Source of the DNA: a virus | Taxonomy: Duplodnaviria; Heunggongvirae; Uroviricota; Caudoviricetes | DNA length: 13,009 bases | Direction: 5' to 3' (one strand) | Virus record (IMG/VR): IMGVR_UViG_2619619134_000011 | Shown: positions 1 to 13,009 of the stretch, one piece after another | Layout: each line of letters opens with the position of its first letter | How positions within the stretch are numbered: the stretch's first letter is position 1 | Made by a program: the position numbers and the translations under genes | Notes under the pieces: model-generated | What the model was told of the DNA's origin: nothing | Database searches by the model: none | What the model saw: the letters and a program-made list of their open reading frames with translations, nothing else

Positions 1-173
1 TGTCAGTTATCATCTTCGGTTACGGTTATCGGCAGAACGCCCTGCCGCTGACAAGAGCTTATTTGCCTGACCAATCTACTCCACATGATAGATAACTATC
101 ATTTATAACATTTCATTGATTAGCCTTTATTTTTCATTGCGTTACAAATAACACCCCTGTCAAAAACAGCGAA

Positions 174-197
174 ATTAACTACACCATTAACTACACC
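174..197. repeat. Perfect tandem duplication of the 12-bp unit ATTAACTACACC
   Basis: Read directly: ATTAACTACACC at 174-185 and again at 186-197, in non-coding DNA. Confidence 0.9.
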
Positions 198-202
198 GTT
201 TC

Positions 203-231
203 ACGAACAATATCGAACAACCACGAACAAA
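203..231. repeat. Three phased CGAACAA heptamers; contains a 17-bp sequence repeated at 7730-7746
   Basis: CGAACAA at 204-210, 214-220 and 224-230 (about one helical turn apart). GAACAACCACGAACAAA at 215-231 is identical to 7730-7746. Confidence 0.85.
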
Positions 232-461
232 GATCAACACGCTTTAACCGTTATCATTTTTCGGCTATCCGTTATGAAGCTGGTGGATGTTCCCCGATAT
301 GGAGATCCCCATATCGAGAACCCTACCGGATTTTTTTTCCGGTTAACTGTTAATCAGGCTGGTGGGCTTTACCTGTTCGGTAGGTGTTATGATTATCGTA
401 ATACCTTTCCCCCAATGGGGTAAAAGCATCAACCGTAACGAAAGTCGTTATGGTTGCCACC

Positions 462-574
462 GATACCCCAAATTTGGGTATCACGAGTAAGCCCCAAAAT
501 CTGGGTGTTACTCTTACTACCCAAACTACGGGTAGTTTCCGTAGTTTCATGGTCGAGTTGCAGATCTGCAACTC
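462..574. repeat. Structured non-coding repeat cluster: three CCCAAA-N-GGG units, GTAGTTTC x2 and a 20-bp perfect palindrome
   Basis: Near-palindrome GATACCCCAAATTTGGGTATC (462-482); CCCCAAAATCTGGG (492-505); CCCAAACTACGGG (520-532); direct repeat GTAGTTTC (532-539, 541-548); perfect palindrome GAGTTGCAGATCTGCAACTC (555-574). The ORFs the track lists here overlap one another and look spurious. Confidence 0.85.
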
Positions 575-867
575 CCCCATCAACCACAGGCGAATTTCCG
601 CCTTCGGTCATTCCTTAATCATCTGCGTAATCATAATGATTATTCAGCCAGCTCAATTTTGAGCTTTGCTTTAAGTTCAGCGAGTTGCCGCGCCGACTTC
701 CTCAAATTGAGGTTTCCGAAAATATCAGCGGGTTAGCGATTAAGCTGACCATTAATTAAACTGCGAAAATTTCGTAGTTTGTGACTGTCTTTCAGGCAGC
801 TTGTTAACAGTCCTCAGAAGCGAGGGATGTAGCCACCCATTTTTGGGCCGTCGGGAATATCAACCAG

Positions 868-1149
868 TTACCGCCGCAACCGCTCCGGCTTCTTCCAGTG
901 GTACGTGATTTTCTCCTTCTCCCGATACAGTTCAACGCGGCGATTGTAGGCCAGCATTTCCAGAACGCGGATCCGTATATCGCGCATATCCGCATCATTA
1001 AGCTGGATACCATCACGGCGCATCACCTCAGCAACAACACGCGCATAATTTTCAGCGGTCACGCTGTCCGGCTGCGTGGTCTGTTCGTCAGCCTGCTGGC
1101 TGATTCCAGAGACGCGGCGGATTAATCGCAGTATTTCGGCTTCTGTCAT
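868..1149 (-). CDS. Hypothetical protein (93 aa), last gene of the packaging operon
   Basis: ORF begins 13 nt after the terL stop, with a GAGG Shine-Dalgarno about 10 nt upstream of its ATG. I recognise no motif. Coding status inferred from operon context only. Confidence 0.45.
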   Translation of the reverse strand: MTEAEILRLIRRVSGISQQADEQTTQPDSVTAENYARVVAEVMRRDGIQLNDADMRDIRIRVLEMLAYNRRVELYREKEKITYHWKKPERLRR

Positions 1150-1162
1150 GCTGCTGACCTCA

Positions 1163-2824
1163 TTACACCCCGCTAAATTCTTCCAGTTTCTGGCGGTGGC
1201 TGTCGCTTATATCAAAAGCAAAATCCTCATGCTCTGCCTGGAATGTACCAAACGCCATCAGCGCCGCCACGCTCGGGTCTATCTTGTTCGGTGATTTTTT
1301 CTTGTTCGGCTTGATATTGGCGTTCGCGTCACTCTGCATCACGACGTTACTCATCGACCAGGACAACACCGGATCGCCACGATGCACAATCACCCTGCGG
1401 TTAACAAAAACTTCGAACGATTTCGCCGCCGGACTGAATCTGAGGTAGGTTTGCGGGAACGGCTCCACCTCAAAACCTGCCCCCTGTAATTGCGTTCTGA
1501 GATGCGTGGCGTTCCACGTATCAAAGCCCACCAGCCTGATATGAAATTTCTCCGCGTCCTGCATGATGTCATCTCTGATCCGGTCGTAATCAATGCAGTC
1601 GCCAGGCGTTGTGCGTATCCAGCCCGCTTTAGCCCACTGACGATAGACAGCGCGGTTTTTATTGGCGGGGTTCTGTAGCTGGAACTCCGGCAGATAATGA
1701 CGGGAAATCAGCATAATGGTTTTACCGACCGGAAAGGCATAGCATACGCTGGAAATATCGCTGGTTGATGATAAATCCAGCCCCGCGTAACACTCCTGGC
1801 CGTGTAAATCTTCCTCCGTGAACGTTCCGGCACACTCAGCCCATGCGCCGTTACCCATCCACGGGGTAGCCCCCTGGCACCAGATATTAAATCGCTTTGT
1901 CATCATCTCCACCCACTGCGACGGTATTCCCCGCGCTTTCTGGATGGTTGAGGCCAGTTTTTCACGATCGACGGAAACATCGATATTGGGATTCGCCTTT
2001 ATCCACATCGCCGGATCGTCAACCTCGCTTTCATCATCCAGCTCGTAAATCAGCACGAACATGGATTCGTTCACCTCTTCACCATCCAGTATCTGGCAGC
2101 AATAGTCGTAGTGTTGTTTACAGGCTGAAACAACGTTGCTCCCCGATGTGGTGATGGCAAATAACAGCCCCTCCGGACGCGCCCCCATTCCCAGTTCAAG
2201 CGCGGAATAAACCCCGTTGTCAGGGTGCAGGTGATATTCATCCACAATGGCAAGACTCGGGTTTGTGCCCTCGATGGTTGCCGCTTTTGCTGCCAGCGGC
2301 TTTAACAGGCTGTTGCTTTTCGGGTGCATCACCTTGTGGGCCTGAATATTCACCCGCCTGCGTAACGGTCGGGATAAAAGGCACATCTGACGCGCATCAT
2401 CAAAAACGATCCGCGCCTGGTCACGGCTCACCGCTGCGGTGTAAATATCCTGCTGCCCGTTCTCCATAATCAGAAACCAGTTAGCCAGAATCGCGGCGGT
2501 CGTGGATTTCGCATTTTTGCGTGGCACTTCGATAAAGGCGCTCGTGTATTTGCGCCGTCCGGTGGCCTTAACCTTAAAGCCGAGGATGCACGCAAAGGCG
2601 AACTGCTGCCACGGCTCCAGCTCAATGGGTCTGCCACGCATCGGCCCTTTTACGTGCGGACACACCCTGGAAAAGGCAATAAACCGCTCCACAACCTCAC
2701 GATCGAACGTGTAAAGGGGGCTTTCAAGGTCCGAAAAGTACCGTTTAACGGCCTGTTTCAGCCGTTTACAGGCCGGAATTTTGCCCGTTTTTACGTCTTC
2801 TGCGTACTTATTCCAGGCGGTCAA
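1163..2824 (-). CDS. terL: Terminase large subunit (HK97-like family)
   Basis: 553-aa ORF overlapping the terS stop by 17 nt. N-terminal P-loop-like segment (PRKNAKST) and the length and layout of phage large terminases, directly downstream of HNH and TerS. Family assignment is by recognition, not by search. Confidence 0.85.
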   Translation of the reverse strand: MTAWNKYAEDVKTGKIPACKRLKQAVKRYFSDLESPLYTFDREVVERFIAFSRVCPHVKGPMRGRPIELEPWQQFAFACILGFKVKATGRRKYTSAFIEVPRKNAKSTTAAILANWFLIMENGQQDIYTAAVSRDQARIVFDDARQMCLLSRPLRRRVNIQAHKVMHPKSNSLLKPLAAKAATIEGTNPSLAIVDEYHLHPDNGVYSALELGMGARPEGLLFAITTSGSNVVSACKQHYDYCCQILDGEEVNESMFVLIYELDDESEVDDPAMWIKANPNIDVSVDREKLASTIQKARGIPSQWVEMMTKRFNIWCQGATPWMGNGAWAECAGTFTEEDLHGQECYAGLDLSSTSDISSVCYAFPVGKTIMLISRHYLPEFQLQNPANKNRAVYRQWAKAGWIRTTPGDCIDYDRIRDDIMQDAEKFHIRLVGFDTWNATHLRTQLQGAGFEVEPFPQTYLRFSPAAKSFEVFVNRRVIVHRGDPVLSWSMSNVVMQSDANANIKPNKKKSPNKIDPSVAALMAFGTFQAEHEDFAFDISDSHRQKLEEFSGV

Positions 2825-3164
2825 GCTCGTCCTCTTCTTCTGTTTCCGGTGGATTTTTACGGCGGCTTATCGGGTCAAAACCGAGCAAGGAGGCCATTTT
2901 TATCATCACTCTTTCAGCGTCGGATTTTGCGCTTAATGCGGGGTTTCTGCTCTCGCCGCCCTGACTGTTAACAATGCTGAACCCGCGCGCCGCAAGGTCT
3001 GCAACGGCTTTCCGGTAAATGGAGTAGTTGACACAATACAGTTCCAGATTACTCCAGTCGGCGGGGGTAAGGTCTCCCCGTTCCGCAAGCTGCCGCGATT
3101 TTCCCCGCCACTGCTTCACGGCGATATCATCCAGGTAGGCGGGGGCTTTCGGTGGTCTTGCCAT
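2808..3164 (-). CDS. terS: Terminase small subunit (P27-like family)
   Basis: 118-aa ORF directly upstream of and overlapping terL. Size, acidic C-terminus and position fit a small terminase. No clear Shine-Dalgarno; the upstream region is AT-rich. Confidence 0.7.
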   Translation of the reverse strand: MARPPKAPAYLDDIAVKQWRGKSRQLAERGDLTPADWSNLELYCVNYSIYRKAVADLAARGFSIVNSQGGESRNPALSAKSDAERVMIKMASLLGFDPISRRKNPPETEEEDELDRLE

Positions 3165-3217
3165 GCTTATTTTTTCGCCAGATTATTTTTCAAAAAATTC
3201 CCGTGCATAAAAATTTG

Positions 3218-3277
3218 AGGAGGCGGTCGGTGCCCGGCGGGGTCGGGTTTGTCCTGAAAACGCCCCCCCACCCCGTC
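3218..3277. other. Candidate cos core (cosN-like GC-rich dyad) in the HNH-terS intergenic region
   Basis: The 290-bp gap between HNH stop (3455) and terS start (3164) holds a G-rich block (GGCGGTCGGTGCCCGGCGGGGTCGGG) and a C-rich block (CGCCCCCCCACCCCG) around TTTGTCCTGAAAA, giving approximate two-fold symmetry. An AT-rich tract (3165-3217) lies between it and terS. In HK97/lambda-like phages cos sits between HNH and terS. This is inference. Confidence 0.3.
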
Positions 3278-3454
3278 ATACAGCCTCATCAGCGATTGCG
3301 GAAACATTCCATAACCTCGCGGTCACGGTCGGTTAATCGCTTCGCTGTGATGCGTTCTGCGCGTCCTGACGCTTTATCTTTATGCCCTGTTTCCTGTGTC
3401 TTCCATGCGTCACGCTGCCTTATAAGTCCACGGATAAGGCGGTTTTGTTCCCGC

Positions 3455-3895
3455 TCATTCATCAGCGTCATACATCCAGTTATTGCGGTTAGCGGCCCGT
3501 TCTTCCTCCTCACGGAATCCGCCAGCGGCACGCTTGCTTTTTGTTGCCGGATCAAGCCACTTCGTTTTCTGGTTATGACACGCCTGGCACAATGGCTGAT
3601 GGTTCCATTCGGGCCAGAAGAGAACATCATCACCGCCATTAATCGGGATAATGTGATCCACCACCACGGCGGGCGTATATATCCCCTTCTCAAGGCATCG
3701 CACGCATAACGGGTTTTTACTCAGATACATGGCGCGGTATTTGTCCCACTGTCTGGAGTACCCACGCGCGCGGCGGTGTCCTCGTCTGGCATCCTCTGCA
3801 CGCCATGCCGCCCGCCTGTGCTCCTCACACTTGCCGGACTTCACGCGCCTGTTACAGCCTGGTTCTGTGCATCGTCTTAATGGTTGCCACGGCAT
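3455..3895 (-). CDS. HNH endonuclease (terminase-associated)
   Basis: 146 aa with N-terminal Cys pairs (CTEPGC, KCEEH) and an HNH core (VVDHIIP ... NHQPLCQACHNQKT). Its start overlaps the stop of the upstream connector gene as ATGA. It lies immediately upstream of terS-terL, as HNH does in HK97-like packaging modules. Confidence 0.85.
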   Translation of the reverse strand: MPWQPLRRCTEPGCNRRVKSGKCEEHRRAAWRAEDARRGHRRARGYSRQWDKYRAMYLSKNPLCVRCLEKGIYTPAVVVDHIIPINGGDDVLFWPEWNHQPLCQACHNQKTKWLDPATKSKRAAGGFREEEERAANRNNWMYDADE

Positions 3896-4191
3896 CAGTA
3901 CACCCCCACATCACGGTAAGCCGTCCAGAGTGCGCCTATCGTCATGGGTACGCGTGTTTTTGCGTTATCCGCGACAATCTGGCGATTTTCATACAGGTGA
4001 GCGATAAACATCATGCAGCCAATCTTTATGGCTGGCGTGAACGCCAGCCCGTCATCAAAGCGCCTGCCTATATGTATCTGGCACGCCTCAAGCGATGCGG
4101 CAATGTATCCGCTGATTAACTGGTCTTCCTCGTCGCCATCGATGCGGCAATGGAGTTTCACTTCTTCCAGGGTGATAAGTTCTTCTGTCAT
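3895..4191 (-). CDS. Head-tail connector protein (gp6-like)
   Basis: 98 aa with the N-terminal ITLEEVKLHCRIDGDEEDQLISGYIAA pattern typical of gp6-like connector proteins. Overlaps the upstream gene by 4 nt. Confidence 0.65.
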   Translation of the reverse strand: MTEELITLEEVKLHCRIDGDEEDQLISGYIAASLEACQIHIGRRFDDGLAFTPAIKIGCMMFIAHLYENRQIVADNAKTRVPMTIGALWTAYRDVGVY

Positions 4192-4526
4192 TTTTCCGCG
4201 CCCTCACGACAAAGAATTTCAAGGCGTGTCCTGGCGGCATCCGGCAGCGGCTGCCCGATGATATTCAGTACACGCCCCGCCAGCGGCCCCGTATTGACCT
4301 TTACCCGGCTGGTGGCGTTGATGTCCTTCCTGTAGCGTATCCATATCCTTACCGTTCCAGTCGCCAGTTCTGCACCCGATGAAATGGCCTCCTTGCTGCT
4401 GATCATGTTCACGCTTGCCCAGAGTGTGTGACCGTCCACCCACGTTTCGAGTATTTCGCCGGTTATATCCCTGGTCTGTTTCAGGGTCTGAATCGTTACC
4501 CTGTCACGCAGTCGCCCTATGTTCAT
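4188..4526 (-). CDS. Head-tail joining / head closure protein
   Basis: Track ORF 4188-4568 trimmed to the ATG at 4526, which overlaps the portal stop as ATGA. The protein (MNIGRLRDRVTIQ ... GEILETWVD ... WASV) resembles phage head-tail joining proteins. Confidence 0.65.
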   Translation of the reverse strand: MNIGRLRDRVTIQTLKQTRDITGEILETWVDGHTLWASVNMISSKEAISSGAELATGTVRIWIRYRKDINATSRVKVNTGPLAGRVLNIIGQPLPDAARTRLEILCREGAEK

Positions 4527-5734
4527 TCCGGTTTTTCTCCCTCGCTGATTTTTACTTCCTGTTTCCATGCCTGGCTGAACTCATCACCACCATCACGCGG
4601 GGACAGCCCTTCACGTTCGCGGGCTTCGTTCGGGCACATAACGCCGGATTTGATGCCGCGTTCATAGGTGGCAAAGCGTTCGCCAGGAGTGGCCCGTAAC
4701 AGGTCCGCGCTGTCAAACTCCACCTGATACCGGATACCAGGTACAGGTGAGGCCACCAGCAGGGCTTTTTTTATCTGCTGCTCAAAGTTCGCCAGCCACG
4801 GACGCATCGTCATGGTGAGAAATGCGCGGCTTGCCTCGCTGAAATTGCTGTAGGTGCTGTTGCTGTATTCCTGCAAAAAAATCGGCGAGACGTTGAACAT
4901 TCGGGCGATGTCTTCAATGGTGAAGCGACGGGAGGCCAGCCATTCAGCATCCTGATTACTCATGCCCAGCTGCTGATAGCTCATACCCCCTTCAAGGATG
5001 GGCGTTTTTCCGGCGTTTCTGGCCCCTTTGTAGCGTTCCAGTGCGGCTAATGCCTGTTTGCCCTTCACGCCGTCCAGCCATTCGCCTGACGTGATAACCC
5101 CTGCCGCCATCATGCCATCACGCATCACGCTCGCGCCGTGGCGTTGTTGGGCCAGCCCAAGCCCCAGCGATTCGCGGCAGATGGTTACAGGTGAGCGCCC
5201 CATAAAACCGTCATCCGTGGAGTAACGAAGGTGGAGAACCTCCCACGGTAAATAGTTGCGGGTGTTTCCGGTGTAGGCGTCAGTGATGCAGTAGCGCCAG
5301 TTATGCTCACCTGTCTGCTCCACGTTCACCGACTGCGGCGGGTAAGGATGCAAAGCCACCGGAAAACCATCACGCCCCCACTGAATCACCGCATAAGCAT
5401 TACCGTTTAACAGGCAGTGGCGGATCATCATTCGCTTAAACTGGTAGGGGGTTTGCCATGCGTTCGGGCGCTCGTTGAGGATGTGATCGACCGGATGAGA
5501 ATCAAGCCACTCTCGGGCCTCCTTCCCCTTCTCATTGCGTACCAGGTACAGGTAACACGGCATGGTAGCCACCGCCTCAGAGATGACCGTGACGGCGTTC
5601 ATGACGGCGGGCAGTGATTCCGCTGTCCCCGATGATACGTACTCACCCGCCCCCGTGTTCGATGTGCCAGCCAGCGCCATAAACTCATCAAGCGTCATGC
5701 TGCGCTGCTCTTTTTTTCTTCTGAAAGGCCACAT
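4523..5734 (-). CDS. Portal protein (HK97 family)
   Basis: 403-aa ORF starting 1 nt after the protease stop, with a GGGGGTG Shine-Dalgarno upstream. Size and position between protease and head-completion genes fit a portal. Family assignment by recognition. Confidence 0.8.
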   Translation of the reverse strand: MWPFRRKKEQRSMTLDEFMALAGTSNTGAGEYVSSGTAESLPAVMNAVTVISEAVATMPCYLYLVRNEKGKEAREWLDSHPVDHILNERPNAWQTPYQFKRMMIRHCLLNGNAYAVIQWGRDGFPVALHPYPPQSVNVEQTGEHNWRYCITDAYTGNTRNYLPWEVLHLRYSTDDGFMGRSPVTICRESLGLGLAQQRHGASVMRDGMMAAGVITSGEWLDGVKGKQALAALERYKGARNAGKTPILEGGMSYQQLGMSNQDAEWLASRRFTIEDIARMFNVSPIFLQEYSNSTYSNFSEASRAFLTMTMRPWLANFEQQIKKALLVASPVPGIRYQVEFDSADLLRATPGERFATYERGIKSGVMCPNEAREREGLSPRDGGDEFSQAWKQEVKISEGEKPE

Positions 5735-5735
5735 A

Positions 5736-6308
5736 TCACACCCCCGCTAAATCCGCCCACCAGCGGCGATTATCCGCACGCGGCATTTTTTCGGGGTGCT
5801 GCTCGTACAGGGAGCGGCGGGCCAGCTCCACGCCGGAATCAGGGTAAGCCGGTACGGATGTAACGGTAATTTCGTATAGTTCCGCCACCAGCACGGTGCG
5901 CACGCATGGATCTGTTGTGGTATCCCATACATCCTTACGGGAACGAAAGCCAAAGCTCATGCCGGATATATCACCTCGTTTAACCAGTTCGATAACGTCG
6001 CGCCCTGTACTGGTATCCGGTGGGGTCAGTTCAAAGCGTAACCCTGTTTCGTCCTCTTCCAGTTTCAGCGTGCCGGAACGGGTGCGCCCCAGTAACATGC
6101 TGTGGTCATGCTCATACAGGCCGCGAACGTCATTACCCGCCGCAAGCCACTCAGTAAACGCCCCCCGCTGGAATTTTTCGTAAAACTCCCCCCATAGCAG
6201 TTCTGAAAGCTTATCCCAGCGAACAACGTAGCCCGTCAGCGTACCGGCTCCGCTGGTAGTGATTTCCGATGACCGGATTTCCATACTCTTCATAATTTTT
6301 TCACCCAT
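5736..6308 (-). CDS. Prohead maturation protease (HK97 family)
   Basis: 190 aa with a His-containing segment (EHDHSMLLGRT) and a Ser motif (GDISGMSFGF) matching the catalytic residues of HK97-type prohead proteases. The start is uncertain: ATG at 6308, 6293 or 6284. Confidence 0.8.
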   Translation of the reverse strand: MGEKIMKSMEIRSSEITTSGAGTLTGYVVRWDKLSELLWGEFYEKFQRGAFTEWLAAGNDVRGLYEHDHSMLLGRTRSGTLKLEEDETGLRFELTPPDTSTGRDVIELVKRGDISGMSFGFRSRKDVWDTTTDPCVRTVLVAELYEITVTSVPAYPDSGVELARRSLYEQHPEKMPRADNRRWWADLAGV

Positions 6309-6317
6309 AAAACACTA

Positions 6318-6337
6318 AAGGGGCTTTTAAGCCCCTT
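6318..6337 (-). terminator. Intra-operon hairpin between capsid and protease genes (possible attenuator)
   Basis: On the minus strand AAGGGGC-UUAAAA-GCCCCUU (7-bp stem), followed by UAGUGUUUUAUGG, sits between the capsid stop (6348) and the protease start (6308). Confidence 0.3.
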
Positions 6338-6347
6338 CTGTATGCTG

Positions 6348-7505
6348 TTAATCGTCGTCCTGTGGCAGTTCCAGAATCTTGATCGCGTTCGAATCCACCA
6401 CGCCACCGCCTAAATATTTCTGCGTGAAAATTTTGATGAAGCCCGGCTCTGTGAGGTTGTCCGGTCTGGTGCGAACACCTGTTTCGTGATCAACAATGTA
6501 GTAACCGCGTTTGAAGTCACCCAGGGCAATAACGTTATCAGGCATAAACTCCAGATATTCGACCGGAAGGCCCAGCAACGTATCAGGATCACCCGCCTGT
6601 AAACGGTCGCGCCAGATGTAATCACCGTTCGCGTTCTTCACCTTCTGAAGTTTTGCCGCCGTCGTGGAGTTAACCACCCAGACCGCGTTTTTGCGGTATT
6701 TTTTACGTAATGCAAATTTCAGATCGATCAGCGGGTCCGCAGATGTCCACGCCAGAGATTCGGAAGGTTTAATTACCTGCAACGTACCAAAATCACGCTC
6801 TTTGTCGTTCTTCTCTGCACGGGGTACGGATAAAAAACCTTTTGCTTTTTTGTCACCGTCGCCCACAACCAGATCGCTTTCTTCGGTTTCCGTGAAGGTG
6901 TCGCCAATCTCACCCGTCAGCCATGAAAGGATGTCCACATCGGAAAAATCCACGATTTCCTGTGTGGTGCGCGGGTACGCATAGACCGGATACAGCTTAA
7001 TGCTCACCTCGTTAATCTGCGGGGTGCTGGTCTGTTCGCGTGTCTTACCCTCTTCACCGTGGTTAACGGTCGCACCGCCAGCGGAAACAAGCTGCTTAAA
7101 CTCGTTGCTGCTGATTTTCTTCACGGTACAGATGCGGCGCATGGTGGATTCATCCGTCAGCATTCGCATGATTTCGGTGTTCAGTTCGGGGATAACGGTA
7201 TAACCACCATCAGCGGGAACGCCTGTACTTAATGCGCGGGTTTCACCTGTCAGAATGTAGTTGCGTAGTTCTGCGGGGTCAGTGGTCTGGCTGCTTTTAC
7301 CTGGCTTGCTGCGCTCTTCGTCTGCAATGGCTTCAAGGCGGGAAATGTCTTTATCGAGGGATTCAGCTTTAGCGCGTAATTCGTCAAATTTTGCGCCCTC
7401 AGCATCGTTAAGACTGCGGTTTTCTTTTTCCGCGTTCTCCAGCATGTCGCGCATCTGATTTTTAATGGCGGTTTTCTGCTGGCGTAATTCGATTATTCTC
7501 GGCAT
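6348..7505 (-). CDS. Major capsid protein (HK97 fold) with N-terminal scaffold-like domain
   Basis: The track ORF starts at a GTG (7553); I prefer the in-frame ATG at 7505, which has AGGA 8 nt upstream, giving 385 aa. The first ~100 residues are coiled-coil-like and E/K/L-rich, consistent with a fused delta domain and with no separate scaffold gene. Confidence 0.85.
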   Translation of the reverse strand: MPRIIELRQQKTAIKNQMRDMLENAEKENRSLNDAEGAKFDELRAKAESLDKDISRLEAIADEERSKPGKSSQTTDPAELRNYILTGETRALSTGVPADGGYTVIPELNTEIMRMLTDESTMRRICTVKKISSNEFKQLVSAGGATVNHGEEGKTREQTSTPQINEVSIKLYPVYAYPRTTQEIVDFSDVDILSWLTGEIGDTFTETEESDLVVGDGDKKAKGFLSVPRAEKNDKERDFGTLQVIKPSESLAWTSADPLIDLKFALRKKYRKNAVWVVNSTTAAKLQKVKNANGDYIWRDRLQAGDPDTLLGLPVEYLEFMPDNVIALGDFKRGYYIVDHETGVRTRPDNLTEPGFIKIFTQKYLGGGVVDSNAIKILELPQDDD

Positions 7506-7724
7506 AAAAAAAGTCCTGGGGTTAAGTAAGGAACTCCAGGACGCGGCAAACACTCAACCGTTTTTCATAAGGAAATCAGTAATCGCACCGATCGTTTTCC
7601 CGCCTGGTAATGAATATTGGCGAGCACATTAACAGGCGGGAAAATGGCCCCAGCGTCCTGGCACCACGGGCGAGAATAATCATGATTCAGGTCGGGTAAA
7701 ATATGCCGTTCCGGTCAGCGAGCA

Positions 7725-7746
7725 ACGTGGAACAACCACGAACAAA
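7725..7746. promoter_or_regulatory. Inverted repeat and 17-bp repeat in the leader of the packaging operon
   Basis: CGTGGAACAACCACG (7725-7739) is a 5-bp-arm inverted repeat. GAACAACCACGAACAAA (7730-7746) is identical to 215-231. It lies between the upstream terminator and the capsid gene, where the packaging promoter must sit. I could not place -35/-10 hexamers confidently. Confidence 0.35.
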
Positions 7747-7754
7747 TAATTTAC

Positions 7755-7786
7755 AAAACATGACAAAAAGCCGGATTGCTCCGGCT
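7755..7786 (-). terminator. Rho-independent terminator ending the replication-side operon
   Basis: On the minus strand AGCCGGA-GCAA-UCCGGCU (7-bp stem, 4-nt loop) is followed by UUUUGUCAUGUUUUG, immediately after the stop of the 7793-8107 gene. Confidence 0.6.
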
Positions 7787-7792
7787 GTGTGA

Positions 7793-8107
7793 TTATCTGT
7801 CCTGGTAATTTCGCCATATTTCATCGCTTACACCATCTATACCCATTTCAGCATAAGTGCGATCTACTGCCTTTCTCAGGTCTCCGAAGTTATCCGGCGG
7901 CTCCGGTGGCTTCTGTGCCTTCCTGGAACATTCCAGCCGTCGCATCGTAACCTGATGCCGTTCCTTGTCTGTCTCCACCAGCAGCATGACTTCACCCCAT
8001 CGCGCCGACGCCCTCCGGTAAAAGCCTTTCGCCTCGAGTTCTTCCGCTATGCGGTCATGTACCATCGCCACCCCCTCAGAACGGAATACCGTCACCGTAA
8101 GGGTCAT
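7793..8107 (-). CDS. Small regulatory protein, PerC-like (tentative)
   Basis: Track ORF 7793-8185 trimmed to the ATG at 8107 (104 aa) so that it overlaps the SSB stop only modestly. The segment AEELEAKGFYRRASARWGEVM ... DKERHQV.MRR matches my recollection of the PerC/Pch family. Not verified by search. Confidence 0.4.
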   Translation of the reverse strand: MTLTVTVFRSEGVAMVHDRIAEELEAKGFYRRASARWGEVMLLVETDKERHQVTMRRLECSRKAQKPPEPPDNFGDLRKAVDRTYAEMGIDGVSDEIWRNYQDR

Positions 8108-8486
8108 CGCCTCCCGCTGGTGGCTGATTACCCTGTGTGCCTGTGGTTTTGCGTCTGTTCCCGCCAGGACGTGCCGCACGGGCACTGATTACGCTGTCTG
8201 CAATAACCTGATAACCCTGCCGCGTTTCCCCGTTCTGTCCCGTCCACTGGCTGACCTGCATCGTGCCGGATACGCTGGCAACGTCGCCTTTTTGATGTTT
8301 AGCCAGGAAGTCGGCCTGCTTACCAAATGCGATGACCGATAGCCATAACGTCGCCTGCCCATCCTGCGCCTGACTACATGGCAACGATACCGCCATACGC
8401 GCCAGCGTCATCGGTGTGCCCTTACTGGTCTGTTTTACCTGCGGGTCGTCCACCAGCCGCCCGTAAGCCGCTATCTGTGCTGTCAT
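8076..8486 (-). CDS. ssb: Single-stranded DNA-binding protein
   Basis: 136 aa, alignable by eye to E. coli SSB (WLSVIAFGKQADFLAKHQKGDVASVSGTMQVSQWTGQNGETRQGY versus [44 protein letters not shown]), with a Gly/Pro-rich linker and the acidic C-terminal tip DDPYGDGIPF (compare DDDIPF). Confidence 0.8.
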   Translation of the reverse strand: MTAQIAAYGRLVDDPQVKQTSKGTPMTLARMAVSLPCSQAQDGQATLWLSVIAFGKQADFLAKHQKGDVASVSGTMQVSQWTGQNGETRQGYQVIADSVISARAARPGGNRRKTTGTQGNQPPAGGDDPYGDGIPF

Positions 8487-8761
8487 GATTCCACCTCTCC
8501 GGTTTTAACGTTGATGGTTGTTACCTGTTCCGCTTCGGCAATCTCCCGTTCTGTCAGCGTGGCAAAGTTTGCCGCCGCCGTGGTCATGAATGCGCTTATC
8601 AGTTCGGGATGTGCTTTCGCGTATCCTTCCCCCGCGTGGCGGTCTATCGTTCTGATTGCCACCTTTAAAGCGTGCTCTGTCATGTCTAACGCGCGATATT
8701 TCGGTTCTGTTCTGTCTCTGCGTTTTTTGAGTGATTTATTAAATTTCCCTGAAGCGTGCAT
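8483..8761 (-). CDS. Hypothetical protein (92 aa) between origin and ssb
   Basis: ORF with a GAGGGGG Shine-Dalgarno about 10 nt upstream of the ATG at 8761; its stop overlaps the ssb start. No recognised motif. Confidence 0.5.
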   Translation of the reverse strand: MHASGKFNKSLKKRRDRTEPKYRALDMTEHALKVAIRTIDRHAGEGYAKAHPELISAFMTTAAANFATLTEREIAEAEQVTTINVKTGEVES

Positions 8762-8810
8762 ATTTATTTTTACCCCCTCGTTTAAAAAGTTTTGAGTTGT
8801 GCCTCCCCTT

Positions 8811-9036
8811 GTCTACCTTATCTACCTTACTGGCTCTCATGCCAGTAATGGCGCGGCTTTCAGCGGGGTAGAGTGCTTTTATCCACTATCTACCCCGTAT
8901 CTACCTCCCTGTCTGATTCAGGTAAAATCAGGTAGAGAGGGTAGATAGTAGGTAGACAGTGAAAAAAGGCTGTCTACCTAAGTTAATATACTGAATTAAA
9001 TGTATTTTTCTTTACTCAGGTAGACAGGGTAGACAG
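8811..9036. repeat. Iteron array: putative replication origin
   Basis: Eleven copies of the hexamer GGTAGA/TCTACC in both orientations (TCTACC at 8812, 8821, 8889, 8900, 8973; GGTAGA at 8867, 8931, 8940, 8951, 9019, 9028), several extended to GGTAGACAG, flanking an AT-rich segment (8981-9017). Immediately downstream of the primase/helicase gene. Confidence 0.7.
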
Positions 9037-9049
9037 CCATTGCAAAAAA

Positions 9050-10804
9050 TTATAAAAACGCGTCGCAATCGTCTGTTGTTATTGCGTTAGTCTGCGTTAC
9101 TCCCTTAACTTTCCGCGTAATATATTCATGTCCGTAAACTTTCGCGGCTGGCTTCATAGCCTTGCCAAAGTCATTTACGTTTAGCGGTTTGCTCCTGCCT
9201 GCGTACGCCATAAACGCCAGATAGACGCGGTAAAGGCTGTTTCTGGTCGTGTACTTCACTGAATCGCCACCGCCGCCCATCATCAGGCCGCGTGCTTCCT
9301 CCAGAAAATTCAGGAACTGGCAAAACTCAATAACCGGATCCGTCTGTTGCTTTATTGCCAGTGCTTCATCACCGTCACGCTGTTCAATGAGTAAAGCCCG
9401 TGCCTTTTCAGGGTCGGCAAAGTTCGCCAGCAAGCGGCGGATAATCACAGGGATTTCAGCCGCGATCTTTTCCGGTAGCTCCCTGTCTTTTTCTGCCTCG
9501 CTTACGATGTTATCGAACCGGAATATCACCCGACGACGTGCCACACCTCCGGCCCGTTCGGTGAATATCATCGGATTGTTATTGGTTGCCAGCACCACCG
9601 CCCTGATTACCGCCGTAAAACGCTTTTCATATTTCGGGTTAATTTCCACGGGGTCGCCGCCCGTGATTTTCTTGATGCCCGTTCCTTCGCCTGTATATTT
9701 CGGCTGGTCTGCCAGGACGATAAGACGACTCCCGACAACCTGCGCACGCCCACCAGCATCATCAAGCGATGTCATTTCAGCGCTTACCGTGTTCTGTTTC
9801 CCTGCCAGAAGGCTGGCTATGTGTGTGAATGTACTTTTACCGCTCCCGCCGTCTCCGGTGGCCTCAATAAACATCTGCCAGTCGTACCGGTTCGCCATAA
9901 TCATGTACAGCGCGGCACATATACGCATCATCTTGCGCGGGTCTTTTCCGGCTGCGTGCTCAAGCCATTTATGAAAGTTTGGCGCGTTATCGCGGATGTT
10001 CTCCCCTGGTGCTGGTGGCGTGTACTCAATGCCGTTGTGCGTGGTGATCCAGTTCTCCGGCGTGTGCGGGGAAAATTCCCCCGTTTTCAGGTCAAGCGCA
10101 CCATTGGCGAACGGCAGCAAATCGCCGGACGGCTCGCCCATTGGTTCGGCAATAACTTTTAACGCTTCCACGGCGTTATTGATTACGCGCTTGCTGAAAG
10201 TGGCCCTGTGCTCTGAATAGATCGCCACCATTTCGCGGCTAAGTTCCATTGTGCTGACCGGACACCATACCCCGCCGCGCCATACGTGAACGATTTCACT
10301 TTCAGGATGTACGCAAACGCCATCAAAGCGATCGGCAAGCAGCTGCGCGCGCTCACTGTCCGCCATCTGCGAAAGTTGCGCCTTTTGCTTTACCGGAAGC
10401 TCAATGACCAGACCATCAGAAAGATTCTGGCGCTCACGGGCCAGATATTCGCGCCAGTTCTCCACCTTCTGACCGTGCATACCCTCAGGATAAAAATTTG
10501 CATCCTGTACGCCTGCCGCCGCCAGCTTCTGGCCAATCGCCTTTATCATTACTGGCGCAAGATATCCGGCCCTGAATATGCGCACGGATTTTCTGCCTTC
10601 CGGCACAATTTGCAGCTTATCCAGTTCTGATAACTGCTGCTCCCCAAGCCACACAGGAGGCTCATTATCTCCGGCCATACGCGCATCATGTTCCTGCCAT
10701 TGTTTCGCGTGTGCCCAGGCATCACTACCCGCAAAAATAATGACTTCTGTTCCTTTGTGTTTTATGCCGCGTGACTGCTGTTTTACGTTCGGTGCCAGTT
10801 TCAT
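9050..10804 (-). CDS. DNA primase/helicase (P4 alpha-like, D5/SF3 NTPase)
   Basis: 584 aa with Walker A GDGGSGKST and a following hydrophobic-D Walker B-like segment (RLIVLAD). Its start overlaps the upstream ORF stop as ATGA. Typical satellite replication gene next to its origin. Confidence 0.8.
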   Translation of the reverse strand: MKLAPNVKQQSRGIKHKGTEVIIFAGSDAWAHAKQWQEHDARMAGDNEPPVWLGEQQLSELDKLQIVPEGRKSVRIFRAGYLAPVMIKAIGQKLAAAGVQDANFYPEGMHGQKVENWREYLARERQNLSDGLVIELPVKQKAQLSQMADSERAQLLADRFDGVCVHPESEIVHVWRGGVWCPVSTMELSREMVAIYSEHRATFSKRVINNAVEALKVIAEPMGEPSGDLLPFANGALDLKTGEFSPHTPENWITTHNGIEYTPPAPGENIRDNAPNFHKWLEHAAGKDPRKMMRICAALYMIMANRYDWQMFIEATGDGGSGKSTFTHIASLLAGKQNTVSAEMTSLDDAGGRAQVVGSRLIVLADQPKYTGEGTGIKKITGGDPVEINPKYEKRFTAVIRAVVLATNNNPMIFTERAGGVARRRVIFRFDNIVSEAEKDRELPEKIAAEIPVIIRRLLANFADPEKARALLIEQRDGDEALAIKQQTDPVIEFCQFLNFLEEARGLMMGGGGDSVKYTTRNSLYRVYLAFMAYAGRSKPLNVNDFGKAMKPAAKVYGHEYITRKVKGVTQTNAITTDDCDAFL

Positions 10805-11100
10805 TTTTTACCCCTGAATCCTTTAATCATGGTTTTCATCTTCTGAATATTGGCGCGTGCTTTCTCCCTGCTGGTGGGCACGTTACGCGGTACGGCCTGC
10901 ACAAGAGAAAAATCACGGTCGAACTGATAAACAGGCATCACGCAATCATATTCGTAACCTTCACGGCGGTAAGTTACGCACCGTCCCGCCACGCCCTTAA
11001 TCATTACCGTGCCGCCGTACTGGTCGCGGTAAATATCACCGCGCGTAAATTTAGGGTGAGTGTTGCCACTGGCAGTTAAGCCAGAATATTTAAGTTTCAT
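10801..11100 (-). CDS. Hypothetical protein (99 aa)
   Basis: ORF with GGAG upstream of the ATG, translationally coupled to primase. Basic C-terminus. No recognised motif. Confidence 0.5.
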   Translation of the reverse strand: MKLKYSGLTASGNTHPKFTRGDIYRDQYGGTVMIKGVAGRCVTYRREGYEYDCVMPVYQFDRDFSLVQAVPRNVPTSREKARANIQKMKTMIKGFRGKK

Positions 11101-11105
11101 TATTT

Positions 11106-11339
11106 TTATTCTCCGGTGTGCTGTTCTTTATATCTGTCGTGCAATAGATCTATTTCTTGCAGTTCCATTATTACAGGCTCAAGAAGCGTTATTAATGCCG
11201 TGGCAATTCTTGATTTTTGTTTGTCGCGTTCATTGTCGCCAAGTGTTTCAAGCCATATGCGCAATATTTCCAGCATGTTTTCACTGTGAGAAAGTGCAAG
11301 AAATGCGCGGTCTATTGTTTGGTGGTAAATATCACGCAT
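11106..11339 (-). CDS. Hypothetical protein (77 aa)
   Basis: Tightly packed ORF in the same operon, with a G-rich Shine-Dalgarno-like sequence upstream. No recognised motif. Confidence 0.45.
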   Translation of the reverse strand: MRDIYHQTIDRAFLALSHSENMLEILRIWLETLGDNERDKQKSRIATALITLLEPVIMELQEIDLLHDRYKEQHTGE

Positions 11340-11340
11340 A

Positions 11341-11562
11341 TTAATCCCCGTCCGTCGTTTTTCTTAAAATAACCTCTGTCACGAAATCAGCATAATCGGC
11401 GGCGATATTCAGTACATCAATCCCCGTTGATTTATATTCTCTCGTGGAAAGTAAGAAAAAAGCCGCTCTAATAAGCTCTGGCATTGACGAAAGCGCATCA
11501 GCCGCATCATCAGGAACGCCGGAAAATTCCTGTTTCAGGGAATTAAAACGATCATCACGCAT
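11341..11562 (-). CDS. Hypothetical protein (73 aa)
   Basis: ATG at 11562 preceded by AGGGGGG; overlaps the stop of the upstream gene by 8 nt. No recognised motif. Confidence 0.5.
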   Translation of the reverse strand: MRDDRFNSLKQEFSGVPDDAADALSSMPELIRAAFFLLSTREYKSTGIDVLNIAADYADFVTEVILRKTTDGD

Positions 11563-11920
11563 GTTTACCCCCCTGAATGACCTGATAACCGCAACTGGTC
11601 AGCAACTCGATAAATTCCGGCAGTGTGCCGAAACAGCAATCATCACGCAGCCGTTCGCAGGATACCTCGACGCCGTTTTCGTAGTGACTCACCATACATC
11701 CGGTAAAATGCAGATCATCATCGTGATGGCTCGTTGACGGCTTAATCAGTCGCGCACGTTCCGCCAGTTCCAGCAATGCTTCAACGCTTCCGGCAATTGC
11801 ACCATCCGGCAGGTGATAATTACGCACTATGCGCCCGTTCTCCACATTGACCAGCAACTGCCCGGTAAATTTCTCGTCAAACTGAATGCTGTTAAGGTCA
11901 GAAATTGACAGGTTATGCAT
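11555..11920 (-). CDS. Hypothetical protein (121 aa)
   Basis: Track ORF 11555-11938 trimmed to the ATG at 11920, which has a near-perfect AGGAGGTG Shine-Dalgarno 6 nt upstream and overlaps the upstream stop. No recognised motif. Confidence 0.55.
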   Translation of the reverse strand: MHNLSISDLNSIQFDEKFTGQLLVNVENGRIVRNYHLPDGAIAGSVEALLELAERARLIKPSTSHHDDDLHFTGCMVSHYENGVEVSCERLRDDCCFGTLPEFIELLTSCGYQVIQGGKHA

Positions 11921-12137
11921 GGTGCACCTCCTGCACATCAGCCATGATAATTTTTCCGGCCTTATCCAGTGCCTGATCGGCTTTTAGCTGCACAAATGCT
12001 AAATAATGGAAGATGCATTCTGATTCTCTGGCTGCGTGTTTATGCGCCCTGTCAGCAATAACAGAAATATCAATAAGCGCGTGCATCAGCGTAGTGAGCG
12101 CGGCGGCTGCTGCGTCCGGTGTGGTTTTATTGCACAT
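11913..12137 (-). CDS. Hypothetical protein (74 aa)
   Basis: ORF in the operon stack, overlapping both neighbours. No recognised motif. Confidence 0.45.
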   Translation of the reverse strand: MCNKTTPDAAAAALTTLMHALIDISVIADRAHKHAARESECIFHYLAFVQLKADQALDKAGKIIMADVQEVHHA

Positions 12138-12333
12138 GGCCTACCCCCTGGCGAATACGGGCAGCGAATACCATCACGCAGCCATCAGGAGATTGCTGAC
12201 GCGCTTCCTGTTCGCTGGTGGCCTCAATGGTAATCACGCGCGGTTGTGCCGTGCTCAGGGCGATAAAACGCCAGATGTATTTATTCAGGTTGTGCGAGTC
12301 CCGCCCTTGCGGGTGTGTGGTATGATTTCTCAT
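12127..12333 (-). CDS. Hypothetical protein (68 aa), first gene of the leftward operon
   Basis: C-terminal part of track ORF 12127-12789, starting at the ATG at 12333 with AGGT 4 nt upstream. The upstream 150 codons of the track ORF are antisense to the RHH gene and read through the operators and a terminator hairpin, so were discarded. Confidence 0.4.
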   Translation of the reverse strand: MRNHTTHPQGRDSHNLNKYIWRFIALSTAQPRVITIEATSEQEARQQSPDGCVMVFAARIRQGVGHVQ

Positions 12334-12433
12334 AGCTACCTCGATACGCTTTCTATCGTTGGTGGTTAGAAGCCCTGCGAGTGTTCCACCACTGCGGGGC
12401 TTCGCTGTATTTAATGGTTGCGTATCTTCAATA

Positions 12434-12478
12434 TGGTACGTACCATTGGGTTTCAGTTTATAACGGTGGTACGTACCA
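12434..12478. promoter_or_regulatory. Twin palindromic operators in the divergent intergenic region
   Basis: Two identical perfect 12-bp palindromes TGGTACGTACCA at 12434-12445 and 12467-12478, centres 33 bp apart. The second ends 1 nt before the ATG of the plus-strand RHH-like gene. They lie between the divergent starts at 12333 (minus) and 12479 (plus). Confidence 0.65.
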
Positions 12479-12661
12479 ATGCAAGAAAAAAATGAGAAAC
12501 CAAAATTTGATCGCTCTGGCAGCACAAAGAAAAACATCCGCTTCGAAGACACATTGTTGCAACAAATTAACGAAGTTGCTGGGCCTGGTAATTTCAGTTC
12601 ATGGGTTAAAAATGCCTGTCGTGACAAGCTACGCAAAGAAGGCATAGAACCAAAAGGCTGA
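12479..12661 (+). CDS. Small DNA-binding regulator, ribbon-helix-helix-like (60 aa)
   Basis: The only convincing plus-strand gene. The pattern basic N-terminus, KKNIRFEDTLLQQINEVAG, G.NFSSWVKNACRDKL fits a beta-strand plus two-helix RHH fold as I recall it. GGTGG lies 9 nt upstream of the ATG; a terminator follows. Confidence 0.5.
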   Translation: MQEKNEKPKFDRSGSTKKNIRFEDTLLQQINEVAGPGNFSSWVKNACRDKLRKEGIEPKG

Positions 12662-12752
12662 TAGTCCACCAGCAAGCCAGCACACTGAGCACATTGCCCA
12701 CCAGCCAGCAAATCGCTATGATGTTCGGGCTTATGTTTAGTGTTTTCCCATT

Positions 12753-12780
12753 GGCGACCGCCCCAGGTCGCCTTTGTTTT
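12753..12780 (+). terminator. Rho-independent terminator after the RHH-like gene
   Basis: GGCGACC-GCCCCA-GGTCGCC (7-bp GC-rich stem) followed by TTTGTTTT on the plus strand, between the RHH gene and the end of alpA. Confidence 0.6.
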
Positions 12781-12799
12781 ATGTGTCATATGCTCCCCT

Positions 12800-13009
12800 T
12801 TACACTGCCTTACCTGAATTAATGCGATCCCGGCTTTTAACCCATTCCATAACCTCGGACAGCAGCCACCCTACAGAACGACCGCCCAGATTAAGACGTG
12901 ACGGAAAGCGCCCTTTTTTCTCCAGTTCGTAACGTGTAGTGCGGCACACTCCAGTTAACTTACGACATTCATCCTCACGGATTACGCGATCTTCATTTAT
13001 TTCACGCAT
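12800..13009 (-). CDS. alpA: AlpA-family transcriptional regulator / excisionase-like protein
   Basis: 69 aa with the HTH segment CRKLTGVCRTTRYELEKKGRFPSRLNLGGRSVGWLLSEVMEWV, characteristic of AlpA-family proteins. The ATG is the last three bases of the window, so the upstream region (and any integrase) is outside it. Confidence 0.8.
   Translation of the reverse strand: MREINEDRVIREDECRKLTGVCRTTRYELEKKGRFPSRLNLGGRSVGWLLSEVMEWVKSRDRINSGKAV

Follow-up and report, generated by a model that had tools for sequence, protein, structure and literature searches.

The tail of a capsid-forming PICI (a phage satellite) of E. coli is probably a composite, made of an attP arm, a trailer built by recombination and a slowly evolving hairpin cluster, termed module C here. 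The window, that is, the whole stretch of 13,009 nucleotides that was analysed, contains this island inserted between yljB and clpS. All of its genes are on the minus strand: alpA comes first, followed by genes for a primase, SSB, major capsid protein, prohead protease, portal, and proteins for head closure and connection; HNH, TerS (P27 family), TerL and, as the last gene, a 93-aa ORF complete the order. This gene set matches a capsid-forming PICI as in bioRxiv 10.1101/2022.09.08.507074.

An initial annotation of this DNA had described the region beyond the last gene as dense in ordered repeats and had proposed a protein-binding architecture or a structured small RNA. Every repeat that it listed was found at its position and above chance, and the features of the region are collected in Table 1.

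Table 1. Features of the host junction, the island tail and the last gene (window positions)
Feature	Position	Strand	Description
Host DNA upstream of clpS (clpS leader)	1-102		clpS start codon just left of position 1; clpS annotated there in TOE17
att core copy	87-102		GATAGATAACTATCAT; overlaps the stop codon position of yljB, a small gene
Predicted attP arm, side away from the integrase gene	103 to ~290		Arm conservation and contiguity in a circular record
Tandem 12-mers	174-197	+	ATTAACTACACC, two copies; candidate arm-type binding sites
Phased repeats	202-230	+	Three CACGAACAA / CGAACAA repeats in 10-bp phase; candidate arm-type binding sites
Chi octamer	279-286	+	GCTGGTGG; one of 16
Module B	295-458		22-bp palindrome centred on GATC (295-316); hairpin ACCGGA-T8-CCGGT (325-343); Chi octamer (358-365)
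Candidate intrinsic terminator of the late operon	421-456	-	Stem 430-441/445-456, then AUGCUUUU; conserved in L113
Module B hairpin with 12-bp stem	430-456		UUUU next on the minus strand
Module C, conserved hairpin cluster	457-606		Five hairpins
hp1	462-482		GATACCC-N7-GGGTATC
hp2	485-513		
hp3	517-535		Alternatively 523-547
hp4	555-574		20-bp palindrome
hp5	588-603		
Scar, 3' flank and stop-codon region of the last gene of another PICI lineage	627-691		Includes the last bases of the gene
Scar, third type of 3' flank	699-727		Hairpin CCTCAAATTGAGG at 701-713; 100% identity to the E. coli 042 (L004) flank
Last gene's own 3' flank	798-867	-	Small hairpin ACCCATTTTTGGGC at 836-850; identical in closest relatives
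Last gene, 93-aa protein of unknown function (phrog_1561)	868-1149	-	Constant neighbour of trailers

Host junction and attP arm

Bases 1-1200 of the window were 100% identical to E. coli TOE17, in which the island lies between clpS and yljB/cspD and has a tyrosine integrase at its far end. The related island EcCIEDL933 was 95% identical to the window over 322-1200 and 97.6% identical over 322-870. The K-12 empty site showed 99% identity to the window up to ~102-106 and was unrelated beyond that. Comparison with the empty chromosomal site, a check that the initial annotation had suggested, places the boundary at 102/103, to the left of the repeats. Since host DNA stops there, the non-coding tail of the island extends from 103 to 867 and the repeats are island rather than host DNA; the tail length of 860 bp given at first has to be corrected to 765 bp because the first 102 bases belong to the host. 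In TOE17 the att core recurs as GATAAATAACTATCAT(C) at the end of the island that carries the integrase (L001 29549-29565), where the copy reads GATAAATAACTATCATC, and it is also present in K-12 attB; the core, GATA[G/A]ATAACTATCAT, is thus found at both island ends. A scan for tRNA and tmRNA genes gave none. When the tail DNA was searched against other records, phage records had no match and the plasmid matches were PICI-like records only.

The circular 10,790-bp record NZ_CP148328.1, which carries a plasmid annotation, is an excised PICI in which int, the integrase-side arm, the core and the tail arm follow one another contiguously, with the att core occupying the arm junction. Positions 85-278 of the window align to this record at 89% identity, directly after the core. 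In the circular attP, ACTACACC occurs at -142, -130, +90 and +102 from the core, with one single further copy elsewhere in the 10.8-kb circle, and CGAACA occurs at -96, -86, -23, -13, +116, +126 and +136. These motifs have one orientation throughout, are often 10 bp apart and form a map that is symmetric about the core. In the window itself, CGAACAA starts at 204, 214 and 224, in exact 10-bp phase, and has seven copies overall compared with 2.4 expected, a number reached by 1 of 200 shuffles. The integrase-side arm of TOE17 also carries a matching pair of tandem 12-mers (L001 29403-29429), and CGAACA(A) is present on both arms.

The arm was 88-98% identical among PICIs with different cargo at the clpS/yljB site (L003, L004, L005, L011 and others), and capsid-forming and classical PICIs share it despite their unrelated packaging modules. 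At the tqsA and phoQ sites, too, islands carry a tandem ACTACACC pair ~70 nt from the junction, followed by phased GAACAA motifs. On the basis of these sequence comparisons, the assignment of 103 to ~290 as one arm of the island attP, and an ordinary one, is well supported. The attachment-site arm that had been proposed for the repeats as a whole stands for this part, given the boundary, the motifs on both arms and the sharing of the arm by unrelated PICIs, whereas 295-867 is a mosaic.

Arm-type recombinase sites of such architecture are known from lambda and P4. As in the P and P' arms of lambda and in P4-family integrase systems, short direct repeats flank a short core within ~150 bp, and the island repeats are partly in 10-bp phase like lambda P'1-P'3. 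Similar to other tyrosine-integrase attP arms, those of the island adjoin the int gene in the circle and are common to elements using the same integrase family. On the other hand, the motifs ACTACACC and CGAACAA, which are candidate sites, are specific to this PICI integrase group, and two motif classes occur on both arms, which differs from the lambda and P4 arms. The P4-like tyrosine integrase of the island would bind the ACTACACC 12-mers and the phased CGAACAA repeats, where it would probably be joined by a directionality factor of the AlpA type and a host protein that bends DNA; together they would assemble the synaptic complex through which the island integrates and excises at the yljB/clpS core. 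Positions are now available for the boundary, the att core and the predicted attP arm in an actively studied family of capsid-forming PICIs, and the candidate recombinase sites are directly testable.

A probable trailer of stacked 3' flanks

The remaining part of the tail, 295-867, appears to be a non-coding trailer that would have been built through recombination among PICIs, with alternative 3' flanks of the last gene stacked on one another. By examining 5,426 complete E. coli genomes and IMG/VR, we found that its segments (295-458, 457-606, 627-691, 699-727 and 798-867) occur independently. In 49 relatives whose 93-aa gene is followed by 600 nt or more, 15 different module combinations could be observed; module C was present in 13 of these relatives, and 16 had none of the modules. 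Thus, none of the modules is essential to the island life cycle. Another island whose 93-aa gene is identical (L113) showed similar stacking with other pieces. Variability in relatives had been named at the outset as the result that would speak against a functional reading of the repeats, and it was in part observed for 295-867, where relatives with the same last gene had many combinations or none.

Several of the segments could be traced to other islands. Module B, which lies directly after the arm, is common to PICIs at the tqsA, phoQ and clpS sites; its palindrome, first listed as an 8-bp inverted repeat and better described as a 22-bp near-perfect palindrome (CGATATGGAGA/TCCCCATATCG), is present in several copies in L005, and L113 contains a diverged module B copy. 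The scar at 627-691 matches positions 13-77 of gene-end fragments from three other loci (L062, L029 and L016) at 89-91% identity. Further hairpins are found at 588-603, 623-647, 650-665 and 701-713, and the one at 836-850 belongs to the same family as hp5, a family whose stems covary. Stems of these post-gene hairpins include ACGCA/TGCGT, GTGCA/TGCAC, ACCCA/TGGGC and GGCG/CGCC, which covary around a CAATTTTG-type loop. Since the stacked flanks occur in variable combinations, much of the apparent order consists of repeated copies of one small post-gene hairpin. Each flank would have brought its own hairpin with a loop of the CAATTTTG type, and modules B and C, which are larger, would have been joined to this stack. 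The ordered look of the tail is therefore largely recombination history, and some caution is needed before a function is assigned to every repeat.

The trailer may act as a boundary for transcription and mRNA ends that sets the late operon apart from attP, int or a host neighbour. The hairpin at 650-665 is terminator-like on the plus strand and is the sole canonical terminator call in 1-1200. A near-canonical candidate lies at 421-456 on the minus strand, which was missed by the consensus terminator scan because its minus-strand stem has one A.C mismatch, and the other hairpins do not have a U-tract. We consider the boundary role as a tentative suggestion, because a single hairpin passes the canonical scan and does so on the plus strand.

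Two known systems resemble the trailer in part. Clusters of extragenic palindromes and terminators at operon ends, such as REP/BIME-like elements and intrinsic terminators, likewise form arrays of short GC-stem hairpins after the last gene, with covarying stems and with copies that are duplicated and shuffled. However, REP and ERIC sequences have no sequence relation to the island hairpins, most of which are without a U-tract, and module C is far more conserved than is usual for clusters of this kind and is confined to PICIs. The sib retroregulator of lambda is also a structured element beside attP, on the arm opposite int, and recombination separates it from int or joins the two; in the island, however, int is transcribed away from attP, which places the trailer upstream of int in the circle and not downstream.

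Conservation and possible roles of module C

Module C was identified at 754 places in 664 of the 5,426 complete E. coli genomes (~12%) and in 68 IMG/VR contigs. It follows the 93-aa gene by 10-40 bp in most PICIs, whereas the window interposes ~250 bp of scars. Across 29 lineages its core (462-585) was 93.2% identical, compared with 79.8% for the adjacent gene and 70.6% for the third codon positions of that gene. Module C evolves far more slowly, by several-fold, than neighbouring synonymous sites, which implies either strong constraint or recent spread. Its conservation could result from recent horizontal spread and not from constraint. The loops and linkers are near-invariant as well, and a generic boundary role does not explain that. 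It is possible, and we suggest this tentatively, that module C is a PICI-specific functional element, whether as a structured RNA or as an array of hairpins that bind a protein, and that selection holds it near-invariant. It might then act with the Arg-rich 93-aa protein, in a step that capsid-forming and classical PICIs share. Should it prove to have a function, this element of ~150 bp, present in hundreds of E. coli genomes, would add a new cis element or RNA to those of phage satellites. It is not tied to one replicon type, considering that one PICI containing it (L008) has a RepA helicase and the window has a primase.

Searches for distant homologues of module C returned close relatives for the most part: a degenerate two-unit pattern in IMG/VR gave close relatives and chance matches only, a scan of genome contigs gave two loci, and a protein-profile scan gave only relatives with at least 86% identity. 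Full-text literature searches for the exact repeat sequences found nothing, and a search of the SpLE2 and sRNA literature found nothing relevant. BoxA/boxB-like nut sites, a PurR box, iterons of the P4 crr type and G4-type priming signals were also considered and rejected, either because the sequence fitted poorly or because module C is not bound to a single replicon type.

The right half of the tail is self-complementary far above chance. For 400-720, the RNA fold had z-scores of -9.2 (minus strand) and -9.6 (plus strand), and none of 100 shuffles was equally stable, whereas a terL control of equal length had a z-score of -0.14; the DNA fold of 103-400 had a z-score of -2.45. Such extreme values, together with conservation well above that of adjacent synonymous sites, are what might be expected if module C, with or without module B, were a structured non-coding RNA acting on helper-phage or host transcripts, for example an antisense RNA, or a late-operon 3' UTR on the minus strand from which a stable sRNA may be processed. 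We consider this rather doubtful, as the near-equal folding of both strands points to true palindromes at the DNA level, and no sigma-70-like promoter was found in 1-1200.

Covariation gave a mixed picture. Compensatory changes were observed in hp1 and hp5, with double changes at three base pairs of these stems (in five, one and three sequences), and the covariation score of module C was 0.059 compared with 0.038 in shuffles, a modest difference. On the other hand, hp2-hp4 are invariant, and helices that never vary give no covariation support for an RNA fold. On the minus strand, some changes on only one side of a stem would still allow G.U pairing, but over the whole module such wobble evidence is split between the strands and favours neither of them. 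An Rfam 15 scan of the whole window at a permissive threshold gave sub-threshold matches only. The best of them in the tail, to the manA RNA motif (RF01745), which is a multi-hairpin RNA too, covers 496-665 on the minus strand with an E-value of 0.046; its 21.6 bits compared with the gathering threshold of 55.2 indicate that the region is not a member of this family, and no other Rfam family reached its threshold.

The same palindromes could instead form a DNA-level array bound by a putative dimer-forming protein encoded by the island, the helper or the host, which we regard as unlikely, although equal folding of both strands is what true palindromes would give. The array would consist of three inverted repeats of the TACCC-N7-GGGTA type ~27 bp apart and the 20-22-bp palindrome of hp4, which is perfect over 20 bp. 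CCCAAA-N4-GGGT units start at 467, 493 and 520, and ACCC-N4-TTTGGG has three exact matches (one on the plus and two on the minus strand) here and none in the rest of the window; GTAGTTTC is repeated in tandem as well (532-539 and 541-548). The half-sites of unit 1 are kept while its spacer varies (CAAA, TTTA, TATA, TGTA and AAAA), as would suit a binding site, but units 2 and 3 have invariant spacers, the linkers that join the units do not vary either, and there is no nearby promoter to be regulated.

One candidate binder is the 93-aa protein, which is Arg-rich and whose gene lies 10-40 bp from module C in most PICIs. This association is incomplete, since the gene occurs without module C (L004, L007 and L009) and module C occurs without the gene beside it (L043 and L075). 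The protein had no Pfam family, no PDB structure and no phage tblastn match, and its AF2 model (three helices, pLDDT 70) had no fold match and no recognisable DNA-binding fold. An assignment of this protein as an Rpp protein was considered and rejected.

Finally, module C might be a gene for a small protein of 70 aa (plus strand, 450-662) with three 9-residue repeats, xPxNLG[IV]T, in which case the spacing of 27 bp would reflect codon periodicity. Almost every variant keeps this frame open; an ATG lies in frame in two unrelated contexts upstream, GGT codons are exactly 27 nt apart, and several of its multi-allelic sites are synonymous (CTT/CTA/CTG, TCA/TCC/TCG, GCG/GCA and CAG/CAA). Although the synonymous fraction was 0.35-0.37 compared with 0.23 expected, two minus-strand frames scored equally (0.35-0.40), so the signal is not frame-specific. 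In addition, one variant (L020) is frameshifted by a 1-nt deletion, and the C-termini are wholly different between lineages. Among 5.8 billion proteins the ORF gave only 19 clusters, all of them from E. coli and seldom called as genes, with no distant homologues, and it had no Pfam or PHROG matches. Coding would also not demand palindromic units with compensatory stem changes. It is thus very improbable that module C encodes a protein.

Packaging, partition and Chi sites

The phased repeats and palindromes of the tail are reminiscent of cosB-type sites, and the 10-mer TCCTCAAATT is found both at 694-703 and in the predicted cos region, which might suggest a main or alternative packaging site (cos or pac) in the tail. 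We consider this extremely unlikely. The shared 10-mer sits within a gene-end scar, the modules are wholly absent in many relatives, and lambda cosN (GGGCGGCGACCT) was not found in the tail even when one mismatch was allowed. An HK97-like cos signature was identified at ~3215-3285 on the minus strand, in the HNH-terS intergenic region immediately upstream of terS, as in HK97; it consists of a G-run, ~35 nt, GACCGCC..CAAA and an AT-rich stretch followed by terS, and none was present in 103-867. The island resembles HK97 in encoding HNH, a P27-family TerS and TerL, with the difference for the tail being that the signature lies outside it. In classical PICIs, cosN copies flank terS upstream of the gene for the 93-aa protein and are not part of the trailer, which agrees with the report of two cos sites in EcCICFT073 (PMC6739421). 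The two papers on capsid-forming PICIs give no cos position and do not discuss the tail region. The alternative packaging site proposed in the initial annotation is thus not borne out, and its suggestion of a partition-like site finds no counterpart either, as neither the matching island nor the circular PICI has an annotated Par-type gene (ParA/ParB).

The window also contains many Chi octamers, 16 in 13 kb compared with 0.4 expected. The predicted cos site and this Chi saturation bear on how these satellites are packaged and on their survival of RecBCD, and both are cheap to test. Two of the octamers lie in the tail (279-286 and 358-365) and were absent from the earlier list.

Chi sites and a probable cos site

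Analysis of the Chi octamer GCTGGTGG revealed 16 copies in the 13-kb window, seven on the plus strand and nine on the minus strand, versus 0.4 expected from shuffles and a mean of 0.73 for octamers of the same composition. Chi density was 0.8-1.0 per kb at other PICI loci; the E. coli mean is ~0.2 per kb. Such abundance suggests that the satellite DNA, in linear or concatemeric form, is protected against RecBCD. A full-text literature search returned no paper describing PICIs as enriched in Chi. A second island with an integrase is present in E. coli TOE17, across clpA from the PICI; it contains DUF3987, inovirus Gp2-like genes, IS elements and a group II intron and, unlike the PICI, has no Chi site in 12.4 kb.

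The cos site of the cf-PICI is probably a minus-strand segment between the 60-aa ORF/HNH and terS; its sequence, GACGGGGTGGGGGGGCG...CACCGACCGCCTCCTCAAA|TTTTTATGC, parallels the ends of HK97 (...GGGCAGGGGGGGGGGATC...AATGACCGCCGCCAAA|GTTTGAATTT). No mapping of this site was found in two cf-PICI papers. In each of two classical PICIs (L007 and L008), lambda-type cosN occurs twice, in opposite orientations on either side of the terS-like gene, which is consistent with the cos1/cos2 reported for EcCICFT073 (PMC6739421).

Positions of the features discussed
Feature	Sequence	Position	Strand	Context
Chi GCTGGTGG	window	279, 358, 1528, 4308, 4753, 5757, 5885, 7975, 8116, 8450, 9750, 10011, 10870, 12214, 12666, 12698		
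Predicted cos	window	3215-3285	minus	between 60-aa ORF/HNH and terS
Lambda-type cosN	L007	5736-5747; 6603-6614	plus; minus	either side of terS-like gene
Lambda-type cosN	L008	5870-5881; 6737-6748	plus; minus	either side of terS-like gene
att core	window	87-102		
yljB	L002	2241-2315		
Last PICI gene	window	868-1149	minus	homologues in L003-L079
Imperfect palindrome	window	8874-8971		between primase and SSB genes
Second TOE17 island	L001	1-12000		
'Plasmid' NZ_CP148328.1	L011	1-10790		

Insertion site and excised form

The stop codon of yljB, a gene of 24 residues (25 codons), falls within the att core, so that the island has yljB on one side and clpS on the other. Every gene of the island has the same orientation as clpS, so that read-through from the island could extend into clpS-clpA. 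A 10.8-kb non-mobilizable E. coli 'plasmid' has been deposited as NZ_CP148328.1; this is an excised circular PICI, in which attP is intact and int, alpA, a primase, a protease-capsid fusion and the 93-aa gene are all found.

Candidate replication origin and last gene

The long imperfect palindrome between the primase and SSB genes, which is built with repeated GGTAGATA and TATCTACC units, is probably the replication origin. A mir-3927 match in the same segment was rejected as spurious, being produced by the imperfect palindrome.

The product of the last PICI gene is a helical protein of 93 aa, for which no family (Pfam), solved structure or phage homologue (tblastn) was found. Its C-terminus is Arg-rich and in most lineages reads ...AYRRRSQQRRESAKNTYQWKKPERLRR, which we take to resemble, loosely, the arginine-rich motif of lambda N.

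Follow-up and report, generated by a model that had tools for sequence, protein, structure and literature searches.

Phased direct repeats in an att arm and the capsid-operon leader of an Escherichia coli capsid-forming PICI: candidate operators of AlpA

The stretch of DNA analysed (the window; 13,009 nt) is an E. coli capsid-forming PICI (cf-PICI) located between clpS and yljB/cspD, with the island genes on the minus strand (Table 1). Chromosomal DNA, i.e., the region upstream of clpS, extends to approximately position 106; genomes with an empty site match window positions 1-106 only and then continue into yljB. The att core recurs with one mismatch at the opposite island end in locus L001, and no core-like sites other than 86-102 were found in the window. 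The integrase/att module comprises positions 1-321, and the shared packaging module has its far boundary at 322. The island integrase carries an Arm-DNA-bind_3 domain. The single-sequence structure model of the island AlpA is poor (pLDDT 62), and its description as a small winged-helix protein is based on the matches to PF05930 and to PDB 8c3t, an "AlpA family phage regulatory protein" that is the sole AlpA-family match in a phmmer search of PDB sequences.

Table 1. Features of the window discussed in the text. F1 and F2 denote the two families of direct repeats.
Feature	Position	Strand	Basis
att core / island junction, TGATAGATAACTATCAT	86-102	.	empty-site genomes; other island end in L001
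F1 repeat pair, ATTAACTACACC x2, 12-bp period; putative integrase arm-type sites	174-197	+	pair also immediately upstream of int (L001, L150); motif varies with integrase type
F2 array, far att arm: CGAACAA x3, 10-bp period (gene sense TTGTTCG)	204-231	+	contains copy 1 (215-231)
Conserved block AGATCAACACGCTTTAACCGTTAT adjoining the arm array	231-254	+	invariant in three-way arm alignment; neighbouring columns variable
Capsid/packaging operon: major capsid protein, protease, portal, head closure, connector, HNH, TerS, TerL, 93-aa ORF	868-7505	-	ORFs and RefSeq annotation of relatives
Structured 5′ leader of capsid operon	7506-7668	-	RNA fold z = -4.67; no shuffle folding equally well
Putative capsid-operon promoter: -35 TTTACC (7700-7695), 16-nt spacer, -10 TATTCT (7678-7673)	7673-7700	-	8/12 matches
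F2 array, capsid-operon control region: CGAGCAA, GGAACAA, CGAACAA, 10-bp period	7719-7746	+	contains copy 2 (7730-7746)
Element TTTTGTAAATTAT (gene sense), directly upstream of leader array	7746-7758	-	near-invariant in 13 leaders
Intrinsic terminator after perC	7769-7786	-	terminator scan; same hairpin in relatives
alpA, 69-aa protein, Phage_AlpA family	12800-13009	-	Pfam PF05930, E = 1.7e-16; sequence match to PDB 8c3t

An earlier note on this DNA had drawn attention to a 17-mer, GAACAACCACGAACAAA, at 215-231 and 7730-7746. Both copies are exact and on the plus strand, and no additional matches were detected in the window at up to three mismatches. The note's statement that a chance recurrence is unlikely is borne out: two copies are observed versus 0.06 expected, and none of 200 dinucleotide shuffles contained two matches. 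The copies are non-coding and flank the capsid/packaging genes, and the "bracketing" of these genes is geometrically true. However, to present the repeat as a feature of the packaging module is misleading, since copy 1, approximately 110 bp inside the island end, belongs to the recombination arm of the island and only copy 2 is within the packaging module.

The 17-mer represents two units of a 10-bp-phased array with the core GTTCG in gene sense. The att-arm units are at 204-210, 214-220 and 224-230, and copy 1 corresponds to units 2 and 3 of this triplet, which had been recognized previously. What had been overlooked is that copy 2 is part of a three-unit array of its own (7719-7725, 7729-7735 and 7739-7745), whose first unit, CGAGCAA in the window, reads GAACAA without a mismatch in close relatives. 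An alignment of the two loci across the three units contains no gaps. The phased pair GAACAA-N4-GAACAA, with one mismatch allowed, has four matches in the window, all within the two arrays, versus 0.07 expected. A looser form of the pattern shows 4-9 matches per island locus versus 0.4-0.7 expected; every match was located in four loci only (L002, L015, L147 and L149), and in these all but one belong to the capsid leader, an att arm or the spacer between int and alpA. The inverted repeat CGTGGAACAACCACG that had been noted at copy 2 is indeed present, at 7726-7740, but is a by-product of the array spacers and is lost in relatives that retain the array (CCTGGAACAACCACG in L017/L018-type leaders, CCAGAAACAACCACG in L016).

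In the att arm, copy 1 adjoins the F1 pair on one side and the conserved block AGATCAACACGCTTTAACCGTTAT, possibly a site for a host bending protein (IHF-like), on the other. The array is perfectly conserved in strain S22EC despite diverged flanks. Its position and structure are those expected of an excisionase array: it lies inside the recombination arm, within a few hundred bp of the core, and consists of three direct repeats 10 bp apart; type-A and type-G islands show the same arrangement in their other arm. In type-A islands the other arm displays further phased GTTCG units together with the same F1 pair. Related islands have these arrays in the other att arm and also, inverted, between int and alpA. 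An O157:H7 island of the EcCIEDL933 type has an int-alpA array that includes GGAACAACCACGAACAA, 17 nt identical to the leader, and EcCICFT073 has six phased units between int and alpA.

The control region of the capsid operon was compared across 13 aligned leaders from E. coli, Citrobacter, Erwinia, Rosenbergiella and IMG/VR contigs. The promoter-like sequence TTTACC-16-TATTCT falls below the threshold of the promoter scan in the window, whereas the homologous sites of L016 (TTTACA-16-TATGTT) and L063 (TTTACA-16-TATCTT) pass it, and the -10 element TAT..T is invariant across all 13 leaders. The site is weak and conserved in position, approximately 53-80 bp downstream of the copy 2 array; with the start site and promoter placed here, the array would be at about -53 to -80. 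Of the 13 columns of TTTTGTAAATTAT, ten are invariant and three almost invariant. The terminator after perC insulates the capsid leader from upstream transcription.

The leader RNA shows compensatory changes between island types, and no Rfam family matching it was found. At its 3′ end a hairpin, GTCCTGG..CCAGGAC (7542-7513), is followed by U7 (7512-7506) and then by the capsid AUG (7505). The terminator scan does not call this structure because its loop is 16 nt; the hairpin could instead mask the ribosome-binding site.

The leader array, like the arm array, shows a footprint-like pattern of conservation. In a strain with an otherwise diverged cf-PICI, the leader array and TTTTGTAAATTAT are the only part of a 1.2-kb query (leader, perC and SSB gene) matched by megablast, and the array is retained in cf-PICIs whose capsid gene is beyond megablast detection. 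The gene directly upstream of the leader varies with island type and may be perC, a 74-aa ORF or an 82-aa ORF. Most exact 17-mer matches in IMG/VR (56/71) are in a capsid-leader context.

Across island types the F2 repeat tracks the AlpA allele and the F1 repeat tracks the integrase, a pattern seen in types A, G and B, i.e., in few independent types. The AlpA of L058 is 98% identical to that of the window over 63 aligned residues, with integrases only 67% identical; here TTGTTCG x3 at 10 bp is kept and F1 is changed to TGTGTGGTCAGT. In type B the integrase is approximately 75% and AlpA approximately 62% identical to the window proteins; the F1 core GGTGTAGT is kept and F2 is changed to TTGTTCC-N4-TTGTTTC.

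The suggestion of the earlier note that one regulator, such as AlpA, reads both copies gains support from the same 10-bp-phased unit at both copies, which recurs between int and alpA and in the other arm and which tracks the AlpA allele. We consider it reasonably probable that the phased TTGTTCG arrays are operators of the island's own AlpA, acting as a Xis/TorI-like winged-helix excision factor and as an activator; both the binding of AlpA to the arrays and a positive effect at the capsid leader are inferred from sequence comparison. In the att arms, AlpA bound beside the F1 sites would help to build the excision complex. The int-alpA array, outside the window, would mediate the reported autoactivation, and at the capsid leader AlpA bound at about -53 to -80 from the weak promoter would turn on the capsid and packaging genes, the presumed target of regulation. 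The weak promoter (8/12) and the insulating terminator fit the need for an activator. If so, a single induced protein would couple excision to capsid production.

Published and present observations bear on both sides of the AlpA reading. AlpA is reported to activate its own promoter in EcCICFT073 (PMC6092414), EcCIEDL933 particles have been purified after its reproduction was driven by alpA overexpression, and capsid production is reported for a non-lysogenic Klebsiella strain with the cf-PICI KpCIDSM30104 only. From the last two we take AlpA to be sufficient. Against this, AlpA is reported not to control Pint in EcCICFT073, and satellite transcription in a Vibrio PICMI is reported to be unchanged by AlpA. 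PalpA is reported to be AlpA-responsive and arrays are present between int and alpA, but the single promoter-like site found for alpA in EcCICFT073 is approximately 190-250 bp downstream of the array there. The EcCICFT073 AlpA is the same allele (type B) as that of the O157 cf-PICI, and the O55:H7 relative L015 has an identical protein; neither EcCICFT073 nor L015 has an array before its different late operon.

The main weakness of the AlpA reading is found in the type-C islands (L016 and L018). These have an AlpA of 92-94 aa, approximately 43-55% identical, and keep the TTGTTCG leader array, but no other TTGTTC array was found in their arms or near alpA. Either the link between arm and leader fails in type C or a different protein reads the leader. 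In the distant cf-PICIs of Citrobacter and Erwinia, the leader repeats are nTTACCC and resemble the islands' own arm repeats only loosely; no AlpA homologue was detected in them by tblastn.

The type-C islands also bring in the possibility of another reader for the leader array, from the host or a conserved non-AlpA protein of the island, with the likeness to the arms reflecting related specificity or shared ancestry. The leader array moves with the packaging module regardless of the integrase/AlpA module, including in type C where matching arrays are absent elsewhere, and the near-invariance of TTTTGTAAATTAT across genera suggests a conserved partner. A 10-bp spacing of direct repeats is also typical of sites for OmpR/PhoB-type response regulators. 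However, when the leader units of types A, B and G are sought across approximately 20 kb, the highest-scoring sites are those in the island's own arms and int-alpA array (14-16/17, in scans of L001, L002, L003 and L017), and these sites include exact 17-mers (in the window and in L147) and an exact 15-mer. In addition, the gene directly upstream, the one island gene position compared, is not conserved between island types. We regard another factor as unlikely, if still worth bearing in mind.

A second alternative, which we judge decidedly unlikely, is that the integrase N-terminal domain recognizes the CGAACAA units as its arm-type sites, and that integrase and not AlpA binds the leader and probably represses the capsid operon when the island is integrated. 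The units occur in both arms, right beside the core, as arm-type sites do, and the Arm-DNA-bind_3 domain is compatible with such binding. The P'1-P'3 sites of lambda are likewise a phased triplet. P4 Int is known to repress its own promoter (PMC7286903). The comparison of island types argues otherwise: in each arm it is the F1 family that sits closer to int, and F1 differs between integrase types, whereas F2 is unchanged between islands with integrases 67% but AlpA proteins 98% identical. F2 is also present between int and alpA, the region reported to respond to AlpA, and its GTTCG core is that of the mapped TorI excisionase sites, whereas the IntS arm sites share TAAA.

The earlier note had also considered that the copies may be relics of module acquisition. 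That they are relics or substrates of recombination that imported, or could delete, the packaging module is very improbable. Direct repeats do flank the module, and homology with classical PICIs sharing perC and the SSB gene ends at 7765, 19 bp from copy 2. However, the predicted deletion junction was found in 0/5,426 E. coli genomes, and the opposite module edge is 90 bp from copy 1. The copies are in different modules, copy 1 occurring only with the type-A att module and copy 2 with many modules; both sit within longer phased arrays, and no att-core-like sequence was found near copy 2.

That the motif is bound by a late activator of a helper phage, as the earlier note had suggested, and is shared with helper late promoters draws on reports that PICIs need helper phages to induce alpA, and is likewise very improbable: the search for the motif in phages gave no significant match to either locus among 50,697 phage records (best E-values 0.8-1), 6/71 exact IMG/VR matches are in unrelated contexts like neither copy, and the EcCIEDL933 and KpCIDSM30104 reports cited above point away from it.

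Two further candidates were considered. A reading of the copies as attL/attR repeats or a secondary att site finds no support, since the core is a different sequence at 86-102 and none core-like is found near 7730. An AlpA/Q-type antitermination unit has its element between -35 and -10, whereas the best promoter model puts the array at -53 to -80; the uncalled hairpin and U7 ending at the capsid AUG may be the terminator that such a unit has between promoter and first gene.

Several known systems resemble the AlpA operators proposed here. The lambda Xis sites X1-X1.5-X2 are three head-to-tail units spaced by about one helical turn in an att arm and bound cooperatively. Gifsy-1 Xis similarly binds tripartite direct imperfect repeats in an att arm in a cooperative manner; in both systems the sites differ in being restricted to one arm, without a late-promoter copy. 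P2 Cox, 186 Apl and HP1 Cox provide cases in which one small protein uses helically spaced direct repeats at both attP and a promoter, but these proteins are of a fold family other than that of AlpA and act at lysis-lysogeny switch promoters, not at a capsid operon.

Pseudomonas aeruginosa AlpA shares the family name and is a processive antiterminator. It binds a promoter DNA element, and RNA polymerase then passes an intrinsic terminator before the first gene (PMC7969949). The capsid leader here likewise ends in a hairpin and U7 before the first gene, but the P. aeruginosa element, GGGACG-N5-GGTA, is between -35 and -10 whereas the array described here is upstream of -35 in the best promoter model.

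TorI, the recombination directionality factor of prophage KplE1, has DNA sites that resemble the array unit. Mapped TorI sites have the core GTTCG, also GATCG and GTCCG, and are grouped in the att arm beside a -35, two close together in one block and three in another; TorI has a transcriptional role as well, repressing intS (PMC2951348). AlpA is reported to be structurally similar to TorI (PMC10803314). The differences are that the five reported TorI sites are all on attL, that the transcriptional effect is repression, and that no site is reported at a structural-gene operon.

An alignment places P4 Vis in a group with CP4-57 AlpA, and Vis has been described as the P4 homologue of AlpA. It differs in that its reported effect on Pint and on a late promoter is negative, P4 is without capsid genes of its own, and Vis is only a remote relative of the PICI AlpA alleles. 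The Vis boxes published by Cali et al. in 2004 reportedly lie between int and the core, unlike those here. As a small satellite protein that binds attP boxes, is needed for excision and regulates the satellite late promoters, P4 Vis is nevertheless the closest precedent for the proposed action of AlpA at both the att arms and the capsid leader.

The 17-mer occurs exactly at both positions, and near-matches elsewhere in the window are absent. Two matches were found in 0/200 shuffles, which rules out a chance origin of the repeat, as the earlier note had expected. Each copy belongs to a longer array of 7-mer units with a period of 10 bp (CGAACAA, or TTGTTCG in gene sense; here termed F2), and in close relatives the first leader unit also reads GAACAA. 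The phased-pair pattern was observed 4 times in the window against 0.07 expected. A looser form of the pattern gives 4-9 matches per island locus, with 0.4-0.7 expected. In the four related loci where every such match was placed (L002, L015, L147 and L149), only one match lies outside the arms, the int-alpA spacer and the capsid leader. The inverted repeat that the note had placed at copy 2 is present as a 5-bp palindrome, CGTGGAACAACCACG, but it is not conserved in relatives that retain the array and was rejected as a functional hairpin.

A megablast search against complete E. coli genomes, with the RefSeq annotation of the best match, shows that the window is a capsid-forming phage-inducible chromosomal island (PICI; cf-PICI) with clpS on one side and yljB/cspD on the other; every island gene is on the minus strand, and the integrase gene lies just past the right end of the window. 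AlpA (PF05930) and PerC were confirmed by Pfam, and a single-sequence structure model of AlpA was poor (pLDDT 62). A search of genome contigs with the capsid protein yielded only five useful relatives. The island of strain TOE17 (L150) is identical to the window for the first 1,477 bases. Its perC (L150 7793-8065) is an annotated pseudogene with an internal stop, thus the island may not need PerC. The region downstream of the primase gene is densely packed with GGTAGACAG/CTGTCTACC iterons, both direct and inverted (8807-9041; also L003 8308-8533), and this set is probably the island's replication origin.

Coordinates of the island features and of the phased arrays (window positions unless a locus is named)
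Feature	Position	Strand	Remark
[quoted passage not shown]
F1 pair, ATTAACTACACC twice	174-197		precedes copy 1
copy 1 array	204, 214, 224		CGAACAA at each position
17-mer, copy 1	215-231
93-aa ORF	868-1149	minus
TerL	1163-2824	minus
protease, portal, head closure, connector, HNH, TerS	between capsid gene and TerL	minus
major capsid protein gene	6348-7505	minus
leader RNA	7506-7668	minus
copy 2 array	7719, 7729, 7739		CGAGCAA, GGAACAA, CGAACAA
17-mer, copy 2	7730-7746
intrinsic terminator	7786-7769		gene sense
perC	7793-8065	minus
primase gene	9050-10804	minus
alpA	12800-13009	minus
inverted int-alpA arrays	L001 ~17845-17865; L147 16180-16215; L149 (EcCICFT073) 3186-3245; L017 ~15300-15360

Island-free genomes match the window at 1-106 only and then continue into yljB. 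This match and the position of the core place copy 1 in the recombination (att) arm, about 110 bp inside the island. The 106 bp are the only native DNA left upstream of clpS after insertion, and the arm arrays are oriented toward clpS. In L001 and L150, relatives of type A like the window itself, the other arm has the same layout, with the core, adjoining phased units that contain GTTCG, further units inward, the F1 repeat pair and int, in that order. The S22EC arm is about 10% diverged overall, and its block F1-array-AGATCAACACGCTTTAACCGTTAT has only two changes, both within the F1-F2 spacer. Non-coding sequence at 416-583, lying between the 93-aa ORF and the att arm, holds a run of adjacent imperfect hairpins, e.g., TACCCCAAATTTGGGTA and GTTGCAGATCTGCAAC. 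This run is conserved in other cf-PICI types and may be a small RNA or have a role in packaging.

Copy 2 lies in the control region of the capsid operon. In gene sense the perC stop is followed by the intrinsic terminator, TTTTGTAAATTAT, the three units, 15 nt, TTTACC, a 16-nt spacer, TATTCT, and a structured leader of ~160 nt that ends at the capsid AUG. The putative promoter TTTACC-16-TATTCT scores 8/12 and is uncalled in the window by the promoter scan; homologous promoter-like sites are called in L016 and L063. In an alignment of 13 leaders that spans several genera (E. coli, Citrobacter, Erwinia, Rosenbergiella, plus IMG/VR contigs), TAT..T is invariant. Under this promoter model the array would be at about -53 to -80. 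The almost invariant TTTTGTAAATTAT (7746-7758) lies directly upstream of the array, and 10 of its 13 columns are invariant in the 13 leaders, even where the repeat units differ.

The leader RNA folds far better than shuffled sequences (z = -4.67), and it ends in a hairpin, GTCCTGG..CCAGGAC, with U7 directly before the capsid AUG. Island types differ by compensatory changes in a local hairpin (GTGGtgCCAGgacgCTGGgGCCA vs GTGGcaCTCAgacgTGAGccGCCAC), whose 5′ half, CCAGGACGC, has its complement in GCGTCCTGG. The latter segment lies immediately ahead of the capsid start and also makes the terminal hairpin with U7. This looks like an alternative terminator/antiterminator pairing, or a pairing that masks the ribosome-binding site; no Rfam family match to the leader RNA was found. 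Before the late operon of EcCICFT073 and of its O55:H7 relative are a promoter-like site that scores 9/12 and a long hairpin followed by a T run; in EcCICFT073 (L149 9404-9435) this hairpin is just before the first late gene. Thus a leader terminator may be a general feature of PICI late operons. A cos/terminase site was set aside as the identity of the leader array, because the cos site of HK97-type phages is located in the hnh-terS interval. The cf-PICI preprint gives the gene order hnh-terS-terL, and a cos position is absent from it.

The exact 17-mer has 71 matches in IMG/VR: 56 in capsid leaders with several different upstream neighbours, 9 in type-A att arms and 6 in unrelated contexts. 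Thus, judged by the distribution of the sequence, the leader copy is a general feature of this packaging module; the arm copy is tied to a single integration module. The shared packaging module extends from 322 to ~7765 and its edges differ from those of the integration module; therefore the exact duplication within one element is a property of type-A islands. The type-B far arm has an exact 15-mer, TTGTTCCACGTTGTT, in common with leader units 2-3. Within ~20 kb, the best matches to the leader units (14-16/17) are in the island's own arms or int-alpA array (L001, L002, L003 and L017, of types A and B), and the type-G arms of L019 match at 14-15/17, by eye.

Between int and alpA, just past the int stop codon and outside the window, is an inverted 10-bp-phased array of two to six CGAACAA-type units. 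This array may be where the reported autoactivation by AlpA takes place. In the O157:H7 island (EcCIEDL933 type) it holds GGAACAACCACGAACAA, which equals the leader over 17 nt, but is inverted. EcCICFT073 has six phased units there, plus type-B arm arrays. In L058 (3425-3458) a hairpin, GTCCTCG..CGAGGAC, with T6 lies directly before alpA and holds two GTTCG units 10 bp apart.

A comparison of island types bears on which protein reads the units. In type G, AlpA matches that of the window at 98% over 63 aligned residues in L058 and at 80% in L019, and the integrase matches that of L001 at 67% (N-domain 62%) and 69%, respectively. Both loci have a changed F1, TGTGTGGTCAGT, and an unchanged F2, with three TTGTTCG units at 10 bp. 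In type B, with AlpA at ~62% to the window and integrase at ~75% to L001, the F1 core GGTGTAGT is kept and F2 is changed to TTGTTCC-N4-TTGTTTC. Therefore, by co-variation, F1 follows the integrase and F2 follows AlpA. The suggestion that both copies are sites of one regulator is borne out to this extent, with AlpA rather than a helper activator as the candidate. We consider it fairly probable that the phased units are AlpA sites for excision, alpA reinforcement and capsid activation or read-through. The arrays, their positions and their co-variation are observed directly; AlpA binding and the sign of its effect we infer.

Several observations count against AlpA. Type-C islands (L016 and L018), which have a long AlpA, keep the TTGTTCG leader array, and no other TTGTTCG array was found in them. 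Distant cf-PICIs have leader repeats of the form nTTACCC that match their own arm repeats only loosely, and tblastn found no AlpA homologue in them; leader and arm repeats are only loosely alike in Citrobacter, Erwinia, Rosenbergiella, Gilliamella and L063. EcCICFT073 and its O55:H7 relative, with type-B AlpA, have no array before their different late operon. AlpA has been reported to be without effect on Pint in EcCICFT073, and on transcription in a Vibrio PICMI, and in CFT073 the array and the sole promoter-like site identified for alpA are ~190-250 bp apart. That another factor reads the leader array is rather unlikely. The nTTACCC units are present three times in L004 (~3940-3970), L005 (~9795-9825) and L006 (~9790-9820). 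On the other strand they read GGTAA-N5-GGTAA, which is similar to the CpxR box, GTAAA-N5-GTAAA.

That the F2 units are arm-type sites of the integrase is distinctly unlikely, as it is F1 that varies with this protein; the Arm-DNA-bind_3 domain in the integrase of relatives (Pfam) speaks for such a role. The earlier proposal of a relic of module acquisition by recombination is very improbable, with no deletion junction between the copies in 5,426 genomes and no core-like site near copy 2, an absence that also led us to reject a secondary att site. A late activator of a helper phage is hardly credible as the reader of the motif, given that a BLAST search of the phage collection gave no significant match (exact matches of only 17 nt come close to the limit of this search) and that a Klebsiella cf-PICI makes capsids without a helper.

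If AlpA reads the units, a helper phage would induce alpA, and AlpA would bind the phased units head-to-tail. It would join the integrase in excision when bound at the arms and raise its own production when bound upstream of alpA. From its site before the weak capsid promoter it would either activate transcription or aid polymerase read-through of the leader. A candidate operator at three kinds of site (att arms, alpA upstream region and capsid leader) makes the circuit directly testable. If true, it would explain the expression of packaging modules after they move between islands with different integrases, which bears on satellite spread between strains and species. A bolder proposal, and an unlikely one, is that a phased GTTCG/TTGTTC code wires excision, alpA autoactivation and capsid synthesis, with a composite leader operator and AlpA antitermination. 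The capsid leader would be composite, units 1-2 being type-A/G arm sequence and units 2-3 type-B arm sequence; the packaging module would then be swappable between islands with different integrase/AlpA modules. Leader-loaded AlpA could carry RNA polymerase through the hairpin-U7, in the manner of a Q-like antiterminator that loads upstream.

In the literature searched, AlpA is called a master regulator with no operator given, and a candidate operator of E. coli PICI AlpA, an AlpA operator at a cf-PICI capsid operon and the switch-on of cf-PICI capsid genes are undescribed. In EcCICFT073 the alpA promoter is activated by AlpA itself, and excision and replication follow when the protein is overexpressed (PMC6092414). 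Overexpression of alpA was also used to drive EcCIEDL933 reproduction for particle purification; tail-less capsids are made by a non-lysogenic Klebsiella strain that has only the cf-PICI KpCIDSM30104, and lysates of EDL933 point to capsids being made with no helper induced (bioRxiv 10.1101/2025.02.11.637232). AlpA reportedly resembles TorI, the KplE1 excisionase, structurally (PMC10803314). TorI binds units with the cores GTTCG, GATCG and GTCCG, in one block of two and one of three, adjoining the -35 of intS (PMC2951348). The Gifsy-1 Xis target is a tripartite set of direct imperfect repeats (PMC2603039). P4 Vis, which binds attP and regulates late promoters (PMC2603039; PMC7286903), is grouped with CP4-57 AlpA in an alignment (PMC2603039) and has been named the AlpA homologue of P4 (PMC6092414).

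An excision factor with arm and promoter sites is of an already known kind; the leader hairpin-U7 would also fit an antitermination variant. The arrangement differs from that of P. aeruginosa AlpA, because the element here is not between -35 and -10. Closest are P4 Vis and KplE1 TorI, in which a small excision factor has phased sites in an att arm and at a promoter.

Follow-up and report, generated by a model that had tools for sequence, protein, structure and literature searches.

The cf-PICIs are phage satellites that build and fill their own small heads and borrow only the tails of a helper phage. The prototype of this group is EcCIEDL933 from E. coli O157:H7 EDL933 (Alqurainy et al., bioRxiv 10.1101/2022.09.08.507074), and the structure of its capsid has been reported (10.1101/2025.02.11.637232, PDB 9gyi). 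Each of the EcCIEDL933 genes 1786-1794 is needed for transfer and for the formation of small capsids, with the exception of the hypothetical gene 1792, whose mutation only severely reduces transfer. In addition, alpA is needed for induction, the helper contributes only tails, and the adaptor and connector proteins determine tail specificity. The capsid has T=4 architecture and measures 47.5 nm across. A size of about 10-18 kb is among the criteria for a cf-PICI (10.1101/2025.02.11.637232), and modular mosaicism has already been described for the family.

The stretch of DNA analysed here (the window, 13,009 nucleotides) is almost certainly all but the last ~1.8 kb, at the integrase end, of a ~14.7 kb E. 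coli cf-PICI. This island is a mosaic whose tyrosine integrase inserts at a 16-bp site that overlaps the yljB 3' end and lies 86 bp ahead of clpS, and its life cycle would be that of EcCIEDL933. The island is real and not new: the cf-PICI family and this packaging module are known and have been characterised genetically and structurally. No sequence identical to the window was found in the searched collections, where the best match over the whole length has 97% identity and the best relatives reach 99.5% over 10.9 kb. Of 5426 complete E. coli genomes, 410 contain at least 80% of the packaging module. EcCIEDL933 was compared by means of the island of O157:H7 strain PV15-279 and the 9gyi structure. 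Both islands have the same packaging gene order, with 100% identity of the capsid protein and 98-100% of the other packaging proteins. SSB (98.5%) and the PerC-like protein (92%) are also shared, the 93-aa gene and the structured end region are alike, and the sizes are 14.7 kb (here) and 15.4 kb. However, EcCIEDL933 is inserted within tqsA, whereas the island in the window occupies the clpS-yljB/cspD intergenic region; the integrases differ, and identity drops to 56% for AlpA, 47% for the primase, and 34% for the DUF4222 protein. By these sequence comparisons, the island is a mosaic of the EcCIEDL933 packaging module and integrase/att, alpA, and primase modules of another allelic type. The cf-PICIs at the pntB/tqsA-mdtJ site (for example CFSAN061761, L003) share 97.7% nucleotide identity over positions 322-12404 and an identical (100%) primase, but differ in integrase, att site, and alpA (64-66%).

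A sequence-only reading of this DNA had listed major capsid protein, prohead protease, portal, head-tail joining and connector proteins, HNH endonuclease, TerS, and TerL on one strand. All eight components are indeed present, intact, and contiguous on the minus strand (ORF listing; Pfam, PHROG, and NCBIfam searches), with 98-100% identity to the O157:H7 island, and transcription does run, as proposed, from the capsid gene first to the terminase genes last. The HK97-fold major capsid protein (385 aa, 6348..7505; PF05065, 2.6e-61) matches PDB 9gyi at 385/385 residues and carries the residues noted for the EcCIEDL933 capsid: S93xGxxAD99, D257, K290, D295, E319, and R345. Directly 3' of its gene, a consensus scan predicted a terminator-like hairpin on the same strand (6317..6338; a 9-bp stem, then a T-rich tail). 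Then follow, with identities to the O157:H7 island given last, the HK97-family prohead serine protease (S78; 190 aa, 5736..6308; PF04586, 7e-48; 99.5%), the portal (403 aa, 4523..5734; PF04860, 5.9e-91; 99.8%), a head closure or head completion protein (112 aa, 4188..4526; PF05521, 1.4e-23; phrog_25 Hc1, 6.9e-35; 99.1%), a gp6-like head-tail adaptor (98 aa, 3895..4191; PF05135, 1.5e-11; phrog_40 Ad1, 4.9e-35; 99%), and the HNH endonuclease (146 aa, 3455..3895; PF01844, 1.8e-8; 100%). A 60-aa protein encoded between HNH and TerS (3289..3471; phrog_3173, 7.5e-37; 100%) probably corresponds, going by gene order alone, to EcCIEDL933 gene 1792. The module continues with a P27-family TerS (118 aa, 2808..3164; PF05119, 5.8e-23; 99.2%) and TerL (553 aa, 1163..2824; PF03354, 3.9e-26; PF20441, 1.1e-49; 98%). 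None of the 11 packaging-region ORFs is truncated, and ten of them have equal length and 98-100% identity to their O157:H7 counterparts, while the 93-aa protein at the end of the island shows 87%. The intergenic stretch 3165..3288 (minus strand), which contains the motif GGGGTGGGGGGGCGTTTTCAGGAC at 3251-3274, is conserved across divergent cf-PICIs and is a candidate island-specific cos region. The related 16.5-kb vB_KppS-Ant is deposited as a linear record whose last bases are exactly ...TTTTCAGGAC and whose start lies 22 nt ahead of terS. Judged from the intergenic conservation and the ends of this one deposited record, which possibly follow the depositor's convention, cos probably lies at 3165-3288.

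The genes for AlpA, a P4-type primase, and SSB had been placed ahead of this module, and all three were found there, co-oriented on the minus strand. Thus, the AlpA-type regulation module and the primase-replicase with adjacent origin that characterise cf-PICIs are both in place. The alpA start codon is the final triplet of the window (69 aa, 12800..13009; PF05930, 1.7e-16), and AlpA is 100% identical in the relatives L007-L012, where the integrase comes next. The region downstream of alpA is rearranged among relatives, which could affect regulation. It contains a 220-aa ORF (12127..12789, minus strand) with a C-terminal Icd-like domain (12148-12279; NF033153, 9.5e-19, residues 171-214). The corresponding region is annotated as fragments or pseudogenes in L001, and 36 collection blocks contain exactly this ORF. 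The sole opposite-strand gene encodes a small YlcI/YnfO-family protein (12479..12661, plus strand; NF041551, 1.8e-7) that is annotated in L001 and L013. Further along the minus strand, four small proteins (11913-12137, 11555-11938, 11341-11562, and 11106-11339) match only Pfam or PHROG families without assigned function, and a DUF4222 protein (10801-11100) likewise belongs to a function-less family. The 584-aa primase-helicase, a primase/replication initiator with D5_N, DUF5906, and Pox_D5 domains in Pfam (9050..10804, minus strand), occurs as the exact protein in 1400 collection blocks, some of them islands at another att site. Directly 3' of its gene lies a predicted replication origin (8809..9036) composed of 10 GGTAGAYAG iterons, which form two opposed sets on either side of an AT-rich stretch. 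These 228 bp hold 10 of the 12 matches in the window, as compared to 2.25 expected in the whole window, and none of 200 shuffles reached 12. This layout agrees with the organisation of PICI origins (PMC6092414). On the minus strand, the origin is followed by genes for a 92-aa protein of a family with unnamed function (8483..8761; phrog_1231, 8.3e-52), SSB (136 aa, 8076..8486; PF00436, 4.2e-17), and a PerC-family regulator (90 aa, 7793..8065; PF06069, 2.2e-44), after which a consensus scan predicted another terminator-like hairpin (7769-7786, minus strand). PerC-like genes are common in Gram-negative PICIs. Five genes were absent from the earlier description, namely those for the PerC-family, 60-aa, 93-aa, Icd-like, and YlcI/YnfO proteins.

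Positions 1..86 are E. coli chromosome, the part of the clpS-yljB/cspD intergenic region that immediately precedes the clpS start codon, as seen by comparison with K-12 (99% identity over 1-106), and this flank is matched in 5425 of 5426 complete E. coli genomes. It is followed by the att core GATAGATAACTATCAT (87..102), the integrase-distal junction, right after which the window departs from the empty site of K-12. At the other end, relatives with 99.4-99.5% identity have a tyrosine integrase, a second att core, and then yljB/cspD/macB immediately past alpA. In L001 and L007-L012, the integrase has 412 aa with Arm-DNA-bind_3 and Phage_integrase domains, and beyond it lies the second core copy, GATAAATAACTATCAT, which overlaps the yljB 3' end. 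The window stops at the alpA start codon, so that the first core and its junction were read directly, whereas the integrase and the second core are known from the relatives only. The island thus starts at ~87-103 and ends ~1.8 kb past the window, where the integrase lies. Addition of 103-13009 (12,907 bp) and the 1,826 bp that separate the alpA start from the second att core in L008 (99.5% identical) gives ~14.7 kb, within the 10-18 kb range of cf-PICIs. Consequently, the span of 868-13009 first assigned to the element falls short at both ends. The DNA after TerL, initially read as only non-coding, does hold non-coding elements (a structured region at 400-680, repeats at 172-241, the att core, and the 86 bp of chromosome) but also the 93-aa gene. 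The repeats (172..241) comprise two copies of TTAACTACACC and CGAACAA repeats. A 17-bp direct repeat, AAATTAACTACACCATT, is found again in L001, 22 bp ahead of where the integrase starts, and CGAACA-type repeats are present in both arms. From this recurrence near the integrase, they are putative arm-type sites for integration and excision.

A life cycle can be proposed by analogy with the near-identical prototype. A helper phage would turn on alpA, and the island would excise and replicate from the iteron origin with its own primase-helicase and SSB. Expression of the late operon would then yield capsid protein, protease, and portal, which would assemble into small T=4 heads of the HK97 fold. 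HNH, TerS, and TerL would cut island concatemers at the island-specific cos, probably within 3165-3288, and would package island DNA only. After completion of the neck by the head-closure and adaptor proteins, the tail-less heads would join phage-made siphovirus tails, probably HK106-like. That induction depends on a helper, that the island encodes its own small capsids, and that transfer requires only helper tails is inferred here from the 98-100% protein identity to the EcCIEDL933-type island. Alternatively, the island could be structurally intact yet immobile, a domesticated or helper-less copy that has lost excision or induction. The variability of the regulatory region downstream of alpA, annotated as pseudogene fragments in L001, would fit such a copy, as would the lack of any predicted sigma-70-like promoter ahead of the capsid operon. 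However, the full-length packaging ORFs, ten of them 98-100% identical to those of a functional island, and the att cores kept at both ends argue against this possibility. Moreover, hundreds of genomes carry the same architecture, at several att sites, and this implies that it moved recently. An immobile copy is therefore unlikely.

In the capsid, portal, and TerL comparisons, the island goes with cf-PICIs (98-100% identity to the O157:H7 island), whereas bona fide phages in the searched collection reach only 33-40%, and at most 40%, in head and packaging proteins. Closer records labelled as phages are satellite-sized entries of 10.7-16.5 kb, a 3.8-kb fragment, or a cf-PICI module embedded in a 106-kb record. 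Capsid and TerL identities are 58-82% for these satellite-sized, fragmentary, or embedded records and no more than 40% for true phages, a gap in pairwise identity rather than in a tree. By this measure, the capsid and TerL are separate from their phage homologues, as expected of a cf-PICI. Among the phage-labelled records, the 16.5-kb Escherichia phage vB_KppS-Ant and the Pasteurella phages Pmp7 and Pmp8 show 58-65% identity in the capsid and 68-81% in TerL. All three are deposited in GenBank as phages, but vB_KppS-Ant has a cf-PICI-like gene set and order; it differs in its left module and in that TerL is followed by a 2.3-kb gene with the annotation tape measure. HK97/HK106-like siphoviruses, regarded here as helpers and as the evolutionary source of the module, share the HK97-fold capsid with an SxGxxAD cleavage motif, the S78 protease, the portal, gp6/gp7-like connectors, and HNH-dependent cos packaging. 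In contrast to the island, they have another gene order, tail, lysis, and repressor genes, and T=7 instead of T=4 capsids, and no bona fide phage in the collection exceeds 40% identity.

These shared head and terminase families would also be expected in an HK97-like prophage remnant from which tail, lysis, and immunity genes were deleted. Such decay is very unlikely, as att repeats bound the element at ~14.7 kb with host genes immediately beyond, as compared to a genome of ~40 kb, and the order capsid, protease, portal, ..., TerS, TerL departs from that of phages. Further arguments against a remnant are the low identity to true phages, the PICI-type regulation and replication functions (alpA, Icd-like domain, D5_N primase, iterons 3' of the primase gene), and the conservation of the compact architecture across many genomes. 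In line with the original expectation, no ORF in the window matched tail, lysis, or CI-type families in Pfam, PHROGs, NCBIfam, or PADLOC, and neither a tail module, a lysis cassette, nor CI/Cro-type immunity was detected. In the 99.4-99.5% identical relatives, host genes adjoin both ends, and neither flank holds tail or lysis genes. [quoted passage not shown] The initial assignment to cf-PICIs rather than prophages is thus borne out by head and packaging relatedness, att-bounded flanks, and size alike.

The classical Gram-negative PICIs (EcCICFT073 type; for example L015 at tRNA-Ile) resemble the island in the AlpA-Icd-primase-SSB layout, the iteron origin 3' of the primase gene, the PerC-like gene, and the terminal 93-aa gene with a conserved 130-nt core. 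However, they lack portal, connectors, HNH, TerS, and TerL, have DUF1441, lambda-type cosN pairs, and a protease/capsid fusion instead, and rely on the capsids and the terminase of the helper. P4-like satellites, which are defined by Sid/Psu/Delta genes for capsid size and transactivation, a P2-type cos, and an alpha primase, have only an Icd-like domain, an AlpA-family regulator, and the D5_N helicase domain in common with the island, in which no ORF matched Sid/Psu/Delta-type families (Pfam, PHROGs) and no CI/C4-type RNA was detected in an Rfam scan. That the island is a classical PICI or P4-like satellite redirecting helper-encoded capsids is scarcely credible: alpA, Icd-like domain, D5_N primase, SSB, PerC, and the 93-aa gene with its core are shared with capsid-less PICIs, but the island encodes portal, adaptor, head-closure protein, complete capsid protein, and TerL, all forbidden PICI components in SatelliteFinder, Pfam and PHROGs gave no hit to Sid/Psu/Delta-like proteins or Rpp (DUF1441), and, in contrast to classical PICIs, no lambda-type cosN pair lies beside the 93-aa gene.

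The 93-aa protein, hyp93, is encoded by the last gene of the island (868..1149, minus strand; phrog_1561, 1.5e-55) and has no match in Pfam, NCBIfam, or PADLOC. Its predicted structure is a three-helix fold (pLDDT 70) without a significant fold match. Downstream of the gene, folding predicted a non-coding array of about nine hairpins (400..680, minus strand; z-scores -8.3 on the minus and -10.6 on the plus strand). Within this array lies a conserved core of ~130 nt (457-586, minus strand) that holds the palindrome GAGTTGCAGATCTGCAACTC at 555-574, and in nearly all of 63 IMG/VR loci with the 93-aa gene, the gene adjoins this palindrome. The core is nearly invariant over 36 unique sequences. In capsid-less PICIs its identity is 87.5-95% (92-95% in four of five), whereas that of the adjoining gene is merely 75-83%. 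No Rfam family matched the core or the hairpin region. This hairpin-rich core, better conserved than the neighbouring gene and common to capsid-less PICIs, is possibly new. Tentatively, and with considerable doubt, it may be regarded as an undescribed functional non-coding element that is constrained above the adjacent gene, always coupled to the phrog_1561 gene, and common to capsid-forming and capsid-less PICIs with different integrases. If so, its role might lie in the regulation of the satellite, in sensing of the helper, or in DNA processing, be it as RNA or as a binding site. The core could be a multi-palindrome protein-binding site or, alternatively, an RNA within a 3' UTR. What speaks for RNA is that most one-sided changes in the core are compatible with G-U pairing on the sense strand and that, in classical PICIs, the core is followed by a terminator-like hairpin.

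The coding strand of the window is the minus strand according to the ORF listing, and the gene assignments are strongly supported throughout by Pfam, PHROG or NCBIfam. First in the direction of transcription stands alpA (12800-13009), followed on the same strand by a variable region with an Icd-like domain (12127-12789), four small ORFs of unassigned function, and genes for a DUF4222 protein and a D5_N/DUF5906 primase-helicase (9050-10804). Between the primase and the capsid genes lie, in this order, genes for a 92-aa protein, SSB and a PerC-family protein (7793-8065). The major capsid protein gene (6348-7505, -) is then succeeded by those for an S78 prohead protease, the portal, a head-closure protein, a gp6-like adaptor, HNH, a 60-aa protein, TerS, TerL (1163-2824) and, as the final gene, a 93-aa protein (868-1149), all on the minus strand; the single gene on the opposite strand is YlcI/YnfO (12479-12661, +). 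The packaging gene set is complete and intact. No ORF of the window matches tail, lysis, repressor or defence families in Pfam, PHROG and PADLOC scans, and none of the small ORFs has a defence-family match in PADLOC. The listing and the profile scans confirm, with minor additions, the gene set named in the sequence-only reading, which placed it on one strand and noted the absence of tail, lysis and CI-type genes. That reading also expected only non-coding DNA after the module. A structured non-coding end region is indeed present there, but the 93-aa gene follows TerL. In HK97-like phages, the usual order is TerS, TerL, portal, protease and capsid. The island, in contrast, runs from capsid through protease, portal, connectors and HNH to TerS and TerL, and the gene coordinates bear out the proposed inversion with the capsid first and the terminases last. 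In the phage matches, TerL lies approximately 0.4-0.6 kb and the capsid gene approximately 4.4 kb from the left end. The differing gene organisation of capsid-forming PICIs (cf-PICIs), satellites that make their own small heads and borrow helper tails, was also remarked upon in the paper on the prototype, EcCIEDL933 (10.1101/2022.09.08.507074).

Two regions outside the packaging genes deserve mention. The 220-aa ORF at 12127-12789 (-) matches the Icd-like family with its C-terminal 44 residues only, and overlaps the antisense YlcI/YnfO gene (12479-12661, +). Relatives have this region either rearranged or labelled as fragments of pseudogenes; it is the counterpart of the variable gene downstream of alpA described in the cf-PICI literature. 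The gene for the PerC-family regulator (7793-8065, -) immediately precedes the capsid operon, and its product shows a weak, sub-threshold resemblance to the ANR family. Published reports on PICI genes of the PerC type describe either repression of LEE virulence-gene expression or the absence of any effect on it. Terminator-like hairpins after the PerC gene (7769-7786, -) and after the capsid gene (6317-6338, -) suggest separate transcription units, or an attenuation that raises capsid mRNA.

The boundaries of the element are well defined. Window positions 1-106 share 99% identity with the K-12 sequence just upstream of clpS, and divergence from the empty K-12 site begins directly past the att core GATAGATAACTATCAT (87-102). 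L001, the closest complete genome, carries this island between clpS and yljB/cspD, with the second att copy, GATAAATAACTATCAT, beyond a tyrosine integrase. Three contigs of near relatives (L007-L009), which match the window at 99.4-99.5% identity over 10.9 kb, continue directly past alpA with the integrase, the att core, yljB, cspD and macB. Counting the 1,826 bp past the window from contigs of this type, the element measures approximately 14.7 kb. No sequence identical to the window turned up: the best whole-length match among complete E. coli genomes reaches 97%, while draft or Logan contigs attain 99.4-99.5% over the stretch that they share with it. Copies of TTAACTACACC and CGAACA repeats near both island ends are probably arm-type recombinase sites. 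The small gene yljB shares its final 4 nt with the att core (2312-2327 in the K-12 locus, L002), which is located upstream of clpS at a distance of 86 bp from the start codon. All sequence that would lie beyond this point on the upstream side of clpS is thus replaced by the island, which could alter the promoter context of clpS-clpA.

Comparison with an island inserted in tqsA of an O157:H7 genome (L013), used as a stand-in for EcCIEDL933, revealed a nearly unchanged packaging module. Identity is 100% for the capsid, HNH and 60-aa proteins, followed by the portal (99.8%), protease (99.5%), TerS (99.2%), head-closure protein (99.1%), adaptor (99.0%) and TerL (98.0%), and all these proteins are of equal length in both islands. 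The capsid protein is also identical to PDB chain 9gyi at 385 of 385 residues and carries S93xGxxAD, D257, K290, D295, E319 and R345, the residues reported for the EcCIEDL933 capsid structure (10.1101/2025.02.11.637232). The primase (47% identity), DUF4222 protein (34%) and AlpA (56%), in contrast, are divergent, and the integrase and att site are different. Furthermore, the exact primase of the window also occurs in tqsA-site islands that carry yet another alpA. Because the packaging module is near-identical to that of the O157:H7 island while integrase, att site, alpA and primase differ, the element is, by sequence comparison, a modular mosaic within the cf-PICI family and illustrates module exchange. 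This matches the published pattern: int, alpA and rep alleles are common to cf-PICIs and classical PICIs, and in E. coli the cf-PICIs occupy six attB sites (10.1101/2022.09.08.507074).

A phage origin would predict that the proteins nest within bona fide phage clades and belong to a phage-sized element, which the sequence-only reading had named as evidence against its proposal. Among 50,697 phage records, matches above 58% identity were confined to records of 10.7-16.5 kb (vB_KppS-Ant, Pmp7 and Pmp8), a 3.8-kb fragment, and a poorly annotated 106-kb Klebsiella record that contains the module as a permuted cf-PICI. Bona fide phages of 37-47 kb reached 33-40% identity at most, and in a megablast search of the whole window no phage record was covered by more than 15%. 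This outcome favours a satellite. Of 5426 complete E. coli genomes, 410 (about 7.6%) contain at least 80% of the packaging module. The cf-PICI interpretation is thus supported by the packaging identity to an EcCIEDL933-type island, the att-bounded size and the phage comparison. The element belongs to a known, experimentally dissected family, whose mechanism and capsid structure have been published (10.1101/2022.09.08.507074; 10.1101/2025.02.11.637232). The main outcome is that a cf-PICI can be recognised from sequence alone; for annotation, such islands should not be labelled defective prophages. Several GenBank 'phage' entries of 10.7-16.5 kb likewise appear to be cf-PICI-like satellites, the gene set having been compared for LR881103.1 only; the records concerned, with the 106-kb one counted in, are LR881103.1, OR544138.1, OR544139.1 and PQ569648.1. 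vB_KppS-Ant differs in having, at the accessory position after TerL, a gene of 2.3 kb with a tape-measure annotation. In the 106-kb 'Klebsiella phage' record, the permuted module is located at the end.

EcCIEDL933 requires alpA for its induction by the helper phage, and every packaging gene is needed for transfer and small capsids while being dispensable for helper packaging; mutation of the hypothetical gene 1792 only severely reduces transfer, and of the helper genes only those for the tail are required (10.1101/2022.09.08.507074). The capsid has T=4 symmetry and is 47.5 nm across, and the tail fit is set by the adaptor and connector proteins (10.1101/2025.02.11.637232). Tail-less capsids are released and joined to free tails afterwards, with HK106 but not HK022 tails being used (10.1101/2022.09.08.507074; 10.1101/2025.02.11.637232). 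The island studied here would share the tail specificity of EcCIEDL933, given that its adaptor and head-closure proteins match those of the O157:H7 island at 99% identity. As its alpA module is not the same, it may be induced by a different helper. Immediately past the 3' end of the primase gene lies a predicted origin-like cluster with the ori layout of PICIs (PMC6092414), in which two opposed sets of GGTAGAYAG iterons, ten in all, flank an AT-rich stretch.

The cos site of the island may reside in the 124 bp that separate the 60-aa gene from TerS. This gap is conserved across divergent cf-PICIs. The linear vB_KppS-Ant record has its right end exactly at the gap's motif GGGGTGGGGG..GTTTTCAGGAC and restarts 22 nt before terS. 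Classical PICIs do carry functional lambda-like cosN sites; no lambda-type cosN was found in the end region of the island. Within the primase gene (9651-9662, -), GGGCGGCGACCC agrees with the cohesive-end sequence of lambda cosN at all positions but one and sits within a local palindrome, CACGGGCGGCGACCCCGTG. It overlaps codons of the TGGDP motif, and the resemblance is probably coincidental.

After TerL and the 93-aa gene, positions 400-680 contain approximately nine consecutive hairpins, with fold z-scores of -8.3 for one strand and -10.6 for the other. A 130-nt core (457-586) holds a perfect 20-bp palindrome (555-574), which was found in 63 IMG/VR contigs and adjoins a homologue of the 93-aa gene in nearly all of them; the core occurs in many E. 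coli genomes. The pairing extends to cf-PICIs and capsid-less PICIs with different integrases. Core sequences are 87.5-95% identical (92-95% in four of five loci), compared to 75-83% nucleotide identity for the adjacent gene. A function of the core as lambda cos was rejected, as the perfect cosN pairs of classical PICIs lie on the opposite side of the 93-aa gene. In these PICIs, the core begins 33-48 nt past the stop codon, and a terminator-like hairpin comes after it. Where a predicted stem has changed on one side only, the substitution mostly remains G-U compatible on the strand of the gene, a weak hint that the core is an RNA. Double changes affect 2 of 38 predicted pairs, a covariation test of little power because the central ~85 nt are nearly invariant (36 unique sequences). 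The core has no Rfam family match; the scan returned only chance-level matches below threshold, namely manA, whose 21.6 bits fall short of the gathering score of 55.2, and, on the ori palindromes, mir-3927. None of the 100,044 GTDB species-representative genomes contains an exact copy of a 22-mer taken from the core. The 93-aa protein, a member of phrog_1561, has no Pfam or NCBIfam match, and its three-helix AlphaFold model (pLDDT 70) no Foldseek match in the PDB with E <0.5. This conserved structured core at the island end is the only potentially new item, a lead rather than a finding. Wherever both were closely compared, the 93-aa gene (868-1149, -) lies immediately upstream of the core, in most loci within about 35-50 nt; in the window, an insertion of ~250 nt separates the two. 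A 37-bp segment (785-821) is missing from L001, the related loci L003-L006 and most other relatives, but is shared with strain TOE17, which matches the window at 100% over 322-868.

Follow-up and report, generated by a model that had tools for sequence, protein, structure and literature searches.

A conserved module between the HNH and terS genes as the probable HK97-type cos site of an Escherichia coli capsid-forming PICI

We analyzed a 13,009-nt stretch of DNA (the window) from an Escherichia coli capsid-forming PICI (cf-PICI) that is EcCIEDL933-like. A conserved module of ~97 nt (3182-3278, minus strand), located between the genes for an HNH endonuclease and the small terminase subunit, is very probably the HK97-type cos site that this element uses as its own. 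Both cf-PICIs and their cos-type packaging have already been published, and the position of cos was to be expected; in the literature searched, we found no location or dissection of a cf-PICI cos site. What is new here is that the site is delimited and tied to the layout of the HK97 cos site. An earlier note on this DNA had proposed a candidate cos in the interval between HNH and terS, and this proposal was supported by a conserved module linked to these genes, an HK97 cos layout, HK97-like TerL and HNH proteins, and breaks in two virion-derived assemblies.

Results

Genetic organization of the element

All long ORFs of the window are on the minus strand. Listed as they are transcribed, the genes for the capsid, the protease, the portal, two connector proteins, HNH, terS, and terL show the order that is characteristic of cf-PICIs:

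6348-7553, minus strand: major capsid protein
5736-6308, minus strand: prohead protease
4523-5734, minus strand: portal
4188-4568, minus strand: head closure protein
3895-4191, minus strand: head-tail adaptor
3455-3895, minus strand: HNH endonuclease, gp74-like (PF01844, E 2e-8; PHROG 144, E 8e-45)
2808-3164, minus strand: small terminase terS, P27 family (PF05119, E 6e-23; ATG at 3164)
1163-2824, minus strand: large terminase terL (PF03354 and PF20441)

A primase-family gene and regulatory genes were found further upstream in terms of transcription, and neither tail nor lysis genes were detected within the window by Pfam/PHROG annotation. Near-identical copies of the island in E. coli chromosomes adjoin phoQ and carry an integrase at the far end; such copies were present in 489 of 5426 complete E. 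coli genomes, O157:H7 included, with at most five copies per genome. With an integrase, replication genes, and a capsid-to-terL module, and without tail or lysis genes, the element belongs to the cf-PICIs, which are by definition islands of 10-18 kb (10.1101/2025.02.11.637232) and have EcCIEDL933 as their prototype (preprint 10.1101/2022.09.08.507074). Among the matches listed from the phage collection, the closest relatives of the window TerL came from other cf-PICIs (68-82% identity), and the true phages listed reached an identity of ~36% or less. We considered full-size phages carrying the same module and rejected them; the IMG/VR contigs of 35-58 kb retain the cf-PICI gene order, and the TerL identity of the true phages listed is low.

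Downstream of terL, the AT-rich left end of the window, near the presumed attachment site, contains an exact tandem duplication of ATTAACTACACC with an adjacent 19-nt imperfect palindrome (174-197 and 546-583).

The HNH-terS interval and a small conserved gene

The interval 3165-3454 is bounded by the start codon of terS (ATG at 3164, minus strand) and the stop codon of the HNH gene (3455-3457). It had been described as a 290-bp non-coding gap between the two genes; its placement was confirmed, but it is not wholly non-coding, as a small real gene fills more than half of it:

3289-3462, minus strand: conserved 57-aa gene, function unassigned (PHROG 3173, E 9e-36, full length)

The start of this ORF overlaps the end of the HNH gene by 8 nt, and its stop is located at a fixed distance of 14 nt before the G-run block described below. 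Its product is a basic protein, annotated by PGAP in E. coli genomes as the hypothetical protein WP_000174068, and its C-terminus across the Enterobacterales reads ...RDRELxECFRNR, followed by the stop codon. In most Enterobacterales cf-PICIs, the ORF is kept as a protein and not merely as DNA; the comparison of loci showed that it is absent from Pasteurellaceae, Aeromonas, and one Citrobacter (L211) element. The 57-aa protein may be the product of the EcCIEDL933 "hypothetical gene 1792", whose mutation severely reduced transfer (preprint 10.1101/2022.09.08.507074). HK97-group phages have a small ORF at the same position, which is unrelated to the 57-aa ORF. Because the 57-aa gene occupies 3289-3462, the real intergenic gap is 3165-3288, corresponding to 124 bp.

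The GC-rich block next to an AT-rich tract abutting terS, which had been noticed earlier, is a clear feature of this gap: the G+C content was 73% for 3218-3277 and 28% for 3165-3217, compared to 52% for the whole window. The two-fold symmetry attributed to 3218-3277 was weak and came down to a single 10-nt inverted repeat (3238-3247 and 3266-3275, 9 of 10 bases complementary). This repeat exists in the window but is not conserved in relatives, because one of its arms is located in a hypervariable spacer; the spacer of this window happens to hold a 10-nt complement of the G block. The best match between G block and spacer averaged 5.7 in relatives and 4.7 when the spacers were shuffled, and the relatives instead keep the two flanks of the spacer, a G-run block on one side and a C-run block on the other. 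The palindrome was therefore rejected as the functional core.

Conservation of the ~97-nt module

Relatives of the element were collected as 80 IMG/VR loci (by terS similarity), as 39 loci from one-genome-per-species bacterial genomes (via terS alignment), and as the Pasteurella elements Pmp7 and Pmp8 together with other phage-collection records. The comparison of the gap with related islands, which the earlier note had suggested, revealed a module shared by 32 aligned loci of Enterobacterales, Aeromonas, and Pasteurellaceae. Mean identity was 0.73-0.85 in four conserved blocks and 0.43 in the spacer, calculated for pairs of elements with TerS proteins less than 90% identical. The module and its parts are:

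3182-3278, minus strand: conserved module, probable cos (nhmmer profile of 32 cf-PICI cores)
3251-3273, minus strand: G-run block GGGGTGGGGGGGCGTTTTCAGGAC (mean pairwise identity 0.73)
3234-3250, minus strand: spacer, fixed length, hypervariable (identity 0.43)
3219-3233, minus strand: C-rich block GCACCGACCGCCTCC, predicted cosN (identity 0.76)
3208-3218, minus strand: nearly invariant TCAAATTTTTA (consensus base in at least 85% of rows in all 11 columns)
3192-3206, minus strand: GCACGGGAA and T-run, predicted TerS-binding element, cosB-like (identity 0.77-0.85)

In gene orientation, the module consists of GGGGTGGGGGAGGTTTTCAGGAC, AAA with ~17 variable nt, GGCACCGCCCGCCCCC, TCAAATTTTTA, YGCACGG, and NNATTTTTTTGAAAATAA. 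Its length is constant across relatives (97-102 nt), and it is present as a single copy in the window (86 bits, E 1e-26; next match 8 bits, nhmmer profile). The right half of the profile also matched weakly to TTACGCGCGGTGAT (11031-11069, minus strand; 8.2 bits, E 0.019) in the regulatory/replication part of the island; this match is possibly due to chance.

The mean identities of terS codon positions 1, 2, and 3 were 0.75, 0.78, and 0.43. As the identities of the conserved blocks are on a par with those of codon positions 1 and 2, the blocks are under selection as strong as that acting on protein-coding positions; the spacer, at the level of the third position, evolves neutrally in sequence and is yet fixed in length, given the constant length of the module. 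We infer a cosQ-like role for the G-run block at the last-packaged end. Of the 13 positions of the IHF consensus WATCAANNNNTTR, 11 are matched by the TCAAATTTTTA region in the window and all 13 in the Pasteurella elements, and this IHF-like motif is a lead only.

The Pasteurellaceae elements keep the module without the small ORF. In three elements, from Rodentibacter (L237), Haemophilus FF7 (L240), and Bisgaard taxon 46 (L241), ~60-130 nt are inserted between an intact module and terS; the inserts contain many short palindromes, among them GATCCAATTTTGGATC and CCTCAAATTTGAGG. In the genome of Pasteurellaceae bacterium Macca, nine or more terS genes of this family are spread over several contigs (L229-L236, L245), which suggests that many cf-PICI-like elements are carried by one strain; at one of these loci (L229), no cos module was found in the 200 nt upstream of terS. 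The linkage of the module to its neighboring genes was also apparent from a metagenome scan, which was unbiased as to genes because the right-hand DNA motif alone was used as query: each of the 37 motif matches is followed, at a distance of 27-35 nt, by a terS homologue, and 36 of them are preceded by an HNH homologue (59-99% identity).

In most elements, a short and constant distance separates the module from terS, as would also befit an expression signal for terS-terL (promoter, operator, antiterminator, or translational control), with the packaging site elsewhere; conserved blocks with a fixed spacer would likewise suit the binding of a regulator. We consider this reading highly improbable, as neither a sigma-70-like promoter on the gene strand, nor a terminator, nor a match to an Rfam family was found in the gap region, which folded no better than shuffled sequences (z = -0.44). 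Moreover, the module is intact in the three elements in which an insert separates it from terS, virion assemblies break in the module region, and its best match in HK97 is the cos junction, as presented in the following sections.

Comparison with the cos sites of HK97 and lambda

The records of HK97-group phages start and end at cos. The last 10 nt of the HK75 record are annotated as the cos site, and it is exactly these 10 nt that distinguish the right end of the HK97 record from that of HK633. We took the 10-nt cohesive end of HK97 from the HK75 annotation and from the literature, in which the overhang is a 10-nt 3' extension and TerS binds an experimentally defined minimal site at +15 to +29 (PMC11331095). 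Cleavage is stimulated by HK97 gp74 (PMC9410871).

When the 32-module profile was compared with the circularized 39.7-kb HK97 genome using nhmmer, the best match was correctly oriented and spanned the cos junction (E 0.025 over model positions 8-89; E 2 for the next match). The score at the junction was weak (9.4 bits; of 40 locally shuffled HK97 genomes, one scored higher), and the chance of a correctly oriented top match falling on the junction is ~1 in 1000; it is the agreement in position and spacing, and not the score, that constitutes the real evidence for HK97 likeness. Alignment with the helper phage HK106 using MAFFT independently gave the same register. In both alignments, the nick region GACCGCCGCCAAA of HK97/HK106, with the nick before the following G, corresponds to ACCGACCGCCTC in the window, with the predicted nick directly after it, and the TerS site of HK97 at +15 to +29, CTAACCCGATTTTTT, aligns with the conserved GCACGG and T-run block. 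The distance from the G-run to the nick that follows it is 44-57 nt in HK97; in the window, counted to the predicted nick, it is 43-54 nt.

In both systems, the site follows the HNH gene and a small ORF and precedes terS, and a nick region rich in C (ACCGCC...) is preceded by a G-run and followed, 15-30 nt after the nick, by a G and T-run element. The block sequences differ, about one third of the columns being common to the module and HK97/HK106, and the window module belongs to a tail-less satellite, not to a phage. The comparison with a helper phage cos that the earlier note had called for therefore gave a shared layout with different block sequences and a different TerS. Among the packaging proteins, the window TerL was similar to HK97 gp2 over its full length (27% identity, E 6e-47) and the window HNH protein to HK97 gp74 (39% identity, E 2e-19). 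TerS showed no BLASTP similarity to HK97 gp1; it belongs to PF05119, whereas gp1 has no Pfam family. A profile search of PDB sequences with TerS returned nothing meaningful, and a single-sequence AlphaFold model of TerS (pLDDT 52) was too poor for fold comparison. Because the window TerS is not detectably related to gp1, the transfer of the HK97 TerS site to the window is an analogy, although the G and T-run element is located at the same offset.

The HK97 alignment puts the cut where the C-rich block meets the AT-rich tract, at ~3219-3230, and not at the center of the symmetric block described in the earlier note. The nicks are predicted near 3220/3219 on the gene strand and near 3230/3229 on the other strand, within 2-3 nt. 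A cut elsewhere in the module, for example in the spacer at the center of the G-run/C-run dyad (~3240-3250), is a less likely alternative. The G-run and C-run blocks do form a rough dyad centered near 3247, nick sites of cos phages are often two-fold symmetric, and the interval missing from the virion-derived assembly described below spans the spacer as well; however, both of the independent alignments pair the HK97 nick with the C block, and a spacer evolving at a neutral rate would be an unusual nuclease target.

The lambda cos site (cosQ-cosN-cosB) resembles the module in its general plan, with elements for termination, nicking, and TerS binding beside terS, and an IHF-like motif is possible in the module as well. 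It differs in having no HNH partner, whereas the window element has an HNH gene, and in its 12-nt 5' overhangs; lambda TerS (gpNu1) is a different type of protein. The lambda cosN sequence GGGCGGCGACCT was not present in the gap, in which the best match had 3 mismatches, corresponding to chance level. With no cosN beyond chance in the gap and an HNH gene present, a lambda-type cos was rejected; of the earlier designation as HK97/lambda-type, the HK97 part holds, with the junction match, TerL, and HNH in its favor. Elsewhere in the window, 11 of 12 bases of the lambda cohesive-end sequence occur in GGGCGGCGACCC (9651-9662, minus strand). This occurrence, located within the primase-family gene at codons K-I-T-G-G-D-P-V, was discarded as a lambda cosN and is most likely incidental.

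Virion-derived assemblies of relatives break in the module region

The record vB_KppS-Ant (LR881103; L001) was obtained from DNA of a phage preparation on the host K. pneumoniae DSM 30104, sequenced with Nextera XT, and was described as a filamentous ssDNA phage (PMC8006926). It is a linear contig of 16.5 kb with a complete set of cf-PICI head and packaging genes; it starts 22 nt ahead of terS and stops just past the G block. Its ends were 100% identical to the chromosomal copy in K. pneumoniae ATCC 13883 (2.0-2.5 kb compared on each side), which we take to be the same type strain as DSM 30104, and exactly 69 nt of the chromosomal sequence, equivalent to window 3182-3250, are missing from the contig. 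The C-rich block, the predicted cosN, is within these 69 nt. vB_KppS-Ant is evidently the packaged cf-PICI KpCIDSM30104. Missing terminal bases fit a linear molecule, because tagmentation loses ends, and a permuted genome would be expected to assemble as a circle.

The Klebsiella phage record P12620-1 (PQ569648; L206/L207), a 106.5-kb "complete genome", is a chimeric virion-derived record. Its last ~16 kb belong to a cf-PICI, whose terS start codon marks the junction with unrelated sequence. As the cf-PICI part starts at base 2 of this codon and stops within the final codons of the small ORF, this record also breaks in the gap. The midpoints of the two missing intervals (vB_KppS-Ant and P12620-1) are 1 and 9 nt from the center of the predicted overhang, and these assembly breaks may point, indirectly, to virion ends at this site. 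Contig ends in the module were not found among the matches listed for two IMG/VR pattern scans, nor in the metagenome scan. One isolate-genome contig (L141) starts at the window equivalent of 3229; this is weak, because a break at a repeat boundary in a genome with several cf-PICI copies would look alike.

These assemblies also bear on whether the module could be a pac site for headful packaging, in which imprecise cuts would give permuted, terminally redundant virion DNA. A TerS recognition site beside terS is typical of pac phages too. The combination of an HNH gene adjoining terS and an HK97-like TerL is, however, a mark of HK97-type cos systems (Kala et al., 2014, as cited elsewhere), and re-annealing via cohesive ends has been reported for the packaged DNA of the close relative KpCIDSM30104 (10.1101/2025.02.11.637232). 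A permuted genome would moreover have given a circular assembly and not, as for vB_KppS-Ant, a linear contig with a defined break from which 69 nt are missing. We regard a pac site as very unlikely and return to an HK97-type cos site as the preferred reading.

Discussion

The position and the conservation of the module were observed directly, and the following scheme of packaging is modeled on HK97. After excision and replication, the satellite TerS would bind the GCACGG/T-run element, ~15-30 bp from the cut in the direction of terS. The nuclease of the satellite TerL, together with HNH, would then introduce staggered nicks in the C-rich block near 3219-3230, probably leaving a 3' overhang of ~10 nt. 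DNA would enter the small capsid made by the satellite with the terS end first, and packaging would stop at the next cos in the concatemer, where the G-run block would be on the last-packaged side.

The earlier idea of a satellite-specific cos, which would account for self-selective packaging, fits the data, as the helper-type cos of HK97/HK106 has only its layout and about one third of its columns in common with the module and the two TerS proteins are not detectably similar. HK97-type helpers such as HK106 have other cos blocks and another TerS, and packaging by each terminase would therefore be limited to its own genome. In cf-PICIs, HNH, TerS, and TerL are each needed for transfer of the satellite and not of the phage, and the packaging genes of the phage are needed for transfer of the phage and not of the satellite (preprint 10.1101/2022.09.08.507074). 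Packaging genes that are not interchangeable between satellite and phage fit the observed differences in cos and TerS.

Other satellites are also packaged via a cos site, in different ways. The cos SaPIs (e.g., SaPIbov5) and P4 copy the cos site of the helper and use its terminase, whereas the satellite studied here has its own cos, TerS, TerL, and HNH. Classical E. coli PICIs (EcCICFT073) are likewise E. coli satellites with their own cos specificity, but in these, Rpp re-targets the helper TerS to the PICI cos, and genes for terminase, HNH, and capsid are lacking.

A broader proposal, which we put forward as speculative and rather doubtful, is that the module is a near-universal packaging signal of cf-PICIs from Enterobacterales to Pasteurellaceae, that terminases of unrelated cf-PICIs could cross-package, and that the spacer or the 57-aa protein tunes specificity or efficiency. 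In this reading, the 57-aa protein, if it is indeed the product of gene 1792, would represent a new accessory factor, specific to certain lineages, in packaging of the HK97 type.

A cf-PICI makes capsids of its own and packages no genome but its own. The ~97-nt module is a candidate for the minimal sequence that makes plasmids packageable into cf-PICI capsids, and the predicted nick region and TerS element offer specific bases for mutation. The motif of the module also provides a DNA signature with which these satellites can be found in genomes and metagenomes. The layout of the HK97 cos site appears to be retained in these elements even with a TerS of a different sequence family.

Follow-up and report, generated by a model that had tools for sequence, protein, structure and literature searches.

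The closest described system to the DNA analysed here is EcCIEDL933, an island whose own genes specify the capsid, portal, connectors and terminase, the helper phage contributing nothing but tails (Alqurainy et al., bioRxiv 10.1101/2022.09.08.507074). He et al. (bioRxiv 10.1101/2025.02.11.637232) report that the particles set free by such capsid-forming PICIs (cf-PICIs) are DNA-filled capsids without tails, which externally added tails can arm, that EcCIEDL933 capsids accept HK106 tails and reject HK022 tails, and that 0 of the 17 prophages resident in EDL933 supplies a usable tail. They also describe islands with identical packaging modules and differing adaptor/connector genes, Ad1 identities of 61-83% between islands that differ in tail usage, and an exchange in which the adaptor and connector of KpCIDSM30104 were replaced by those of EcCIEDL933 or EcCIGN02175, which changed infectivity with HK022 versus HK106 tails; the EcCIGN02175 pair worked with both tails. 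Classical PICIs, SaPIs and P4 share with the element studied here a backbone of integrase, alpA and primase and a dependence on phages for infectious particles, but they remodel helper capsid proteins, whereas this island has capsid, portal and neck genes of its own and depends on a phage for tails only. As to naming, the cf-PICI papers call PF05521 the 'head-tail adaptor' and PF05135 the 'head-tail connector', whereas in Virfam and PHROGs the former is 'head closure Hc1' and the latter 'adaptor Ad1'; we use Ad1 and Hc1 throughout.

The two families are best understood from phage necks. In SPP1, gp15 (Ad1) binds the portal after packaging, gp16 (Hc1) then closes the channel, and gp17 (Tc1) joins the tail to the connector, a scheme that Virfam Type 1 necks generalise as Ad1, Hc1 and Tc1, their genes usually being arranged as Ad1-Hc1-Ne1-Tc1. 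In the virion of lambda, gpU, the tail terminator, touches only the stopper gpFII, at the central hairpin and C-terminal loop of gpFII, while the gpFII N-terminal helix holds the adaptor. Given homology to SPP1 gp15/gp16 and to the lambda neck, only Hc1 should contact the tail. For the cf-PICI neck itself, we found no structure, the published cryo-EM being of the icosahedral shell only.

The window, by which we mean the whole 13,009-nucleotide stretch that was analysed, is most of a cf-PICI of the EcCIEDL933 type. All of its substantial genes lie on the minus strand, and the features run as follows.

12800-13009, minus strand: AlpA-like regulator
Between the AlpA-like gene and the DUF4222 gene, minus strand: small genes without known function and a repressor/Icd-like ORF
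10801-11100, minus strand: DUF4222 protein
9050-10804, minus strand: D5_N/DUF5906 primase, 584 aa
8076-8486, minus strand: SSB
Between SSB and the capsid genes, minus strand: PerC-like regulator
6348-7505, minus strand: HK97-fold major capsid protein (MCP), 385 aa counted from its annotated start, with a longer mechanical ORF reaching 7553, PF05065 at 208 bits
5736-6308, minus strand: prohead protease, 190 aa, PF04586 at 163 bits
4523-5734, minus strand: portal, 403 aa, binding partner of Ad1, PF04860 at 305 bits
4188-4526, minus strand: Hc1 head-closure/stopper protein, 112 aa, PF05521, PHROG 25
3895-4191, minus strand: Ad1 gp6-like adaptor, 98 aa, PF05135, PHROG 40
3900-4556, no strand assigned: recombination cassette that diverges from the IAI39 sister island, from 60-nt sliding identity
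3455-3895, minus strand: HNH endonuclease, 146 aa, downstream flank of the variable cassette, PF01844, PHROG 144
2808-3164, minus strand: small terminase (TerS), P27 family, 118 aa, PF05119 at 81.6 bits
1163-2824, minus strand: large terminase (TerL), 553 aa, TTG start, PF03354 and PF20441
868-1149, minus strand: conserved ORF, 93 aa

All eight cf-PICI packaging genes are present, in the Proteobacterial cf-PICI order capsid-protease-portal-Hc1-Ad1-HNH-TerS-TerL that is also the operon order of EcCIEDL933, and the regulation and replication modules are represented by the AlpA-like gene and the primase. The neck genes are tightly packed, with ATGA stop/start overlaps between portal and Hc1 and between Hc1 and Ad1, and a TGATG overlap between Ad1 and HNH. 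Published cf-PICIs measure about 10-18 kb; the window spans 13 kb without an integrase, which lies just beyond the window limit in every relative examined, and the island of the closest relative measures ~15.4 kb. In that closest genome clpS borders the island on one side, the other side carries the integrase and then yljB/cspD, and tail genes are absent. Searches for Rfam families and tRNAs recovered none in the window, and Rfam, tRNA and promoter/terminator scans of 3895-4526 gave no RNA element or convincing promoter or terminator signal. We did observe a weak 6-pair hairpin at 4034-4016, one of a set of terminator-like matches that numbered 20 against 14.5 ± 4 expected, not a clear excess.

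The original prediction held that the element has no tail genes of its own, and this was borne out both inside and outside the window. No window ORF matched a tail or lysis family in Pfam or PHROG, as is the case for EcCIEDL933, which likewise lacks tail and lysis genes, and none of the 15 related loci examined has tail genes next to the island, so that tail genes just outside the window, named beforehand as evidence that would count against the proposal, are absent from the flanks of these related islands. Across the 15 loci the island extends from the integrase to TerL and the 93-aa ORF, and in 13 of them core chromosomal genes adjoin it (clpS/cspD, phoQ, pntB-mdtJI). The remaining two consist of a locus (L014) with chromosomal fis and dusB at its low-coordinate side, the other end of the retrieved stretch still lying within the island, and a locus (L013) in which the island's neighbour is a separate prophage. 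The identical Hc1 protein was found in 257 blocks of the assembly collection, and the six Hc1 contexts listed all run from integrase to TerL and the 93-aa ORF and then into core genes on the mdtJI side, carrying three distinct replicase types; the identical primase was found in 1400 assembly blocks, with an island context as for Hc1.

These contexts also bear on whether the window could be the remnant of an HK97-like prophage whose tail genes were deleted, in which the pair would be ordinary head-completion genes without any role in hijacking. All the structural proteins do come from common phage families, but the intact ~15 kb gene set recurs at no fewer than three chromosomal sites between integrase and core genes, and the window aligns to E. 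coli chromosomes at ~97% identity, with at least 80% of its length covered in 123 complete genomes. The PICI hallmarks alpA, primase and PerC are present, the order capsid-protease-portal-Hc1-Ad1-HNH-TerS-TerL differs from that of phages, and the near-identical island is mobile in the published experiments. Given the recurrent intact island, the PICI hallmarks and the non-phage gene order, we rejected the defective-prophage explanation, to which we give almost no credence.

How close the window stands to EcCIEDL933 was gauged from the O157:H7 ATCC 43894 island, a stand-in for EcCIEDL933 that we assume to be representative. The packaging proteins of this island are 93-100% identical to those of the window (MCP 100%, TerL 99.6%, portal 99.3%, Ad1 99%, Hc1 92.9%), with 8 of the 112 Hc1 residues differing from the tested O157 allele. 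The two islands differ in their replication genes, a DUF927 protein in O157 versus the D5_N/DUF5906 primase of 584 aa in the window, and in integration site, the O157:H7 island adjoining phoQ and the island of the window's closest relative lying at clpS/cspD. At 93-100% protein identity, the window's island would be expected to build its own small capsids, to package its own DNA and to become infectious only with phage tails.

The role of the neck pair in transfer and tail choice is thus already known for a near-identical island, and the window is another allele of a characterised system; a companion preprint relates that the same idea was reached by an AI system. It had been proposed from the window that the pair determines which helper tails are usable and that swapping it between islands while measuring transfer would reveal this. 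That swap is already published for this satellite family (He et al.) and switched HK106/HK022 usage, which supports the proposal. It also speaks, if indirectly, against the pair being dispensable, since which tails worked depended on where the pair came from. The companion suggestion of comparing the pair with proteins of co-resident prophages fared less well, in that these are not necessarily the right comparators: none of the 17 prophages of EDL933 supplies a compatible tail, and tails can be acquired outside the cell. What our comparisons add is an argument that tail matching probably falls to Hc1 and is not shared equally by both proteins.

The pair itself was correctly identified. Both minus-strand ORFs are present at 3895-4526 with exactly the coordinates predicted, and Pfam and PHROG place them in the connector and head-closure families. 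Hc1 scored 84.5 bits against PF05521 Phage_HCP (cutoff 25) over residues 1-109 and matched PHROG 25 'head closure Hc1' at E 7e-35; it is identical to PDB 2KZ4 at 106 of 112 residues, and its family profile matches SPP1 gp16 (2KCA, 5A20/5A21, 7Z4W) at E 2e-5. A longer reading of Hc1 with 126 aa, from the mechanical ORF start at 4568, was dropped in favour of the 112-aa start at 4526, which was chosen because it gives a full-length Pfam match, equals the 2KZ4 chain and agrees with the RefSeq annotation of relatives. Ad1 scored 45 bits against PF05135 Phage_connect_1 (cutoff 21.2) and matched PHROG 40 'head-tail adaptor Ad1' at E 5e-35. A single-sequence PDB search with Ad1 matched no chain, and solved adaptors were reached only by the family profile, whose match to 3JVO arises partly by construction, HK97 gp6 being in the alignment.

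Placed beside the SPP1 gp6-gp15-gp16 connector, window Ad1 and Hc1 fall into the gp15 and gp16 superfamilies, the docked tail protein there being gp17 (PDB 5A20/5A21, 7Z4W), and the proposed likeness extends to sequential portal binding, channel closure by Hc1 and the joining of a separately assembled tail. The systems differ in that one SPP1 genome gives both heads and tails, whereas here the satellite would contribute the head side and a phage the tail side (Ne1, Tc1). Gene order differs as well: the Ad1-Hc1-Ne1-Tc1 order usual for SPP1-type (Virfam Type 1) necks is replaced by portal-Hc1-Ad1-HNH, without Ne1 or Tc1. This inverted Hc1-Ad1 order is the known cf-PICI arrangement and leaves protein-family membership unaffected. 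By homology with SPP1 and lambda, the rings would be stacked as portal-Ad1-Hc1-tail, with Hc1 as the putative channel plug. The original prediction had cast the two proteins together as the docking surfaces for a helper tail; they do complete the satellite portal vertex, but they are not equivalent, and only Hc1 is expected from the SPP1 and lambda homology to face the tail.

We then compared the window with its sister island in IAI39. At the protein level most of the packaging module is nearly invariant (HNH 99, TerS 99, TerL 98, portal 96 and protease 96%), and the two neck proteins drop to 73.5% for Ad1 and 48% for Hc1. The 60-nt sliding DNA profile stays at 100% up to 3899, falls to 62-68% at 3900-4019 (the Ad1 C-terminal part), recovers to 87-93% at 4020-4199 (the Ad1 N-terminal part), falls again to 43-60% at 4200-4556 (Hc1 and the last portal codons) and then returns to 88-98%. 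The edges of this cassette are sharp, at the Ad1 stop and the portal 3' end, and the divergent block (~3900-4556) coincides with the coordinates of the neck pair. In comparisons of close alleles, dN among the structural genes peaks in Hc1 (0.02-0.03), with a dN/dS of 0.2-0.5, an estimate that rests on 5-8 substitutions, versus at most 0.12 for the others. Positive selection on Hc1 was considered and is not demonstrated by a dN/dS below 1 (0.2-0.5); the divergence is suggestive of either relaxed constraint or diversifying pressure.

Because the Ad1 C-terminal part (~3900-4019) diverges together with Hc1, Ad1 may contribute to tail compatibility, at least by fitting its Hc1. A stronger form of this idea is that both proteins jointly and directly fix tail compatibility, the variable C-terminal half of Ad1 either facing the tail or setting the geometry of the Hc1 ring. 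The cassette does span the Ad1 C-terminal half and the whole of Hc1, Ad1 identity is lowered between islands of different tail usage (62-74% here, alongside the range given by He et al.), and the sole experiment exchanged the pair; moving both genes jointly, the swap does not separate the effects of Hc1 and Ad1. However, the adaptor ring makes no tail contact in the SPP1 and lambda necks, satellite Ad1 displays no similarity gradient towards helper Ad1 (18-24% only), and the Ad1 of HK97 and that of HK022 are 100% identical although their Hc1/tail sets are unrelated, so that one Ad1 can serve different tails. On balance we judge a direct joint role unlikely, and favour a tail-matching role seated in Hc1.

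To place Hc1 relative to helper phages, we compared each satellite morphogenetic protein with its HK106 counterpart. Hc1 aligned to HK106 gp7 at 49% over all 112 residues (E 2e-40); the other values were 25% over 73 residues for Ad1, 26% for the portal, 27% for TerL and 38% across 81 residues only for the protease, and BLASTP gave no significant match for MCP. Hc1 is the sole satellite morphogenetic protein that resembles the helper's. Against HK97 and HK106 together, window Hc1 matches gp7 along its entire length at 49-50% identity and shares the C-terminal motif VLNIIG...TRLEILC..GAEK, whereas the rest is remote (Ad1 23-28% to gp6, portal 25-26%, TerL 25-27%, MCP 18% global). Window Hc1 is only 36% identical to HK022 gp9. 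This preference for HK106/HK97 gp7 over HK022 gp9 matches the reported tail choice of EcCIEDL933-type islands.

The same contrast between head and tail sides is seen among the phages. HK106 and HK022 are each 98-100% identical to HK97 over the head side (TerL to Ad1), with HK106 continuing at 91% in Hc1 and 99/94/100% in Ne1/Tc1/major tail protein (MTP), whereas HK022 falls to 26% in Hc1 and 27/20/22% in Ne1/Tc1/MTP. Conversely, Evi, Fraca, phi467, Klebsiella ST147-VIM1phi7.2 and the Evo1 prophage are only 15-39% identical to HK97 on the head side and 59-64% in Hc1, with Ne1/Tc1/MTP mostly at 50-91% (exceptions being Fraca MTP at 33% and phi467 Ne1 at 35%). Across the 21 phage pairs from 7 genomes, which are non-independent and were selected through Hc1 similarity, Hc1 identity correlated with the tail module (Spearman 0.72) and not with the head module (-0.15). 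These phage mosaics, together with the 21-pair correlation, place a module boundary between Ad1 and Hc1, with Hc1 travelling with the tail. In HK022, whose functional Hc1 is gp9, a truncated gp7 of the HK97 type also persists upstream of gp9.

Satellite variants divide along the same line. Ad1 and portal form satellite-only groups, with Ad1 variants 62-99% identical among themselves versus 18-24% to phage Ad1, and portals 79-96% among themselves versus 24-29% to phage portals. Satellite Hc1 variants are 47-63% identical to phage HK97-type Hc1 and 48-72% to each other, and so stand as near to the phage proteins as to one another. Within Hc1, the window and O157 alleles become more like helper Hc1 along the chain, at 33-39% in the N-terminal third and 60-62% in the C-terminal third, and the N-terminal third is likewise the least helper-like part in other satellite variants (31-50%). 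By analogy with lambda, this gradient would fit an N-terminus that grips satellite Ad1 and a remainder that faces the tail. A DNA-level search of E. coli genomes with the HK022 gp9 gene turned up no satellite with an HK022-type Hc1, all 39 of 39 hits lying in prophage context. These 39 hits adjoin a gene of the HK97-gp10 family.

A further explanation sees the divergence of the cassette chiefly as a means of separating satellite assembly from helper assembly, so that neither caps the other's portals, tail matching being a side effect. Satellite Ad1, portal, MCP and TerL are indeed all remote from the helper's (18-27% or undetectable), and He et al. (bioRxiv 10.1101/2025.02.11.637232) emphasise avoidance of cross-interaction between satellite and helper. 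Such separation leaves unexplained why Hc1 alone stays ~50% identical to helper Hc1, why the Hc1 type varies between islands that share a portal and why a swap of the pair switched tails, and we hold it to be very improbable as the main cause.

Taken together, we consider it likely that the pair forms a cf-PICI neck in which Ad1 is fitted to the satellite portal and Hc1 is the tail-docking ring matched to HK97-type tails. In the sequence of events we propose, the satellite terminase would fill the small satellite capsid, Ad1 (3895-4191) would cap the satellite portal, and Hc1 (4188-4526) would bind Ad1 and plug the channel, such that tail-less, DNA-filled capsids stay stable. The Hc1 ring would then meet the Tc1/Ne1 end of a pre-assembled free phage tail with a surface like that of HK97 gp7, and tail range would be set mainly by Hc1 type. 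As its Hc1 is of the HK97-gp7 type, the island should accept HK97/HK106-type tails (Ne1, Tc1, major tail protein) and not HK022-type tails. From sequence comparison, the predicted tail donors are siphophages with HK97-type Ne1/Tc1 and any head type, Klebsiella prophages included (Hc1 54%).

The comparative data suggest that Hc1 alone probably sets specificity. We lean, with some caution, towards the more specific proposal that Hc1 alone, chiefly through its central and C-terminal parts, is a portable tail-compatibility tag that Ad1 merely couples to the satellite portal. The EcCIGN02175 pair accepts both HK022 and HK106 tails, whose Tc1 proteins are ~20% identical, which means that sequence type and tail range do not correspond one to one.

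If Hc1 is such a tag, its type would predict which phage tail modules (Ne1/Tc1) can arm a satellite, even across genera (Klebsiella prophages, for example), and satellite transfer range would become predictable from genomes and retargetable by a single-gene change. The neck pair is the molecular gate of cf-PICI tail arming, and it is the arming of tail-less capsids by tails of different phages that lets cf-PICIs cross between bacterial species; Hc1, as the probable tail-matching part, could help to predict or engineer satellite host range.

In these capsid-forming satellites, one packaging module, its identical head-closure protein (Hc1) included, is paired with three replicases across the related islands (loci L005-L010, L011 and L015-L018 versus window 9050-10804):

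D5_N primase, 584 aa
DUF927 replicase, 710 aa
AAA_25 replicase, 466 aa

Islands carrying this packaging module occupy at least three integration sites (clpS/cspD, phoQ and pntB-mdtJI). The major capsid protein is likewise mosaic between sister islands, as the window copy (6348-7505) and that of sister island L012 (12456-13628) share 69% identity, and the neighbouring protease and portal are 96% identical between the same two islands. Base composition also varies along the window, with G+C of approximately 42% at 1-500 and 11001-11500 versus 50-58% in the rest; the first of these segments is the clpS-side end of the island and found a match in only one complete E. coli genome.

Around the capsid gene, we identified two strong terminator-like hairpins:

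6317-6338, minus strand, just 3' of the capsid gene
7769-7786, minus strand, just 3' of the PerC-like gene

The former could leave the genes that follow, from protease to terminase, expressed at a lower level than the capsid protein, an effect also proposed for the annotated putative terminators of HK97. Two conserved small ORFs with no function assigned lie within the packaging operon or behind it:

3289-3471, minus strand, 60 aa, PHROG 3173, overlapping the 3' end of the HNH gene
868-1149, minus strand, 93 aa, PHROG 1561, following TerL

Most close relatives of this island carry annotations for the two ORFs, although the 60-aa one is uncalled in some (L007, L008, L014 and L017).

In E. coli Evo1 (L013, NZ_CP101915, 1-7271), a prophage with an HK97-type tail and a capsid-forming satellite directly abut one another. 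The large terminase gene of this prophage is annotated as truncated (6021-6764) and adjoins the TerL end of the satellite, and the Hc1 proteins of the two neighbours share 60% identity. This arrangement may represent a satellite that inserted into, or recombined with, a potential tail donor.

Evaluating the satellite gp6-like adaptor (Ad1) against the phage collection, we found that its best ‘phage’ matches were short, satellite-sized records that had been submitted as phages:

LR881103.1, 16.5 kb, vB_KppS-Ant
OR544139.1, 15.3 kb, Pasteurella Pmp8
OR544138.1, 10.7 kb, Pasteurella Pmp7

We interpret these three as probably cf-PICI-like elements that were sequenced from particles. Among the phages, HK022 (L004, 5545-6309) has gp9 as its functional Hc1, but upstream of that gene it retains a small gp8 together with a truncated, 78-aa gp7 of the HK97 type, and this gp7/gp8 remnant is a recombination scar located exactly at the head-tail module boundary between Ad1 and Hc1.

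Follow-up and report, generated by a model that had tools for sequence, protein, structure and literature searches.

PerC, the founding member of its family, is an 89-aa protein encoded in the perABC operon of the EPEC EAF plasmid (pMAR2), and it activates LEE1. PchA, PchB and PchC (group 1) belong to the same Pfam family and are encoded by horizontally transferred genes of EHEC lambdoid prophages, where pchA-type genes are located after the lysis genes. PchA displaces H-NS, StpA and Hha and activates LEE1 solely through relief of their silencing (PMC4764244). According to the passage of PMC6265319 that cites Iyoda & Watanabe (2004), pchA/B/C are needed for ler and espA expression and for adherence, while pchD (group 2) and pchE (group 3) are dispensable there. 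PchE, also called PerC3, is encoded by the O157:H7 element known as Sp7, OI-51, CP-933C or EcCIEDL933, and it is listed as a gene of OI-51/Sp7 in PMC3378721. Its reported phenotypes come mostly from plasmid over-expression, which lowered csgD and curli, biofilm formation, eae, lpfA1, stpA and adhesion to HEp-2 cells, raised flhDC, fliC and motility, and increased ler more than 2-fold, the sole LEE-positive sign (PMC7369912). Expression of pchE is low and steady without induction and falls on SOS induction (PMC6265319, PMC7369912).

PerC-family genes have also been described on satellites. PerC variants were noted in some E. coli PICIs by Fillol-Salom et al. (2018), where some PICI-coded PerC homologues activate the LEE (PMC6092414), and a 2026 survey places perC among PICI accessory genes. 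In C. rodentium, LEE1-lux is strongly silenced by EcCIMP1_025, a satellite-borne PerC-family protein that E. coli MP1 carries on the PICI EcCIMP1 (PMC11773190). In the statement for which Pick et al. (PMC11773190) cite Porter (2005), the PerC-like genes of EcCIEDL933 and EcCICFT073 are given as having no effect on LEE1-lacZ. Under the definition of Alqurainy et al. (bioRxiv 10.1101/2022.09.08.507074), capsid-forming PICIs (cf-PICIs) carry alpA, a primase or rep gene and their own head and packaging genes in about 10–15 kb, with no tail or lysis genes.

We analysed a stretch of 13,009 nt (the window), which on its gene content is a capsid-forming PICI. Pfam matches identified AlpA, a primase, SSB, capsid, protease, portal, connectors, HNH, TerS and TerL, and no tail or lysis genes were found among the window ORFs; the satellite assumed as carrier in the original prediction was borne out, its head and packaging module being complete. 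All real window genes are on the minus strand, save one small plus-strand ORF of the YlcI/YnfO type. Following the minus strand, alpA at the window end (12800–13009) is followed by small ORFs, a gene for a 99-aa DUF4222 protein (10801–11100), a D5_N/DUF5906 primase gene (9050–10804), an iteron-rich intergenic region with GTCTACC/GGTAGAC repeats (8762–9049), orf92 (8483–8761), ssb (8076–8486; 136 aa, Pfam SSB 4.2e-17) and the PerC-type gene. Beyond an intrinsic terminator lie the genes for an HK97-type capsid protein (6348–7505), the prohead protease, portal, head closure, connector, HNH and P27-type TerS proteins, and TerL (1163–2824), all likewise on the minus strand. The closest full-length relative is inserted between clpS and cspD, with an integrase gene just beyond the window's extent. 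Of 5426 complete E. coli genomes, 123 had a near-identical element covering at least 80% of the window. The head genes of the window are close to those of the prototype EcCIEDL933, which in EDL933 lies between roxA and phoQ and carries a 90-aa PerC-family gene after ssb.

Two further observations concern the gene map itself. The capsid ORF as called mechanically (6348–7553, minus strand) starts at a GTG at 7553 and gives 401 aa, while the start that is conserved and annotated in RefSeq is the ATG at 7505 (MPRIIELRQQ, 385 aa). The sole convincing plus-strand gene (12479–12661) encodes a 60-aa DUF3950 protein of the YlcI/YnfO family and is found amid Icd-like fragments near alpA.

The minus strand from 7793 to 8107 holds an uninterrupted ORF including its stop codon, with a first ATG that gives 104 aa, and the open frame continues as far as a GTG at 8185, for 130 aa. 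The ORF proposed originally, for which no strand had been named, is therefore intact and lies on the minus strand. Its most likely start is the ATG at 8065, giving a CDS of 7793–8065 and a product of 90 rather than 104 aa, since the Pfam PF06069 profile begins exactly at Met15 of the longer form, which corresponds to this ATG, and since a Shine–Dalgarno-like GAGGGGG, read directly from the sequence at 8071–8077 (minus strand), sits 5 nt upstream of it. The ssb stop codon occupies 8076–8078, so that the 104-aa form, which would overlap ssb by 32 nt, is disfavoured. In addition, the shorter start is favoured because a 90-aa product is annotated by RefSeq in every related genome looked at, and because MMC-J-0020 carries a 2-nt indel between the two ATGs that puts the upstream one out of frame while the 90-aa frame is kept. 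The in-frame upstream extension of 14 codons (8066–8107, minus strand), which overlaps the 3′ end of ssb and falls outside the Pfam profile, is thus probably not translated as part of the protein. Pairwise dN/dS among five alleles of the gene ranged from 0.23 to 0.34 and all five were intact at 90 aa, which fits a functional gene.

Profile searches confirmed, far beyond chance, that the product belongs to the PerC family, as its resemblance to PerC/Pch-type proteins had suggested. The match to Pfam PF06069 had an E value of 1.2e-44 and 150.9 bits against a gathering cut-off of 22.6, with profile positions 1–89 of 90 aligned to residues 15–103 of the 104-aa form. The best PHROG was phrog_994 (1.4e-45), annotated as unknown function, and weaker PHROG matches were labelled transcriptional activator. 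In an alignment of 59 PerC sequences, A19 was invariant and A7, L10, E11, G14, R17, R18, R22, W23, C46 and G75 were conserved in at least 90%; the window protein holds all of these residues, and it shares the N-terminal LExKGxYRRAAxRW motif with PchA/B/C. It also has the size and predicted fold of a family described as small (about 85–105 aa) and all-alpha, with 90 aa and five predicted helices. The family is itself small, as an exhaustive search retrieved 98 cluster representatives at E ≤0.001, while a word-indexed homologue search retrieved close relatives only. Members of the ANR (Aar-type, AraC negative regulator) family are likewise small helical regulators of Gram-negative pathogens, and we rejected membership in it, since the match to NCBIfam ANR_neg_reg (NF033650; E=0.0084) reached 15.9 bits, below the cut-off of 32.

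Within the family, the window protein was 87/89 identical (E=3e-67) to ECs_1588 of O157 Sakai, which is also 90 aa long, is named "transcriptional regulator PchE" in RefSeq and lies within "prophage Sp7; untypable"; it was 87/89 identical also to the PerC-family protein of EcCIEDL933. Three substitutions, A20S, P88Q and S90R, separate the window allele from O157 PchE. The order primase, orf, ssb, pchE and head genes is common to the window, EDL933 and Sakai, and orf-ssb-pchE is kept in these as well as in MMC-J-0020, WP7 and O157 Anguil. On this identity and shared gene order, we identify the window gene as a pchE allele, pchE being the 'group 3' perC homologue. The O157 gene resides on the same kind of mobile element and has the same neighbours, with orf, ssb, pchE, a terminator and then the HK97-type capsid, protease, portal, connectors, HNH, TerS and TerL. 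The two elements differ in their primases (584 aa and D5_N/DUF5906 in the window, DUF927 type in EcCIEDL933), in their integration sites (clpS/cspD, as judged from the closest full-length relative, versus roxA/phoQ), and in a 74-aa gene, ECs1589, that EcCIEDL933 carries between pchE and the capsid gene and the window lacks.

The pchE gene is the last of an orf92-ssb-pchE unit located between the probable replication origin of the satellite and an intrinsic terminator. A terminator scan placed a hairpin, AGCCGGAGCAATCCGGCT, followed by TTTTT at 7769–7786 on the minus strand, 7 nt past the pchE stop codon, which marks where the unit ends; this terminator is kept in EDL933 and MMC-J-0020, and in EDL933 it is doubled around the extra gene. 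In O157, 5′ RACE defined a polycistronic ECs1586-ECs1587-pchE RNA starting 10 nt upstream of ECs1586 (PMC7369912), ECs1587 being the ssb homologue, and co-transcription is known for O157 only. The first gene of the window unit, orf92, had no Pfam match and its product was 73/81 identical to ECs1586, so that the O157 polycistron matches the orf92-ssb-pchE layout. On the O157 model, the promoter of the unit would lie in the 8762–9049 region. Alignment of the O157 pchE promoter region with the window showed unrelated origin and promoter sequences, and the O157 start site is therefore not transferable; a sigma-70 promoter scan of 7300–9200 found no minus-strand promoter. The terminator scan found no minus-strand terminator between the primase gene and pchE, and AlpA-driven transcription after helper infection could therefore enter pchE.

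The origin assignment rests on the segment 8790–9040 (minus strand) after the primase gene, which is AT-rich (GC 0.42), packed with GTCTACC/GGTAGAC iterons and is probably where the satellite replicates from. The origin iterons of Sakai Sp7/EcCIEDL933 differ from these; Sakai Sp7, with its other primase, has the unrelated iterons TAACCCGC at the same place.

The leader of the capsid gene (7506–7768, minus strand) is near-invariant among E. coli and Shigella elements, although pchE varies. Its RNA folds much better than shuffled sequence (z = -4.75, 0/100 shuffles), and it contains a 12-bp perfect inverted repeat, TTTTCCCGCCTG...CAGGCGGGAAAA, as well as a terminator-like hairpin, GTCCTGG...CCAGGAC, followed by T7 right before the ATG; this hairpin would mask the AGGA ribosome-binding site. 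Each element has a single copy of the motif TTTTGTAAATTATT, which is exact also in Rosenbergiella and near-identical in Citrobacter and Erwinia. An Rfam scan of the whole window matched no family. From these features, the leader may be a control point of the packaging operon, by antitermination or by translational control. In EcCIEDL933/Sp7 (EDL933, L004:37483-37880) the interval between pchE and the capsid gene holds the extra gene of approximately 390 bp, ECs1589, flanked by two copies of the terminator, CAGCCGGAG(A/C)AATCCGGCTTTTT, the counterpart region of the window being 7745–7792 (minus strand); MMC-J-0020 and the window lack an ECs1589-type gene and have a single terminator copy. In the cf-PICIs of Shigella, Rosenbergiella, Citrobacter and Gilliamella, the gene next to the capsid gene on its upstream side is a homologue of ECs1589. 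The ECs1589-type gene seems to be ancestral, with a wider conservation than pchE, and in the window it was probably lost by recombination between the terminator repeats.

We gathered relatives of the satellite through their capsid protein and searched them for perC-type genes, using an HMM made from PerC, Pch and PchE-type sequences. No homologue was detected by this HMM in the cf-PICIs of Rosenbergiella, Citrobacter amalonaticus, Erwinia psidii and Gilliamella, the capsids of which are 66–74% identical to that of the window. In Shigella flexneri SFBU1023 (L006:9173-9334), where the cf-PICI capsid is 98% identical to the window's, a deletion has fused ssb, of which the first 24 codons remain, to the C-terminal part of perC; either ssb and perC are dispensable for maintenance of this element, or the element is decaying. 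We therefore rejected PchE as a core cf-PICI gene, as four related cf-PICIs lack it and a fifth has lost it by deletion. Because relatives without perC still keep the sequence before the capsid gene, we regard pchE, on comparative grounds, as accessory cargo and not as a regulator of the packaging operon. Among E. coli the gene is widespread: DNA like pchE was found in 720 of 5426 complete genomes, which also speaks for a working gene, and the window-type capsid gene in 361.

The gene is also found on a satellite of a different make. In some O157:H7 strains, such as 7.1_Anguil (L018:2760-14503), another satellite replaces EcCIEDL933 at roxA/phoQ; its helicase is of the RepA type, its major capsid is a different one accompanied by a decoration protein, and its terminase is IS-disrupted, yet it carries the same orf-ssb-pchE-ECs1589 cassette, with 92.7% nucleotide identity in pchE. 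Since the cassette occurs together with other replication and head genes, orf-ssb-pchE appears to travel among PICI-type elements, which suggests modular exchange among them.

Two readings would give PchE a larger part, either in the life of the satellite or in the virulence of its host. PchE might activate or anti-silence the head and packaging operon of the satellite itself, the start of which is 287 bp downstream. The position of pchE immediately upstream of that operon, the terminator after it, owing to which the packaging genes may need separate control, and the conserved and strongly structured leader would all agree with such a part, as would the recurrence of the cassette in the other E. 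coli satellite with its different replication and head modules. Against it, the cf-PICIs of four other genera do without a PerC homologue, and three of these four keep the leader motif TTTTGTAAATT before the capsid gene, although the exact 14-mer is present only in Rosenbergiella; moreover, the Shigella element has pchE deleted, in EcCIEDL933 pchE and the capsid gene are set apart by a further gene and another terminator, and the cf-PICI study (bioRxiv 10.1101/2022.09.08.507074) credits AlpA with induction and lists the packaging module without pchE. We consider control of the packaging operon by PchE very unlikely. The reading that had been proposed for the gene, in which the protein acts like EPEC PerC or PchA/B/C and turns on ler, so that satellite induction leads to more type III secretion, fared no better. 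It can draw on the shared Pfam family, on the LEE activation by some PICI-coded PerC homologues (PMC6092414), on the rise of ler under pchE over-expression, and on read-through from AlpA-driven transcription, which could raise the level of pchE on induction given that no intervening terminator was detected. However, the window protein is only 39–40% identical to the activators, against 98% to PchE, and has neither the close sequence nor the basic C-terminal part of the PerC/Pch LEE activators: the PchA-type protein (39% identical) has 104 aa with a basic C-terminal tail, a charge of +13 and a pI of 10.3, and EPEC PerC (40% identical, plasmid-borne) has +9 and 9.8, while the window protein has −1 and 6.1. 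In the cited accounts groups 2 and 3 are given as not needed for ler/espA expression or adherence, PchE as not required for LEE expression and the EcCIEDL933 homologue as without LEE1-lacZ effect; pchE represses eae and adhesion, its expression drops on SOS induction, and EcCIMP1_025, the satellite-borne homologue encoded at the far end of a satellite without capsid genes and 53% identical over 76 aa, silences LEE1. Many carriers of the gene are UPEC or canine E. coli isolates, and the UPEC pathotype is usually without the LEE. An induced cell would also soon be lysed by the helper phage. Hence the PerC family and its location on a satellite stood, while the assignment to the LEE-activating type is not supported; the fall of pchE on SOS induction in O157 and the reports of PchE as non-activating speak against the suggested coupling of satellite induction to LEE expression, and of all the readings this one seems to us the least probable.

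If the satellite touches the LEE at all, a better candidate than pchE is the DUF4222 gene (10801–11100, minus strand) directly upstream of the primase gene. Its product is 79/99 identical to Sakai ECs1581, which is RgdR, and keeps the RGD motif; RgdR is a regulator of OI-51 that activates LEE1 and affects motility (PMC3378721).

Returning to the reading that we prefer, we hold it probable that the window gene is a pchE allele carried as accessory cargo on an E. coli capsid-forming PICI, the product of which is not a LEE activator and would take part in anti-silencing of H-NS/StpA. By analogy with the 98%-identical O157 protein, pchE would be expressed weakly but steadily for as long as the satellite is quiescent. 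When abundant, PchE would shift master regulators, with csgD, stpA, eae and lpfA1 going down, flhDC and fliC going up and ler rising approximately 2-fold, and cells would give up adhesion and biofilm growth for motility. We infer that PchE, like PchA, would remodel silencing complexes of the H-NS/StpA type, or the proteins that partner them, at different promoters, such as csgD, flhDC and stpA; the link to H-NS is carried over from PchA, which is 39% identical. The AlphaFold model of the window protein (pLDDT 85.3, five helices) resembled only generic TPR/MIT-type helical hairpins in structure comparison, with no HTH or winged-helix match, and a PDB profile search with the 59-sequence family alignment found no solved relative, the best hit being ribosomal protein S3 (E=0.76). 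The PerC family is strongly basic, with a pI of at least 9 in 47 of 59 members and a median of 9.85, while the PchE clade (P0004, P0010, P0014 and P0031; 61–88% identical to the window protein) is near-neutral to acidic, with a pI of 5.9–6.8. A further relative (P0020), 72% identical to the window protein, is still basic. The near-neutral pI of PchE as compared with the basic PchA and PerC argues against an identical mechanism of competition for DNA. Charge as a predictor of activator or repressor function was rejected, as the LEE-silencing EcCIMP1_025 is basic (pI 9.6).

These properties also bear on whether PchE, without binding DNA, sequesters an AraC-type activator or H-NS/StpA as a putative partner, in the manner of Aar/ANR anti-activators. 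The weak ANR_neg_reg match, the predicted small helical-hairpin structure without a DNA-binding fold, the loss of the family-typical positive charge in the PchE clade and the mostly repressive effects reported for PchE are compatible with such a mode of action, which Pick et al. (PMC11773190) propose for the LEE1-repressing EcCIMP1_025. Yet the match, at 15.9 bits against a cut-off of 32, is that of a non-member, PchA did not co-precipitate H-NS (an unpublished observation cited in PMC4764244), and EcCIMP1_025 is repressive in spite of its basic charge, which is thus no guide to the mode of action. We consider this sequestration unlikely; it overlaps with the partner step proposed above for PchE and does not exclude the preferred reading. 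A bolder extension, which we rate as decidedly improbable, is that PchE-type proteins form a charge-neutralised branch of the family acting through a protein partner instead of by competing with H-NS for DNA, and that the PICI and cf-PICI satellites of E. coli, among them those of LEE-negative UPEC and commensals, use PchE while quiescent to shift the host from an adhesive to a motile state. If this were true, the motile shift could bring the satellite into contact with helper phages and new hosts more often.

Both the gene and its occurrence on satellites of this class are already known from the literature and from RefSeq annotation: pchE of Sp7/OI-51/EcCIEDL933 was named and first tested in 2004–2005 and was characterised in 2018–2020. 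The importance of the finding is slight beyond correct annotation, and it lies in a caution for the family, that a match to the Pfam 'PerC transcriptional activator' on a satellite does not equal a LEE activator, as the satellite-borne members tested had either no LEE effect, in the cited accounts of PchE, or silenced the LEE, in the case of EcCIMP1_025.

Follow-up and report, generated by a model that had tools for sequence, protein, structure and literature searches.

SaPI origins consist of six to twelve iterons of 5-6 nt located directly past the rep ORF and placed in opposite orientations around a roughly central AT-rich region (Qiao et al. 2022, PMC9371898), and the protein that binds these iterons is a self-loading helicase, which contacts them through its winged-helix C-terminal domain (PMC9371898). 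In Gram-negative PICIs, the origin was likewise assigned to the region directly 3' of the initiator gene, with an iteron/AT-rich layout (Fillol-Salom et al. 2018, ISME J, PMC6092414). In that study, pri-ori, pri-Δori and Δpri-ori of the island EcCICFT073 were cloned into the temperature-sensitive plasmid pKO3-Blue, and colonies at 44 °C were present with pri-ori, absent with Δpri and significantly fewer with Δori (PMC6092414).

The initiator α of P4 possesses a DnaG-type primase domain in its N-terminal part (PMC2777425). P4 needs two cis sites, ori and crr, which are 4.5-5 kb apart, crr being made of two 120-bp direct repeats. Iterons of plasmids such as pSC101, R6K, RK2 and P1 are about 17-22 bp long and mostly arranged as tandem direct repeats, and their RepA-type initiators recruit the host DnaA and DnaB.

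Here we analyzed a stretch of 13,009 nucleotides of viral DNA (hereafter the window) carrying an array of GGTAGA repeats directly behind the gene of an SF3 helicase-initiator, Pri-Rep. With a probability of roughly 0.9, we consider this array to be the vegetative replication origin of a PICI, here of the capsid-forming type. Site, layout and function have already been published for a near-identical copy, and in this sense the origin is already known.

The GGTAGA array is confined to the gap behind pri-rep

The earlier note on this DNA described eleven GGTAGA/TCTACC hexamers in both orientations around an AT-rich stretch, within about 280 bp directly 3' of the initiator gene and without any coding explanation. 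Recounting on both strands gave the same number, and all 11 hexamers of the window fall within 8812-9033. Six start on the plus strand (8867, 8931, 8940, 8951, 9019 and 9028) and five on the minus strand (8812, 8821, 8889, 8900 and 8973). The gap that holds them measures 288 bp (8762-9049), beginning at the base directly after the Pri-Rep stop codon and ending at the start of a 92-aa ORF; it is indeed non-coding and lies between two minus-strand ORFs. The first iteron is found 14-17 nt past the Pri-Rep stop. Both the position directly 3' of pri-rep and the eleven exact hexamers agree with the PICI origin class, whose iterons are of 5-6 nt and present in about 6-12 copies.

We then compared this count with what composition would give. 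A first-order Markov model predicts 0.07 GGTAGA copies in a 288-bp stretch, corresponding to a probability of about 4e-21 for 11 or more, and whole-window shuffles contained 3.0 copies on average and 9 at most, vs the 11 real ones. In the rest of the window, every other hexamer reached at most 5 copies in any 288-bp stretch. Once all copies are oriented alike, the iteron consensus extends to RGGTAGAYAG, which has 10 matches in the window with at most one mismatch, all of them in the array region; the form GGTAGACAG is present in 4 copies in the array.

Organization of the origin region

Starting from the Pri-Rep stop, the array is composed of a gene-proximal iteron pair, an AT-rich stretch, the right half of an inner iteron cluster, a dyad centre, the left half of the inner cluster, a 21-bp block without iterons and a gene-distal iteron pair. 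The gene-proximal pair, AGGTAGACAG GGGTAGACAG, is on the plus strand at 9018-9036, 14-32 nt past the Pri-Rep stop and with 9-bp spacing. The gene-distal pair, AGGTAGACAA and AGGTAGATAA, lies on the minus strand at 8809-8827 with the same 9-bp spacing and mirrors the proximal one, its region being 89% complementary to 9018-9035. Between them, the right half of the inner cluster (8930-8979) contains forward copies at 8931, 8940 and 8951 and a reverse copy at 8973, the copies at 8951 and 8973 forming GGTAGACAG-N10-CTGTCTACC, while the left half (8867-8906) contains a forward copy at 8867 and reverse copies at 8889 and 8900. The dyad centre (8907-8929) has inverted repeats, the axis at 8922/8923 within TGATTCAGGTAAAATCA, and a degenerate copy with one mismatch, GGTAAA, at 8921. 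Around this axis, the region forms an imperfect dyad of 226 bp in which 60 of 117 positions are complementary, vs about 25% expected.

The AT-rich stretch (8979-9018, 40 bp, 17.5-20% GC) is the candidate unwinding element. The 40-mer starting at 8975, which overlaps it, has the weakest nearest-neighbor duplex energy among the 12,969 40-mers of the window, and it is flanked by oppositely oriented iterons, the reverse copy at 8973 on one side and the forward copies at 9019 and 9028 on the other. The AT-rich stretch was described as one that "could be the melting site" in a figure legend of the published work (Fillol-Salom et al. 2018, PMC6092414). Iterons of opposite orientation are thus found on both sides of the AT-rich region, as in the PICI origin class, with an uneven split of 2 on the Pri-Rep gene side and 9 on the far side.

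The 21-bp block CAGTAATGGCGCGGCTTTCAG (8843-8863) is nearly invariant in 10 of 10 E. coli and Shigella relatives. A second copy of this conserved block (CAGTAATGG) was absent from every origin region examined; being single-copy in each of them, the block does not represent another family of repeats. Its 12-nt core, GCGCCATTACTG, is found again past the initiator gene of Aeromonas tecta (L013 3606-3617), where the iterons are different. Another invariant stretch of the same alignment is located at 8780-8793.

We also looked at other signals in this region. At 8879-8887, between two inverted iterons, TTATCCACT agrees at 8 of 9 positions with the DnaA box consensus. This sequence is present in the window and in the CFT073, Nissle and Shigella copies and is absent from the relatives of 73-82% identity; it was therefore rejected as a conserved feature. 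Folding of 8806-9040 as single-stranded DNA gave a z-score of -6.6, which reflects only the inverted iterons and was not read as a structured RNA or DNA element. No match to Rfam was obtained in the whole window.

The gap is nearly identical to the published origin of EcCICFT073

The gap past pri-rep of EcCICFT073 (NC_004431.1 1383996-1384283; L009 13997-14284) is identical to that of the window at 279 of 288 positions (96.9%). All 11 hexamers are kept, as none of the 9 point differences falls in a hexamer, and the 2 Pri-Rep proteins are 99% identical. The reading proposed in the earlier note, an iteron origin bound by the neighboring initiator as in satellites and plasmids, is therefore supported by near-identity to a published PICI ori.

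By mapping the published primers onto CFT073 and onto the window, we located the inserts that had been cloned. The pri-ori insert (2.1 kb) begins within the DUF4222 gene, 44 nt before the start codon of pri-rep, and takes in about the first 25 nt of the gene that follows. Primer rep-3c, with which the pri-Δori insert terminates, reaches 4 nt beyond the stop of pri, and rep-2c sits at the start of the next gene; from these positions, the Δori construct deletes the whole gap, equivalent to 8762-9045 of the window. The knockout primer pri-4c matches 9002-9061 of the window with one mismatch. Therefore, the cloning experiment that had been suggested for initiator-dependent replication exists in the literature for a copy that is 97% identical, and its outcome is that ori contributes to Pri-Rep-dependent maintenance. 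As deletion of ori lowered colony numbers without abolishing them, some residual maintenance independent of ori is possible.

The 2 islands share more than the origin allele and its position after the stop: both have DUF4222 upstream and a small ORF, SSB and PerC downstream. They differ in the remaining modules, as the CFT073 island has a major capsid gene, a head decoration gene and other small genes, whereas the module of the window is a complete one with HK97-type head, HNH and terminase genes, as is typical of capsid-forming PICIs.

Pri-Rep is an SF3 helicase with a P4-like origin-binding domain

Pri-Rep (584 aa, minus strand, 9050-10804) was identified as an SF3 helicase-initiator by Pfam, NCBIfam and PDB matches. 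Pfam and NCBIfam assign to it a D5_N domain, the helicase core DUF5906/TIGR01613 and a C-terminal Pox_D5 winged-helix domain at residues 488-576. Its helicase core matches SaPI5 PriRep (7OLA, E=3.7e-15), and for residues 488-576 the structural match is the origin-binding domain of P4 α (1KA8, E=1.1e-6). The array is thus adjacent to a helicase with a C-terminal winged-helix domain, another feature of PICI origins. Judging from these matches, the C-terminal domain of Pri-Rep is homologous to the P4 α origin-binding domain, with 32% identity between the two.

Over its alignable part Pri-Rep is 41% identical to P4 α, the alignment being confined to α residues 324-756, that is, to its helicase and origin-binding regions; the 323 N-terminal residues of α are without counterpart in the 584-aa Pri-Rep. 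No primase catalytic domain was detectable in Pri-Rep with Pfam or NCBIfam, and residues 1-140/150 (approximately 10385-10804) gave no family match in either collection. An AlphaFold model of residues 1-150 from the single sequence (pLDDT 53) showed an alternating strand/helix pattern and was too weak to classify. The gene had been labeled "primase/helicase" from its sequence; our results back the helicase half of this name and not the primase half. Because the first 140-150 residues match no family and their model is too poor, "primase" is used here as a family label and not as a demonstrated domain.

The iterons are conserved in E. coli and Shigella islands

With the 451 bases around the gap as query, matches were obtained at 599 places in 561 of the 5,426 complete E. 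coli genomes (about 10%), always in the chromosome and never on plasmids, and the origin region is present in up to 4 copies per genome. No match was found when 8700-9150 was searched by blastn against a phage collection.

We aligned the gap of ten E. coli and Shigella islands, with identity to the window down to 73%. Each relative has 9-11 hexamer copies at matching positions, while spacers and the bases adjacent to the core vary. Within 8806-9040, invariant columns account for 53 of 66 hexamer positions vs 37 of 169 other positions, a comparison that ignores the relatedness of the sequences. The gene-proximal pair is invariant at 12 of 12 hexamer columns in the 10 relatives, and the left half of the inner cluster at 17 of 18. 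Absence of the repeats from otherwise conserved relatives had been named as an outcome that would speak against an origin; on the contrary, the repeats are kept even in relatives diverged down to 73% identity.

The alignment also separates 2 groups by the bases 3' of the GGTAGA core. These are CAG/TAG in the window, CFT073, Nissle, L002 and L003, and GGG/TGG/AGG in L004-L007. Pri-Rep residues 544-547 in the winged-helix domain (9122-9133 of the window) divide in the same way, being NDFG/NEFG in the CAG/TAG group and AEFS/ADFS in the GGG/TGG/AGG group. This pairing may point to a specificity determinant or may simply reflect shared ancestry. Along the same lines, the origin could carry more information than the GGTAGA core, in the form of replication-specificity groups, of a second recognition element at 8843-8863, or both, although we find this rather doubtful.

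Among the relatives, the Pri-Rep/ori module adjoins at least four different packaging modules. Pri-Rep is 93-99% identical to that of the window in 6 of the 7 relatives compared and 81% identical in L003. The neighboring packaging genes encode an HK97-type head with HNH and TerS/TerL in the window, a protease-capsid fusion in Rb-3, TerS with a small capsid gene in CV261, and a major capsid protein, a head decoration protein and TerS in Nissle and JNEC-KY179, CFT073 being similar to the last two without an annotated TerS. Because the same Pri-Rep/ori module is joined to different packaging modules, these gene orders indicate modular exchange between classical and capsid-forming PICIs.

Iteron and initiator vary together in distant relatives

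Pri-Rep homologs were collected by scanning one genome per species (42-52% identity), and the 300-400 bp after the stop codon were checked for repeated words. In three distant relatives, a single short word was strongly enriched, on both strands, directly past the initiator stop: TGAACA in Morganella (L011; 10 copies, with ATGAACA in 11 copies in 420 nt), GGTGAA in Pectobacterium (L012; 9 copies, often within GGTGAACA) and CAGTGCC in Aeromonas (L013; 5 copies). The Morganella layout nearly superimposes on that of the window, with an iteron pair, a 40-nt AT-rich stretch, an inner cluster and a second pair about 220 nt out. Counted from the stop, the first pair lies at 17 and 26 in the window and at 27 and 36 in Morganella, the AT-rich 40-mer begins at 32 and 41, and the last pair is found at 224 and 233 and at 218 and 226, respectively.

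The C-terminal domains of the Morganella and Pectobacterium initiators share 48-51% identity with the P4 α domain, and the iterons beside them are the P4-like GGTGAACA or TGAACA; the annotated type 1 repeat of P4, TGTTCACC, is the reverse complement of GGTGAACA. Since P4-like domains go with P4-like iterons in these 2 relatives, whereas the window combines a domain of 32% identity with GGTAGA, the iteron sequence seems to track the C-terminal domain of the initiator across about four lineages. Such tracking is what would be expected if this domain reads the iteron, and it supports binding by that domain.

Other relatives from Serratia, Erwinia and Pantoea (L014-L035) have the length of α (about 800 aa) and are about 44% identical to Pri-Rep from residue 141 onward. 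In the 400 bp after the gene of these Pantoea, Erwinia and Serratia loci there was no comparable enrichment, non-homopolymer hexamers reaching 3-5 copies at most. GTGAAC is present in 4 copies in the Serratia loci L015 and L019. By analogy with P4, the origins of L014-L035 may lie elsewhere.

The window is a capsid-forming island

All genes around the array are on the minus strand. Past the gap, the first is the 92-aa ORF (8483-8761), which has a good ribosome-binding site and no family match; after it come an SSB gene (8076-8486) and a PerC-family gene (7793-8185). In the 7 relatives examined, a small ORF is always annotated at the position of the 92-aa ORF, and the SSB gene comes next in 5 of them. 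Further downstream lie a full HK97-type head module (capsid, protease, portal and two connector proteins), an HNH protein, TerS and TerL, with the terminase genes at 1163-3164. Upstream of Pri-Rep we found AlpA, several small ORFs and a DUF4222 protein. The array is in the middle of the island, away from both the terminase genes and the integrase end.

By its gene content, which agrees with published descriptions of such islands, the window is a capsid-forming PICI. PICIs measure about 10-16 kb and combine an integrase, an AlpA-type regulator and packaging or interference genes in a unidirectional order; the island has this gene set, with the integrase located beyond the window and present beside the same module in relatives. 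Islands of this make-up are listed as "PICI? HNH; terL" in the supplementary table of Fillol-Salom et al. 2018 (PMC6092414). Some part of the window matches 5,425 of 5,426 complete E. coli genomes, and island-wide matches of other strains begin at position 322; for this reason, the first 320 bases or so are probably chromosomal flank beyond the end of the island. No tRNA gene was found in the window.

Discussion

The array has the same layout as SaPI origins, and the helicase core of the adjacent protein resembles SaPI5 PriRep; it differs from them in iteron sequence and in host, and its AT-rich region is off-centre, with 2 iterons on one side vs 9 on the other. With P4, the window shares a homologous initiator, including the origin-binding domain (1KA8, E=1.1e-6), and both systems have short iterons in both orientations, with the P4 crr located just 3' of the α gene. 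On the other hand, whereas P4 depends on ori and crr, the window has one dyad-symmetric site, a single cluster duplicated in inverted rather than direct form. The type 1 iteron TGTTCACC has 0 copies in the window, and an N-terminal DnaG-type primase domain has no equivalent in an alignment covering α 324-756 only. P4 type 2 repeats were also considered as relatives of the array and were set aside as unrelated in sequence. In common with plasmid iteron origins, the array places repeated initiator sites beside an AT-rich unwinding element; it differs from them in that its repeats are of 6-10 bp and in both orientations, instead of tandem repeats of 17-22 bp, and that its initiator is itself an SF3 helicase and not a RepA-type protein.

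The best-supported mechanism is one modeled by analogy on SaPI Reps and P4 α. Upon induction of the island by a helper phage, Pri-Rep would be made from the gene just upstream of the array, and its C-terminal winged-helix domain would recognize the RGGTAGAYAG iterons of the 226-bp imperfect dyad. Binding on both sides of the AT-rich stretch would then lead to melting at 8979-9018, and the SF3 helicase part of Pri-Rep could load itself as hexamers, as shown for SaPI Reps, possibly as a double hexamer. DNA synthesis would presumably be carried out by host enzymes, possibly together with the island SSB.

The P4 record suggests another way of reading the array. There, crr carries ten type 1 repeats in both orientations and lies 46 nt past the α stop, the same relative position as the array, while ori sits 2.1 kb upstream of α. 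Considering also the 41% identity of Pri-Rep to α residues 324-756, the array might be an auxiliary, crr-like cis element bound by Pri-Rep, with initiation taking place at another group of iterons in a different part of the island. We judge this quite improbable, as no GGTAGA is present beyond 8812-9033 in the 13 kb of the window, which include nearly all of the island except the integrase end, and as the published 2.1-kb pri-ori fragment alone sufficed for plasmid maintenance (PMC6092414). Moreover, the least stable duplex of the window sits at the array, and the two 120-bp direct repeats of crr are absent from it.

Could the array serve mainly in transcriptional control? In such a case, the repeats would be operators for PerC, AlpA or the 92-aa protein and would govern the SSB, PerC and packaging genes. 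The array is indeed directly upstream of co-directional genes, the first of which has its good ribosome-binding site, and conservation extends beyond the iterons to the block at 8843-8863 and to the stretch at 8780-8793. However, scanning of 8400-9400 revealed neither a terminator nor, on the gene strand, a sigma-70-like promoter; one weak promoter-like match was found on the plus strand, no more than in shuffled sequences. Eleven copies forming a dyad around an AT-rich stretch are organized like an origin and not like an operator, the iteron changes in distant relatives together with the DNA-binding domain of the initiator, and the plasmid assay reveals a replication function for the 97%-identical copy (PMC6092414). 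We thus give very little credit to transcriptional control as the main role; a secondary regulatory role, for example through an effect of Pri-Rep binding on read-through, may exist beside replication. Finally, a chance cluster, or leftover recombination or packaging sites (integrase arm sites, cos, pac), has next to no probability: integrases and terminases do use short repeated sites, but the hexamers are conserved at the level of single alignment columns among relatives and the array lies mid-island, away from the integrase end as well as the terminase genes (1163-3164), while chance is excluded by this conservation together with the P of about 4e-21.

As a replication origin, the array anchors the annotation of the window as a capsid-forming PICI with a replication module of the EcCICFT073 type. 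It also provides a rule for finding origins, which is to look for the most repeated hexamer in the 300 bp past the gene of a P4-family helicase. If the block at 8843-8863 were a second recognition element, it could be a priming site or a site for a host factor and, if the specificity groups were true, several PICIs could share one cell.

Follow-up and report, generated by a model that had tools for sequence, protein, structure and literature searches.

Six small genes between alpA and the primase of a probable capsid-forming phage satellite include Icd-like and RgdR-type members

Introduction

Capsid-forming PICIs (cf-PICIs) such as EcCIEDL933 of Escherichia coli require alpA for induction, and published work on these elements leaves the small genes between alpA and rep uncharacterised. 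In phage P1, a 40-residue core of Icd (residues 12–51) binds FtsZ and blocks the Z ring, and icd overlaps ant1, whose expression requires translation of icd. RgdR (ECs1581), encoded on O-island 51 (CP-933C) of E. coli O157:H7, regulates type III secretion and motility: it activates LEE1 and type III secretion and represses motility. RgdR binds DNA non-specifically, has a pI of 10 and a conserved core spanning residues 20–68; its natural variants differ in activity, and other O-islands carry truncated copies that lie apart from replicases. In ECOR61, cell death triggered by phage orf24 is suppressed by transposon insertions in a gene for a 121-residue Icd-like protein and in two overlapping hypothetical genes downstream, and a similar result was obtained for a P4-like satellite with AlpA, an Icd-like protein, a hypothetical gene and a primase (Silas et al., bioRxiv 10.1101/2023.04.06.535777).

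Here we analyse the window, a 13,009-nucleotide stretch of a Caudoviricetes virus record (IMGVR_UViG_2619619134_000011). A sequence-only reading of this DNA had described six overlapping, translationally coupled ORFs at the head of a leftward operon, none of them assignable. We number these ORFs O1 to O6, starting from the primase. We find that the array is mostly ordinary for a cf-PICI, with two ORFs that have studied relatives and four that do not.

Results

The packaging module of the window is 97.8% identical over 6.9 kb to that of the O157:H7 cf-PICI, an island located between phoQ and roxA, and for the small-ORF array identity to the same island is 91% over positions 10430–12408. The element carries alpA, a replicase and its own capsid, protease, portal, connectors and terminase, without tail genes, as is characteristic of cf-PICIs; gene names follow RefSeq for the 97.8%-identical O157:H7 island, and the integrase lies outside the window. 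Parts of the array were present in about one third of complete E. coli genomes (1,698 of 5,426), including O157:H7 and other pathogenic serotypes, and a scan of a genome collection with DUF4222 returned three loci. Among 50,697 phage genomes, O1–O5 had no BLAST match, and the sole match of O6 was a 16.5-kb cf-PICI-like record. The array adjoins a replication module that carries SSB.

All six ORFs (68 to 121 residues) are present on the minus strand between the regulator and the primase, as the sequence-only reading had it. Following that strand, they are O6 (12127–12333; 68 residues, pI 10.0), O5 (11913–12137; 74 residues, pI 6.3), O4 (11555–11920; 121 residues counted from an ATG preceded by AGGAGG, pI 5.1), O3 (11341–11562; 73 residues, pI 4.4), O2 (11106–11339; 77 residues, pI 5.1) and O1 (10801–11100; 99 residues, pI 10.1 (10.06)), and a P4/D5-type primase-helicase comes next on the same strand (9050–10804; 584 residues; Pfam D5_N, DUF5906 and Pox_D5). 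The earlier description of the ORFs as overlapping holds for three junctions (O6/O5, 11 nt; O5/O4 and O4/O3, 8 nt each), whereas the other two are very short gaps (O3/O2, 1 nt; O2/O1, 5 nt). The O1 stop and the primase start share 4 nt (ATGA), and the translational chain ends with the primase. Read from the sequence, a purine-rich Shine–Dalgarno (SD)-like motif lies 3–10 nt 5′ of all six starts.

The coding conservation on which the sequence-only reading had made its case depend is present. In homologs from 73 related loci, dN/dS (Nei–Gojobori) was about 0.04–0.5 for each of the six ORFs at appreciable divergence. The O5/O4 overlap is kept in 52 of 52 loci, and the 4-nt overlap of O1 with the replicase in 73 of 73 and 80 of 80 loci of two sets, both chosen by similarity to array genes, such that adjacency may partly reflect shared ancestry. 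The low dN/dS of each ORF together with the conserved junction overlaps places the six far beyond chance. RefSeq/PGAP annotation makes identical ORF calls in related E. coli islands, public databases already hold the exact protein sequences of all six, and a PHROG family was found for every one. We conclude that all six are real, conserved coding genes under purifying selection. None has a housekeeping homolog, none matched a defence-system model of PADLOC-DB at E ≤ 0.1, and PDB sequence searches with the six proteins returned chance matches only; armadillo-repeat matches to O4 residues 94–116 were rejected as compositional. Paralogy among the six was likewise rejected by BLASTP and hhalign; O3, O4 and O5 all match PHROG 2512 because fusion proteins sit inside that family.

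Inspection of the upstream region makes 12333 an improbable head for the operon. The true upstream neighbour of the array is alpA (12800–13009, minus strand; 69 residues; Pfam Phage_AlpA, 1.7e-16). The O6 frame runs without stops upstream to 12870, and an in-frame extension (12334–12789, minus strand) opens with an ATG at 12789 and the SD AGGGGAG, 10 nt past the alpA stop, giving a 220-residue ORF at 12127–12789. Since the frame is open and is provided with an SD and ATG so close to alpA, alpA rather than O6 is probably the first gene of the chain. Relatives carry long ORFs annotated 'Icd-like' or 'ash family'. Variable sites in the O6 extension are evenly spread over codon positions (15/17/16 and 11/13/15), which shows no constraint at the amino-acid level. 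We rejected chance and plus-strand genes alike as explanations for this openness: the other frames upstream of O6 contain about 5.9% stops, the O157:H7 island has 528 nt without a plus-strand gene and yet keeps the frame open, and where an island has the frame and Icd unfused, a different long ORF on that strand terminates close to the start of Icd. Pfam and NCBIfam searches with the long upstream ORFs returned only a Bro-N fragment below threshold, for the ORF of the O157:H7 island.

Antisense inside this frame lies a small plus-strand gene of the YlcI/YnfO family (12479–12661; Pfam DUF3950, 5.4e-8; NCBIfam 31.1 bits, cutoff 30); computed from the coordinates, the two reading frames have their third codon positions in common. 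Its product is a candidate repressor of the switch. Two copies of a 12-bp palindrome, TGGTACGTACCA (12434–12445 and 12467–12478), abut its start and are candidate operators: two matches were found against 0.01 expected, and among 77 loci the palindrome occurs only in L044, the sole locus with a YlcI matching that of the window (100% identity). A hairpin with a T-run that resembles an intrinsic terminator (12753–12782, plus strand) lies 3′ of the YlcI-like gene; its minus strand encodes the conserved 'KTKATxxGRQWE' of the long ORF. In the leader, a stable minus-strand stem-loop (12369–12403) is located directly 5′ of the O6 SD (z = −3.7 for the fold of 12310–12450), and it belongs to no Rfam family. 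A promoter and terminator scan found no more sites than in shuffled sequence. By eye, a putative leftward promoter can be read around 12454–12481 (TTGCAT-16-TATAAA) that is absent from the promoter scan. This putative O6 promoter and the conserved internal SD suggest that the array can also be expressed without read-through from alpA.

O6 scores 70.4 bits against NCBIfam NF033153 (cutoff 25), for which P1 Icd itself scores 52.6 bits. Residues 18–60 of O6 align to residues 11–50 of P1 Icd at 37% identity (BLASTP, E 2e-7), and W14, R15, F16, E32, PDG40–42, A48 and R49 of P1 Icd are all kept. The gene has its own conserved SD and ATG (TATCGAGGTAGCTATG) and a dN/dS of 0.06–0.5. We conclude from sequence similarity that O6 is a homolog of P1 Icd and that the match covers the FtsZ-binding core; O6 would thus be predicted to stop the host from dividing, with this conserved core binding FtsZ. 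The neighbourhood of the Icd-like gene varies between islands, with O5, O4 or a 76-residue ORF coming next, and a 121-residue Icd-like form is present in related islands. A C4-type antisense RNA upstream of O6 was sought in 10700–13009 and had no Rfam match even at E ≤ 10; at gathering thresholds, Rfam reported no C4/CI-type or other RNA family.

O1 matches Pfam DUF4222 (PF13973) with 81 bits (cutoff 27, E 4.5e-23). It is 91% identical to the protein in the equivalent slot of the O157:H7 (strain 2571) cf-PICI, directly upstream of the replicase, and residues 1–37 of the two are identical; an RGD at residues 20–22 and K35 are present. With a position of the CP-933C island type and identity above 77%, O1 is an ortholog of RgdR as Flockhart et al. 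delimit them, judged by sequence and position. O1 may therefore be regarded as a putative small, basic DNA-binding co-regulator of the RgdR type that would alter host transcription (LEE and motility), and it would be co-translated with the replicase. From its LEE phenotype, RgdR should be made even without induction; a chain that depended strictly on AlpA would not account for this.

For O2–O5, nothing was found in Pfam or NCBIfam, and the earlier verdict that the ORFs cannot be assigned stands for these four, without family or fold match, but falls for O1 and O6. O2–O5 are small acidic proteins that are almost exclusive to enterobacterial satellites, and O2, O3 and O5 are probably helical, judging from their sequences. 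O2 (phrog_2196, 4e-42) is represented in 527 database clusters; among the matches listed, 120 of 120 are unnamed or called 'hypothetical/prophage protein', and nearly all are from E. coli. In islands of the E. coli type it directly precedes O1, and its slot is taken elsewhere by a 66-residue single-unit relative of O4. O4 (dN/dS 0.04–0.35) is a tandem duplication of a β-hairpin-plus-helix unit of about 50 residues, and the repeat is seen in alignments A1 and A4. Its AF2 model, of medium confidence (pLDDT 68), yielded no fold match, and only 31 cluster representatives among 1.84 billion were related to it. O5 belongs to phrog_5146 (1e-44; dN/dS 0.2–0.36), and O3 to phrog_24341 and the C-terminal half of phrog_2512 (dN/dS 0.12–0.34, at high dS).

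In other islands O3 is fused to O5 (P0032 and P0033) or to O4, and P0177 carries O5 with O4-type units on both sides (O4unit+O5+O4unit). Because the three are fused in several combinations, O5, O4 and O3 probably act together as one working unit. Some fusions of array genes could be artificial, produced by frameshifts or misassembly at homopolymer tracts; a G6 tract lies at the O4 3′ end, and poly-G variation was seen.

Discussion

We consider it fairly probable that the array is the early, AlpA-dependent gene set of an E. coli cf-PICI of the EcCIEDL933 type. Its ends are constant: an Icd-like gene lies at the 5′ end, and at the other the stop of a DUF4222 gene overlaps the start of the replicase, irrespective of replicase type (primase, RepA-type helicase, DUF5906 or DUF927). 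Between them the gene content varies, with recombination at stereotyped start/stop junctions, and the first approximately 125 replicase residues stay linked to the DUF4222 gene. On the mechanism that we propose, everything between alpA and the replicase would be read as a single translationally chained polycistron, most likely beginning at alpA and passing through the stop-free frame into O6. By analogy with icd and ant in P1, the start/stop overlaps would make expression of each gene, and lastly of the primase, depend on translation of the preceding one. O2–O5, judged from their context, may be small acidic proteins that modulate host or phage proteins by binding them, rather than enzymes.

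A bolder version is quite unlikely in our estimate. In it, the interval from alpA to the primase would be a translation-coupled ignition circuit, in which an open frame without amino-acid constraint, running antisense through the repressor gene, connects alpA with the gene for the Icd-like FtsZ inhibitor, and this inhibitor with O5–O4–O3 would form a satellite-specific, phage-triggered arrest module as in ECOR61. If true, the unassigned ORFs would supply the sensors or restraints of an immune system based on division arrest. The stop-free frame that joins alpA to icd across an antisense candidate repressor gene offers a testable case of translational coupling in satellite control. The array brings together four conserved satellite-only proteins, an ortholog of a regulator known to change type III secretion and motility, and what is probably an inhibitor of FtsZ, and the roles of O2–O5 would reveal how cf-PICIs ready the cell before replication and whether the host gains protection against other phages.

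It is possible, though on the unlikely side, that the whole array, or its Icd-like gene together with the small ORFs after it and the primase, serves as a satellite abortive-infection or superinfection-exclusion system. A phage protein would trigger it, the Icd-like FtsZ inhibitor would halt growth of the cell or kill it, and the acidic proteins would serve as sensors or restraints. The architecture matches that of the ECOR61 cluster, and a 121-residue Icd-like form is present in related islands; however, the small ORFs of ECOR61 have 61 and 63 residues, and its toxicity could merely reflect satellite induction. PADLOC gives zero defence families, and the lack of a constant neighbour for the Icd-like gene argues against a dedicated antidote. 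We very much doubt that O2–O5 are instead anti-defence or host-takeover proteins made on entry or induction, as small acidic inhibitors of restriction or immune systems comparable to plasmid leading-region genes. They are small, acidic (pI 4.4–6.3), fast-shuffling and lineage-restricted, and lie at the start of an early operon beside an SSB-carrying replication module, but this case is circumstantial and they resemble no known anti-defence protein or fold.

A different role for O1, perhaps with O2, is as a replication accessory factor, for example an origin-binding or replicase-loading partner, with virulence regulation a side effect of non-specific DNA binding. The overlap of DUF4222 and replicase genes whatever the replicase type, the co-travelling replicase N terminus and the non-specific DNA binding of RgdR at pI 10 would fit, but truncated RgdR copies lie in O-islands away from replicases and the overlap was counted in loci picked by array-gene similarity, where adjacency may partly be shared ancestry; we regard such a role as distinctly unlikely. 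Barely credible, finally, is the notion that the small ORFs are translated spacers with functionless products that hold ribosomes on the mRNA against polarity. The upstream extension of O6 does behave in this way, being always open with variable sites even over codon positions, whereas all six ORFs have dN/dS well below 1 and conserved lengths, and O1 and O6 have functional homologs. The accessory or interference function that the sequence-only reading had suggested is plausible by analogy, because RgdR regulates host functions and the related ECOR61 cluster causes phage-triggered cell death; helper sensing is unsupported.

Comparison with known systems places the array as follows. With EcCIEDL933 and other Gram-negative PICIs (int – alpA – ... 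– pri/rep – packaging) the window has element type and gene order in common, and the O157:H7 island differs in an additional 76-residue ORF after the Icd-like gene and in its replicase. In the P1 immI operon (c4 – icd – ant1/ant2), as in the array, an Icd-family protein is encoded by the first protein-coding gene and the icd-family stop overlaps the start of the following gene. However, P1 has C4 upstream where the array has the YlcI/YnfO-like gene, palindromes and alpA, downstream it has an antirepressor in place of small orphan ORFs and the primase, and its icd lacks the upstream frame extension of O6. The ECOR61 cluster matches the array in an Icd-like gene, overlapping small ORFs, a linked DNA primase and a satellite-like element, and, compared by architecture only, its N-terminally extended Icd-like protein recalls the upstream extension of the O6 frame; it differs in the lengths of its products (121 residues for the Icd-like protein, 61 and 63 for the small ORFs) and in having a known trigger. 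RgdR and O1 are both 99-residue DUF4222 proteins of pI about 10 with RGD at residues 20–22, in the slot directly upstream of a cf-PICI replicase, which is a primase for O1 and a RepA-type helicase for RgdR; O1 carries A10, R45 and D61 like the inactive commensal ED1a variant of RgdR, and retains R20 and K35.

A conserved array of small ORFs in a capsid-forming satellite

The window is an E. coli satellite of the EcCIEDL933 type, a capsid-forming phage-inducible chromosomal island (cf-PICI). Its genes, all described as minus strand, run from right to left as alpA, a small-ORF array, a P4/D5-type primase, SSB, PerC, capsid, protease, portal, connectors, HNH and terminase. Over 6.9 kb, the packaging module shares 97.8% identity with that of an island in E. 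coli O157:H7 strain 2571, located between phoQ and roxA, and the array is 91% identical to the same island over 10430–12408; the two elements differ in their replicase, which is a primase in the window and a RepA-type helicase in O157:H7. The PerC-family regulator adjoins SSB (7793–8486; Pfam 2e-44, matching residues 41–129 of a 130-aa ORF), and since its ORF as listed overlaps that of SSB by about 110 nt, the true start is probably internal.

The sequence-only reading had described six stacked, translationally coupled ORFs of unknown function between the regulatory switch and the primase, and we found each of them where it had been placed, on the minus strand: O6, nearest alpA (12127–12333, 68 aa), O5 (11913–12137, 74 aa), O4 (11555–11920, 121 aa), O3 (11341–11562, 73 aa), O2 (11106–11339, 77 aa) and O1 (10801–11100, 99 aa). 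From O6 to O1 they are joined by overlaps of 11, 8 and 8 nt and gaps of 1 and 5 nt, followed by a 4-nt ATGA overlap between O1 and the primase, and a purine-rich Shine–Dalgarno (SD)-like motif precedes every start. Related islands have these ORFs annotated in RefSeq too, and the exact protein sequences are all in public databases, some on at least 1,000 contigs. Part of the array occurs in 1,698 of 5,426 complete E. coli genomes, at least 80% of it in only 137.

We compared the ORFs with their counterparts at 67 IMG/VR loci found through O4 and 6 RefSeq loci (Nei–Gojobori, against the window). At appreciable divergence, dN/dS was 0.06–0.5 for O6, 0.2–0.36 for O5, 0.04–0.35 for O4, 0.12–0.34 for O3, 0.22–0.34 for O2 and 0.24–0.5 for O1, with the primase, for comparison, at 0.04–0.14. 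Values were well below 1 for all six, so the coding conservation whose absence was to count against the array is present across related islands; nor do the ORFs all have housekeeping homologs, the other ground named for rejecting it, as none of the six has one. We conclude that the initial observation was largely correct and that the ORFs are real. We detected no BLAST-level relative of O1–O5 among 50,697 deposited phage genomes and a single relative of O6; the record in question, of 16.5 kb and labelled 'induced prophage', is a cf-PICI-like element in its own right. Judged by these searches, the set is specific to satellites. There is no paralogy among O1–O6.

O6 and O1 have well-studied relatives

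None of the ORFs had been thought assignable, which holds for O2–O5, catalogued but uncharacterised satellite-specific proteins, and fails for O1 and O6, which have RgdR and Icd as well-studied relatives. O6 matches NCBIfam NF033153 at 70 bits (cutoff 25) and is 37% identical to phage P1 Icd over P1 residues 11–50 (pairwise E 2e-7). This stretch almost coincides with the core, residues 12–51, that a 2025 study found sufficient for FtsZ binding, Z-ring block and filamentation, and the counterparts of P1 Icd R15, E32, A48 and R49 are conserved. O6 is an Icd homolog.

O1 carries a DUF4222 domain (E 4.5e-23), an RGD motif at residues 20–22 and a pI of 10.06 over its 99 aa, and shares 91% identity with the DUF4222 protein in the corresponding slot of the O157:H7 cf-PICI. 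By homology it is the ortholog of RgdR (ECs1581), located in O-island 51 / CP-933C, which switches LEE1 and type III secretion on, represses motility and shows non-specific DNA binding. R20 and K35, which matter for RgdR activity, are both retained in O1; however, A10, R45 and D61 are those of an inactive commensal variant, so O1 may or may not be active. A promoter-like site lies inside O2, upstream of O1 (11167–11195, minus strand; TTAATA-17-AATAAT with an extended TG), in a region where such sites are no more numerous than in shuffled sequence; published deletion phenotypes imply a basal expression of RgdR for which this candidate could account.

An open frame links alpA to the Icd-like gene

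The array had been placed at the head of the leftward operon. O6 does keep its own conserved SD and ATG, but its frame is not closed above that ATG and runs towards alpA, open to 12870 on the minus strand. Within it, an ATG at 12789, preceded by the SD AGGGGAG and 10 nt past the alpA stop, yields a 220-aa ORF that extends O6 upstream through 12334–12789. Because O6 retains its own start beside this open frame, short and long forms are both possible. At the loci found through O4, the upstream frame was open for 91–541 codons and fused to Icd in all 59 distinct intervals, and the other two frames of the alpA–icd intervals contained about 5.9% stops. Among 51 intervals at loci found through O1, it was fused in frame to Icd in 30, and the remaining 21 held another long same-strand ORF of at least 171 codons ending near the Icd start. 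A long same-strand ORF thus fills the interval in every related locus examined; other annotators have named such ORFs 'Icd-like' (235–342 aa), 'ash family' or a 324-aa hypothetical protein. In the window-type extension, variable sites fell on the three codon positions without bias (15/17/16 and 11/13/15). The extension is possibly a real protein domain, or possibly only a translated bridge.

Antisense within the extension lies a YlcI/YnfO (DUF3950) gene (12479–12661, plus strand), the two having third codon positions in common, and the extension also runs through the terminator-like hairpin of that gene (12753–12782, plus strand). Two copies of TGGTACGTACCA, a palindrome of 12 bp, adjoin the start of YlcI; palindromes, gene and hairpin together occupy 12434–12782. 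Among 77 loci searched, the palindrome co-occurs only with an identical YlcI allele (at locus L044), which suggests that the YlcI-like protein and the palindromes are a candidate allele-specific repressor–operator pair.

A stable stem–loop (12369–12403, minus strand; fold z = −3.7) that matched no Rfam family lies in the leader, shortly before the O6 SD. Its loop, UGGUGG, is complementary to CCACCA starting 3 nt past the stem, which makes a pseudoknot possible.

Constant ends and a variable middle

We compared array architecture at two sets of loci, 73 chosen by way of O4 and 80 by way of O1. In both, the ends of the array are constant and its middle varies: an Icd-like gene forms the 5′ end, and at the 3′ end the stop of a DUF4222 gene overlaps the replicase start (73 of 73 and 80 of 80 loci), regardless of which replicase follows. 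Junctions keep to one pattern, the upstream ORF ending in ...HA* and the next starting M-[H/R/C]-[N/D], that is, MHN, MRD or MCN (ATGCATAA, ATGCGTGA, ATGTGCAATAA); compared over loci L001–L073, those of the window at 12127–12137, 11913–11920 and 11555–11562 are of this kind. Identical junction sequences connect different gene pairs in different islands, as recombination joints would; the junctions probably serve recombination and translational coupling alike.

Behind the first Icd-like gene, some islands carry an additional ORF of 76 aa, whose sequence points to a probably helical protein, or a further Icd-like gene of 153 aa. At the other end, the first 125 residues of the window replicase (10430–10804), upstream of D5_N, are 45–66% identical to RepA-type helicases or other replicases of related islands (L002, L007, L010 and others), and these approximately 125 residues move with the DUF4222 gene as a single mosaic block.

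O2–O5 are all acidic (pI 4.4–6.3), each with a PHROG of unknown function, and have no relative in Pfam, NCBIfam, PADLOC or PDB. O4 contains a tandemly duplicated beta-hairpin-plus-helix unit of about 50 aa; in some variants, recombination from one unit to the other has left a deletion, and forms with a single unit occur as well. One such relative, of 66 aa, stands where O2 would be in many related islands (for example, L027:4585–4785; hhalign probability 95.6%). The O4 family has 31 representatives in 1.84 billion clusters, and an AF2 model (pLDDT 68) had no fold match in PDB or BFVD. Natural fusions join O5 to O3 (proteins P0032/P0033), O4 to O3 (P0092/P0097) and, in the distant relative P0177, O5 between two O4 units; we take these as evidence that O5, O4 and O3 probably act together. 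A poly-G tract at the O4 3′ end, before the O4/O3 junction (11563–11575), varies in length (G6 at 55 loci, G7 at four, G8 at three and G10 at two; examples include L049, L056 and L059), and G8 places O4 and O3 in one frame as a 197-aa fusion. The length differences could reflect phase variation at a slippage-prone tract, or else sequencing error in a homopolymer.

A proposed division block coupled to replication

We propose that, once alpA is switched on, ribosomes would travel from alpA, or from the O6 start, down an unbroken chain of abutting ORFs to the primase. The Icd-like product would, by homology, stop FtsZ ring formation, so that division is held off during replication and packaging of the island. 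Homology and context suggest that O1/RgdR is made together with the replicase and acts on DNA or host regulators, and from their context O5–O4–O3 and O2 may be small acidic binding proteins. A serious rival, compatible with this explanation, is that the array has an interference or abortive-infection role. A related cluster in strain ECOR61 combines an Icd-like gene of 121 aa with a primase and two small ORFs that overlap; there, expression of a phage accessory protein, the product of orf24, leads to cell death, with the Icd-like protein as the likely effector. The Icd-like gene has no constant neighbour, which speaks against a simple toxin–antidote pair.

The element type and the gene slot were already known: cf-PICI papers describe EcCIEDL933-type elements and their alpA dependence, and leave the genes between alpA and the replicase uncharacterised. 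The most unusual feature lies just outside 10801–12333, in the stop-free frame that joins alpA and the Icd-like gene and crosses a putative repressor gene lying antisense to it. An Rfam scan detected no C4-type RNA upstream of O6, unlike in P1. There, the immI operon has icd as its first protein-coding gene; icd and ant1 share 4 nt, and according to the annotation ant expression depends on icd.

Follow-up and report, generated by a model that had tools for sequence, protein, structure and literature searches.

YlcI, a 60-aa protein of the DUF3950 family, and a predicted antisense RNA of the SymR family most likely act together to keep a cell-killing first gene, and the replication genes with it, switched off in a satellite of the PICI type. 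The locus lies in a 13,009-nt stretch of DNA, here called the window, from the IMG/VR virus record IMGVR_UViG_2619619134_000011. On balance we favour an account that combines a YlcI repressor, a SymR-like RNA and, more tentatively, an override of both by read-through from upstream.

The locus and the island

The window encodes alpA, a DUF4222 protein and a D5-type primase (Pfam scan). A complete island that is 99% identical, integrase gene included, is present in E. coli TOE17 and is annotated with an integrase, HK97-type capsid, protease, portal, connectors, HNH, TerS and TerL. Judged from genes alone, this is the gene content of a capsid-forming PICI (cf-PICI), a class of element about 15 kb in size, and it matches the description of EcCIEDL933 (bioRxiv 10.1101/2022.09.08.507074). 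The features at the alpA end of the window are as follows.

12127..12333, minus strand: icd/kil-like gene, 68 aa, heading the leftward operon (NCBIfam phage_ICD_like, NF033153, 70.4 bits)
12127..12789, minus strand: eta-like ORF of 220 codons, with its ATG 10 nt after the alpA stop and the Shine-Dalgarno sequence AGGGGAG
12479..12661, plus strand: ylcI, encoding a 60-aa DUF3950/YlcI-YnfO protein, a predicted ribbon-helix-helix (RHH) DNA binder
12753..12782, plus strand: terminator-like hairpin with a T-run, 3' of ylcI (consensus scan)
12800..13009, minus strand: alpA, of the P4 vis-like activator/excisionase family (Pfam Phage_AlpA, 60.3 bits)

An earlier note on this DNA described a plus-strand gene for a 60-aa protein, with its own terminator, separated from the leftward operon by a 145-bp intergenic region. 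The gene is genuine and conserved. Its product scores 33.1 bits against Pfam PF13132 (DUF3950, cut-off 25) and 31.1 bits against NCBIfam NF041551 (YlcI_YnfO_N, cut-off 30), PGAP names it 'YlcI/YnfO family protein' in E. coli genomes, and it is the sole plus-strand CDS of the island in the PGAP annotation. The hairpin and T-run at 12753-12782 fit a terminator, and the length is also right, with 145 bp (12334-12478) between the leftward icd-like ATG (12333) and the ylcI ATG (12479). The region is not empty, however: a predicted SymR-family antisense RNA gene lies inside it at 12334-12412. The intergenic picture is also incomplete, in that 12127-12789 forms a single minus-strand open reading frame, the eta-like ORF, running antisense through ylcI. 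alpA adjoins this ORF directly upstream, the icd-like gene overlaps at its stop with the beginning of the ORF that follows (11913-12137), and there is no Shine-Dalgarno sequence before ylcI.

YlcI is predicted to be a ribbon-helix-helix protein

The AF2 monomer model of YlcI (mean pLDDT 81) has an extended N-terminal segment followed by two helices, with the strand at approximately residues 16-23 and the helices at 24-34 and 39-53. This is the strand, helix, helix topology of about 45 residues that typifies the RHH superfamily, and the model thus supports the earlier suggestion that YlcI is RHH-like. A profile search of the PDB gave the RHH protein CdbA as a weak match that is not significant (E 0.4). 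YlcI did not match the curated families RHH_1, Arc or MetJ; a Pfam scan at E <= 0.1 returned DUF3950 only. After helix 2 the sequence is short and variable. The literature searched contained no functional study of YlcI/DUF3950, of cf-PICI repressors or of SymE in satellites.

Twin operators co-vary with YlcI

Two palindromes lie between ylcI and the icd-like gene.

12434..12445: O2, distal operator TGGTACGTACCA, at approximately +4 to +17 of the predicted leftward transcript
12467..12478: O1, proximal operator TGGTACGTACCA, abutting the ylcI ATG and filling most of the leftward promoter spacer

Both observations made earlier on these palindromes are exact: the window holds two identical copies of TGGTACGTACCA, and only two, 33 bp apart from start to start, and O1 ends at 12478, immediately before the ylcI ATG at 12479. 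A search of the 13 kb with the looser pattern TGGTNNNNACCA returns O1 and O2 alone, against 0.15 sites expected, and the TOE17 island likewise has these two sites only. Each site is itself a dyad (TGGTA..TACCA), and the two are mutually complementary.

The joint conservation of protein and palindromes was followed across about 90 related loci drawn from two collections. An O1-type site is found at -12 (or -11) from ylcI in nearly all of them and an O2-type site at -45 (or -46). The central bases of the operators are class-specific and change together with the alternate residues 17 and 19 in the beta-strand of YlcI, giving seven classes; the classes are also clades, so that only about seven independent protein-operator switches lie behind the co-variation.

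Residues 17-19 KKN: operator centre ACGT (n=20)
Residues 17-19 AKN: operator centre ATAT (n=7)
Residues 17-19 MKH: operator centres AGTT/AACT (n=14)
Residues 17-19 MKN: operator centres AGGT/ACCT (n=37)
Residues 17-19 RRT: operator centres TCGC/TCGA (n=5)
Residues 17-19 RKI: operator centres TCAT/ATGA and GCAT/ATGC (n=2)
Residues 17-19 VKN: operator centres ATGT/ACAT (n=1)

Within the MKN class the same operator type occurs in Icd-type loci (L063, L065) and in SymE-type loci (L020-L050). There are hybrid pairs, with an AGTT O2 and an ACCT O1 (L018, L019, L023), and imperfect ones, with ACGT/ACAT (L006-L011). Because the centres co-vary with residues 17 and 19 at fixed positions, which is strong comparative evidence, YlcI very likely binds O1 and O2, and the palindromes can be regarded as its operators, as had been proposed. 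The dyads and the co-variation give indirect support for a homodimer whose intermolecular beta-sheet would enter the operator major groove, where strand residues, notably K17 and N19, would read the central base pairs of the 12-bp sites.

A predicted promoter between the operators

12479..12484, minus strand: predicted -35 TTGCAT, the reverse complement of ylcI codons 1-2 (ATGCAA)
12455..12462, minus strand: predicted -10 between the operators, TAAACT (18-nt spacer) or TATAAA (16-nt spacer)

Of 85 unique loci, 84 have TTGCAT. A minus-strand TAnnnT follows at a spacer of 16-18 in 81 of the 85, in 22 different hexamers, against a chance expectation of about 0.12 per locus. The second codon of ylcI is CAA in 86 of 87 alleles, and the other Gln codons of the gene are CAA 73 times and CAG 61 times; a preference at translation initiation could be an alternative cause of this bias. 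The predicted -35 agrees with the consensus at three of six positions only, the spacer is mostly 18 nt, and a simple consensus promoter scan did not flag a leftward promoter.

We predict from these hexamers a conserved leftward sigma-70 promoter, bracketed by the sites, starting at about 12448-12450 and comparable to PLE of satellite P4. The geometry of the operators supports repression of this promoter: occupancy of the sites by YlcI dimers would shut the promoter off, since O1 fills most of the spacer and O2 covers approximately +4 to +17. As its sites bracket the conserved promoter, YlcI probably represses the icd/kil-led operon, and the promoter would drive icd/kil and, through translational coupling, the downstream replication genes. 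The same sites probably limit transcription of ylcI too, which may start at about 12471 on the plus strand.

A predicted antisense RNA of the SymR family

12318..12326, plus strand: predicted -10 (TGgTATGAT) for the antisense RNA, within icd codons 3-6
12334..12412, plus strand: predicted SymR-family cis-antisense RNA of about 79 nt (3' end approximate), complementary to the 5'UTR of icd, ribosome-binding site included
12341-12359, plus strand: stem-loop 1 of the RNA
12369-12403, plus strand: stem-loop 2 of the RNA, terminator-like

Of 85 unique loci, 82 have a plus-strand TAnnnT no more than 16 nt from the start of the first gene, and 12 different hexamers occur. The plus-strand fold of the region is the more stable in 76 of 79 loci, G.U pairs number 377 on the plus strand versus 71 on the minus strand, and 12 of the 21 base pairs show compensatory changes. 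A covariance model, R1, built from related loci without K-12 sequences, matches K-12 symR at 40 bits (E about 2e-7, a rough value from a short calibration). The match in the K-12 locus (L099, 2836-2918, plus strand) spans model positions 1-80 of 80 and begins exactly at the annotated symR 5' end. The Rfam symR family (RF01809) scores 95 bits on K-12 symR and has no match in the window or in the related locus L031, even at E <= 10.

The predicted RNA has the layout of SymR: an antisense RNA of about 77 nt over the start and ribosome-binding site, a promoter in the first codons, and two stem-loops. In K-12 symE-symR, too, a 77-nt antisense RNA runs from the start codon of the first gene and has its -10 within the first codons of that gene (Kawano, Aravind and Storz 2007, PMC1891008). 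The K-12 -10 is TAGAAT, mutation of which abolishes SymR (PMC1891008), and the predicted -10 in the window matches it in position. Both RNAs fold into two stem-loops, of which the second has a loop of the GTGTTGGCGCAC type, and in both loci a repressor operator lies on the toxin promoter just past the 3' end of the RNA; in K-12 a LexA box occupies the position of the YlcI sites. The regulated gene in many relatives of the window is itself a SymE-family toxin. The two systems differ in that the K-12 repressor is the host SOS protein LexA, whereas here it would be an RHH protein encoded divergently in the locus itself and having two operators, and in that the first gene of the window is Icd/Kil-like and not SymE.

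It is likely that the SymR-family RNA is made. As a second layer of control, expressed constitutively, it would pair with the icd leader and ribosome-binding site and block translation of leaky transcripts. The comparison suggests that SymR-family antisense RNAs are much wider than the Rfam family and may control Icd/Kil-type genes in satellites.

Other readings of this region were set aside. The hairpin at 12369-12403 might have belonged to a leftward leader or to a minus-strand terminator, but G.U pairs and folding energy favour the plus strand and there is no minus-strand U-run. For a pseudoknot joining the loop of the hairpin (UGGUGG) to a downstream CCACCA, other lineages gave no co-variation on inspection. 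An Rfam match to the antisense RNA of plasmid R1162 (E 0.6-1.5) is not significant and on the wrong strand.

The eta-like ORF and the immunity region of P4

The eta-like ORF runs antisense through ylcI, with which it shares wobble positions, through both operators and through the RNA gene, and ends as Icd/Kil. Of 84 loci, 39 keep this frame free of stop codons across ylcI, while both remaining frames meet a stop after no more than 118 nt. An antisense frame is easily open across ylcI because of the shared wobble positions and the few Tyr, His and Gln codons in ylcI. The openness of the frame across the 145-bp region and beyond is an observation of some note. The predicted product looks non-globular. 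The converse reading, in which ylcI would be an artefact and the minus-strand ORF of 220 aa the genuine gene, was rejected: ylcI belongs to a curated family and has the better conserved frame.

In satellite P4 the place of this locus is taken by the immunity region, a correspondence on which the earlier note was silent. In both, in what PMC10111431 relays of Forti et al. 1999, an alpA/vis homologue is followed directly by a long ORF; that of P4 (8168-8764) starts at the vis stop. The terminal 65-68 or so codons of the long ORF encode an Icd-like killer protein in each case, so that in the window, too, a Kil/Icd-like protein is the C-terminal part of a longer ORF begun just after alpA, and both match NF033153, P4 Kil at 76 bits. 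Both would have an internal promoter (PLE in P4, predicted here) and a regulatory RNA within the long ORF and the primase operon beyond it, to the extent that the same source sets out the P4 arrangement.

The differences lie in the means of control. P4 uses a processed sense-strand RNA and Rho-dependent termination, as far as its immunity is outlined in PMC10111431, and lacks ylcI, whereas the window has an antisense SymR-like RNA and an antisense-embedded candidate gene for a protein repressor. Rfam finds C4, isrK and c4-a1b1 in P4 and none of the three in the window or in 20 related loci; a P4/P1-type C4 (CI) immunity RNA upstream of icd was rejected on this ground.

The P4 comparison suggests how repression could be overcome. 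A helper phage would turn on alpA, and upstream transcripts would be translated through the eta-like ORF. Such read-through would bypass both controls, because the whole control region sits inside the eta-like ORF after alpA, and would run antisense across ylcI, in the manner of PLL/eta transcripts past the RNA immunity of P4. We put this override forward tentatively, as a possibility somewhat short of probable.

The cassette outside satellites

ylcI, the operators and the RNA also front SymE toxin genes in non-satellite contexts, and these SymE-type loci have no alpA upstream. The arrangement had been proposed as a possible satellite switch. It is not specific to satellites, and a cassette that controls a toxic first gene is the more fitting description. 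The repressor, two operators, antisense RNA and first ten or so codons form a unit that, by comparison of these loci, appears to have been recombined onto different toxic genes. Because the cassette is also found outside satellites, its link to PICI induction is conjecture.

Alternative explanations

YlcI might only autoregulate its own small transcription unit, with the leftward operon transcribed solely from alpA or another upstream promoter. One operator does abut the ylcI start codon, the consensus scan saw no leftward promoter, and AlpA is the documented activator of Gram-negative PICI genes (PMC6092414). However, the hexamer between the sites reads as a minus-strand -10 in 81 of 85 loci, while the plus-strand hexamer with the same TA has the final T in only 24 of the 81; an RNA of the SymR family calls for a leftward mRNA with a 5'UTR that begins upstream of it, as for symE; and the SymE-type loci keep the cassette without an upstream alpA. 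Pure autoregulation is therefore unlikely. It is very unlikely that the two 12-mers act mainly as nucleic-acid structure controlling translation or termination, with protein binding secondary or absent. Pairing of one 12-mer with the other could give a 12-bp stem around a 21-nt loop, whether in the ylcI 5'UTR, in the eta-like mRNA or as a cruciform. Asymmetric centres are usually inverted in O2 relative to O1 (AGGT/ACCT, AGTT/AACT, ATGT/ACAT, TCAT/ATGA), which preserves complementarity, eight loci with direct AGTT/AGTT sites would keep the plus-strand stem through two G.U pairs, and there are weak Rfam matches to microRNA-precursor hairpins across 12434-12478. An inter-site stem does not need each site to be a dyad, though, as a dimeric protein does, and it would not account for centres that co-vary with residues 17 and 19 of YlcI. 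Several lineages have non-complementary pairs (TCGC/TCGA, ACGT/ACAT, AGTT/ACCT), and a leftward transcript begun between the sites would contain O2 only.

RHH proteins include activators and type II antitoxins, and YlcI might act positively or elsewhere, as an activator of the leftward promoter or of its own, as a protein antitoxin of Kil/SymE, or on helper-phage DNA. The DUF3950 homologues of lambda-like phages, which lie beside packaging genes near cos, would suit the last of these roles, but no twin TGGT..ACCA sites were found upstream of the lambda DUF3950 ORF, and the island holds no TGGTnnnnACCA site beyond O1 and O2. YlcI has no conserved C-terminal toxin-binding extension, and one operator in the -35/-10 spacer with another just past the start is the geometry of a repressor; we give such roles a very low probability. 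That a host or helper-phage factor binds the sites, their adjacency to ylcI reflecting shared ancestry, is the hardest to credit. Host LexA does occupy the equivalent position at K-12 symE, yet the centres differ between lineages in the same or related hosts and track the adjacent YlcI allele even across genomic contexts. YlcI as a repressor of the leftward promoter is the reading that we carry forward.

Relationship to other repressor systems

The earlier statement that Gram-negative PICIs are activated by AlpA, with no dedicated divergent repressor described, is accurate: no repressor of these elements is known, and the field is unsure whether any exists (PMC6092414). The master repressors of Gram-positive PICIs (SaPIs) are Stl/Rpr (PMC6092414). 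Like them, ylcI is divergent from the replication/packaging operon, and YlcI too would keep its island quiescent. Stl proteins are large HTH repressors that are inactivated by binding a helper-phage protein (PMC6092414), whereas YlcI is a 60-aa RHH protein whose gene lies downstream of alpA and inside another ORF.

YlcI is a concrete candidate repressor for the lineage of cf-PICIs to which EcCIEDL933-like elements belong. A bolder proposal would make it the master repressor so far lacking for some Gram-negative PICIs, cf-PICIs among them, and add a self-locking switch and a specificity code; with all its parts taken jointly, this proposal is doubtful. If it were true, AlpA-driven read-through would silence the antisense-embedded ylcI by transcriptional interference and antisense pairing, and translation of the long ORF would bypass the SymR-like RNA, giving a self-locking switch of protein plus RNA where P4 relies for immunity on RNA alone. 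Residues 17 and 19, together with the operator centre, would then make up a simple code of immunity specificity, open to exchange, by which co-resident islands are kept apart. For DUF3950, a domain of unknown function, the analysis provides a predicted fold, the 12-bp operator consensus TGGTnnnnACCA and candidate specificity residues.

In the immI region of phage P22 (Mnt, Arc, Pant/Pmnt and sar RNA), small RHH repressors, two in number, act on operators overlapping divergent promoters that lie close together, and translation of the regulated gene is blocked in addition by an antisense RNA. The target in P22 is an antirepressor and not a killer gene or a replication operon. There is no detectable sequence relationship to YlcI, for which DUF3950 was the one family returned by the Pfam scan. 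What P22 immI shares with the arrangement proposed here is a small RHH repressor at divergent promoters combined with an antisense RNA.

Genomic setting and the twin sites

The window is a capsid-forming PICI, and its gene content agrees with the published EcCIEDL933 type (bioRxiv 10.1101/2022.09.08.507074). Besides those listed below, its genes are small ORFs, DUF4222, a D5-type primase, capsid, protease, portal, connectors, HNH and terminase, all on the minus strand.

Features of the control region
12127-12333, minus: Icd-like gene
12334-12412, plus: predicted SymR-family RNA (covariation, covariance model)
12434-12445: distal 12-bp site (O2)
12467-12478: proximal site (O1), immediately before the ylcI ATG (12479)
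12479-12661, plus: 60-codon ORF ylcI, sole plus-strand CDS of the island
12753-12782: terminator-like hairpin with a T-run
12800-13009, minus: alpA

The window has two exact copies of TGGTACGTACCA, O2 and O1, and no more; the degenerate pattern TGGTNNNNACCA likewise matches nowhere else in 13 kb, where 0.15 matches are expected. The complete island of E. coli TOE17 (99% identical, integrase end included) has the same two sites and no others. The leftward gene starts at 12333, there is therefore a 145-bp gap to the ylcI ATG. Coordinates and the pattern scan bear out the earlier description of twin identical palindromes, one abutting the ATG, with a 145-bp gap and a terminator.

Several other elements lie nearby. 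A promoter-like TTGCCC-17-TATGAT (12694-12722, plus), located after the ylcI stop and ahead of the terminator-like hairpin, would, if used, produce an RNA of about 50 nt. The window contains 16 Chi sites (GCTGGTGG), seven on the plus and nine on the minus strand, against 0.40 expected from shuffles; at the average density of the E. coli genome about three would be expected. The stretch between ylcI and alpA has two minus-strand Chi sites (12666-12673 and 12698-12705) at a distance of 32 nt. Such enrichment may shield the island from RecBCD when its DNA is linear; no paper on it in PICIs turned up in a literature search. The int-alpA RNA motif (RF02996) scores above the Rfam gathering score downstream of ylcI on the minus strand of two related satellites (L005 3332-3398; L077 3820-3887); Rfam finds no copy of this motif in the window, whose end falls inside alpA.

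The YlcI protein

The ylcI ORF scores above the cut-off for both Pfam DUF3950 and NCBIfam YlcI_YnfO_N. Among 1.84 billion representatives, a profile search recovered 119 relatives, which share the pattern K-N-I-R-F ... L-L-x-x-I ... F-S-x-W-V-K-x-A-C-R. The AlphaFold2 model (mean pLDDT 81) has an extended N-terminal segment followed by helices at 24-34 and 39-53. The earlier note called the protein RHH-like; the predicted strand-helix-helix order agrees with this, while the Pfam scan matched YlcI to no curated RHH family. When 43 alleles are compared pair by pair, conservation is higher for the YlcI frame than for the antisense frame that overlaps it in 741 pairs and lower in 101, so ylcI is a genuine gene. 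The window's allele (at least 90% identity) is present in 72 of 5,426 complete E. coli genomes, and the family ranges through the Enterobacterales, with a distant relative in Aliiglaciecola. Some DUF3950 homologues of 110-160 aa (P0029, P0036, P0043 and others) carry a C-terminal extension resembling a small helix-turn-helix, and one protein of 3,520 aa (P0009) has profile matches in 23 separate stretches.

Co-variation of protein and operator

For the comparison, species-representative genomes contributed 54 loci and viral contigs another 40. Paired 12-mers TGGTnnnnACCA occur at -45 and -12 from the ylcI ATG in nearly all of them, and the spacer between the 12-mers diverges freely. The bases at the operator centre vary by lineage, tracking residues 17-19 of the predicted beta-strand S-T-x-K-x-I-R-F. 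In RHH proteins such as Arc, MetJ and CopG, alternate residues of the beta-strand enter the major groove at the operator centre.

Residues 17-19 of YlcI, operator centre and number of loci (the set includes a few hybrids and imperfect sites)
KKN: ACGT, 20
AKN: ATAT, 7
MKH: AGTT/AACT, 14
MKN: AGGT/ACCT, 37
RRT: TCGC/TCGA, 5
RKI: TCAT/ATGA and GCAT/ATGC, 2
VKN: ATGT/ACAT, 1

The operator classes are clades, these loci therefore represent only about seven independent switches. The MKN-AGGT pairing is unchanged across two different genomic contexts. The twin 12-mers are thus very probably the operators of YlcI, as predicted from sequence. The module has decayed in three loci. L029 and L055 (Trabulsiella, about 2440-2500) have lost the 33 bp between O2 and O1 and retain a single operator, and L045 (about 2490-2510), whose two operators are intact, has a stop as the second codon of ylcI (ATG TAA).

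A predicted leftward promoter

Every lineage retains a minus-strand TAnnnT between O2 and O1; of 85 unique loci 81 have it, in 22 different versions of the hexamer (chance about 0.12 per locus); the plus-strand hexamer with the same TA ends in T in just 24 of 81. TTGCAT is found on the minus strand 16-18 bases upstream of TAnnnT in 84 of 85 loci. It is the complement of ylcI codons 1-2, and 86 of 87 alleles use CAA as their second codon, where the gene's other Gln codons are CAA 73 times and CAG 61 times. In the predicted leftward promoter O1 would fill most of the spacer and O2 would lie at about +4 to +17. Its -35 is weak, its spacer is long and a simple promoter scan did not pick it up. No convincing candidate was identified for a promoter of ylcI, which has no Shine-Dalgarno sequence.

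The placement of O1 and O2 on the predicted leftward promoter is that of a repressor; that YlcI is solely an autoregulator is unlikely. The two sites are mutually complementary and might work as a hairpin, for which the inverted arrangement of asymmetric centres between the sites offers some support. A hairpin explains neither the dyad inside each site nor the co-variation with YlcI, and we consider it improbable. A similarly low probability attaches to YlcI being an activator or an antitoxin, or acting on the helper phage. Binding of O1 and O2 by some other factor is very improbable, and we favour YlcI as the repressor.

A predicted SymR-like antisense RNA

Conservation of the hairpin at 12369-12403 comes with compensatory changes. 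The hairpin folds more stably as the plus strand in 76 of 79 loci and has 377 G.U pairs on that strand against 71 on the minus, it is therefore assigned to the plus strand. In 82 of 85 loci the opening codons of the leftward gene include a plus-strand TAnnnT (TGgTATGAT, 12318-12326, in the window). RNAalifold on 51 sequences gives two stem-loops, with compensatory changes in 12 of 21 pairs. A covariance model made solely from the collected loci matches K-12 symR over its full length and in register (40 bits, E about 2e-7); the Rfam symR model is too narrow and does not match the window. Together the fold, hexamer, covariation and symR match argue that the window encodes a divergent SymR-family RNA, complementary to the icd ribosome-binding site. 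The 145-bp region had been taken as intergenic; its length was right, and this predicted RNA occupies part of it.

E. coli K-12 symE/symR has the same layout. The 77-nt SymR begins at the symE start codon, as the window RNA does at that of icd, and its -10 TAGAAT inside the symE codons has been proven functional (Kawano et al. 2007, PMC1891008). The second symR hairpin has the loop GTGTTGGCGCAC, with a LexA box beyond; LexA holds the place taken by YlcI in the window.

The long antisense ORF and phage P4

The icd frame is open for 220 codons, and the ATG at its head, 10 nt past the alpA stop, has a strong SD. A comparable open frame exists in 39 of 84 loci, the other two frames being closed within 118 nt or less. 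PGAP annotates TOE17 with a 135-aa Icd-like CDS starting within ylcI on the opposite strand (L001 13988-14395, window 12130-12537, minus), and in genome H75 an Icd-like CDS spans the place of an uncalled ylcI; these calls are side-effects of the long frame.

The window shares the vis-eta/kil architecture of satellite phage P4, whose Kil matches the same Icd-like model as the window's protein. In P4, eta begins at the vis stop, encloses the internal promoter PLE and the CI RNA, and has kil as its terminal part. When eta is translated from the upstream late promoter, termination is prevented and immunity evaded, according to the summary of Forti 1999 in PMC10111431. Rfam finds no C4-type RNA module in the window or 20 related loci. 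The window has instead ylcI, which is nested antisense and shares wobble positions with the long frame, along with the YlcI operators and the SymR-like RNA.

Sequence and comparison show an RHH-type fold, a conserved operator pair, its co-variation with the protein, conserved promoter-like elements on the minus strand, a SymR-family RNA and eta/kil-like nesting. We propose that YlcI dimers at O1 and O2 would repress the internal leftward promoter and probably limit their own synthesis, and that the antisense RNA would block translation of leaky icd mRNA. AlpA-dependent upstream transcription, translated along the long ORF, might override both controls and interfere with ylcI.

Precedents exist separately for RHH repressors that use paired operators, for antisense RNAs directed at toxin genes and for the P4 eta/kil arrangement. 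The literature searched offered no description of DUF3950/YlcI function, its operator or its specificity residues, no extension of SymR to satellite Icd/Kil genes, and no account of all three combined in place of P4's RNA immunity.

The cassette in other contexts

The first ~10 codons of the leftward gene, the leader, RNA, operators and ylcI are homologous in all loci. The first gene itself varies, it may be Icd/Kil-like, a 32-42-aa remnant, a 176-aa protein, an 'ash family' gene or, in Enterobacter and relatives, a SymE-family toxin (Pfam 60 bits). The same cassette thus precedes differing genes, which suggests that it serves generally to control a toxic first gene. The SymE-type loci adjoin a DRT/group-II-like reverse transcriptase and tRNA-Sec; this setting is defence-island-like and not an obvious satellite.

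Intervals at the SymE-type locus L031
2031-2369, minus
2501-2662, plus
2789-4414, plus
4424-4514

Phage lambda has an unannotated DUF3950/YlcI-like ORF (MSTKNRTRRTTTRNIRFPNQMIEQINIALEQKGSGNFSAWVIEACRRRL...) with an SD, about 200 bp from cos (minus strand, L097 about 1111-1305, lambda about 48110-48304); no TGGTnnnnACCA pair lies upstream of it. In a Stx-like phage a DUF3950 homologue is divergent from the HNH-terminase genes.
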